The translations under genes and the position numbers were made by a program. 35,254 nucleotides of DNA from Eubacteriales bacterium (GTDB lineage Bacteria > Bacillota > Clostridia > Christensenellales > SZUA-584), in the NCBI GenBank assembly GCA_028711205.1, contig JAQTSP010000001.1, positions 1 to 35,254 on the forward strand. The letters run 5' to 3'. This document shows, in pieces, positions 1-35,254 of this stretch (positions are counted from its first letter, which is position 1; the number at the start of each line of letters is the position of its first letter). The notes under the pieces were generated by a model that saw nothing but the letters and a program-made list of their open reading frames with translations, was not told the origin of the DNA and made no database searches.

Positions 1-1836
1 CCTGTTGAGCGGATGCGCCATCGCGCCCACCCGCTTTCCCGCGGCATCTCTGGAGAGCTCGGTATCCGCGTCAAGCGTGATAACATATTTGATTCCCTGC
101 GGTATATCCTTTGTCACATGGGCAAACGGCGACTCGTCGCCATAAAGAAGCGCGCAGAAATCGAGCAGCGCGCCGCGTTTGCGCTCCCTGCCCGAATATT
201 TCCTTTTGCTTTTGATATATGTCCTTTTACGCTGCGCATAAAAGAAAATTTTCCTGTCGTATTTTTTGTTCAGGGTTTGGGTGAGCGCCTCTGTTTTTTC
301 AATTGTCTCCACGTCCTCGGCCGTGATCTCGTTTTTGTTTTCTTTAAAGTCTGATAAAAGCGCAAAATAAATGTTGTCCTGCTGATTGGCCGCATAGTAA
401 ACCTGCATTTTATCCAGCATGTCCTGCGCATCCTCTGCACATGTGATCAGTGTCGGTACGACCACCATCGTGGCGCAGTCTTTCGTGATGCCCTCACGAA
501 GCGCCATTTTCGGTATAAACGCCGGCCTGGTTAATAGCGCAAATATTTTGTTGCTGACCGCAATGGCCACGCTGTAAATCGGCACAAGGCTGATTAAAAA
601 TCCGAATATACCGTATATGACCGGATACATAAAAAACAAAGATATACAGAGTATCGCCGCGCTGATAACCGTCGAAACCATCGCGCCGCCCACATAAAAT
701 AAGAGCATATGCTTTTTAAAAAAAGAAATGGCCCTTTCTTTGGCGGGCAGCCTTCCGAATTCCTTCATCAGCGTATGCCGTTTTTGCCCGGCAACATAAC
801 TGCCCACATGCTCATCGTTTTTTTTCGCGAGTTTTATGGCCGTTTTGGCCACAGCCGTTTCCGACGCCTTGACGCTTTTGGCCATATCCGCGACACATCG
901 CCTGTAATATTCCCGCGAATCAAAATCCATATTTGTGTAATCTTCGTCCTCGCCTAAGTGTTTATGCACGACAGAAACGCTCTCAAATATTGACTCGAAG
1001 TTGATTTTTGCGAGCAATCTCAGCGACGAGATCGCACCCGAGATATACATGATATATTTGGCCTCATAGGCATGCGCTGTTTTTATCAGCTTATCGACAG
1101 ACAGGTCACGCATGCAGAGCCGGGCATTGATGGCTTCGGTGGCTCTTGCGGCATATGGGTTTTCTCTCAGCTGTGCCATGGCATGCTCTATAAACAACGG
1201 ATTGAAAAGAACATTCTTGTATTCGCCAAGCAGCTGGGCGGACACATCCTTGTCATTTTTTATCTGCGCGCAAAAACTATCCGCCCTGCTTCGCATGTAT
1301 ATGCATTCAACGCTGCGCCGTCCAAGCCCGGCCGCGGCGTACAAAAGCGCAGCTTTCAGCATATCGACAAATATCCAAAGCTCACCCGAATCAAGCCCTG
1401 CCTCTTTCTGGTACGCTTCTAGAAATTCCTGTATGCTGTTCTCGGTGATGTAAAATGAGCTGTGCTTGACGAGTTCTGTTGCAAGCACGAAGCCTCGCGG
1501 ATAATGCGCAAACCGGCCGTTTTTGATATGCGGCAGCTTATACGTGTTTTTATTGAGCTCGATCTGCTTAATTTGTTCGATAAACAAAAACCGGTTGTCA
1601 TAAAACCATTCGGAAATGGCGGGCAGGTCAGCGCCCTTGTCTTTTTTCTGTTTTGCCATATAATAGGCGTTTTCAATATTCCGCCGTACATCATAAAGAC
1701 TTAAATACCCATACTTGAATTTTTTTATATACACCTTGTGAATCAGCGACAAATCGCATGCGTACTTTAACAGCTCCCCGGAAGATAGTTTTAAGTCGTC
1801 TAATACATTCAGCGAAATGCTCCGTAACTTGCGCAT
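1..1836 (-). CDS. N-terminal 612 aa of a large cyclic beta-1,2-glucan synthase-like glycosyltransferase (NdvB/Cgs-type GT domain); the gene continues beyond the left window edge
   Basis: Absent from the ORF track because no stop lies in the window. Hand translation of the minus strand from ATG 1836-1834 (GGAGG 4 nt upstream) is open to position 1: MRKLRSISLNVLDDLKL... It shows hydrophobic TM segments (LLFYVGGAMVSTVISAAILCISLFFMYPVIYGIFGFLISLVPIY), then TMVVVPTLI, GRERKRGALLDF and a DxD motif, YVITLDADTEL. Confidence 0.6.
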   Translation of the reverse strand, partial: MRKLRSISLNVLDDLKLSSGELLKYACDLSLIHKVYIKKFKYGYLSLYDVRRNIENAYYMAKQKKDKGADLPAISEWFYDNRFLFIEQIKQIELNKNTYKLPHIKNGRFAHYPRGFVLATELVKHSSFYITENSIQEFLEAYQKEAGLDSGELWIFVDMLKAALLYAAAGLGRRSVECIYMRSRADSFCAQIKNDKDVSAQLLGEYKNVLFNPLFIEHAMAQLRENPYAARATEAINARLCMRDLSVDKLIKTAHAYEAKYIMYISGAISSLRLLAKINFESIFESVSVVHKHLGEDEDYTNMDFDSREYYRRCVADMAKSVKASETAVAKTAIKLAKKNDEHVGSYVAGQKRHTLMKEFGRLPAKERAISFFKKHMLLFYVGGAMVSTVISAAILCISLFFMYPVIYGIFGFLISLVPIYSVAIAVSNKIFALLTRPAFIPKMALREGITKDCATMVVVPTLITCAEDAQDMLDKMQVYYAANQQDNIYFALLSDFKENKNEITAEDVETIEKTEALTQTLNKKYDRKIFFYAQRKRTYIKSKRKYSGRERKRGALLDFCALLYGDESPFAHVTKDIPQGIKYVITLDADTELSRDAAGKRVGAMAHPLNR

Positions 1837-1894
1837 ATTTCCTCCATTTTTAAAATGTCATGTTACTATTATCTCGCATATAAGCGCTATAAAT

Positions 1895-1936
1895 ACAAAA
1901 AAAGAAGCCTTTGCAAAACAAAAGCTTCTTTTTTAT
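1895..1936 (-). terminator. Rho-independent terminator downstream of rnpB (palindromic, could act in both directions)
   Basis: AAGAAGC (1902-1908) pairs with GCTTCTT (1924-1930), with inner CTTTG/CAAAG pairing. T-runs flank the hairpin on both strands. Confidence 0.6.
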
Positions 1937-1939
1937 TGG

Positions 1940-2283
1940 TTTTGAGACAGGCCTGTAAGCCGAGTTCTGTCGAAAACGGTCATCTATCTACGCCTATAGT
2001 TGCCTATAGGCTCCAGCGATTACATGGGGCGCGGCGGGCAGCCGCATCATGCCCACTATCAATCTTGCACCGGACGGGGTTTACATAGCAGCCAAGTCGC
2101 CAAGGCTCTGGTGAGCTCTTACCTCACCTTTCCACCCTTGCCTGACATACATCAGGCGGTATATCTCTGTTGCACTTTCCTTAGAGTCGCCTCCACCGGG
2201 CGTTACCCGGCGTCCTGCCCTACGGAGCTCGGACTTTCCTCCCGGCACATTTTGTACCGGGCGACCGTTCGGCCTTCTCAAAA
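1940..2283 (-). ncRNA. rnpB: RNase P RNA, bacterial type A
   Basis: The minus strand reads ...GCCGGGAGGAAAGTCCGAGC... (conserved GAGGAAAGUCCG), AGGGTGGAAAGGTGAGGTAAGAGCTCACC, ATGTAAACCCCGTCCGGTGCAAG and GTAGATAGATGACCGTTTTCGACAGAACTCGGCTTACAGG. All are close to the E. coli M1 RNA conserved regions. The P1 helix is TTTTGAGAAGGCC (2283-2271) paired with GGCCTGTCTCAAAA (1953-1940). There is no credible ORF. Confidence 0.88.
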
Positions 2284-2285
2284 TA

Positions 2286-3008
2286 CTACTGCAGATACAA
2301 TATCCTTCCGCAGTTTTCACACTCTATTATTGTATCAGTCTTTTTAATGTTTGCCAAGTCCCTCGACGGCAGTTCCATGTTGCAGCCCATACACCGCCCG
2401 CCCTGCAGAAGCGTGACCGGCATGGGCGTGTTCTTTTTAATACGCTTATATTTTTTCAAAAGCTCTGCGTCTACCTTGGATGCCGCAAGTTCGGCCGCCT
2501 TTCTCAGCTTGTCGAGCTCTTCCGCACCCGCGCGAAGCTCTTCTTCGTGTTTCTTTTTAAGCGTCGCAAAATCTTTTTGCGCCTGGCTCACATGGACCAG
2601 TATATCCTTCAGCTTCGCAGCCGTCTGCTCCGCGTTTTTCTGCACAATGACCGCTCTGCGTTTTTGCTTGACGATGTTTTCATATGTCGTTTCGTACTCA
2701 TGGACAAGGTCTTTTACGACATTATAATCGAGTTCCTCGGGATCCATCTTTTCGTACTCGCCGATATCCTTGTGCTTCTTGTTTAAAAGCTCTATCATCC
2801 TGTCGTACTGCGCCTCGACCTCGGACAACCCGTTTTGCTCGACCAGCGCCTTGTTTTCCATATCACGAAGCGCCTCCTGCTGTTTTTTCAGGTAGCTCTG
2901 CAGTTTAATAAGCTGTTTTCTCGTCGCCGTATTTTTCAGTTTCTTCTCGTAAGCCTCCAACTCGGCATCAGCCTGCTGGTATTCATATAATAAGGCCAGC
3001 TTTTCCAA
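2286..3008 (-). CDS. Coiled-coil / C4 zinc-ribbon protein (COG1579, DUF164 family)
   Basis: 240-aa ORF with a long Lys/Glu-rich coiled coil and a C-terminal CxxC...CxxC (CMGCNMEL...CENCGRILY). TTG start at 3008 preceded by GGGAGGA. It sits downstream of a Nif3 gene, as is typical for this family. Confidence 0.8.
   Translation of the reverse strand: MEKLALLYEYQQADAELEAYEKKLKNTATRKQLIKLQSYLKKQQEALRDMENKALVEQNGLSEVEAQYDRMIELLNKKHKDIGEYEKMDPEELDYNVVKDLVHEYETTYENIVKQKRRAVIVQKNAEQTAAKLKDILVHVSQAQKDFATLKKKHEEELRAGAEELDKLRKAAELAASKVDAELLKKYKRIKKNTPMPVTLLQGGRCMGCNMELPSRDLANIKKTDTIIECENCGRILYLQ
2329..2357 (-). promoter_or_regulatory. Candidate sigma-A promoter for rnpB embedded in the 3' end of the Zn-ribbon CDS
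   Basis: Minus strand TTGGCA (2357-2352), 17 nt spacer, TACAAT (2334-2329). This lies about 45 nt upstream of the predicted mature rnpB 5' end. Confidence 0.4.
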
Positions 3009-3074
3009 ATAATAGTCCTCCCTGCGCCCGTATTAGCACCCCATAAAGCCTGCAGGCTTTTCGGGGACCCCATA

Positions 3075-3863
3075 TTAACAATACTCATATGGCGCTTTTT
3101 CACAGTTGGCTTTTCTCAAGCCTAAATCTAATTGTAACTCATTCAGGCACGATTGTAAACTTATAAATACGTCATGGGTAAAGCCTATCTCCGTAGCGAA
3201 GTGCCCCGCTTCCACCAAAAGAAGGCCTTGGAACCGGGCATCGATAAAATGATGATGCTTTGCTTCGCCTGTGATCAGTGCCTGGGCGCCGTGCGTTTTT
3301 GCCGCCGTCACGAATTCTCCGCCGCTGCCGCCGATGACCGCGACTTTGTCGATTATATCACAGCTCGTCCCGGAAATCTTCAGGGTTTTTATGCCAAGCG
3401 CCTGTTTGACGCGGTCCAAAAACGGCTCTTTGCCGCAAGGTTCCGTCAGGTGTCCCGTGCGCATCAGATCTTCGCCGCATCCTGACACGGTCTCAATCCG
3501 GCAAAGCCCCAGTTTTTCTGCCAAACCGTCGTTGATGCCGCCCTTTGCCCTGTCATATGACGTATGCGCGGCGTATAGCGATACGCCGGATTTAATAAGG
3601 CGCATCAGCAAAGCGTCGGTGGTGATGTTACAGCTTAATGATGTCACAGGCGTAAATATTAGCGGATGATGGCACAGTATCATGTCACAGTCGAACGCAA
3701 CCGCCTCGTCGATAACCGTTTGTGTGACATCAAGCGCGATAAGAACGTTATGAACGCGGCCGGCGCAACGCAGCAGCAGCCCCGTGTTATCCCAGTCGTA
3801 TGCCAGGCACGGCGGCGCGATGGTCTCTATGGCCCGTACAATATCATCTAATGCTACAGACAT
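3075..3863 (-). CDS. Nif3-like dinuclear metal centre protein (YqfO / GTP cyclohydrolase 1 type 2 homologue)
   Basis: 262-aa ORF with NTGLL and CHHPLIF motifs and a C-terminal EAGHFATE. It follows trmK, as in the Bacillus yqfN-yqfO arrangement. Confidence 0.85.
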   Translation of the reverse strand: MSVALDDIVRAIETIAPPCLAYDWDNTGLLLRCAGRVHNVLIALDVTQTVIDEAVAFDCDMILCHHPLIFTPVTSLSCNITTDALLMRLIKSGVSLYAAHTSYDRAKGGINDGLAEKLGLCRIETVSGCGEDLMRTGHLTEPCGKEPFLDRVKQALGIKTLKISGTSCDIIDKVAVIGGSGGEFVTAAKTHGAQALITGEAKHHHFIDARFQGLLLVEAGHFATEIGFTHDVFISLQSCLNELQLDLGLRKANCEKAPYEYC

Positions 3864-4531
3864 TTTTCTATCCCCGCATATTCTTCCAGTCTCTCGTCGA
3901 TCTGATTCAGCAGCTCCATTTTCTTTGACGAATCCGATTTTTCTATCTGCTGGCGGATCTCTTTTGTCTTGTCGATACGCCTTTTTATAAAGTATCTTAA
4001 CACCTTCGGCTTTTTTTCAAGCAGCACAGGCCCAAATTCCAGCGCGATATCCGAAAGCTTTTCAGACTGCCCCTTGAGCGCCAGAATAACAGGATAAAAA
4101 TGCCTGTTCTCAAACACCAACTCCTCGTCTGCGATACGGTAGCCGTTTTCGCATATCCATTGCCGAAGAAGCCCCGACGCCGTGTTGCAGGACAGCACAA
4201 GCGTGTCCGGCGCCTTGTCTTTGTTCGCGTTTAAGATGTCACTGATCAGCTCGCCGCCCATTCCGGCCAGCACCGCGGCGTCCGCTTCACCCGCGGCAAG
4301 CACCTCAAGCCCGTTCCCTTCGCGAAGCGATATGCTTTCTTCAAACCCTTTTGCGTTCTTTCTCGCTTTATCAAGCGACTTCCCGCTGATATCACCGCAG
4401 ATTACATGCTGCGACCTGCCGTTTTTGACAAGCGCAACCGCGACCTTTCCGTGGTCGCATCCAATATCTGCGATCGTTTGCGCGCGCGGCACCATTCGAA
4501 CGATCGTTTTTAGCCTGTTTGATAACATCAT
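3854..4531 (-). CDS. trmK: tRNA (adenine22-N1)-methyltransferase
   Basis: 225-aa ORF. N-terminal LSNRLKTIVRMVP...IADIGCDHGKVAVAL is typical of TrmK/YqfN. RBS AAGGGGG upstream. Its end overlaps the Nif3 start by 10 nt. Confidence 0.8.
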   Translation of the reverse strand: MMLSNRLKTIVRMVPRAQTIADIGCDHGKVAVALVKNGRSQHVICGDISGKSLDKARKNAKGFEESISLREGNGLEVLAAGEADAAVLAGMGGELISDILNANKDKAPDTLVLSCNTASGLLRQWICENGYRIADEELVFENRHFYPVILALKGQSEKLSDIALEFGPVLLEKKPKVLRYFIKRRIDKTKEIRQQIEKSDSSKKMELLNQIDERLEEYAGIEKCL

Positions 4532-4644
4532 TTCCCCCTTATTATCACACCGAAAAGCCTTTTGCTTTTTGTGATCCCCATAATAATAGGCAGCCTGCCA
4601 AAAAAAGACTGCCTCTTTGCATCGTTCATATTGCCAAAACGTCC

Positions 4645-5976
<1,332 letters not shown>

Positions 5977-5988
5977 AATTCGATCACC

Positions 5989-7749
5989 CTATCCTATACC
6001 CTCAATATGGTTTAATTCTTTATCTATCTCGCCTATTTCGGCGAGTAGCTTACGTTTGTTTTCACTCGACGCATCCCGAAGCCCTTCCATCAGCGACTGC
6101 CTTTTTTTCTCCAGCTTTCGCTTCCTCATGTTTGAGATGCAGTCTTTCAAATAAGCCTCCGGATCATCGGCAATTACCTGCATATCCGAAAGCCTTGCGG
6201 CCTCATTTCTGTCTTCTTCGTACTCAAGTTCGGATAATAGTTCGGCATATGTAGGCTGAATTCCTCTTTTTATGCCATCATATAACACAGAAAAAATATT
6301 TCCGTGCGATTTTAGAGAAAAATCGTCGGCACTGATATCATCTATGACATTTTCAACAAAATGCACATTGGCGAGCGCATAGGCCAAAAATGCATCCTCA
6401 GCGTTATCTTTATCGCTTTTTTTAATACTATTATACCTATAATTGTCATTAGTATTCTTAGGTGCATCCTTGTTTTGTATCTGCCCCTGTATCGAGTTTT
6501 GGCTGTATCCCGTTTCTTTTGCAAGTCTTTGCATATACCGTTCCTTTATGATCGGGCTCTCGATTGCAGCGATGATTTTCGTGGCCGCGATCGCGTATCC
6601 TTCCCTGCCGTCTTCCGTCTGCAGATCAAACGAACGTTTCTTCATATCCAGCTTGTATCCGATCGCCGGAACCGCATTCTTAACCTTTTTGGCGAATTCA
6701 CCCAACCCGTTTTTCCTGATAAAGTCGTCGGGATCCATGCCGTCGTCAAAACGTATCACCTTCACGGAATGGCCCTCCGCCGACAGGACGTCGATCGCCT
6801 TCATCGTCGCGATCTCTCCCGCTTCGTCTCCGTCGTACGCCAAAAAAACATCGTGTGCGTACCTCTTTATCAGCATGGCCTGCTCTTTTGTCAGGGCCGT
6901 ACCCAGCGACGCGACAACAGCCCTGACGCCGTGCGCCTGCAGAGACACCACGTCCATATACCCCTCAACGATGACCACGCTCTTTATACTGCGCATCTTT
7001 CTGACAAGATCGAGGCCGTACAGGTTGCGCCGTTTGTTGAAAAGCATGGTTTCCTTCGTGTTCAGATATTTCGGGGTCGTGTCATCAAGCACCCGTCCGC
7101 CGAATGCGATGACATCGCCGAAGGTATTGATGATCGGAAACATCACCCGGTTGCGAAAAGCGTCATAAGTGTTGTTGTTGGTCACCTGGACAAGCCCGCT
7201 TTCTTTGATCAGGCTCTGCGGAAACCCTTTTTGCCTGAGCCTATTAAGAACGTTATCCCATTCGTCCGGCGCGTATCCAAGCCCGAACCTTTTGATGATA
7301 TTTTCTTCGATGCCGCGCTTTTTTAAATAGGCAAGCGCCTGGGCTCCTTTTGGCGTATGCAGCGTATCAAAGTAAAACCTTGCCGCCATCTTGTTCATCT
7401 CTGCGATCTGCTGTCTTTTTTTCTTTATCTCGCTGTAGTCTTTGTCCTCCATCGCGTGCGGCATTTCCATATGCGCGCGCCTGGCAAGCATCTCAATCGC
7501 CTCGCCAAATAAAACATTTTCCGTTTTCATAATAAAATGGGCGACGTTGCCACCCTGTTTGCACCCGAAACAATAGTAAAGCTGCTTGTCCTTACTGACA
7601 GAAAAAGACGGCGTCTTCTCGTTATGAAACGGGCATAGCCCCCAATAGCGCCCGCCGCGTTCGCTCAATGTGGTGTACCCCGATACGACGTCCACGATAT
7701 CGTTTTTTGCATACAGCTCGGAAAGCCATGCGTCAGAAAACCGTGCCAC
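5989..7749 (-). CDS. dnaG: DNA primase
   Basis: 586-aa ORF with a CHC2 zinc finger (CPFHNEKTPSFSVSKDKQLYYCFGC) and a TOPRIM domain (VIVEGYMDV, YDGDEAG). The GTG start overlaps the upstream stop by 1 nt. Confidence 0.95.
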   Translation of the reverse strand: MARFSDAWLSELYAKNDIVDVVSGYTTLSERGGRYWGLCPFHNEKTPSFSVSKDKQLYYCFGCKQGGNVAHFIMKTENVLFGEAIEMLARRAHMEMPHAMEDKDYSEIKKKRQQIAEMNKMAARFYFDTLHTPKGAQALAYLKKRGIEENIIKRFGLGYAPDEWDNVLNRLRQKGFPQSLIKESGLVQVTNNNTYDAFRNRVMFPIINTFGDVIAFGGRVLDDTTPKYLNTKETMLFNKRRNLYGLDLVRKMRSIKSVVIVEGYMDVVSLQAHGVRAVVASLGTALTKEQAMLIKRYAHDVFLAYDGDEAGEIATMKAIDVLSAEGHSVKVIRFDDGMDPDDFIRKNGLGEFAKKVKNAVPAIGYKLDMKKRSFDLQTEDGREGYAIAATKIIAAIESPIIKERYMQRLAKETGYSQNSIQGQIQNKDAPKNTNDNYRYNSIKKSDKDNAEDAFLAYALANVHFVENVIDDISADDFSLKSHGNIFSVLYDGIKRGIQPTYAELLSELEYEEDRNEAARLSDMQVIADDPEAYLKDCISNMRKRKLEKKRQSLMEGLRDASSENKRKLLAEIGEIDKELNHIEGIG

Positions 7750-8753
7750 TAAAATTTATTCCAGCCTTTCGGTATATAGATATCCATAAAGACATTGACC
7801 GCAAACCGGTCCGTCATGCCCGCGATATAGTCGGTGACCGTTTGTTCCAGCCCGAACCGTTCTATGCTTTTGCCCGCGTCCGGCCCCATGTCGCCGGGGG
7901 CGTTCATATAATGCCGGAACAGCATCCGTATCATCATCTCGGCCTTGCTTTCCTGTTCTTTGGCTTTGGAGCCTAGATAGACGTGTTCAAACATAAACTG
8001 CCTCAGCTTTTCCGTCATTTCGTCAATACCGGCCGACATCGTGATCTGCCGCCCGGAGCTGTTCCCCACGATGTCGCGTATCATTGTATTGATGCGGCCG
8101 CTGTGCGTTTCACCAAGAACGCGGGCGCAATCTTCCGGGATCTTATCGATGATACCTGCCCTCAGCGCGTCGTCGATGTCGTGATTGATGTACGCGATAC
8201 GGTCAGCATGGTTGACGACCATGCCCTCCGGCGTCGACGGGGTCAGGTTCTTCTTGTGGTTTAATATACCGTCCCTGACCTCATAGGTCAGGTTCAGCCC
8301 CTCTCCGCCTTCGAGCAGCTCCACAACGCGCAGACTCTGTTCGTTATGCTCAAAATGGCCGGCCAGCTCGTTAAGAACACGCTCGCCCGAATGCCCGAAC
8401 GGCGTATGCCCAAGATCGTGCCCCAAAGCAATGGCCTCCGTCAGATCTTCGTTGAGCAAAAGGCACCGCGATATCGTCCGCGCGATCTGCGATACCTCGA
8501 GAGTATGCGTCAGCCGCGTGCGGTAGTGGTCGCCTTCGGGCGATAAAAACACCTGCGTCTTATGCTTGAGGCGCCTGAAAGACTTGCAGTGTATGATCCT
8601 GTCCCTGTCACGCTGAAAAACGGTGCGCATCGGGCACGGCTCAAGATACCTTTCCCTGCCCTTCGATGCCGCCGCTTTCGTGGCAAACCCGGATAAAATA
8701 TCGTATTCACGCTTTTCATATTTTTCTCTGAAGAAAATATCCTTATTATCCAT
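7749..8753 (-). CDS. dGTPase-like HD-domain dNTP triphosphohydrolase
   Basis: 334-aa ORF with FQRDRDRIIHC, RLTHTLEVSQIAR and HDLGHTPFGH motifs. Confidence 0.85.
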   Translation of the reverse strand: MDNKDIFFREKYEKREYDILSGFATKAAASKGRERYLEPCPMRTVFQRDRDRIIHCKSFRRLKHKTQVFLSPEGDHYRTRLTHTLEVSQIARTISRCLLLNEDLTEAIALGHDLGHTPFGHSGERVLNELAGHFEHNEQSLRVVELLEGGEGLNLTYEVRDGILNHKKNLTPSTPEGMVVNHADRIAYINHDIDDALRAGIIDKIPEDCARVLGETHSGRINTMIRDIVGNSSGRQITMSAGIDEMTEKLRQFMFEHVYLGSKAKEQESKAEMMIRMLFRHYMNAPGDMGPDAGKSIERFGLEQTVTDYIAGMTDRFAVNVFMDIYIPKGWNKF

Positions 8754-8841
8754 ACGTATAATTTAAACAAATAATCAAAAAATCCTGCATTTTGATAATA
8801 CTCACTTTTCGTGTATGTGATACAAACCAAAAAACACGCGC

Positions 8842-8872
8842 ACAAAAAGAGGCAAGGGGCTTGCCTTGCCTC
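8842..8872 (-). terminator. Rho-independent terminator after ppdK
   Basis: Perfect 9-bp stem GAGGCAAGG/CCTTGCCTC (8849-8872) with a 6-nt loop, followed on the minus strand by TTTTTGTG. Confidence 0.65.
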
Positions 8873-8893
8873 ATGTGAATCAAACAAATATGC

Positions 8894-11533
8894 CTATTTC
8901 TTCGCTTTTTTCTCTTCGATCGCCGCGTGGGCCGCCGCAAGCCGAGCGATCGGCACACGGAACGGTGAACAGGACACGTAATTCAAGCCGATATCGTGGC
9001 AGAACTTGATGGAGCTCGGCTCGCCGCCATGCTCTCCGCATATGCCAAGCTTGATATTGCTTCTCGTTTTCCTGCCAAGCTCTGCCGCCATACGGACAAG
9101 CTTGCCGACACCGTTTTGATCCAGTTTTGCGAAGGGGTCGGACTCGTACACTTTTTTATTGTAATAGTCCTCGAGGAACTTGCCGGCGTCGTCTCTTGAA
9201 AACCCGAACGTCATCTGTGTCAGGTCGTTGGTGCCAAACGAGAAAAACTCGGCTTCTGTCGCGATCTCATCCGCGGTCAGCGCGGCCCTTGGCACCTCTA
9301 TCATCGTGCCGACAAGATAGTCAATCTTCACGCCCTTTTCCTGGATCACCTGCTCGGCGGTTTTAACGATAATGTCCTTGACATATTTCAGCTCCTTGAT
9401 GTCGCCGACAAGCGGTATCATGATCTCTGGTTTTATGCTGATCTTCTTTTCCGCCGCGACCTCGATCGCCGCTTCGATAATCGCTCTTGACTGCATCTCG
9501 GCGATCTCCGGATACGTGACCGCAAGGCGGCAGCCTCTGTGCCCCAGCATCGGGTTGAACTCATGCAGATTGGCGATCGTCTGCTTGAGTTCTTCGAGCG
9601 GTATGATCATCTCTTTGGCAAGAGCCTTGATATCCTCTTCCTCCTGCGGCAAAAACTCGTGCAGCGGCGGATCGAGAAGCCTGATCGTCACAGGAAGCTC
9701 GCCCATTGCCTCATATATGCCTGTAAAGTCCTTCTTCTGCATCGGAAGCAGTTTTAAAAGCGCTCTGACTCTCTGGTCGCGGTTCTTCGATACGATCATT
9801 TCACGCATCGCGGGAATTCTTTCCTCGTCAAAGAACATATGCTCCGTGCGGCAAAGGCCGATGCCCTCCGCGCCAAAGTGGATCGCCTGGGAAGCGTCTT
9901 TTGGCGTGTCAGCATTCGTCCTGATCTTGAGCGTCCTCACTTCGTCCGCCCATTCCATGATGGTGCCAAAATCGCCCGTCAGCTTCGCCGGTTCTGTCGC
10001 GATGGCATCGCCGTAAACATATCCGGTCGATCCGTCGATCGATATATAGTCGCCTTCATGGAATACTTTCCCGTCCGTTGTGCTCATTGTCTTATGCTTC
10101 TCGACGATCATGATATCGCCGCATCCGGATACACAGCATGTGCCCATGCCTCTCGCGACAACGGCCGCGTGCGATGTCATGCCGCCCCTGGCCGTCAGTA
10201 TGCCGTTCGCGGCGTACATGCCTTCGATATCTTCAGGCGACGTCTCGAGCCTGACAAGTATCACCTGTTCGCCGGCTTCAGCCGCTGCCACAGCATCTGA
10301 AGCGGTAAAGTATATCTTTCCGCAGGCAGCGCCCGGTGACGCTGCAAGCCCTTTCGCGATCGGCTTCGCGGCGGCAATCGCCTTTGGATCAAACGTCGGG
10401 TGCAGCAGCGCGTCAAGCTGTTTTGGCTCTACTTTTAAGAGCGCTTCTTCTTTTGAAAGCTTTCCTTCTGCTACAAGATCGACGGCGATCTTTAATGCGG
10501 CAGCTGCCGTTCTTTTGCCGTTTCTTGTCTGAAGCATATAGAGCTTTCCTTTTTCAATGGTAAACTCCATATCCTGCATATCGCGGTAATGATCTTCCAG
10601 CGTTTTAGCAATATCCACAAACTGGTTATAGACCTCCGGCATCGTATCCTGCAGATCGGATATCGCTTTCGGCGTTCTGATGCCGGCCACCACGTCCTCG
10701 CCCTGCGCGTTCATCAAAAACTCTCCATAAAGCCTCTTCTCACCCGTTGACGGATCCCTTGTAAAAGCAACACCGGTGCCCGAATCGTTGCCCATGTTGC
10801 CAAACACCATGGCCTGCACATTGACGGCGGTACCCCAGTCGCCGGGAATATCGTTCATACGGCGGTATACGATCGCACGCGGGTTGTCCCATGAGCGGAA
10901 TACCGCTTTGACAGCCTCGAGCAGCTGCGCCTTCGGGTCCTGAGGAAATTCTTTTCCCTGCTCGGCAAGGTACAGCGCTTTATATCTTTGGACGACTGTT
11001 TTCAAGTCGTCCGTGTTAAGCTCTGTATCGTGCTTGACACCGCGCTCTTTTTTGGCGCCGTCCAGTATCTCCTCGAACTTGGCCTTTGCGATACCCATCA
11101 CGACGTCCGAAAACATCTGTATGAACCGCCTGTAGCTGTCATACGCAAAACGGTCGTTTCCGGTCAGCCTGGCAACGCCTTTTACGGCTATGTCATTCAG
11201 CCCGAGATTCAATATGGTATCCATCATGCCCGGCATCGACACTCTTGCGCCCGAACGTACAGATACCAGCAGCGGATTCTCGGGATCCCCGAATTTCTTT
11301 TCGTTGATCTCTTCCGTTTTTGCAAGCGCCTCATAAAACTGCTCTAAAATATCATCGGCGATTGTTTTACCGTCCTCATAATAACGGTTACACGCCTCTG
11401 TTGAAACTGTAAATCCCTGTGGCACGGGCAGCCCGAGCCCTGTCATCTCTGCCAGGTTGGCTCCTTTGCCGCCCAGCAAATTTCTCATCGAAGCGTTGGC
11501 TTCGCTAAAAAGATACACGTACTTTTTTGACAT
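8894..11533 (-). CDS. ppdK: Pyruvate, phosphate dikinase
   Basis: 879-aa ORF with N-terminal KYVYLF...[10 protein letters not shown], the phosphohistidine motif [16 protein letters not shown] and a C-terminal PEP-utilising domain (GICGEHGG). Confidence 0.95.
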
Positions 11534-11598
11534 TATCGTAACTCCTTAATATATATTTACGGCTAATAACCGCGACTCCCAAAAAAACTCGCCAAAAA

Positions 11599-11627
11599 AT
11601 TATACACCATTTGTATATCTTTCACAA
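11599..11627 (-). promoter_or_regulatory. Candidate sigma-A promoter of ppdK
   Basis: Minus strand TTGTGA (11627-11622), 17 nt spacer, TATAAT (11604-11599), about 65 nt upstream of the ppdK ATG. The -35 overlaps the palindrome TTTCAC-N3-GTGAAA (11620-11634). Confidence 0.5.
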
Positions 11628-11728
11628 CGTGAAATTTGTTTTATACAATATGAAAATAATGCGATTGCTGAATAAAGAATCTCGGCTTAAAAATCACCAA
11701 ATGGTCCGGTTTGCTGGCATGTGTGTTT

Positions 11729-12364
11729 TTATATCAGCTTGATAAGTGCCGGTATCAGTAACGTATCAAGAATAACGCCGATAAGCGAAAATAAATATAC
11801 CTTAAACATTTTTGCAAAATGCGGCCTTGATGAGATCAGCACATCCCTGGCCGTTTTTGGTATTTTTCTGTTTTTAAATGCAACGATGGAATTGTTGAGG
11901 CCTAAAACACCTGCTTTACATAGGCAGGGCAAAAACACAAGGTTGGGGATAAACGTACAAAAAACGATTGCAGCGAGACCGCCGGAACCAAGATTGAGCG
12001 CCAAAACCCCAACAGTAAACCCAACACAAAAACCCTTTATGATCAATACAACTGTAATAACCGGTACGCCGATCATCATTAAAGAGAATACGGTGATTAT
12101 CGCAAAAAGCACCGTATTTTGCAAAAACGAATTGATGAATATACAAAAATAATCAACCGGATTTGTTTTTACTGAATAAAAAAGCAGATTGATATATTCG
12201 GAGAACTCGGCTTTTGCGCTGATTTTCATGTTGCTGACGGTAAACGTACCGGCCGTGATCCCAACAACAAGAAAAAAGACAAGCAACAGATACTGTACCT
12301 TGTTGTCAAACATATCCATGCTCGCCCGTCTCTTGAGTTGATAAAACAAGGGCACCGCCTCCAT
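11729..12364 (-). CDS. spoIIM: Stage II sporulation protein M
   Basis: Polytopic membrane ORF. IKGFCVGFTVGVLAL matches the SpoIIM KGxxVGFTVG core. The start is uncertain: ATG 12364 has no SD, TTG 12349 follows GGAGG by 7 nt, and ATG 12319 is also possible. Confidence 0.8.
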   Translation of the reverse strand: MEAVPLFYQLKRRASMDMFDNKVQYLLLVFFLVVGITAGTFTVSNMKISAKAEFSEYINLLFYSVKTNPVDYFCIFINSFLQNTVLFAIITVFSLMMIGVPVITVVLIIKGFCVGFTVGVLALNLGSGGLAAIVFCTFIPNLVFLPCLCKAGVLGLNNSIVAFKNRKIPKTARDVLISSRPHFAKMFKVYLFSLIGVILDTLLIPALIKLI

Positions 12365-12414
12365 ACTGCAATCTTTTTATGATTGATAGATATGCAGGCG
12401 GGGTGGTGTGTATG

Positions 12415-13203
12415 CTAATCGACGCGTTTAATTTCGGTATTCAGTTTGTCTGCAAGCATAGCAATAAACTCTCCGTTTGTCGGCTTGCCTTTTGTGTCAA
12501 GTATCGTATATCCGAAAAATCCTTCAAGCACTTTTATGTTCCCGCGGTTCCATGCCGTTTCGATCGCATGGCGCATGGCACGCTCGACCCTTTGAGGCGT
12601 TGAGTTGTATTTGTGAGCAACGGACACATACAGGCTTGTCGTCAGCTTGCTCATCAGCTCAAAGTTCTCATGCACTAAGAGTATCGCGTCACGTAAATAG
12701 TGGTATCCCTTTACGTTTGCGGTGATACCCACCATCTTGATATGATTTGTGACAATATCTCTCGGAGCCTCCGGTTTTTTATAGCCAAACACCCTGGTCG
12801 CGTCGTTTTCGTATTGCATCAGCTCCAAAATTCGCTTCTTAAATACGTCCTTTTCAAATGGTTTTAAGAAAATATAGTCCACGCCGTAACTTTCCGCTTT
12901 TTTCAGAATAAAATCAAGCCCGACCGCAGACATCATCACCACTTTTGTATGCGCGGCATACCCGTTTCTGTCGAGTTCCTCCAAAACAGCAAACCCGTCA
13001 AGCGCAGGCATGATCAAATCCATAACAAGCAGATCCGGTTTGTGCTTCATCGTCAGCTCAAATGCCTGCCGCCCGTCAAAAGCGTATTGTTCAATATCAA
13101 ATACGCCTGTCTCTTCAAGAAAACCTGAGATCAATCTTAGATAATCCCTGTTATTGTCTGCAAGAATCGCGCTGTACTTTGTCTCATTATTTTTTAAATT
13201 CAT
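12415..13203 (-). CDS. spo0A: Sporulation master response regulator Spo0A
   Basis: Receiver domain (DLLVMDLIMPALDG) plus a Spo0A-specific C-terminal domain (YLRDAILLV..., PQRVERAMRHAIETAW). I prefer ATG 13203 (MNLKNNETKYSAILADNN, RBS AAAGGA) to the longer ORF-track start at 13269. Confidence 0.9.
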   Translation of the reverse strand: MNLKNNETKYSAILADNNRDYLRLISGFLEETGVFDIEQYAFDGRQAFELTMKHKPDLLVMDLIMPALDGFAVLEELDRNGYAAHTKVVMMSAVGLDFILKKAESYGVDYIFLKPFEKDVFKKRILELMQYENDATRVFGYKKPEAPRDIVTNHIKMVGITANVKGYHYLRDAILLVHENFELMSKLTTSLYVSVAHKYNSTPQRVERAMRHAIETAWNRGNIKVLEGFFGYTILDTKGKPTNGEFIAMLADKLNTEIKRVD

Positions 13204-13330
13204 GATAGAATATCCTTTGGTATGAATAATGCGCATATCTGAACAAGAACTATTTTCTTTATTCAACATATTTTAGAAAATACCTGCCGGACTGCGCAAT
13301 ATGACCAAAAGCCTTCAAATTTCTACATAA

Positions 13331-13337
13331 TTCGACA
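13331..13337 (-). promoter_or_regulatory. Consensus 0A box (TGTCGAA) upstream of spo0A
   Basis: Exact TGTCGAA on the minus strand, about 130 nt upstream of the preferred spo0A start. Spo0A autoregulation through 0A boxes is established in Bacillus. A single 7-mer can also occur by chance. Confidence 0.35.
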
Positions 13338-13355
13338 CGGCAGGCTATTGCATGA

Positions 13356-14618
13356 TTATTGTACTTGTTCGAGCATCCAGTCCGCATACAGGCCGTATCC
13401 CTTTGCGGGGTTGTTCACAAAAACGTGCGTCACGGCACCGACAAGCTTGCCGTTCTGTATGATAGGACTTCCGCTCATACCCTGCACAATGCCGCCCGTG
13501 ACCACCAAAAGCTCTTCATCGGTGATCTCGATCACGAGCCCCTTCTGGCCGATCGTATCCTGCCCGCTGGCTTTTATGATCTCGCAGTCAAACTCTTTGA
13601 CACCCTCGCTGTCGATCGTCGCCAATATCGATGCGCCGCCCAATTCGACTTCGTCCCGGTTGGCGACAGGTATCGGATCGGAAAACACGCCAAGGTCAAT
13701 ATCGTCATACAGCGTGCCGTATATGCCATATTCAGTGTTTTTAAGTATGATGCCCATGTTTCCGGATGAACTTGAAAAAAAGCCTTTTATTTCGCCGGGA
13801 ACGCCACTCTCTCCTTTATTGACCTGTATGATCTCCGATAAATATATTTCTCCTTCCCTGACAGTGAGTACGCTGCCCGTATCAAGATCGCATATGGCAT
13901 GCCCAAGCCCCGCGAACCATCGCTCTCCCGGCAGTATGAATGTGAGCGTTCCTACGCCGGCCGTACTGTCCCTGACCCAGATTCCAAGCCTCATCTTTCC
14001 GTCCGAATAATCTTTCACCGGCTGGACTTCAAGGCTTAACTCACGGCCGTTCCTGTCAACGACGATATCGAGCTTTCCTTCGACACCGTCGACAATTTCC
14101 GACAAGTGATCCGCGTCTTCTATCTCTGTCCCGTTAATACTCATAATCACATCTCCGGGGAGCATACCCGCTTCTCTTGCGGGATTCACCATTTCCCCGC
14201 TTTCCAGCTCGACGCCCGTGATGCCCACGACAAGCGCGCCTCTTGTATACAGCGTCACGCCGATGCTTTGCCCGCCCGGGATGACCATCATTTCGTCGCT
14301 GACGCTGACCTGTACGCTCTTGATGGTCACGCCGAACAGCGAGAGCTCTATCGTCGCGTCACCGCTGTCAACCGATTCGATCACGAGCGGGCTCTGCATG
14401 CCCGTTACGTCCTCCAGCGTTTCGCCTGTGATGCTGATCACATTTGTGGCCTCAACGTCCGCCTTTACGGGCAAACCGAGGTCGATCGTTTTCGTTGACC
14501 CTTTTTGTATGTATATTTCACTCGGAATATTTGAATAGCTCTGCATCGCAGGCAAAAAATATACGACGCACAGCAATATAACAAACAGAATACCTGATAT
14601 TTTGATAATTTTCTTCAA
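13356..14618 (-). CDS. spoIVB: SpoIVB signalling peptidase (S55 family, PDZ domain)
   Basis: Signal anchor, PDZ region (GMLPGDVIMSINGTEI) and peptidase S55 region (GTLTF..., GHAICD, catalytic-Ser context QGMSGSPII). The preferred start is TTG 14618 (MKKIIKISG...), 5 nt after AGAGGTG. The ORF track extends to 14636. Confidence 0.9.
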   Translation of the reverse strand: MKKIIKISGILFVILLCVVYFLPAMQSYSNIPSEIYIQKGSTKTIDLGLPVKADVEATNVISITGETLEDVTGMQSPLVIESVDSGDATIELSLFGVTIKSVQVSVSDEMMVIPGGQSIGVTLYTRGALVVGITGVELESGEMVNPAREAGMLPGDVIMSINGTEIEDADHLSEIVDGVEGKLDIVVDRNGRELSLEVQPVKDYSDGKMRLGIWVRDSTAGVGTLTFILPGERWFAGLGHAICDLDTGSVLTVREGEIYLSEIIQVNKGESGVPGEIKGFFSSSSGNMGIILKNTEYGIYGTLYDDIDLGVFSDPIPVANRDEVELGGASILATIDSEGVKEFDCEIIKASGQDTIGQKGLVIEITDEELLVVTGGIVQGMSGSPIIQNGKLVGAVTHVFVNNPAKGYGLYADWMLEQVQ

Positions 14619-14667
14619 AAAAACACCTCTTCGCAATAACTTCTCTTGGTTATTGTCGTTAGAGGTG
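14617..14667 (-). terminator. Rho-independent terminator after recN, overlapping the spoIVB RBS and start
   Basis: The minus-strand RNA reads CACCTCT-aacgac-AATAAC-caagagaa-GTTATT-gcga-AGAGGTG followed by U7. That gives 7+6 bp with an internal loop. The 3' arm AGAGGTG is the spoIVB SD. Confidence 0.55.
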
Positions 14668-14704
14668 CGTCTATTTATACTTTGTAATATCTTTAAATAT
14701 TTGA

Positions 14705-16393
14705 TTATATTGTCGTTTTAAATTTTATTGCGGCGTCAAGCATCTCTTTTGCGTGCTGGTGTGTCACGCTTGAATCGCCGCCCGAGAGCCGCGCGATCTC
14801 GCTTATCCTGTCCTGTTCGCCGAGCGGGCTTAGATACGTCTGCGTCGTCGTTTCGTCGCTCTCTTTCAATACCAAAAAATGCTTATCCGCCATGCTCGCG
14901 ATCTGCGGCAGGTGCGTGACGCAAACGACCTGGCGGCCGCGCGATATGCTTTGCAGCTTTTGGGCGACGACCCCGGCCATCCGTCCGCTGATGCCTGTGT
15001 CGATCTCGTCAAATATCATCGTGGGGATGCCGCCTTTATCGGCCGCGATGTTTTTCAGCGCCAGCATGATACGCGACACTTCGCCGCCCGATACGATTTT
15101 TTTAAGCGGTTTTTGCGGCTCTCCCCTGTTTGTCGAAATATAAAACTCGACTGTGTCGATGCCGTTTTTTGAAAATGCGCATGTGTCGATGCCCGGTATA
15201 TCATCAAAATACACCGAAAAACTGGCGGTGGACATGCCAAGAGCATCAAGCTGCGCCATCACCTTTTGCTCAAACAGCATCGCCGCTTCTCTTCGCAAGT
15301 TCGATAAACCCACCGACTTCTCATACAATGCCGCTTTTGCCGTGCCTGCTTTTTCGTTTAGCTCATATAAAAGCCTTTCGCTGTCGATGAGGTCGGCAAG
15401 CGCCTGCTCGGCACTTTTGATAAAATCTCCCGTCGCGCGCGCGTCCTGATACTTTCTTTGGAGGCTGTGTATCAGCGCCAGTCTGTCCTCGATCTCCTCC
15501 AGTGTGCCCGCGTCAAAGCTGCACGTATCCATCTCATTTCTTATGCTCTCGGCGATCTCTTCGATCGCGTAGTACGCCTCGTCCACCCTGGATGCGATAT
15601 CCTCATACCTTTTGTCGACATGGGCAATGCTTATGAAGCGGCGGCTAATCTCTTTGAGCGACGCCAGCACGTTTGACGGTTCGGCTTCATACAGCAACGC
15701 ATATGCGGCGCTTGTTACATCCATAATCTGTTCCGCCGCATTCAGCCGCTTTTTCTGCGCCAAGAGCGCCTGCTCTTCGCCGTCGCCGATATTTGCCTGC
15801 CGTATTTCGTCTATCTGGAACTTCAGCACATCAATCTTGCGTTCGCGGTCGCCGTCGCCGCCAAACAGCGATCGAAGTCTTTTGTTGATCGCCGTATATC
15901 CGCCGTAAGCCGCTTCCACATCCGCCTTTGCCGCGCCAATGCGGCTGTCGAATCCGTCCAGCATGCCGATATGGTTTTTCTCGTTCAGCAGCGACTGGTG
16001 CTCATGCTGTCCGTGAATATCCACAAGCGCGTCGCTGATCGATTTTAAAACACCAAGCGTGACCAGCGCGCCGTTAACACGGCACACGTTCTTGCCTGTC
16101 ACGCTAAGTTCCCGTGACAGCACAAGATCGTTCTCCATTTCTATCTGCTGCTCGGCCAGTATATCGTTGACGCTTTGCTTCACATCGCAAAACCACGCCT
16201 CGACAACGGCTTTTTCCGCGCCCGTGCGTATCAGCTCTCTGTCTGCCCGCTCTCCCAGCACAAGATTGACAGAGTCGACGATGATGGATTTACCGGCGCC
16301 CGTCTCTCCTGAAAGCACGTTCATGCCGCCCGAAAAATCAACCTCCAGCTCTTTGATCAAAGCGATATTTTTAATAATTAATTTATTTAACAT
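14705..16393 (-). CDS. recN: DNA repair protein RecN
   Basis: 562-aa SMC-like ORF with Walker A GETGAGKS, a coiled-coil middle, and signature/Walker B at the C-terminus (SGGEVSRIMLALK, MIFDEIDTGISG). Confidence 0.95.
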   Translation of the reverse strand: MLNKLIIKNIALIKELEVDFSGGMNVLSGETGAGKSIIVDSVNLVLGERADRELIRTGAEKAVVEAWFCDVKQSVNDILAEQQIEMENDLVLSRELSVTGKNVCRVNGALVTLGVLKSISDALVDIHGQHEHQSLLNEKNHIGMLDGFDSRIGAAKADVEAAYGGYTAINKRLRSLFGGDGDRERKIDVLKFQIDEIRQANIGDGEEQALLAQKKRLNAAEQIMDVTSAAYALLYEAEPSNVLASLKEISRRFISIAHVDKRYEDIASRVDEAYYAIEEIAESIRNEMDTCSFDAGTLEEIEDRLALIHSLQRKYQDARATGDFIKSAEQALADLIDSERLLYELNEKAGTAKAALYEKSVGLSNLRREAAMLFEQKVMAQLDALGMSTASFSVYFDDIPGIDTCAFSKNGIDTVEFYISTNRGEPQKPLKKIVSGGEVSRIMLALKNIAADKGGIPTMIFDEIDTGISGRMAGVVAQKLQSISRGRQVVCVTHLPQIASMADKHFLVLKESDETTTQTYLSPLGEQDRISEIARLSGGDSSVTHQHAKEMLDAAIKFKTTI

Positions 16394-16424
16394 ATGATAG
16401 CGTTACCCGAAACAAAAAATGAGT

Positions 16425-16883
16425 TTATCTTTTTGAGCTTGACATCTTGCTGAGTTCATCGATGACGCGTTTTTGCATACCCTCTTCTCTGACCGCAACA
16501 AAGATCGTGTTGTCTCCGGCAATGGTTCCCGCGACATCATCCAGTTCGAGTTCGTCGATAGCCTCGGCCGCGGCGTTGGCACTGCCTGTCATCGTACGGA
16601 CCACGACCAGAGAAGCGGCCGGCTCGACTGAGATGACGGTGTCTCTGAAAACACGCTTGAACACATCCAGCTTACCCATCTGCTCTTTTCCGGACGCCGC
16701 ATATTTATACGTACCGTTTGCCGACTGCACTTTAACCAGCTTGAGCTCTTTGATATCACGTGATATCGTCGCCTGTGTCACTTCATAGCCTTTTTCTTTG
16801 AGTATGGCCGACAGCTCATCCTGCGTTTCCACATCGTACTTGTCGATCACTTCAAGTATTATTCCTTGCCTCCCCTGTTTCAT
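16425..16883 (-). CDS. argR: Arginine repressor
   Basis: 152-aa ORF with a winged-helix N-terminus (TQDELSAILKEKGYEVTQATISRDIKEL) and a C-terminal oligomerisation domain (GTIAGDNTIFV). Confidence 0.9.
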   Translation of the reverse strand: MKQGRQGIILEVIDKYDVETQDELSAILKEKGYEVTQATISRDIKELKLVKVQSANGTYKYAASGKEQMGKLDVFKRVFRDTVISVEPAASLVVVRTMTGSANAAAEAIDELELDDVAGTIAGDNTIFVAVREEGMQKRVIDELSKMSSSKR

Positions 16884-16902
16884 CCCATCACCCTCTTCTT
16901 AT

Positions 16903-17745
16903 TTATCTGTCCCAATTAATAAACTTCGACCTTAGCAAAGGATAAAAATAGTTCTCGTTAAACCGTATAAAACTCGCAAGATGCTCCGATCGTTTTATCT
17001 TAACGACTTCACCGTTATTAAGCTCTCTTTGCAGGATGCCGTCTGTCGTCAGCACCATACCACGAGGAGACGTCGGTTTGATCACAAGCTCTTCGTCGGG
17101 AGAGACCACAAGCGTTCTGGAATGCAGCGTATGCGGGCATATCGGCGTCGCCAGTATGCACTCAAGCTTCGGGCTGACGATCGGCCCGCCAGCGGAAAGA
17201 GAGTATCCCGTCGAACCCGTCGGCGTCGATGCCAGCATGCCGTCGCACGGCACATTGTCCGCGGCCGCCCCGTTGATGATAAGCTCAATATTGATCATGC
17301 GCGACATGTCTTTTTTCAGTACGGCCGCGTCGTTCAAAGCGTCGACACGATACACCGTGTTGTCACCGTCACACACACAGCAGCTGAGCATGAGCCGTTT
17401 CTCAAGATAATATCTGTCTCCCAATATGTTGTCGATCGCGTCCTCGACGCAGTGAAGCTCAACTTCCGTCAGAAAACCAAGGCGTCCCAGGTTGATGCCA
17501 AGCATGCTCACGCCATAAGCGCTTGCCATCGTCGCGGCTTTTAAGATCGTGCCGTCGCCGCCAAGAACAAAGAGGCAATCGACGCGCGCGCAGTCGGTCA
17601 CATCGGCTTCTCCGTCCGGCATCCCGTCCGCATCAAAAGACACCGCAATGCCCCTCTCTCTTAAATATTGCGCGACAAGCGCGGCGCCTTTTAAGCCGAT
17701 ATCCTTTTTTTTGTTGGAGAAAACCCCAGCTCTTTTAATTTCCAT
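16903..17745 (-). CDS. nadK: NAD kinase
   Basis: 280-aa ORF with the VLGGDGTILK motif, NDAAV and STPTGSTGYSLSAGGPIV. Confidence 0.9.
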   Translation of the reverse strand: MEIKRAGVFSNKKKDIGLKGAALVAQYLRERGIAVSFDADGMPDGEADVTDCARVDCLFVLGGDGTILKAATMASAYGVSMLGINLGRLGFLTEVELHCVEDAIDNILGDRYYLEKRLMLSCCVCDGDNTVYRVDALNDAAVLKKDMSRMINIELIINGAAADNVPCDGMLASTPTGSTGYSLSAGGPIVSPKLECILATPICPHTLHSRTLVVSPDEELVIKPTSPRGMVLTTDGILQRELNNGEVVKIKRSEHLASFIRFNENYFYPLLRSKFINWDR

Positions 17746-17753
17746 ATGCGCTC

Positions 17754-17782
17754 ATTATAATAAATTTTGGATAATTATACAA
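17754..17782 (-). promoter_or_regulatory. Candidate sigma-A promoter placed only 8 nt upstream of the nadK ATG
   Basis: Minus strand TTGTAT (17782-17777), 17 nt spacer, TATAAT (17759-17754). The ATG is at 17745-17743 with no SD in between. Confidence 0.4.
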
Positions 17783-17818
17783 CACGTATTCGGTTTTTTT
17801 ATTTGTTTTTCAATATGA

Positions 17819-18613
17819 TTATTTTGCGTTCTGGTGCGCGTCCTCCACCAGCTCCGCAATGTCGGTATGAACGCTATCCCCTTTGTCACAGAAATACGCC
17901 AGATATTCGATATTGCCCTCAGGGCCTTTTATCGGGCTGTATGTAAGGCCGCAGACGGCAAGGCCCAGGCCTTCTGCAAAATCAAGCACGCCCCGTATCA
18001 CCTCGGTATGCACAGCATTGTCCGACACGACGCCTTTTTTACCGACCTTGCCCCGTCCGGCCTCAAACTGCGGTTTGATGAGCGCAACGATGGCATACGG
18101 CCGTGTCAGCACACCGGTCAGCGCGGGCAGTATCAGCTTCAGCGATATGAACGATACGTCAATGCTGGCAAAGCTGATCTTTTTATCAAACATATCCGGC
18201 TTTAAGTAGCGCGCATTTTGCCGTTCCATCACGCGCACCCGGCTGTCCTGGCGCAAAGGCCACGCGAGCTGTCCGTGCCCCACGTCGACAGCGTACACAT
18301 ATGCCGAACCGTTTTGCAGCATACAGTCGGTAAACCCGCCTGTCGACGCACCAACATCGATCACGACTTTTCCGCTTATATCTATATCGAAAGTTTCAAT
18401 CGCTTTCTTTAATTTTCTGCCGCCGCGGCTGACAAACTCTTCGCCACGCTTCACGGTCACCTTTTGTCCGACGCCCACGGCGTACGCGGGCTTGTCGCAT
18501 CTTTGGCCGTCAACAAAAACAGCGCCCGCCATCACAAGCGCCTTTGCCCGCTCACGGCTTGCCGCAAGCCCGTTTTCAAAGAGGTATGTGTCAAGTCGCT
18601 TTTTGTCTGTCAT
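17819..18613 (-). CDS. tlyA: TlyA-family rRNA 2'-O-methyltransferase (hemolysin A-like)
   Basis: 264-aa ORF with an S4 domain (KRLDTYLFENGLAASRERAKALV) and an FtsJ-type SAM site (DVGASTGGFTD). Confidence 0.9.
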   Translation of the reverse strand: MTDKKRLDTYLFENGLAASRERAKALVMAGAVFVDGQRCDKPAYAVGVGQKVTVKRGEEFVSRGGRKLKKAIETFDIDISGKVVIDVGASTGGFTDCMLQNGSAYVYAVDVGHGQLAWPLRQDSRVRVMERQNARYLKPDMFDKKISFASIDVSFISLKLILPALTGVLTRPYAIVALIKPQFEAGRGKVGKKGVVSDNAVHTEVIRGVLDFAEGLGLAVCGLTYSPIKGPEGNIEYLAYFCDKGDSVHTDIAELVEDAHQNAK

Positions 18614-19190
18614 TATGTGCGCCTTTCCTGTCGACCCGAATAAAAAACATCAGCACATACGAAACGAAGCTGACGATCTCCTTGTTTTTCTTTAATGCGA
18701 TTGACTTGCCCGCGGCTTTTCCCGCGACCGTTAAAGACGCGATGATGCTCGAAATGACGATCGTCCATACCATTTCTCCCGATCCCGGGTCCATGATCGT
18801 CACCTTCAGCGCGATCGCCACACCGGCGGCACCGCTGACGATACCGCAAATATCGCCCACCACGTCGCCGCATATGTTGGATACGACACCCGCGTTTCTC
18901 AAAAGCACGATAGCGCTCTTTGCCTTTTTTATTTTTTTGGACGCCATCGATATAAAGGGCGCCGGGTCGCACGATGCAAAAGCGATACCGATGATATCAA
19001 ATGCAATGCCCAAAAGCACGATGAACAGTATAATAAAAGCAGCCGCAATGGCAGACAGATTGTCCATAAGCGACTCTGTCACCACGCTGATGACTGCTGT
19101 TAGAATAAGCGTGATAATAAATATCTTCAGCGCCCAATATCGTATTTTTTTTGATTTTTTATTTTTCAAAAGTTCTTTCTCACAAACCAC
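18591..19190 (-). CDS. oapA: Four-TM membrane protein, OapA-like (OLE-associated protein A candidate)
   Basis: 199-aa ORF with four predicted TM helices and a Lys-rich N-terminus. It lies immediately downstream of the large ncRNA and overlaps tlyA by 23 nt. The start is uncertain (GTG 19190 or TTG 19169). The assignment rests on topology, size and context only. Confidence 0.55.
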   Translation of the reverse strand: MVCEKELLKNKKSKKIRYWALKIFIITLILTAVISVVTESLMDNLSAIAAAFIILFIVLLGIAFDIIGIAFASCDPAPFISMASKKIKKAKSAIVLLRNAGVVSNICGDVVGDICGIVSGAAGVAIALKVTIMDPGSGEMVWTIVISSIIASLTVAGKAAGKSIALKKNKEIVSFVSYVLMFFIRVDRKGAHNDRQKAT

Positions 19191-19227
19191 CCAGGTGACG
19201 CTGTACGCCGCCGGGAACGCCGGAAAT

Positions 19228-19838
19228 AAAAAAACGGTGGTGATACCTTGGATAAACCTTGCAGCTTAGGTCCAGTAGGATTTCCCTTCAGAAGTACTCC
19301 CCGTCGCCGATGGAGCGGTTTCCCTTTAAACCCTGAAACGTGCCGTTGCCGCGCACGTGACTGGATTGCCGTTTAGACCACACTATAATCTCCAAAATAT
19401 CTCGGTGCGTTTTTTTCGGACGCACGCGTACAGTCTAGGAGTTTTCCTCGACAGCACAAAAACGGTTTCTAGCCTCTTTTGCCATGCGGGTTTTTTGCAG
19501 CGATCGTTCCCGGCGCTCGTGGCCTTTGCGCGCTGGGGCGTGTTCTGCAATACACCCCGAATAACTCAAGGCAGGCTACTCTGTACACAGCTTGTCGCCG
19601 CATGACAGGTTTCACCCCAAGTAGTAACCCGTATTATAGAATTACCTGCTTGGGTCTCCACGGAAGCGGGGTCTACGCCCGCATGCCATTGCGGATCGCC
19701 CCACGACCTTAACTTCCAGCATCAGCCCCCGACTGGGCGTCAGCGGCCAACACCAGAAACTTCATCGATGTGCCCTTAAGCGGATTTTTAGCCCCGCCTT
19801 CAAAACCGTAGTACCGACTAGAATACTGCACCACCTTT
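19228..19838 (-). ncRNA. ole: Large structured non-coding RNA, OLE-class candidate (~610 nt)
   Basis: There is no ORF of 60 aa or more on the minus strand across 19191-19939 in an otherwise compact locus. It has a dedicated consensus promoter and many perfect GC-rich hairpins (19666-19682, 19535-19558, 19405-19425, 19339-19357). A terminal helix GGUGGUG (19835-19829) / CACCACC (19242-19236) is followed by U7. The context oapA-like, tlyA, nadK, argR, recN matches the known ole neighbourhood. Confidence 0.65.
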
Positions 19839-19845
19839 GAACGCT

Positions 19846-19874
19846 ATTATACACTATGTGTGAACATTTATCAA
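19846..19874 (-). promoter_or_regulatory. Near-consensus sigma-A promoter driving the large ncRNA
   Basis: Minus strand TTGATA (19874-19869), 17 nt spacer, TATAAT (19851-19846). Confidence 0.6.
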
Positions 19875-19939
19875 TGATACTTCGATAAATCTTGCTCATT
19901 TTACAATTTATTCAAAAATAAGACGAAGTTTTTAATGAT

Positions 19940-20374
19940 TTATAAAGCTTCTGCAATAATTTCGTATGTCGTTGATACTTTCACGTTGTTTTTTATCATC
20001 GCCCAGACAGGGCAATAAGTCTCTTCAGCCATCGTCAGTACCTTTTTCAGATCTTCGTCCGTGACATCATCCGAAACAAGGCGGATATCAAGCGTAATGC
20101 TTTCAAAGCCTGTGGGATGCTGCTCCCGGCGGACGCCTTTCGCGCTAATCGTCAGCCCGGCAACATGTTTGCCCATCCTTCTTAAGAAAGGCGCGATCGA
20201 TCCGCCCGTGCACGACGCAAAGCTGATCAAAAACAACTGCAGCGGCATATAGCCCTTCCCCTCGCCCAGCGGCGGTATGTAATCAGTGATAACGGGCGGA
20301 AAATCACCGGCTTTGCCTTCAAACATCATCTTGTCGCCGATCAATTCCACCGAGGCTTCCAGAAAACCGCTCAT
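19940..20374 (-). CDS. OsmC/Ohr-family peroxiredoxin-like protein
   Basis: 144-aa ORF with the two conserved Cys contexts of the family (SFASCTGG and ETYCPVWAM). RBS GGAGGA upstream. Confidence 0.8.
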   Translation of the reverse strand: MSGFLEASVELIGDKMMFEGKAGDFPPVITDYIPPLGEGKGYMPLQLFLISFASCTGGSIAPFLRRMGKHVAGLTISAKGVRREQHPTGFESITLDIRLVSDDVTDEDLKKVLTMAEETYCPVWAMIKNNVKVSTTYEIIAEAL

Positions 20375-20415
20375 GTCTTATCCTCCATAATATCATTGTT
20401 TATTGTCAACATTTT

Positions 20416-21438
20416 TTAATCATCTTCATCGACCGTCTTGCTACGGCCGGCATTCAGTTTGTAGCCTGAGAGTATTTTCGCCTTCAGTTCCTCATAGACG
20501 TCCCTGTTTTCCTTCAAGAACAGCCTTGCGTTGTCTTTGCCCTGCCCGATACGCGTGTCGTTATAATAGAACCACGACCCGGATTTTTTGATCAGCCCGA
20601 GGTCTGTGCCAAGCGACAGTACGCTGCTTTCGGAAGAGATGCCCTCGCCGTAATAGATATCGAACTCCGCGGTCTTGAACGGTGGCGCGACCTTGTTCTT
20701 GGCCACCTTGATGCGCGTTCGGTTGCCGATCATGTCAGCCCCGTTCTTCAGCGTTTCGATGCGCCGGACGTCAAGCCGTATCGACGCATAGAATTTCAGC
20801 GCGCGCCCGCCAGGTGTCGTTTCCGGGCTGCCGAACATCACGCCGACCTTTTCCCTGAGCTGGTTGATAAAGACAGCCACCGTGTTCGATTTGCTGATAA
20901 TGCCCGCGAGCTTTGGGAGAGCCTGCGACATCAGCCTGGCCTGAAGCCCGACATGCGACGCGCCCATCTCGCCGTCGATCTCGGCTTTGGGCACAAGCGC
21001 CGCCACAGAGTCGATGATGATGATGTCGATTGCGCCGCTTCTCACCAGCGCTTCGGTGATCTCAAGCGCCTGTTCGCCTGTGTCCGGCTGCGAAACGTAC
21101 AGGTTGTCCGTATCAACACCCAGGTTTTTCGCGTACGCCGGGTCGAGCGCGTGCTCCGCGTCGACAAACGCCGCCGCGCCGCCAAGCTTTTGCGCCTCGG
21201 CCACCATATGCAGCGCCACCGTCGTCTTGCCTGACGACTCGGGGCCGTATATCTCAATAACGCGTCCCCGTGGCACGCCGCCCACGCCAAGCGCGATATC
21301 GAGCTCGAGGCACCCGCTCGGTATCACGGACACGGGCACGTTCGCCGCGTCTCCAAGCTTCATCACGCTGCCTTTGCCAAACTGCTTTGCTATCTGCAGA
21401 GGCGCCATCTCCAGCGCCTTTTGTTTCTCCATCGACAT
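20416..21438 (-). CDS. recA: Recombinase RecA
   Basis: Walker [19 protein letters not shown] and [21 protein letters not shown]. The preferred ATG at 21438 lies 8 nt after GGAGGA. The ORF track starts at TTG 21444. Confidence 0.97.
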
Positions 21439-21497
21439 CCCCAATTTCCTCCTGCTTTTAAAATAAATATATCATATCATCTGTCCCAAAAAAACCG

Positions 21498-22040
21498 TTA
21501 GAATATATCCTTTAGCACACCCCTGTTTTTGATAAAATAGTCGGCGCATGAAACGAGCGACAGGATAACGCTTGCCCATATCATGATGAGCCCGAACGGT
21601 ATGCCCCAGCCCTTGAAAAAACCGTCCTGCAGCAGCACGCCGACGACGGCCACGATCTGCACGACCGTTTTTGCCTTGCCAAGATTACTGGCCGCAAGCA
21701 CCTTGCCTTCGGCCGCGGCAACCGCTCTCAGGCCGCTGACCACAAATTCTCTGCCCACAAGTATGATCACAAAAACCGGATGTATCCAGCCAATCGCAGA
21801 AAGCAGTATCAGCGCGCTGCAGACCAAAAGCTTGTCCGCGATCGGATCGATAAGCTTGCCGAAATTGGTGACCATGTTGTGCTTTCTGGCAAGCAGACCG
21901 TCAAACAGGTCGGTCAGCGCGGCGATCACAAATATGCCCGCCGCCCAGTAGTTCCAGTATGCGATATCGATATAAAAAAATACGATAAACACAGGGATAA
22001 GAGCCATTCTCAAAAGTGTCAGTTTGTTTGCTAAATTCAT
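21498..22040 (-). CDS. pgsA: CDP-diacylglycerol--glycerol-3-phosphate 3-phosphatidyltransferase
   Basis: 180-aa membrane ORF with the CDP-alcohol phosphatidyltransferase motif DLFDGLLARKHNMVTNFGKLIDPIADK. ATGA overlap with the rimO stop. Confidence 0.9.
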   Translation of the reverse strand: MNLANKLTLLRMALIPVFIVFFYIDIAYWNYWAAGIFVIAALTDLFDGLLARKHNMVTNFGKLIDPIADKLLVCSALILLSAIGWIHPVFVIILVGREFVVSGLRAVAAAEGKVLAASNLGKAKTVVQIVAVVGVLLQDGFFKGWGIPFGLIMIWASVILSLVSCADYFIKNRGVLKDIF

Positions 22041-23347
22041 TCGATTTCTCCCACCAGGTCGTATTCGTAAGCGTCTTTTATAAGAACATCATGAAAAGTG
22101 CCTGCCGTCAAGTCTTTTTTTGAAGAAATATATGTAATGCCGTCCACCTCCGGCGCCTGCCCCATTGTTCTTCCCACATAAATACCCGTTTGTGCATCAA
22201 TGCCGTCGACGATTACGCGCGCCTTCTGCCCGATCTGCCCCTGGCATATCTGCTGTGATATACCTTCCTGCAACGCCATCACCGTTTCATAGCGCTTCAT
22301 TTTTTCTTCATCCGGTACCTGATACGGCATGAGCGCCGCCCGTGTCCCTTCTTCGGCCGAGTACCGGAACACGCCAAGGCGCTCAAACTTCAGGCTCTTG
22401 ACGCAGTCGGCCATGATGTCAGAATCGGCCTCTGTCTCGCCCGGGAAACCCACGATCAGCGACGTGCGCAGCACAAACCCCAAGTCGTGCAGCCTCTCCA
22501 CAAGCGCTATGGACGATTCCCGCGTGTGCCTTCTGTTCATGCGCGAGAGCACGCTGTCGCTGAAATGCTGCATCGGTATGTCCATATAGCGGCAGACATT
22601 GCTATGCCGAAGCATCGTATCGATGATCGCGTCTGTCACGCCCTCGGGATAGCAGTACATCACCCGGAGCCAGCCGCCCTGCATGATATCCGCCGCCTCG
22701 CCGATCAGCTCAGAGAGCGCCGGCCTGCCAATATCCTCTCCGTACCGCGTCGTGTCCTGCGCGATCAGTACCGCCTCGGATACACCGCCCGCCCTCAGAT
22801 CGGAAAGCTCGGAAAGTATGCTTTTCATACCGCGGCTTTTAAGCGGTCCTCTGATCGCCGGTATCGCGCAATAGCTGCAGTTGTTCGAGCAGCCGTCCGC
22901 GATGCGCACATACGCGAGGTGCGCCGGCGTTGTCAGCACGCGGCCTGTCAAATCATGGTCAAGCCTGTCACAGCTCACATATTTACGGCCGTCGAGCACC
23001 GCTTCTATCGCGTCGATAATCTTGCTGTAACTCGATACGCCGAGGTATGCGTCGACCTCGGGCAGTTCTTCAATAAGCTCTTTTGAGTATCTTTGCGCAA
23101 GGCAGCCCGTCACAATCAGCGCGCGGGCTCCGGCGTCTTTGTATTTCGCCATCTCAAGTATCGTATCGATCGACTCCTGCTTCGCATCGTGAATAAAGCC
23201 GCATGTGTTGACGATGATCACATCTGCGCTGTCCGGCGCGTCGACGATGACGGCGTTGCTGCCGGAAAGCACGCCCAGCATATGCTCGGTGTCGATCCGG
23301 TTTTTCGCGCAGCCGAGCGATACGATATATATATATAAATTTTCCAT
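22037..23347 (-). CDS. rimO: Ribosomal protein S12 methylthiotransferase
   Basis: Radical-SAM MTTase with CSNNCSYC and a C-terminal TRAM domain carrying the RimO-type GRTMGQAPEVDG. The preferred ATG at 23347 follows GAGAGGGA. The ORF-track start at 23380 would overlap ftsK. Confidence 0.88.
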   Translation of the reverse strand: MENLYIYIVSLGCAKNRIDTEHMLGVLSGSNAVIVDAPDSADVIIVNTCGFIHDAKQESIDTILEMAKYKDAGARALIVTGCLAQRYSKELIEELPEVDAYLGVSSYSKIIDAIEAVLDGRKYVSCDRLDHDLTGRVLTTPAHLAYVRIADGCSNNCSYCAIPAIRGPLKSRGMKSILSELSDLRAGGVSEAVLIAQDTTRYGEDIGRPALSELIGEAADIMQGGWLRVMYCYPEGVTDAIIDTMLRHSNVCRYMDIPMQHFSDSVLSRMNRRHTRESSIALVERLHDLGFVLRTSLIVGFPGETEADSDIMADCVKSLKFERLGVFRYSAEEGTRAALMPYQVPDEEKMKRYETVMALQEGISQQICQGQIGQKARVIVDGIDAQTGIYVGRTMGQAPEVDGITYISSKKDLTAGTFHDVLIKDAYEYDLVGEIE

Positions 23348-23348
23348 A

Positions 23349-25688
23349 TCATCCCTCTCTGGGCCCAAACATATCTTCATATGTATCCCACGAGATCAGT
23401 ACCTGCCTTGCTTTGCTCCCTTCAAAGGGGCTGACGATCTGCCGCAGTTCCATCTCGTCGACCAGCCTTGCAGCTCTTGCGTATCCGACGCGCAGACGCC
23501 GCTGGAGCATCGATATGGACGCCTGCCCGTATTCGAGCACAATCCCGACAGCTCTCGGCAGCAGTTCGTCATAATCGTCGTTATCCGTTGCCTCGTCTTT
23601 GCCGACCGAAACGATATCCGACACGACCTCCTCGTCAAACTCGGCTTCGCTTCCGCCCGATACATATTCCGTGACGGCTTCGATATCGCTGTCCGAAACA
23701 AAGCAGCCCTGAAGCCTAACCGTTTTGGGCGCATCGGAGGGGTGATACAGCATGTCGCCGTTGCGAAGCAGTTTCTCCGCACCGTGCTGATCGAGTATCG
23801 TGCGCGAATCGACGCCCGAGTTGACCTTGAACGCGATCCGTGATGAGATGTTCGCTTTGATGACGCCCGTGATGACGTTGACGGACGGGCGCTGTGTCGC
23901 GATGACAAGATGAATGCCCGCGGCGCGGCCAAGCTGGGCAATGCGGCATATCGCGTCTTCCACCTCTCGGGGCGCGGCCAGCATCAGTTCGGCCAGTTCG
24001 TCGACGACGACGATGATCCGCGGAAGGATCTGTTCTTTTGCCTTTTCCGCGACTTCATTAAACCGAGTGATGTTGCGCACGTTGCTTTCGGCAAACAGCT
24101 TGTACCGCGACGTCATCTCGCTGACGCCCCAATTGAGCGCGCTCGCCGCCTTTCTCGTATCGGTCACGACAGGCACCAGAAGATGCGGTATTTTCTTAAA
24201 CACCGAGAGCTCGACCACTTTCGGATCGATCAATATCATTTTGACTTCTTCCGGCGTCGCTTTAAAAAGTATGCTTGTTAAGAGCGAGTTGATACACACG
24301 CTCTTGCCGCTTCCCGTCTCGCCGGCGATCAGTATATGCGGCATCTTTGTGATGTCTACATAATAGTTCTTGCCCGAAATATCCTTGCCAAGCGCAAACG
24401 TCAGCGGCGATTTTGCTTTTCTGAACTCCTCGGTCTCAAGCAGCGTTCTCAAATGCACAAACGTCACGTCGGAGTTTGGCACCTCAACACCAACCGCGGC
24501 TTTGCCGGGTATGGGCGCTTCAATCTTAACGGATTTTGCCGCAAGGTTCATCGCAAGGTCGTTCTCAAGCTCTTTGATGCGCTTGACGCGCACGCCCGGC
24601 GCCGGGCGAAGCTCGTACCGCGTCACGGCAGGCCCTTTGACGATGTGCACCACCTGTGCCTCAACACCAAAGTTCGCGAGCGTTTCTTCTATCAGCAGCG
24701 CGTTTCGCCGCTGTTCTTCCATCCCTGAACTCTTGCTTTTTTCGGCCGGTTTGGAAAGCAGCGACGTGGGCGGCTGCGCATATTGTGTTTGGCTCCTGCT
24801 CTTGACAACATGCGTTTTTGCCTCCTCGTTTTTTGCCTTTTCCTTATTATCCTGGTCATATGTCTCGTAAGTTTCGAAAGTGAGTCCGCCGGTCCCGGCA
24901 CCGGCATGGTATACAGGCTTTTCGTCCGGCGCCGAAAGATCCGCCGCCTTTTTTCTCACATCTTCCGGCCTGTATATATCGTCATCGAAATAATTGGCGC
25001 GTTTCTTTTTGAAAAAACTTTTTTTGCCCAATATCTCCGGCTCAAGTATCTCCTCCTCGTCCTGTTCCTCGCGAAGATCCTCGATATAAAGCCTGTTCTT
25101 TTTTCTTTCCGCAACGGTCTCTTTTGCTTTTTCCACCGTTCTTTTGCCCGCCTTTGCGACATTCTGGCCCATCTTTTTAATAGACAGGTTTAATAGCGCG
25201 AGCACCGAGATAAGGCTTGTGGTGATAAAAAGTATGACGCAGCCGATATCGCCGATCAGCAGGTTGAATGGATAGACGAGCAGGCAGCCGACAGCGCCGG
25301 AACCTGCGCCGTCCTGCATGCCGATCCGGTACGAATCGGCCACATATGAAAAAAAGCCGCTCTGATCGAGTTTATTCAAAATAAAGGTTTGCGTGAGAGA
25401 CAGCACGGAAATAACGAGCAGCAGGGAAAGCCACACCTTTGCTTTGTTGACCTTTTTATTGCGCGACGCGATGATCAAAATGCCGACGATAACAAACGCG
25501 AACGGCACAAGATATGCAAACAGGCCAAAAAGCCCGAACAGCACATCTTTGATCGCACCGCCGATCAGCCCCGTATCTCTCTGTATAAAAACACACACTC
25601 CAAGAAAAATCCCCACGGCGATACATATGATGCCGCCGATCTCTCCCGCCGGTTTTCTTTTCGGTTTTGTCTTTTTGCCTCTTGGCAT
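23349..25688 (-). CDS. ftsK: DNA translocase FtsK/SpoIIIE
   Basis: N-terminal TM helices, a low-complexity linker, a motor domain with Walker A GETGSGKS and a C-terminal gamma winged helix (ISMLQRRLRVGYARAARLVDEME). The preferred ATG at 25688 lies 5 nt after GGGGTGA. Confidence 0.95.
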   Translation of the reverse strand: MPRGKKTKPKRKPAGEIGGIICIAVGIFLGVCVFIQRDTGLIGGAIKDVLFGLFGLFAYLVPFAFVIVGILIIASRNKKVNKAKVWLSLLLVISVLSLTQTFILNKLDQSGFFSYVADSYRIGMQDGAGSGAVGCLLVYPFNLLIGDIGCVILFITTSLISVLALLNLSIKKMGQNVAKAGKRTVEKAKETVAERKKNRLYIEDLREEQDEEEILEPEILGKKSFFKKKRANYFDDDIYRPEDVRKKAADLSAPDEKPVYHAGAGTGGLTFETYETYDQDNKEKAKNEEAKTHVVKSRSQTQYAQPPTSLLSKPAEKSKSSGMEEQRRNALLIEETLANFGVEAQVVHIVKGPAVTRYELRPAPGVRVKRIKELENDLAMNLAAKSVKIEAPIPGKAAVGVEVPNSDVTFVHLRTLLETEEFRKAKSPLTFALGKDISGKNYYVDITKMPHILIAGETGSGKSVCINSLLTSILFKATPEEVKMILIDPKVVELSVFKKIPHLLVPVVTDTRKAASALNWGVSEMTSRYKLFAESNVRNITRFNEVAEKAKEQILPRIIVVVDELAELMLAAPREVEDAICRIAQLGRAAGIHLVIATQRPSVNVITGVIKANISSRIAFKVNSGVDSRTILDQHGAEKLLRNGDMLYHPSDAPKTVRLQGCFVSDSDIEAVTEYVSGGSEAEFDEEVVSDIVSVGKDEATDNDDYDELLPRAVGIVLEYGQASISMLQRRLRVGYARAARLVDEMELRQIVSPFEGSKARQVLISWDTYEDMFGPREG

Positions 25689-25707
25689 ATATTTCACCCC
25701 GATATGT

Positions 25708-25735
25708 ATTATACCATACAGGGCAAAATATACAA
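25708..25735 (-). promoter_or_regulatory. Candidate sigma-A promoter of ftsK with extended -10
   Basis: Minus strand TTGTAT (25735-25730), 16 nt spacer, TGgTATAAT (25716-25708). Confidence 0.5.
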
Positions 25736-25755
25736 TCAGTTAATGGACACGTCCT

Positions 25756-26430
25756 TCATATGCCCGCAAGGCTCCTGATCTTTTGCGATGCAACACGGAT
25801 CGTGCCGATTTCGTCAATGATGCCATAGTCGACCACTTCCTTGCCCACAAGTATCGTGCCGCAGTCGTTTGCGATCTCGTCCGTCTGCATCATCAGCCGC
25901 CGGTATTCTTTTTCTTCGATTTTTGAATGGGCGCATACAAAGTTGATAATCCGCTGCTGCATCTTGTTAAAATAATCAAACGTCTGGGGAACGCCGATCA
26001 CAAGCCCGCTCATGCGTATCGGATGGATCGTCATGCTGGCCGTCGGCGAGATATACGAATAGTCCGCCGATACCGCCAGCGTGATGCCGATGCTGTGGCC
26101 GCCGCCAAGCACAAGCGATACGCTCGGCTTTTCCATGCCCGCGATCATCTCGGCCAGCGCAAGCCCCGCCTCCACATCGCCGCCCGCCGTATTCATCAGC
26201 AGTATAAACCCTTTGACTTCGGGGTCCTGCTCTATCATCACAAGCTGCGGGAGTATGTGTTCGTATTTTGTGGTCTTGTTCTGGGGCGGCAGGTTCATAT
26301 GCCCCTCGATCTGCCCGATGATGCTGACGATATGAATGGGCGACGGGGACGCGAGAGGCTGCCCGTACTCTTTGATCTCCGCGCCCTGTCTGCCCTTGTC
26401 TTTGTCCTGATTATCGTTGTTGTTTTGCAT
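25756..26430 (-). CDS. ClpP-fold serine protease, TepA/YmfB-like
   Basis: 224-aa ORF whose ClpP-like core resembles the family (ILLMNTAGGDVEAGLALAEMI, MTIHPIR). Its position between dpaB and ftsK mirrors B. subtilis tepA-spoIIIE. Confidence 0.75.
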   Translation of the reverse strand: MQNNNDNQDKDKGRQGAEIKEYGQPLASPSPIHIVSIIGQIEGHMNLPPQNKTTKYEHILPQLVMIEQDPEVKGFILLMNTAGGDVEAGLALAEMIAGMEKPSVSLVLGGGHSIGITLAVSADYSYISPTASMTIHPIRMSGLVIGVPQTFDYFNKMQQRIINFVCAHSKIEEKEYRRLMMQTDEIANDCGTILVGKEVVDYGIIDEIGTIRVASQKIRSLAGI

Positions 26431-26483
26431 ATTGGCCTCTTTTTTATATCAGATAAGCCTATTATCCGCTTTAGAAGCCGTAT

Positions 26484-27077
26484 TTATCCCGATTGCGGCG
26501 CAAGCATCACAGGCTGAATCTGTTTCCCTTCCAAAGCCTGCTTTGCCGCATCCACGATCAGCCCCATGTCCGCGACGATGGACGTGCATTTTTTCAGCGC
26601 GTTGTCCTGCCTGTACGGCACAAAATAGATGTTTTTTGTGTTGAGCAGCGCGCCTAAGTTTTTCGCGTTTGCCGCAAGCGCATCGTTTGTGGACACCGCG
26701 ATCAGCACCGGGCGCGCGTTTCTTAAGTGCGCCTTTGCCGCAAGCAGCACGGGCGTGTCGGTGACGCCGGACGCAAGCTTGGCAAGCGTGTTGCCCGTGC
26801 ACGGCGCGACGATCAACAGGTCAAGCAGCTTTTGCGGCCCGATGGGCTCCGCGGCCACAATGCTGTCGATGATCTCTTTGCCTGTCGTGACCGTCAAAAA
26901 ATGCTTCAGCTCCGCGGCTTTGATAAACCGCGTGTCGTGGTTTGAGGCCGCGTATGACAATATCGGCGTCACCTCCGCGCCCATATCCACCAATTCCTGT
27001 ATCACAGGCATGATCGCACGATATGTACAGAACGATCCTGTCAGCGCAAACCCTATTCGTTTTCCCGCCAGATCCAT
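26484..27077 (-). CDS. dpaB: Dipicolinate synthase subunit B (flavoprotein)
   Basis: MDLAGKRIGFALTGSFCTY... is typical of SpoVFB. The preferred ATG at 27077 follows GAGAGGAG and lies 1 nt after the dpaA stop. Confidence 0.9.
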   Translation of the reverse strand: MDLAGKRIGFALTGSFCTYRAIMPVIQELVDMGAEVTPILSYAASNHDTRFIKAAELKHFLTVTTGKEIIDSIVAAEPIGPQKLLDLLIVAPCTGNTLAKLASGVTDTPVLLAAKAHLRNARPVLIAVSTNDALAANAKNLGALLNTKNIYFVPYRQDNALKKCTSIVADMGLIVDAAKQALEGKQIQPVMLAPQSG

Positions 27078-27078
27078 A

Positions 27079-27900
27079 TCATAACTCCTCTCTTTCAAAA
27101 GCGTACAGTATCGCGTTTGCCGCGGAAGCGGGAAAATATCTTCCCGGCAGCCCCGATTCTATCTGCACGCAGACCCCCAATTTTTTTGCCAGCTCCATAT
27201 CCATGCCATATGGCGACGACGCAAGCTCGATGATTTTAGCTCCTTTTTTAATGCATTTCAGCTCCGGTTCATTCAGTACATGAGCCGGTACGGTATTGAA
27301 CACAACGTCCGCCCCGGTGAGCGCCTTTAAAACCTCTCCTGTATGCACAGCGCGCATGTTCTCCGCCCAGATCAGCGCGAGATCCCCGTCCTTTCTGGCC
27401 GTCGCGGTCACATCCGCCGAATAGGCTTTGAGCAGCTTACAGAGAAACCGCGATATCCTGCCGTATCCGATCACCACGCACGCGGCGTGGCAAAGCGCCG
27501 TCTCCGTGTTTTTCTGATACACGCATATCGCGGCCTCGGCCGTCAGCTGCGCATTTTTGACAAGAAACGCTTCGTTTTGCAGCAGGTCGATATACTGTAT
27601 TTGACCGCCGAATATTTTTTTTGCCGCGTCGTCGCACATACCAAGCACATAGTCGCTTTTTGGATATGTATGTACGATATCACCAAGCGCCAGTTTGCCG
27701 CTTGCATACGGCGCTTTTAAATACCCGTCCGCGTTTCTATATGGTATCGGAAGGAAAACATAGTCGGCGCCTTGCGGCTGCGCATCTTTGATCCCCAGTT
27801 TATCAAAACCAGCTATGGATACATCAAAGCCTTTTTGTTTCAGCAGCTTTGAAAGCACGACCTGCCGCTTGTCACCGCCGGCTATCAATATGCTTCGCAC
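27079..27900 (-). CDS. dpaA: Dipicolinate synthase subunit A
   Basis: 273-aa ORF with a dehydrogenase-like Rossmann motif (VVIGYGRISR). Paired with dpaB. GTG start with AAGGGGG upstream. Confidence 0.85.
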   Translation of the reverse strand: MRSILIAGGDKRQVVLSKLLKQKGFDVSIAGFDKLGIKDAQPQGADYVFLPIPYRNADGYLKAPYASGKLALGDIVHTYPKSDYVLGMCDDAAKKIFGGQIQYIDLLQNEAFLVKNAQLTAEAAICVYQKNTETALCHAACVVIGYGRISRFLCKLLKAYSADVTATARKDGDLALIWAENMRAVHTGEVLKALTGADVVFNTVPAHVLNEPELKCIKKGAKIIELASSPYGMDMELAKKLGVCVQIESGLPGRYFPASAANAILYAFEREEL

Positions 27901-27943
27901 GCATATAAACCCCCTTACATCACCCCAAAATTGATACTCACGT

Positions 27944-27971
27944 TATATTATGCGGTTTTTATTTGATGGGT
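27944..27971 (-). promoter_or_regulatory. Candidate sigma-K-type promoter of dpaAB
   Basis: Minus strand AC (27971-27970), 17 nt spacer, CATAATATA (27952-27944). This matches the B. subtilis sigma-K consensus AC-N16-17-CATAnnnTA. spoVF is sigma-K dependent in Bacillus. Confidence 0.4.
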
Positions 27972-28063
27972 GTATAAACAGCTGCCCCAACAACAAAGCC
28001 CATCCGGCACCTGGCAACAGATACCGCACGGGCTGTACAATGGACATTGAAAAAATCGGAGGT

Positions 28064-28738
28064 TTATTTATTCTGCAAAGCCAGATCTTTGATGGATTTG
28101 ATCTTGCCGTAGACGATCAGCACGTCGCCGGGCTGAATCAGAAAATCCGCTTTTGGAAAATCGATCGTACTCGACCCTCTGTCGATCTTTAAAACATGGA
28201 TATACATGTCGTTCAGCTTCGCTTCTTTTAACGTTGTATTCGATAGAGAACTCTCCGAATCGACCAGTATCTCGTATACCGCGTATTCCGGGCTGATTTT
28301 CAGCACCTGGTCTATCGAGCGTTTCTCGGTCTGTTTCATGATCCTTTTGGCGATAAATTTCTCAATGATCTTGTCAAACTTGCTCGAGACATACTTGTTA
28401 CGCGTTACAACCAAAAAAATGACCGTGATAGCAGCCAATAATATCCCGACGTTGATGATCTGCTTCTCATCCTGGGAGATCATGTTATATATCAATGTGA
28501 TGAGAGACGCCTGCGCCACATAACTCAACAGCATCAGTATGCTCGCGAGCTTGCGCCGGAGCGGATGCTGGGCGATCAGCTCGGATTCTCTCGTGGTGAA
28601 CCCCGTATGCGTAAGTATGGATATCACCTGAAACCGGGCTTTGTTCAGTTCCAGTCCGGTGATCTTGAATACGATGGATAAAATCTCTATGACCAGCCAG
28701 ATCGCGACCAGCAATACCGCGATATAAATAACGCTCAT
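28064..28738 (-). CDS. Small membrane protein with a single Trk/Ktr-like pore loop and a C-terminal RCK_C (TrkA-C) domain
   Basis: 224 aa from ATG 28738 (GGGGAGG 6 nt upstream). The layout is TM1, then FQVISILTHTGFTT (resembling the TrkH/KtrB P-loop FQxVSxRTAGF), then TM2 and TM3, then a TrkA-C-like domain (EILVDSESSLSNTTLKEAKL...IQPGDVLIVYG). Confidence 0.65.
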   Translation of the reverse strand: MSVIYIAVLLVAIWLVIEILSIVFKITGLELNKARFQVISILTHTGFTTRESELIAQHPLRRKLASILMLLSYVAQASLITLIYNMISQDEKQIINVGILLAAITVIFLVVTRNKYVSSKFDKIIEKFIAKRIMKQTEKRSIDQVLKISPEYAVYEILVDSESSLSNTTLKEAKLNDMYIHVLKIDRGSSTIDFPKADFLIQPGDVLIVYGKIKSIKDLALQNK

Positions 28739-28872
28739 ATCCGCCCTCCCCAATCGATATATTCTTTGTTGTTCTCTGTTTATGCTGTTATTCTACCAAA
28801 AATCCTGCCAAAATGAAAACAATTGCCGCGTAATGCTCAAATAACGCTCTGAACCACCGCGGGCAATATAGA

Positions 28873-28893
28873 AAAGAGGCATCATGCCTCTTT
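28873..28893 (-). terminator. Hairpin at the end of the dUTPase-like gene (weak terminator candidate)
   Basis: Perfect 9-bp stem AAAGAGGCA/TGCCTCTTT with a 3-nt loop that is the TGA stop codon (28882-28884). Only a modest U-rich tail follows (TCTATATT). Confidence 0.4.
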
Positions 28894-29265
28894 GACCTCG
28901 CTGTTATTATCAACCGCATAGCCTTCTCTGTCGGATTGGCCGTGCTGCCGCGCAAAGTTCTCTTTGTTTTTATCAAGATACCTCTGGTGCAGCTCTTCCG
29001 CGTCCATGCCCGTCTTGAGGCACATGCTGACGAAAAAGTGAAGTATATCCACAAGCTCGCCCTTCACCTTGTCCGCATCCACCGGTTTTTCATTTTTCCA
29101 CCATTTGAAGTTGACTTCTTCGATCAGTTCGGCAAGCTCAGAAAGCATCGCGAGCGTTTCTTTTTGTATCCATTCTTCCATGGAAATGCCTTGGAGGCCG
29201 CGTTTCTCGGCCAATTCTGCATCAAACATCTGCTGAAACTTAAAAATATTCTCAAGCTTGTCCAT
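28882..29265 (-). CDS. All-alpha NTP pyrophosphatase, dimeric dUTPase-like (dUTPase_2 family)
   Basis: 127 aa from ATG 29265 (GGAGGGG upstream). AMLSELAELIEEVNFKWWK and GELVDILHFFVS are typical of the family. Confidence 0.7.
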   Translation of the reverse strand: MDKLENIFKFQQMFDAELAEKRGLQGISMEEWIQKETLAMLSELAELIEEVNFKWWKNEKPVDADKVKGELVDILHFFVSMCLKTGMDAEELHQRYLDKNKENFARQHGQSDREGYAVDNNSEVKEA

Positions 29266-30526
29266 CAAACCCCTCCAAAATTTGTTCTATCTCTTTTCTT
29301 TTTTCTATATTGCCAGCGAACACAGCGGACATCTTTGAATAGTCAAAAATATCGTCTATCAGCGCGTTCACGCTGTCTATCGACACAGCTTCGATCTTTG
29401 CCATCGTCTCTTCTTCGTCGTAGACCTCGTCCAAAAGCAGCAGCGATTTGCCGAGCGCGCTCATTTTCGCGTTCGTGCTTTCCATCGAGAGCACATAATT
29501 GCCTTTCATCTGGTCTTTGCCCTGCGTAAAGTCGCTTTCACTGATTCTCTCGTTTTTGAGCCTGTCTATTTCCTGCTTCATCAATCCCACAACGATGTCC
29601 GCGTTGACCGCCGTTGTGCCGGCGTACAGTGAAAACATGCCCGAGAAGCTGTATGTGGACGGATAGGAATACACGGAATAGGCAAGCCCCTTGTCTTCGC
29701 GGATCGACTGGAACAGCCGCGAACTCATGCCGCCGCCAAGTATGTTGTTTAAAACCGCCATCGAAAAACGCATATCGTCCGCGAATGTACAGCCGGGGAA
29801 TGCGAGGCAAAGGTGTGTTTGCTCCGCGTCTTTTTCGATAAACATAGAGCGCACCGCCGGAGCAAAACCGTTCTCGCAGCTGTCTTTTTCCTTTTTTGTG
29901 CCGCGTCCGTAGTCTCCAAGATGCTTCTGCACCGAAGAGATCATCTCGTCTTCGTCAAAGCGTCCGGCCACTGAAACGACGATGTTTGCCGGATAATAAT
30001 GCGTGTCTATATACCCTAAGAGGTCGTCTCGTGAAAAACCGGAGACGTTTTCGGCCAATCCGAGTATCGGCTTTGAAAGCGTGCTGCCCGTAAAAAAAAG
30101 TTCGGATATTTTTTCGTGCGCAAGCTCTTCCACGTTGTCGTTCACCATCGCGATCTCTTCCTGAACGACGCCTTTTTCCTTTTGTATTTCCACTTCGTCG
30201 TACAGGGAATTGATGACCAGGTCGGACAGCACTTCGACCGCGACTTCCAGCTTGTCCGGCACGACCCGCGCGTGATAACATGTGCATTCCTTCGACGTGA
30301 ATGCATTAATCTGGCCGCCTATCTTGTCCATATCCACGGCAATCTGTTTTGCCGTTCTGTTCTTTGTACCTTTAAACAACATATGCTCAATAAAATGGGA
30401 TATTCCGTTTTCTTCGGGCGTTTCGCAAGTCGAGCCCGTTTTTACCCAAATACCGGCCGCGACGGAATTATAATTCGGCATCAGTTCGGCAACGATACGG
30501 ATGCCGTTGCCCATCGTCTTTATCAT
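29252..30526 (-). CDS. M16-family zinc peptidase (insulinase-like, MlpA/YmxG-type)
   Basis: 424-aa ORF with the inverted zinc motif HFIEH in GISHFIEHMLFKGT and a downstream E in the EKGVVQEEI region. Confidence 0.9.
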   Translation of the reverse strand: MIKTMGNGIRIVAELMPNYNSVAAGIWVKTGSTCETPEENGISHFIEHMLFKGTKNRTAKQIAVDMDKIGGQINAFTSKECTCYHARVVPDKLEVAVEVLSDLVINSLYDEVEIQKEKGVVQEEIAMVNDNVEELAHEKISELFFTGSTLSKPILGLAENVSGFSRDDLLGYIDTHYYPANIVVSVAGRFDEDEMISSVQKHLGDYGRGTKKEKDSCENGFAPAVRSMFIEKDAEQTHLCLAFPGCTFADDMRFSMAVLNNILGGGMSSRLFQSIREDKGLAYSVYSYPSTYSFSGMFSLYAGTTAVNADIVVGLMKQEIDRLKNERISESDFTQGKDQMKGNYVLSMESTNAKMSALGKSLLLLDEVYDEEETMAKIEAVSIDSVNALIDDIFDYSKMSAVFAGNIEKRKEIEQILEGFDGQA

Positions 30527-30539
30527 CTTATGTTCTCCT

Positions 30540-31148
30540 TCAAAGCATTTCGTTCACCTTTAGGATAGTATAACCTTTATCAAGCACAATTTGTACTATT
30601 TTTTCAAAGTCTTCAAAATTATTGTCCGCATCTATATAAATGAACATGTCATCAAGCACAGTCTCGCCCAAAACCTGCTGCCACCCGTCAACGCGTATCA
30701 GCTTTGTGACGTCGATCGACGGGCAAACCTGTCTTAACTCACTGCCCTCGATATAGCTCATGACAGGAACACTGTACCCGCCGCCCAGATACAAACCAAG
30801 CCGGGCATCTTCGTCTTCGTTTTCGTCTTCATAAACATAGTATCCGATGCCGTGCCCGCTGTCCAGGACCTGCTGCAAAACCGCCTCGTTGCTATAATAA
30901 CACTGTTCGGAAAAGAAAAACGTACCTGCCACGCCAAATTCCTCAAGCATTTTCATATACGCATCGATGTCGCTTGTTCCATCGATCACGATCTGCAGCG
31001 CGACATTGTTTTCCCCTGTATTGCCTTTCAACACCGGCCCGTCAGGAACTGCACCAAAAGGCATAAATGCCAGCATATAGACGAACCCGATAATCAGCAT
31101 GATGCTAAGGTTTGTAACCAGCATCTTTTTGGGCTTGCTTCCTCCCAT
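30540..31148 (-). CDS. Membrane-anchored NodB-homology (polysaccharide deacetylase-like, YlxY-position) protein with degenerate catalytic motifs
   Basis: 202 aa from ATG 31148 (AAGGTGGTGA upstream), with a signal anchor. ALQIVIDGTSD...GVAGTFFFSEQ...SGHGIGYY follows the NodB pattern TFDDG...ATFF...GHEIGxH, but the DD and HxxxH residues are replaced. Confidence 0.5.
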   Translation of the reverse strand: MGGSKPKKMLVTNLSIMLIIGFVYMLAFMPFGAVPDGPVLKGNTGENNVALQIVIDGTSDIDAYMKMLEEFGVAGTFFFSEQCYYSNEAVLQQVLDSGHGIGYYVYEDENEDEDARLGLYLGGGYSVPVMSYIEGSELRQVCPSIDVTKLIRVDGWQQVLGETVLDDMFIYIDADNNFEDFEKIVQIVLDKGYTILKVNEML

Positions 31149-31289
31149 ACGTATCACCACCTTTTGCATATGTATATTCACAAACACACCAATAAATACT
31201 TGAAATGACAAGCAAAGTCCGCGTTTGCGCCATACAATTTCCCTGCTGTTACATATATATGATATAAAACTGTTTTGAGTCCATATAAA

Positions 31290-31333
31290 AAAACGGCAAA
31301 AAAAACGCCGGCTGCGATATCACAACCGGCGTT
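31290..31333 (-). terminator. Rho-independent terminator after the sugar-binding lipoprotein gene
   Basis: The minus-strand RNA reads AACGCCGGTTG-tgatatc-GCAGCCGGCGTT followed by TTTTTTTGCCGTTTTTTT. Confidence 0.8.
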
Positions 31334-31342
31334 ATACTCATG

Positions 31343-32347
31343 CTATTGCCCCAGCACCTCGGCGTGCCAGGCATCCTCAATATAATAATCGGCCGCGTTC
31401 CCTGAAACAACCGCCTCAACCACAAGCTCCGCATACTGGGGTGACTCGTATGTATTGTCTTTGATAAACTTGTCCGCATAGTAGACCGTCTGCTTTGCGA
31501 GCTCTCCCGGCCCAAAAAATATCGCCGCATAGATGTCTCCCGCCTCGACCGATTCGATGATGTCCATATCCGCGCCGCATACCACAAGTTTGATATCCTT
31601 GCCCGATTCGTCGATCGCCCTCATCGCGCCCCGGGCAAGTGCCGGGCTTTGCGCGAATATAAAGTCGACGTCATCGTTTTTGAGCGCTTCACCGGTCAAT
31701 GAATACGCCTGGTCTTCATCATCGCCGCAAAACTTCTCTGATACAAGCGACACATCACTGTCCTCGCCGATCGCAGTATTAAAACCGTCCGACATCCATT
31801 GCATCACAAAACTGTCATAGTCCGTCTTCAGCATCAGGCATCCGCCGCCTTCTCCAAACAGATCGATAGCGTACTGGCCGGCGGCCGCGCCCATGTCGCC
31901 ATAGTTTGCCAATATCAGCATACTGACAAGCCCGTTCACCTGATCGATGATGTTGATCACCGGAACATCCAGCGTCTCGCACTCTGAAAGCACGGTCTCC
32001 AAAGCGTCCACATCGACCGGATCTATGACAATAACGGAAACGCCGGCCGAGAGCAGCGTCCCGATATCTTGCTGCTGCTCCGCCGCGCTGGCCGCGACTT
32101 CAATTTGCGAATCATAGTTCATCGAGATGCATTCGTCTTCGATATCAAGAACAAGCTGCTGATAGAAAGCATTTTCCCCCGCAAGTGAAAAACCAATTAT
32201 TGTTCGAGATGAAATGCCGTTTGCGTCATTCTCTTCATACGTCGGCAAAGGTGTAGCGCTGGCCGATGTTTGCGCGGCCTGGCCGCCGCAGGCACAAAAC
32301 AGTATCAGCACGAACAATATCAGCGCCGAATTAACAAGCCTTTTCAT
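31343..32347 (-). CDS. Type-I periplasmic-binding-fold sugar-binding lipoprotein (RbsB-like ABC substrate-binding protein), orphan
   Basis: 334-aa ORF with a signal peptide and Cys (LILFCACGG). IGFSL...FYQQL...SVIVIDPVD...VPVINI resembles the ribose/galactose SBP pattern. Confidence 0.75.
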   Translation of the reverse strand: MKRLVNSALILFVLILFCACGGQAAQTSASATPLPTYEENDANGISSRTIIGFSLAGENAFYQQLVLDIEDECISMNYDSQIEVAASAAEQQQDIGTLLSAGVSVIVIDPVDVDALETVLSECETLDVPVINIIDQVNGLVSMLILANYGDMGAAAGQYAIDLFGEGGGCLMLKTDYDSFVMQWMSDGFNTAIGEDSDVSLVSEKFCGDDEDQAYSLTGEALKNDDVDFIFAQSPALARGAMRAIDESGKDIKLVVCGADMDIIESVEAGDIYAAIFFGPGELAKQTVYYADKFIKDNTYESPQYAELVVEAVVSGNAADYYIEDAWHAEVLGQ

Positions 32348-32380
32348 GAATACCTCCGTATCGCATAGTTGCTAAAAAGC

Positions 32381-32389
32381 ATTATAACA
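32381..32389 (-). promoter_or_regulatory. Extended -10 element upstream of the sugar-binding protein gene
   Basis: Minus strand TGtTATAAT, about 30 nt upstream of the GGAGG RBS. The -35 is poor (T-run). Confidence 0.35.
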
Positions 32390-32467
32390 TGTTTGCCGGG
32401 CAAAAAAAAGTGCCATATCATGTAACAGATTCAATTTCGCCGCTGCCTGCAGCGCGCTATGCCCGGG

Positions 32468-32496
32468 TTTACATTTTGCCGATATTTGAGGATATT
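32468..32496 (+). promoter_or_regulatory. Candidate sigma-A promoter for the only plus-strand gene
   Basis: TTTACA (32468-32473), 17 nt spacer, GATATT (32491-32496). Confidence 0.3.
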
Positions 32497-32555
32497 ATTA
32501 AGCCAAATGTGAAAAAATAATAATACTTTTGCCAATTATGATTGAGGAGGACAAT

Positions 32556-32894
32556 ATGAGCGACAGAAAAAAACAGCTGGATGATTTTCTTTTTGGCCTT
32601 AAGGCGATGGGCCAGGAAGCGCCGGACGCCGTCAATGCCTTTATGGGCCTTTTAAAGGATGTCTATACGCCGGGTAAACTCGATTTAAAAACAAAGGAGC
32701 TGATCAGCGTCGCTATCGGCTGCTATAACAGGTGCAAATACTGCATCGTATACCACACAAACGAGGCGCTGAAGGCCGGTGCGACCAGAGAGGAGATCAT
32801 CGAAGCGGCGATGGTGTCCGTCGCGTTCGGCGGCGGCCCGTCGATGGCGTACTCCGTGACCGCATTAAAGGAAACGCTGGACGAGTTCGCATAA
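32556..32894 (+). CDS. Carboxymuconolactone decarboxylase / AhpD-like family protein
   Basis: 112 aa from ATG 32556 (GAGGAGG upstream). The CxxC motif in context GCYNRCKYCIVYH is typical of the CMD/AhpD family. Confidence 0.8.
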   Translation: MSDRKKQLDDFLFGLKAMGQEAPDAVNAFMGLLKDVYTPGKLDLKTKELISVAIGCYNRCKYCIVYHTNEALKAGATREEIIEAAMVSVAFGGGPSMAYSVTALKETLDEFA

Positions 32895-32963
32895 AATACT
32901 CATCAACTTACAAAGAGACTAGGCTTTAGCAATTTATCACTTTGTATTACCCGCGGCGAAAAA

Positions 32964-33680
32964 CTAAACGGCGATCTGTCCCAGCGTCTCGCCGATGCTG
33001 CCGTTGATCACAAGATGCGCACGCGCATCATATGGCGTCGCCGACCTGTTGATCAGCACAAGCTTGCCGCCTTTGTAATAGTCGATCAGCCCCGCGGCCG
33101 GATATACCGCAAGCGATGTGCCGCCAATGATCAGTACATCTGCGTTTTTAATATATGCGATGGCTGACTGTATAACGTCGCCGCGAAGCTCTTCGCCATA
33201 CAGCACGACATCCGGCTTGATCACGCCGCCGCATGCGCACATGGGAATACCCTCGCTCTGCTGCACATACGACACATCATAGAGCCGGCTGCAATCCCGA
33301 CAATAGTTGCGGTAAACGGAGCCGTGCAGTTCGAGCACGTTCGCGCTTCCCGCCGCGCGGTGCAGCCCGTCTATGTTTTGGGTAATCACAGCCACCAGTT
33401 TGCCCGCCTTCTCAAGCGCCGCAAGCTTTTTATGCGCATCGTTTGGCTTTGCACCAAGGCAGAGTATCTTCTCTTTATAAAACGCGTAAAATTCGGCGGT
33501 GTTGCCGTCAAAAAAGCGGCGGCTCAATATCGTTTCGGGCGGATACCGGTAACGCTGGTGATACAGCCCGTCAACGCTCCGAAAATCGGGGATGCCGCTT
33601 TCGGTCGATACGCCCGCGCCGCCAAAAAATACAATGTTGTCGCTGCCGCTTATTATTTTTTGCAAAGTATCTATACCCAT
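32964..33680 (-). CDS. cobB: NAD-dependent protein deacylase (Sir2 family)
   Basis: 238-aa ORF with [25 protein letters not shown] and the Zn-binding cysteines CRDC...CACGG. Confidence 0.9.
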
Positions 33681-33805
33681 TATTTTTTCACCCAGGTATG
33701 TATTATAACACGAGATATGATTTAATGTAACGCCGCTCTCGATTTATTTTGGCTGCAACCTGCCGGGATTGCACACCTGAACAATATGTGGATGCGGGCA
33801 TGTGA

Positions 33806-33843
33806 TATGAAAACAGACCCGAACATTCTATGCCGGGTCTGTT
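33806..33843 (-). terminator. Rho-independent terminator after the small membrane protein gene
   Basis: 10-bp stem AACAGACCCG/CGGGTCTGTT (33812-33843) with a 12-nt loop, followed by TTTTCAT on the minus strand. Confidence 0.55.
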
Positions 33844-33866
33844 GATACAGATATGCTTGTTAATAC

Positions 33867-34247
33867 TTACGCGACAGTCGGTGGTTTTTTTGCAACAGCC
33901 ATGATGCCGCCGGTCAGAAGAAGCGCCGCTGTGAAGATCGCATACCATCCGCCAACAAATATGGAGATGAAAGAGAGCCCGCCGGCCACGATAAGCAATA
34001 TGCCGCCGCTCTTATCATTCTTGTTGAGTTTGCCCGTTCCAACAAACCCGAGAATGAACGCGACGAGAGACAGTATCACACCGAAAATGGCCAGTGCGAT
34101 AAGGCCGCCGCCCATGCCATACATATAAGCCGCAGCGCCAAGTACACCTACAATAACCCCGACAACCAACATAATGACAAATACAATGATGCCAATGATT
34201 GAACCAATCAGCCCCAGCGTGAATTCTGCTTTATAAGCCTTTTCCAT
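33867..34247 (-). CDS. Small Gly-rich polytopic membrane protein (DUF4064-like)
   Basis: 126-aa ORF with 3-4 hydrophobic helices rich in G/I/V. AGGAGG RBS and its own promoter and terminator. The family call is tentative. Confidence 0.55.
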   Translation of the reverse strand: MEKAYKAEFTLGLIGSIIGIIVFVIMLVVGVIVGVLGAAAYMYGMGGGLIALAIFGVILSLVAFILGFVGTGKLNKNDKSGGILLIVAGGLSFISIFVGGWYAIFTAALLLTGGIMAVAKKPPTVA

Positions 34248-34301
34248 AAAAAAACCTCCTAAATATTATTTTGAAATCTATTATCATATAAATTCCACCT
34301 T

Positions 34302-34331
34302 ATTCTAGCATTTTTCGTAAACGTTCGTCAA
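34302..34331 (-). promoter_or_regulatory. Candidate sigma-A promoter with extended -10 for the small membrane protein gene
   Basis: Minus strand TTGACG (34331-34326), 18 nt spacer, TGcTAGAAT (34310-34302). Confidence 0.45.
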
Positions 34332-34460
34332 ATAAGAAATTAATTTTGTTATAAAAACTTAAAGGTTTCATAAAATCTGCGATACCGGCCACAGCATGCC
34401 GCAAAAAACCTCACTTTGTTGCTGCCGCAGCGAGTCTTTTTACGGCAGCCAAAAAGAGTA

Positions 34461-35252
34461 TTATGACAGCTCTTTGCCCATAAACACGACGGCCAGAACG
34501 CCGGGGCCCGTATGGCAGCCGATGACGGGACCGACATCCTGTATGGCGACCGCTTTAAACGGTATGTTTTCTTCTATCAGCGTTTTGAGCTTTCCGGCGG
34601 CTTCCATGTTGTTCGCATGAAGCACATACCCGGTCTGTTCTTCCGGCTGCACCACATTTTCCTGCACAAGATCCAAAAAATATTTCATCAGCTTTTTTGA
34701 GCCCTTGACCTTATCCGCGGCGATGATCTTGCCCTCCTGGTTCAGCCTTAAAATCGGCTTGACATCGAGTATGGTGCCGATCGCCGCGGCCGCGCCAGAG
34801 AGCCTTCCGCCTTTTTTAAGATAGTTCAGATCGTCAACCGAAAACCATGCGTGCGCTTTGTCTTTATTGGCCATGACCCAATCTCTTATTTCCTCAAGCG
34901 GTTTCCCTTCGTCCTTTTGCTTTTGGGCATTCATTACAAGCAGCCCCGCACCCATGGAGATGCGCCGCGTATCGACAAGCTCGATGATGGCTTTAGGGTA
35001 TTCCTCGAGCACCATTTTTTTTGCCATCTGCGTCAGGTCATAATGCCCCGACAGCGCGGATGAAAACGACAGGTAAAGTATGTCTTTGCCGCTTTTGACG
35101 ATATCGCGAAAGAAATCCGCAATGTCCGCAGGCGGCCGTGTCGATGTGAACGCGTCCGCACCGCCCGCCAGCGCCTGATAAAATCCGATAAAATCAGTCT
35201 CTCTGCCGAGATCGAAAAGCGCCTCTTTGCCGTCCACGGTATACAGCATCAA
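34461..35252 (-). CDS. DegV-family fatty-acid-binding protein (N-terminus cut by the window edge)
   Basis: The ORF is open to the window end. TSTRPP, ILYLSFSSALSGHY, KKGGRLSGAAA and IQDVGPVIGCHTGPG are typical DegV motifs. Roughly the first 20-30 residues are missing. Confidence 0.85.
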   Translation of the reverse strand: MMLYTVDGKEALFDLGRETDFIGFYQALAGGADAFTSTRPPADIADFFRDIVKSGKDILYLSFSSALSGHYDLTQMAKKMVLEEYPKAIIELVDTRRISMGAGLLVMNAQKQKDEGKPLEEIRDWVMANKDKAHAWFSVDDLNYLKKGGRLSGAAAAIGTILDVKPILRLNQEGKIIAADKVKGSKKLMKYFLDLVQENVVQPEEQTGYVLHANNMEAAGKLKTLIEENIPFKAVAIQDVGPVIGCHTGPGVLAVVFMGKELS

Positions 35253-35254
35253 AA

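Follow-up and report, generated by a model that had tools for sequence, protein, structure and literature searches.

The window, that is, the whole 35,254-nucleotide stretch of DNA analysed here, holds on its minus strand a run of genes that is interrupted at 19191-19939 by a stretch without long open reading frames. An earlier note on this DNA had reported that no frame of 60 amino acids or more lies there on the gene-bearing strand, which is correct, the longest minus-strand frame being 55 aa; the other intergenic gaps in the window are about 215 nt or less, with the exception of the one occupied by RNase P RNA. The upstream neighbours (19940-21444, minus strand) are a gene for an OsmC-like protein (19940-20374) and recA (20416-21444), with pgsA, rimO and ftsK lying upstream of recA. 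On the downstream side stands a gene for a protein of 192 aa with a TTG start in the NCBI annotation (18591-19169, minus strand), treated below as oapA, followed by a block at 14705-18613 (minus strand) that consists of tlyA (17819-18613), nadK (16903-17745), argR (16425-16883) and recN (14705-16393), a continuation that the earlier note had described correctly; spoIVB and spo0A come after recN. Within the gap lies a gene for OLE RNA (19221-19850, minus strand, by the extent of its match to RF01071), the transcript of which is predicted to run from about 19838 to 19228 (~611 nt).

OLE (ornate, large, extremophilic) RNA is a membrane-associated bacterial noncoding RNA of ~600 nt. It has been found in 2,822 GTDB genomes of Bacillota (Fernando and Breaker, PMC11332333). 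Screening the entire window against Rfam 15 with cmscan at gathering thresholds returned two matches, to OLE and to class A RNase P RNA. For OLE the match extends over 19221-19850 (minus strand), reaches 471.2 bits where the gathering threshold is 50 (E 2e-135), and covers model positions 1-616 of 616 without truncation. The covariance-model check that the earlier note had proposed for its probable OLE-class RNA is therefore clearly positive, and the class assignment is borne out over the full length of the model. Mapped onto the window, the Rfam structure has 139 of its 156 consensus base pairs canonical; many of the other 17 fall within J6/7 through P8, a region of OLE that has been described as variable (PMC12265935). 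The conserved blocks of primary sequence show no difference from the OLE consensus, and the predicted 611-nt transcript has a fold z-score of -3.46. In the cmscan alignment, neither the P7-P9 nor the P13 region of the model shows a large deletion, and the loop of the P13-type hairpin reads GCGA. Published OLE variants have P7-P9 shortened or missing, and in variant 1 the P13 site for OapB is often absent (PMC11332333). The RNA of the window is thus of the full-length type and neither variant 1 nor variant 2, because the entire model is spanned, including P7-P9 and P13.

The other sizeable gene-free gap of the window is filled by a full-length class A RNase P RNA (1939-2280, minus strand; 289.1 bits against a gathering score of 100). 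The segment 1-1938 was considered as a second gene-free region and rejected, as a 619-aa ORF there runs off the contig end; this single open frame of 619 codons (1-1857, minus strand) specifies a large protein for which membrane segments are predicted. The window makes up one complete contig of a metagenome-assembled genome labelled 'Eubacteriales bacterium'. On its plus strand a single gene with Pfam support was found, a carboxymuconolactone-decarboxylase (CMD/AhpD-like) gene at 32529-32894. All remaining called genes of the 35-kb contig lie on the minus strand, and outside 32529-32894 the GC skew stays negative along the whole contig. Hosts of OLE are members of Bacillota and typically anaerobes or extremophiles. 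With spo0A, spoIVB and spoIIM present in the window, the host is consistent with a spore-forming member of Bacillota, and its taxonomy suggests that it is anaerobic.

The comparative material was obtained by scanning an OapA alignment over one genome per GTDB species, which gave 590 confirmed relatives; the comparison was then made on the best 80 loci. These 80 come mostly from Christensenellales and Christensenella, followed by Oscillospiraceae and thermophilic Clostridia, and the loci closest to the window among them likewise belong to Christensenellales and Christensenella. A search by nhmmer with the OLE of the window placed OLE directly 5' of the oapA homologue in 80/80 of these loci (the best 80 of 590), the match being partial where a contig end cut the upstream DNA, and cmscan of 12 diverse loci returned full-length OLE at 399-531 bits. 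The regions upstream of oapA in related Clostridia, which the earlier note had recommended for comparison, all contain OLE within this set.

Gene order around the RNA is similarly well preserved on the downstream side, where tlyA-nadK-argR-recN occur in the same order in nearly all related loci (best 80 of 590). On the upstream side, the order ftsK-rimO-pgsA-recA-OLE-oapA-tlyA, with neither ispA nor dxs, is found in at least 26 Christensenellales-like genomes (26/80; best 80 of 590 loci). The earlier note was right that ispA and dxs do not flank OLE here and that osmC-like and recA genes lie upstream, but the recA context is lineage-wide, at least 26 of the best 80 related loci having it. Because the recA-OLE-oapA-tlyA order recurs across relatives, the missing ispA and dxs are attributed to a rearrangement at the level of the lineage. 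Among the best 80 loci, the osmC-like (peroxiredoxin-family) gene between recA and OLE occurs only in the window and in the locus of its closest GTDB relative in the set (L001, 3786-4340). Of the other 25 recA-OLE loci, 24 have recA immediately before OLE, and one (L017) has a gap of ~1.2 kb.

At its upstream end the RNA is provided with a promoter of the sigma-70 type. The consensus scan located a -35 hexamer TTGATA (19869-19874, minus strand) and a -10 hexamer TATAAT (19846-19851, minus strand) separated by 17 nt, which together agree with 11/12 consensus positions; the site is exactly where it had been reported before (19874-19846, minus strand) and is positionally conserved in relatives. 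Promoter-like sites in the region number 5, against 2.0 +/- 1.7 in shuffles. Throughout the clade of the window a promoter-like site is present at the same offset, composed of TTGATA, TTGAAA or TTGTTA, a spacer of 17-18 nt and TATAAT, and the Oscillibacter loci have the form TTGCAT...TATACT. In most loci with a promoter of 9/12 or better, the -10 element ends 10-15 nt before a conserved GUGCAG. Transcription of OLE would start at about A19838, 8 nt downstream of the -10 hexamer. Between the osmC-like gene and this promoter there is no terminator-like site.

The earlier note had regarded such a dedicated promoter as a departure from the classical locus, which is not the case. The OLE of B. halodurans has a proximal promoter of its own, from which it is transcribed and which raised its expression >100-fold (Wallace et al. 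2012, PMC3413148), so that a dedicated promoter is the norm for OLE. The B. halodurans RNA is a single stable species that is also co-transcribed with its neighbours, and its mapped 5' ends lie close to where P1 begins (PMC3413148). In five loci from Christensenella and close relatives (L023, L027, L031, L033 and L058) no convincing sigma-70-type promoter is seen in the 75 nt upstream, the best sites agreeing at 6-7 of 12 positions, and OLE in these loci may be transcribed by read-through from recA or from another type of promoter. Three close relatives (L013, L014 and L039) have the promoter sequence of the window, TTGATA-17-TATAAT with similar flanks, but lack ftsK, rimO, pgsA and recA on the upstream side. 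Within the clade, ole-oapA and its promoter have therefore come to lie in at least two different upstream settings.

The conserved fold was assessed in a structure-blind MAFFT alignment of 55 full-length OLE homologues. In this alignment the Rfam consensus pairs are 87.7% canonical, compared to 40-48% in slid registers, and double-sided changes are found at 114 consensus pairs. The outermost helix of the RNA pairs GGUGGUG at the 5' end (19829-19835, minus strand) with CACCACC at the 3' end (19236-19242, minus strand), as the earlier note had proposed with the right coordinates. The bases concerned are left unpaired in the Rfam SS_cons of RF01071, but all 7 pairs are canonical in 53-55 of the 55 homologues (99% of alignment cells), and two of them switch from U-A to C-G (36/18 and 31/20 among homologues). 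The inner boundary is sharp, the next position being canonical in 0/54, and in other lineages the helix is extended outward with covarying sequence. It is also present in both the MFE and the centroid fold of the predicted transcript. In the literature, a P1 is named at the 5' end of OLE (Wallace et al. 2012, PMC3413148), and domain 2, formed by the 5' and 3' ends, comprises P1, P2 and P10-P15 (PMC12265935); since P1 is thereby placed at the 5' end and in the domain of both ends, the terminal helix probably corresponds to this published P1.

Since GGUGGU is a 3-nt repeat, P1 slid by +/-3 columns pairs highly too (88-98%), so that the evidence for its register comes from the abrupt inner boundary and from compensatory pairs, the slid-register control giving none. 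With the repeat reading GGU GGU G / C ACC ACC, slippage of the helix by 3 nt is conceivable. GGGUGG at ~19194-19200 was considered as an alternative partner of the 3' strand and rejected, as it is not conserved in relatives. Oscillibacter-type OLEs (L043, L046, L047, L049, L051, L053 and others) have GGCGGCG/CGCCGCC as P1, extended outward to ~14 bp (GCUAAGC.../...GCUUAGC), with no U-tract after it.

Inside P1, the Rfam alignment places P2 at 19779-19798 (minus strand), a hairpin GGCGGG / UCCGCU with the loop GCUAAAAA. The two published regions for OapA binding lie in or near P2 and P4a (PMC12265935). Four further hairpins had been proposed from their perfect complementarity, and although all the segments are where the earlier note had put them, only two belong to the real fold. 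The stem CGUGC/GCACG in the 3' domain (19339-19357, minus strand) has its four outer pairs in the Rfam consensus; these covary, with the fifth pair offset by one position, and the three outermost are canonical in 54-55 of 55 homologues with several pair types. The hairpin GUGCGU/ACGCAC (19405-19425, minus strand) is a lineage-specific extension inside a variable consensus stem-loop, the window having a 22-nt insertion where the RF01071 model has 6 nt, and among the 17-21 relatives bearing the insertion 13-18 have canonical pairs. The other two conflict with the conserved fold. The bases of GCGGG/CCCGC (19682-19666) are paired elsewhere by the covariation-supported consensus, and their proposed pairing is canonical in only 24-50 of 55 relatives. 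Similarly, the bases of GGGGUGU/ACACGCCCC (19558-19535) are paired elsewhere in the consensus, and no more than 25-39 of 53-54 relatives have canonical bases at its four outer pairs.

One base after P1 there is a U7 tract (19228-19234, minus strand), probably the 3' end of the RNA and a leaky terminator. That seven U residues follow P1 had been noted earlier, with a range (19235-19228) that is one base too long, 19235 being G. A U-tract abutting P1 occurs in 26/56 OLE loci, including all of the close clade of the window; it is not a general feature of OLE, because it is absent from 30/56 homologous loci, including Oscillibacter and Christensenella. The U-tract site was not called in a consensus terminator scan, and the helix beside it is a long-range one that spans ~590 nt, unusually far for an intrinsic terminator. 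The oapA gene begins ~58 nt beyond the U-tract, and as the consensus scan found no promoter-like site between the two, oapA and the genes downstream of it must be expressed by read-through.

The annotated product of oapA is a hypothetical protein of 192 aa, and an alternative GTG start at 19190 would lengthen it to 199 aa. The ORF has 2,597 homologues, and no Pfam or NCBIfam family matches it at default thresholds. A relaxed Pfam scan gave a weak resemblance to the CNNM domain PF01595 (E 0.0084; 16.2 bits, under the cut-off of 28.4), for which several homologues carry precomputed matches. Four hydrophobic segments (13-31, 38-56, 103-121 and 131-149) are predicted, and between the second and the third lies a basic loop, KKIKKAK...R (residues 78-91), which probably faces the cytoplasm; K78, K79, K81, K82, K84 and R91 are conserved in an alignment of 15 sequences. 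A DxxxD motif (DVVGD) occupies residues 102-106, with D102 and D106 invariant in 15/15 aligned sequences. An AF2 model built on the 15-sequence alignment is all-helical in secondary structure at a confidence too low for fold comparison (pLDDT 53, pTM 0.34), and a profile search of PDB sequences gave no match to any solved structure.

Four helices, a basic loop, DxxxD and a weak CNNM resemblance are the characteristics given for OapA in the literature (PMC11332333, PMC12265935), and DxxxD is distinctive, being absent from CNNM domains (PMC11332333); in the PM1 mutant of B. halodurans OapA this is the motif changed, as D100A/D104A (PMC9723947). On these sequence characteristics the ORF downstream of OLE is identified as an OapA homologue. 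The suggestion of the earlier note that a downstream gene with four transmembrane segments fits an ole locus has thus held, OLE being adjacent to the gene in related loci as well. The 3' end of oapA overlaps tlyA by 23 nt (18591-18613, minus strand), which points to translational coupling and to a transcript that oapA shares with tlyA-nadK-argR-recN.

Taken together, the region is almost certainly the ole gene of a Christensenellales-like member of Bacillota and encodes a full-length OLE RNA of ~610 nt. It is very improbable that the region is only a long, structured, cis-acting 5' leader of the oapA-tlyA-nadK-argR-recN mRNA with no separate functional RNA. Such a leader would agree with the ~58 nt from the U-tract to oapA, where the missing promoter-like site means that oapA is co-transcribed with OLE, and with the cluster of B. 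halodurans, which is likewise transcribed as a polycistronic RNA (PMC12265935). However, the sequence is that of a full-length OLE, and in the clade of the window the conserved P1 and U-tract mark a defined 3' end. Moreover, OLE of B. halodurans accumulates as one abundant and very stable species, its half-life being ~3 h (PMC3413148), and it binds proteins in trans.

The 17 non-canonical consensus pairs, and the absence of oapB and oapC from the contig, could also be taken as signs of a decaying, non-functional OLE relic, for which we see even less of a chance. Many of the mismatches lie within J6/7-P8, which is known to vary, and a contig of 35 kb is uninformative on unlinked genes, whereas the locus has kept its promoter, P1 and an oapA that is intact and includes the invariant motif, and the covariance score is within the range of OLE in cultured relatives and thermophiles (399-531 bits). 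The fallback of the earlier note, an unclassified and novel large structured RNA that resembles OLE only in size and context, is excluded for practical purposes by a covariance-model match ~420 bits over the gathering score across the entire model and by primary-sequence blocks that are the same as those of the OLE consensus.

As an ole gene, the locus can be given a tentative course of expression and function. Most OLE transcripts would end at the U7 after the 3' strand of P1, and read-through at this leaky 3' end would supply the oapA-tlyA-nadK-argR-recN message; the source of the read-through could be the ole promoter, or recA and the osmC-like gene upstream. By analogy with Halalkalibacterium (Bacillus) halodurans and clostridial OLE, the RNA would be abundant, stable and able to dimerise. 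It would be bound, cooperatively, by the four-helix, CNNM-like OapA, for which DxxxD is essential, and thereby be held at or in the cell membrane. OLE, OapA, OapB and OapC would form a ribonucleoprotein, the last two proteins being encoded elsewhere; neither oapB nor oapC is in the 35-kb contig. OapB is a protein of ~100 aa that binds OLE, and OapC (YbxF) belongs to the L7Ae family; a host of full-length OLE would be expected to have both genes and to lack mpfA. On the same analogy, the particle would aid the cell under stress from short-chain alcohols, cold or excess Mg2+ and on poor carbon sources, and it may control divalent-ion transport through OapA.

It is conceivable, though on balance doubtful, that in the Christensenellales-like lineage P1 and U7 together form an intrinsic terminator or attenuator of long range, the loop of which would be ~590 nt. 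If so, the ratio of free OLE to oapA-tlyA-nadK-argR-recN read-through would depend on closure of the global OLE fold, and Oscillibacter, with its 14-bp P1, and Christensenella, both without a U-tract, would set their 3' ends otherwise.

The main outcome is that the annotation of the window is settled, in that the one large gene-free stretch apart from that of RNase P RNA is a textbook OLE with its partner gene and no new RNA. As the OLE class, its partner protein, the promoter and P1 have all been described before, this instance is an ordinary one and the gain for OLE biology is small. What the comparison does add is that the U-tract abutting P1 is specific to a lineage, and that a whole Christensenellales-like clade has moved ole-oapA beside recA and lost the ispA and dxs neighbours, while keeping the proximal promoter, P1 and the tlyA-nadK-argR-recN block.

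Among known systems, the closest counterpart is the OLE of Halalkalibacterium (Bacillus) halodurans C-125, which belongs to the same RF01071 family, is likewise full-length from P1 to P15, and also has its own proximal promoter with oapA immediately downstream, followed by tlyA, argR and recN. Even the DxxxD motif occupies nearly the same residues, at 100/104 in OapA of B. halodurans and 102/106 in that of the window. In contrast to B. halodurans, the window has no ispA upstream and no dxs between oapA and tlyA, with recA and an osmC-like gene upstream instead, and its OLE carries the lineage-specific 22-nt hairpin extension at 19405-19425. The loci of Caloranaerobacter azorensis (L055) and of a member of Oscillospiraceae (L043) resemble the window in having OLE-oapA and then tlyA-(nadK)-argR-recN. 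They differ from it in that the former shows the classical order folD-xseA-ispA-OLE-oapA-dxs-tlyA, and the latter has kept dxs and has other upstream genes.

For the partner protein, the transmembrane domain bears a weak likeness to the Mg2+ transporters MpfA, CorB and CNNM, as has been published for OapA (PMC11332333). Unlike these transporters, OapA of the window has no CBS or CorC domains and has the OapA-specific DxxxD. For the RNA, the conserved OLE core nucleotides are common to the window and to OLE variants 1 and 2. The OLE RNAs of Clostridium acetobutylicum and C. botulinum, for which cryo-EM structures of homodimers are available, are of the same family and come from the same class, Clostridia, as the window. 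The consensus structure that the window's OLE has in common with them suggests, by analogy, the same organisation into domain 1 and domain 2, and membership of the family would lead one to expect that it dimerises as they do.
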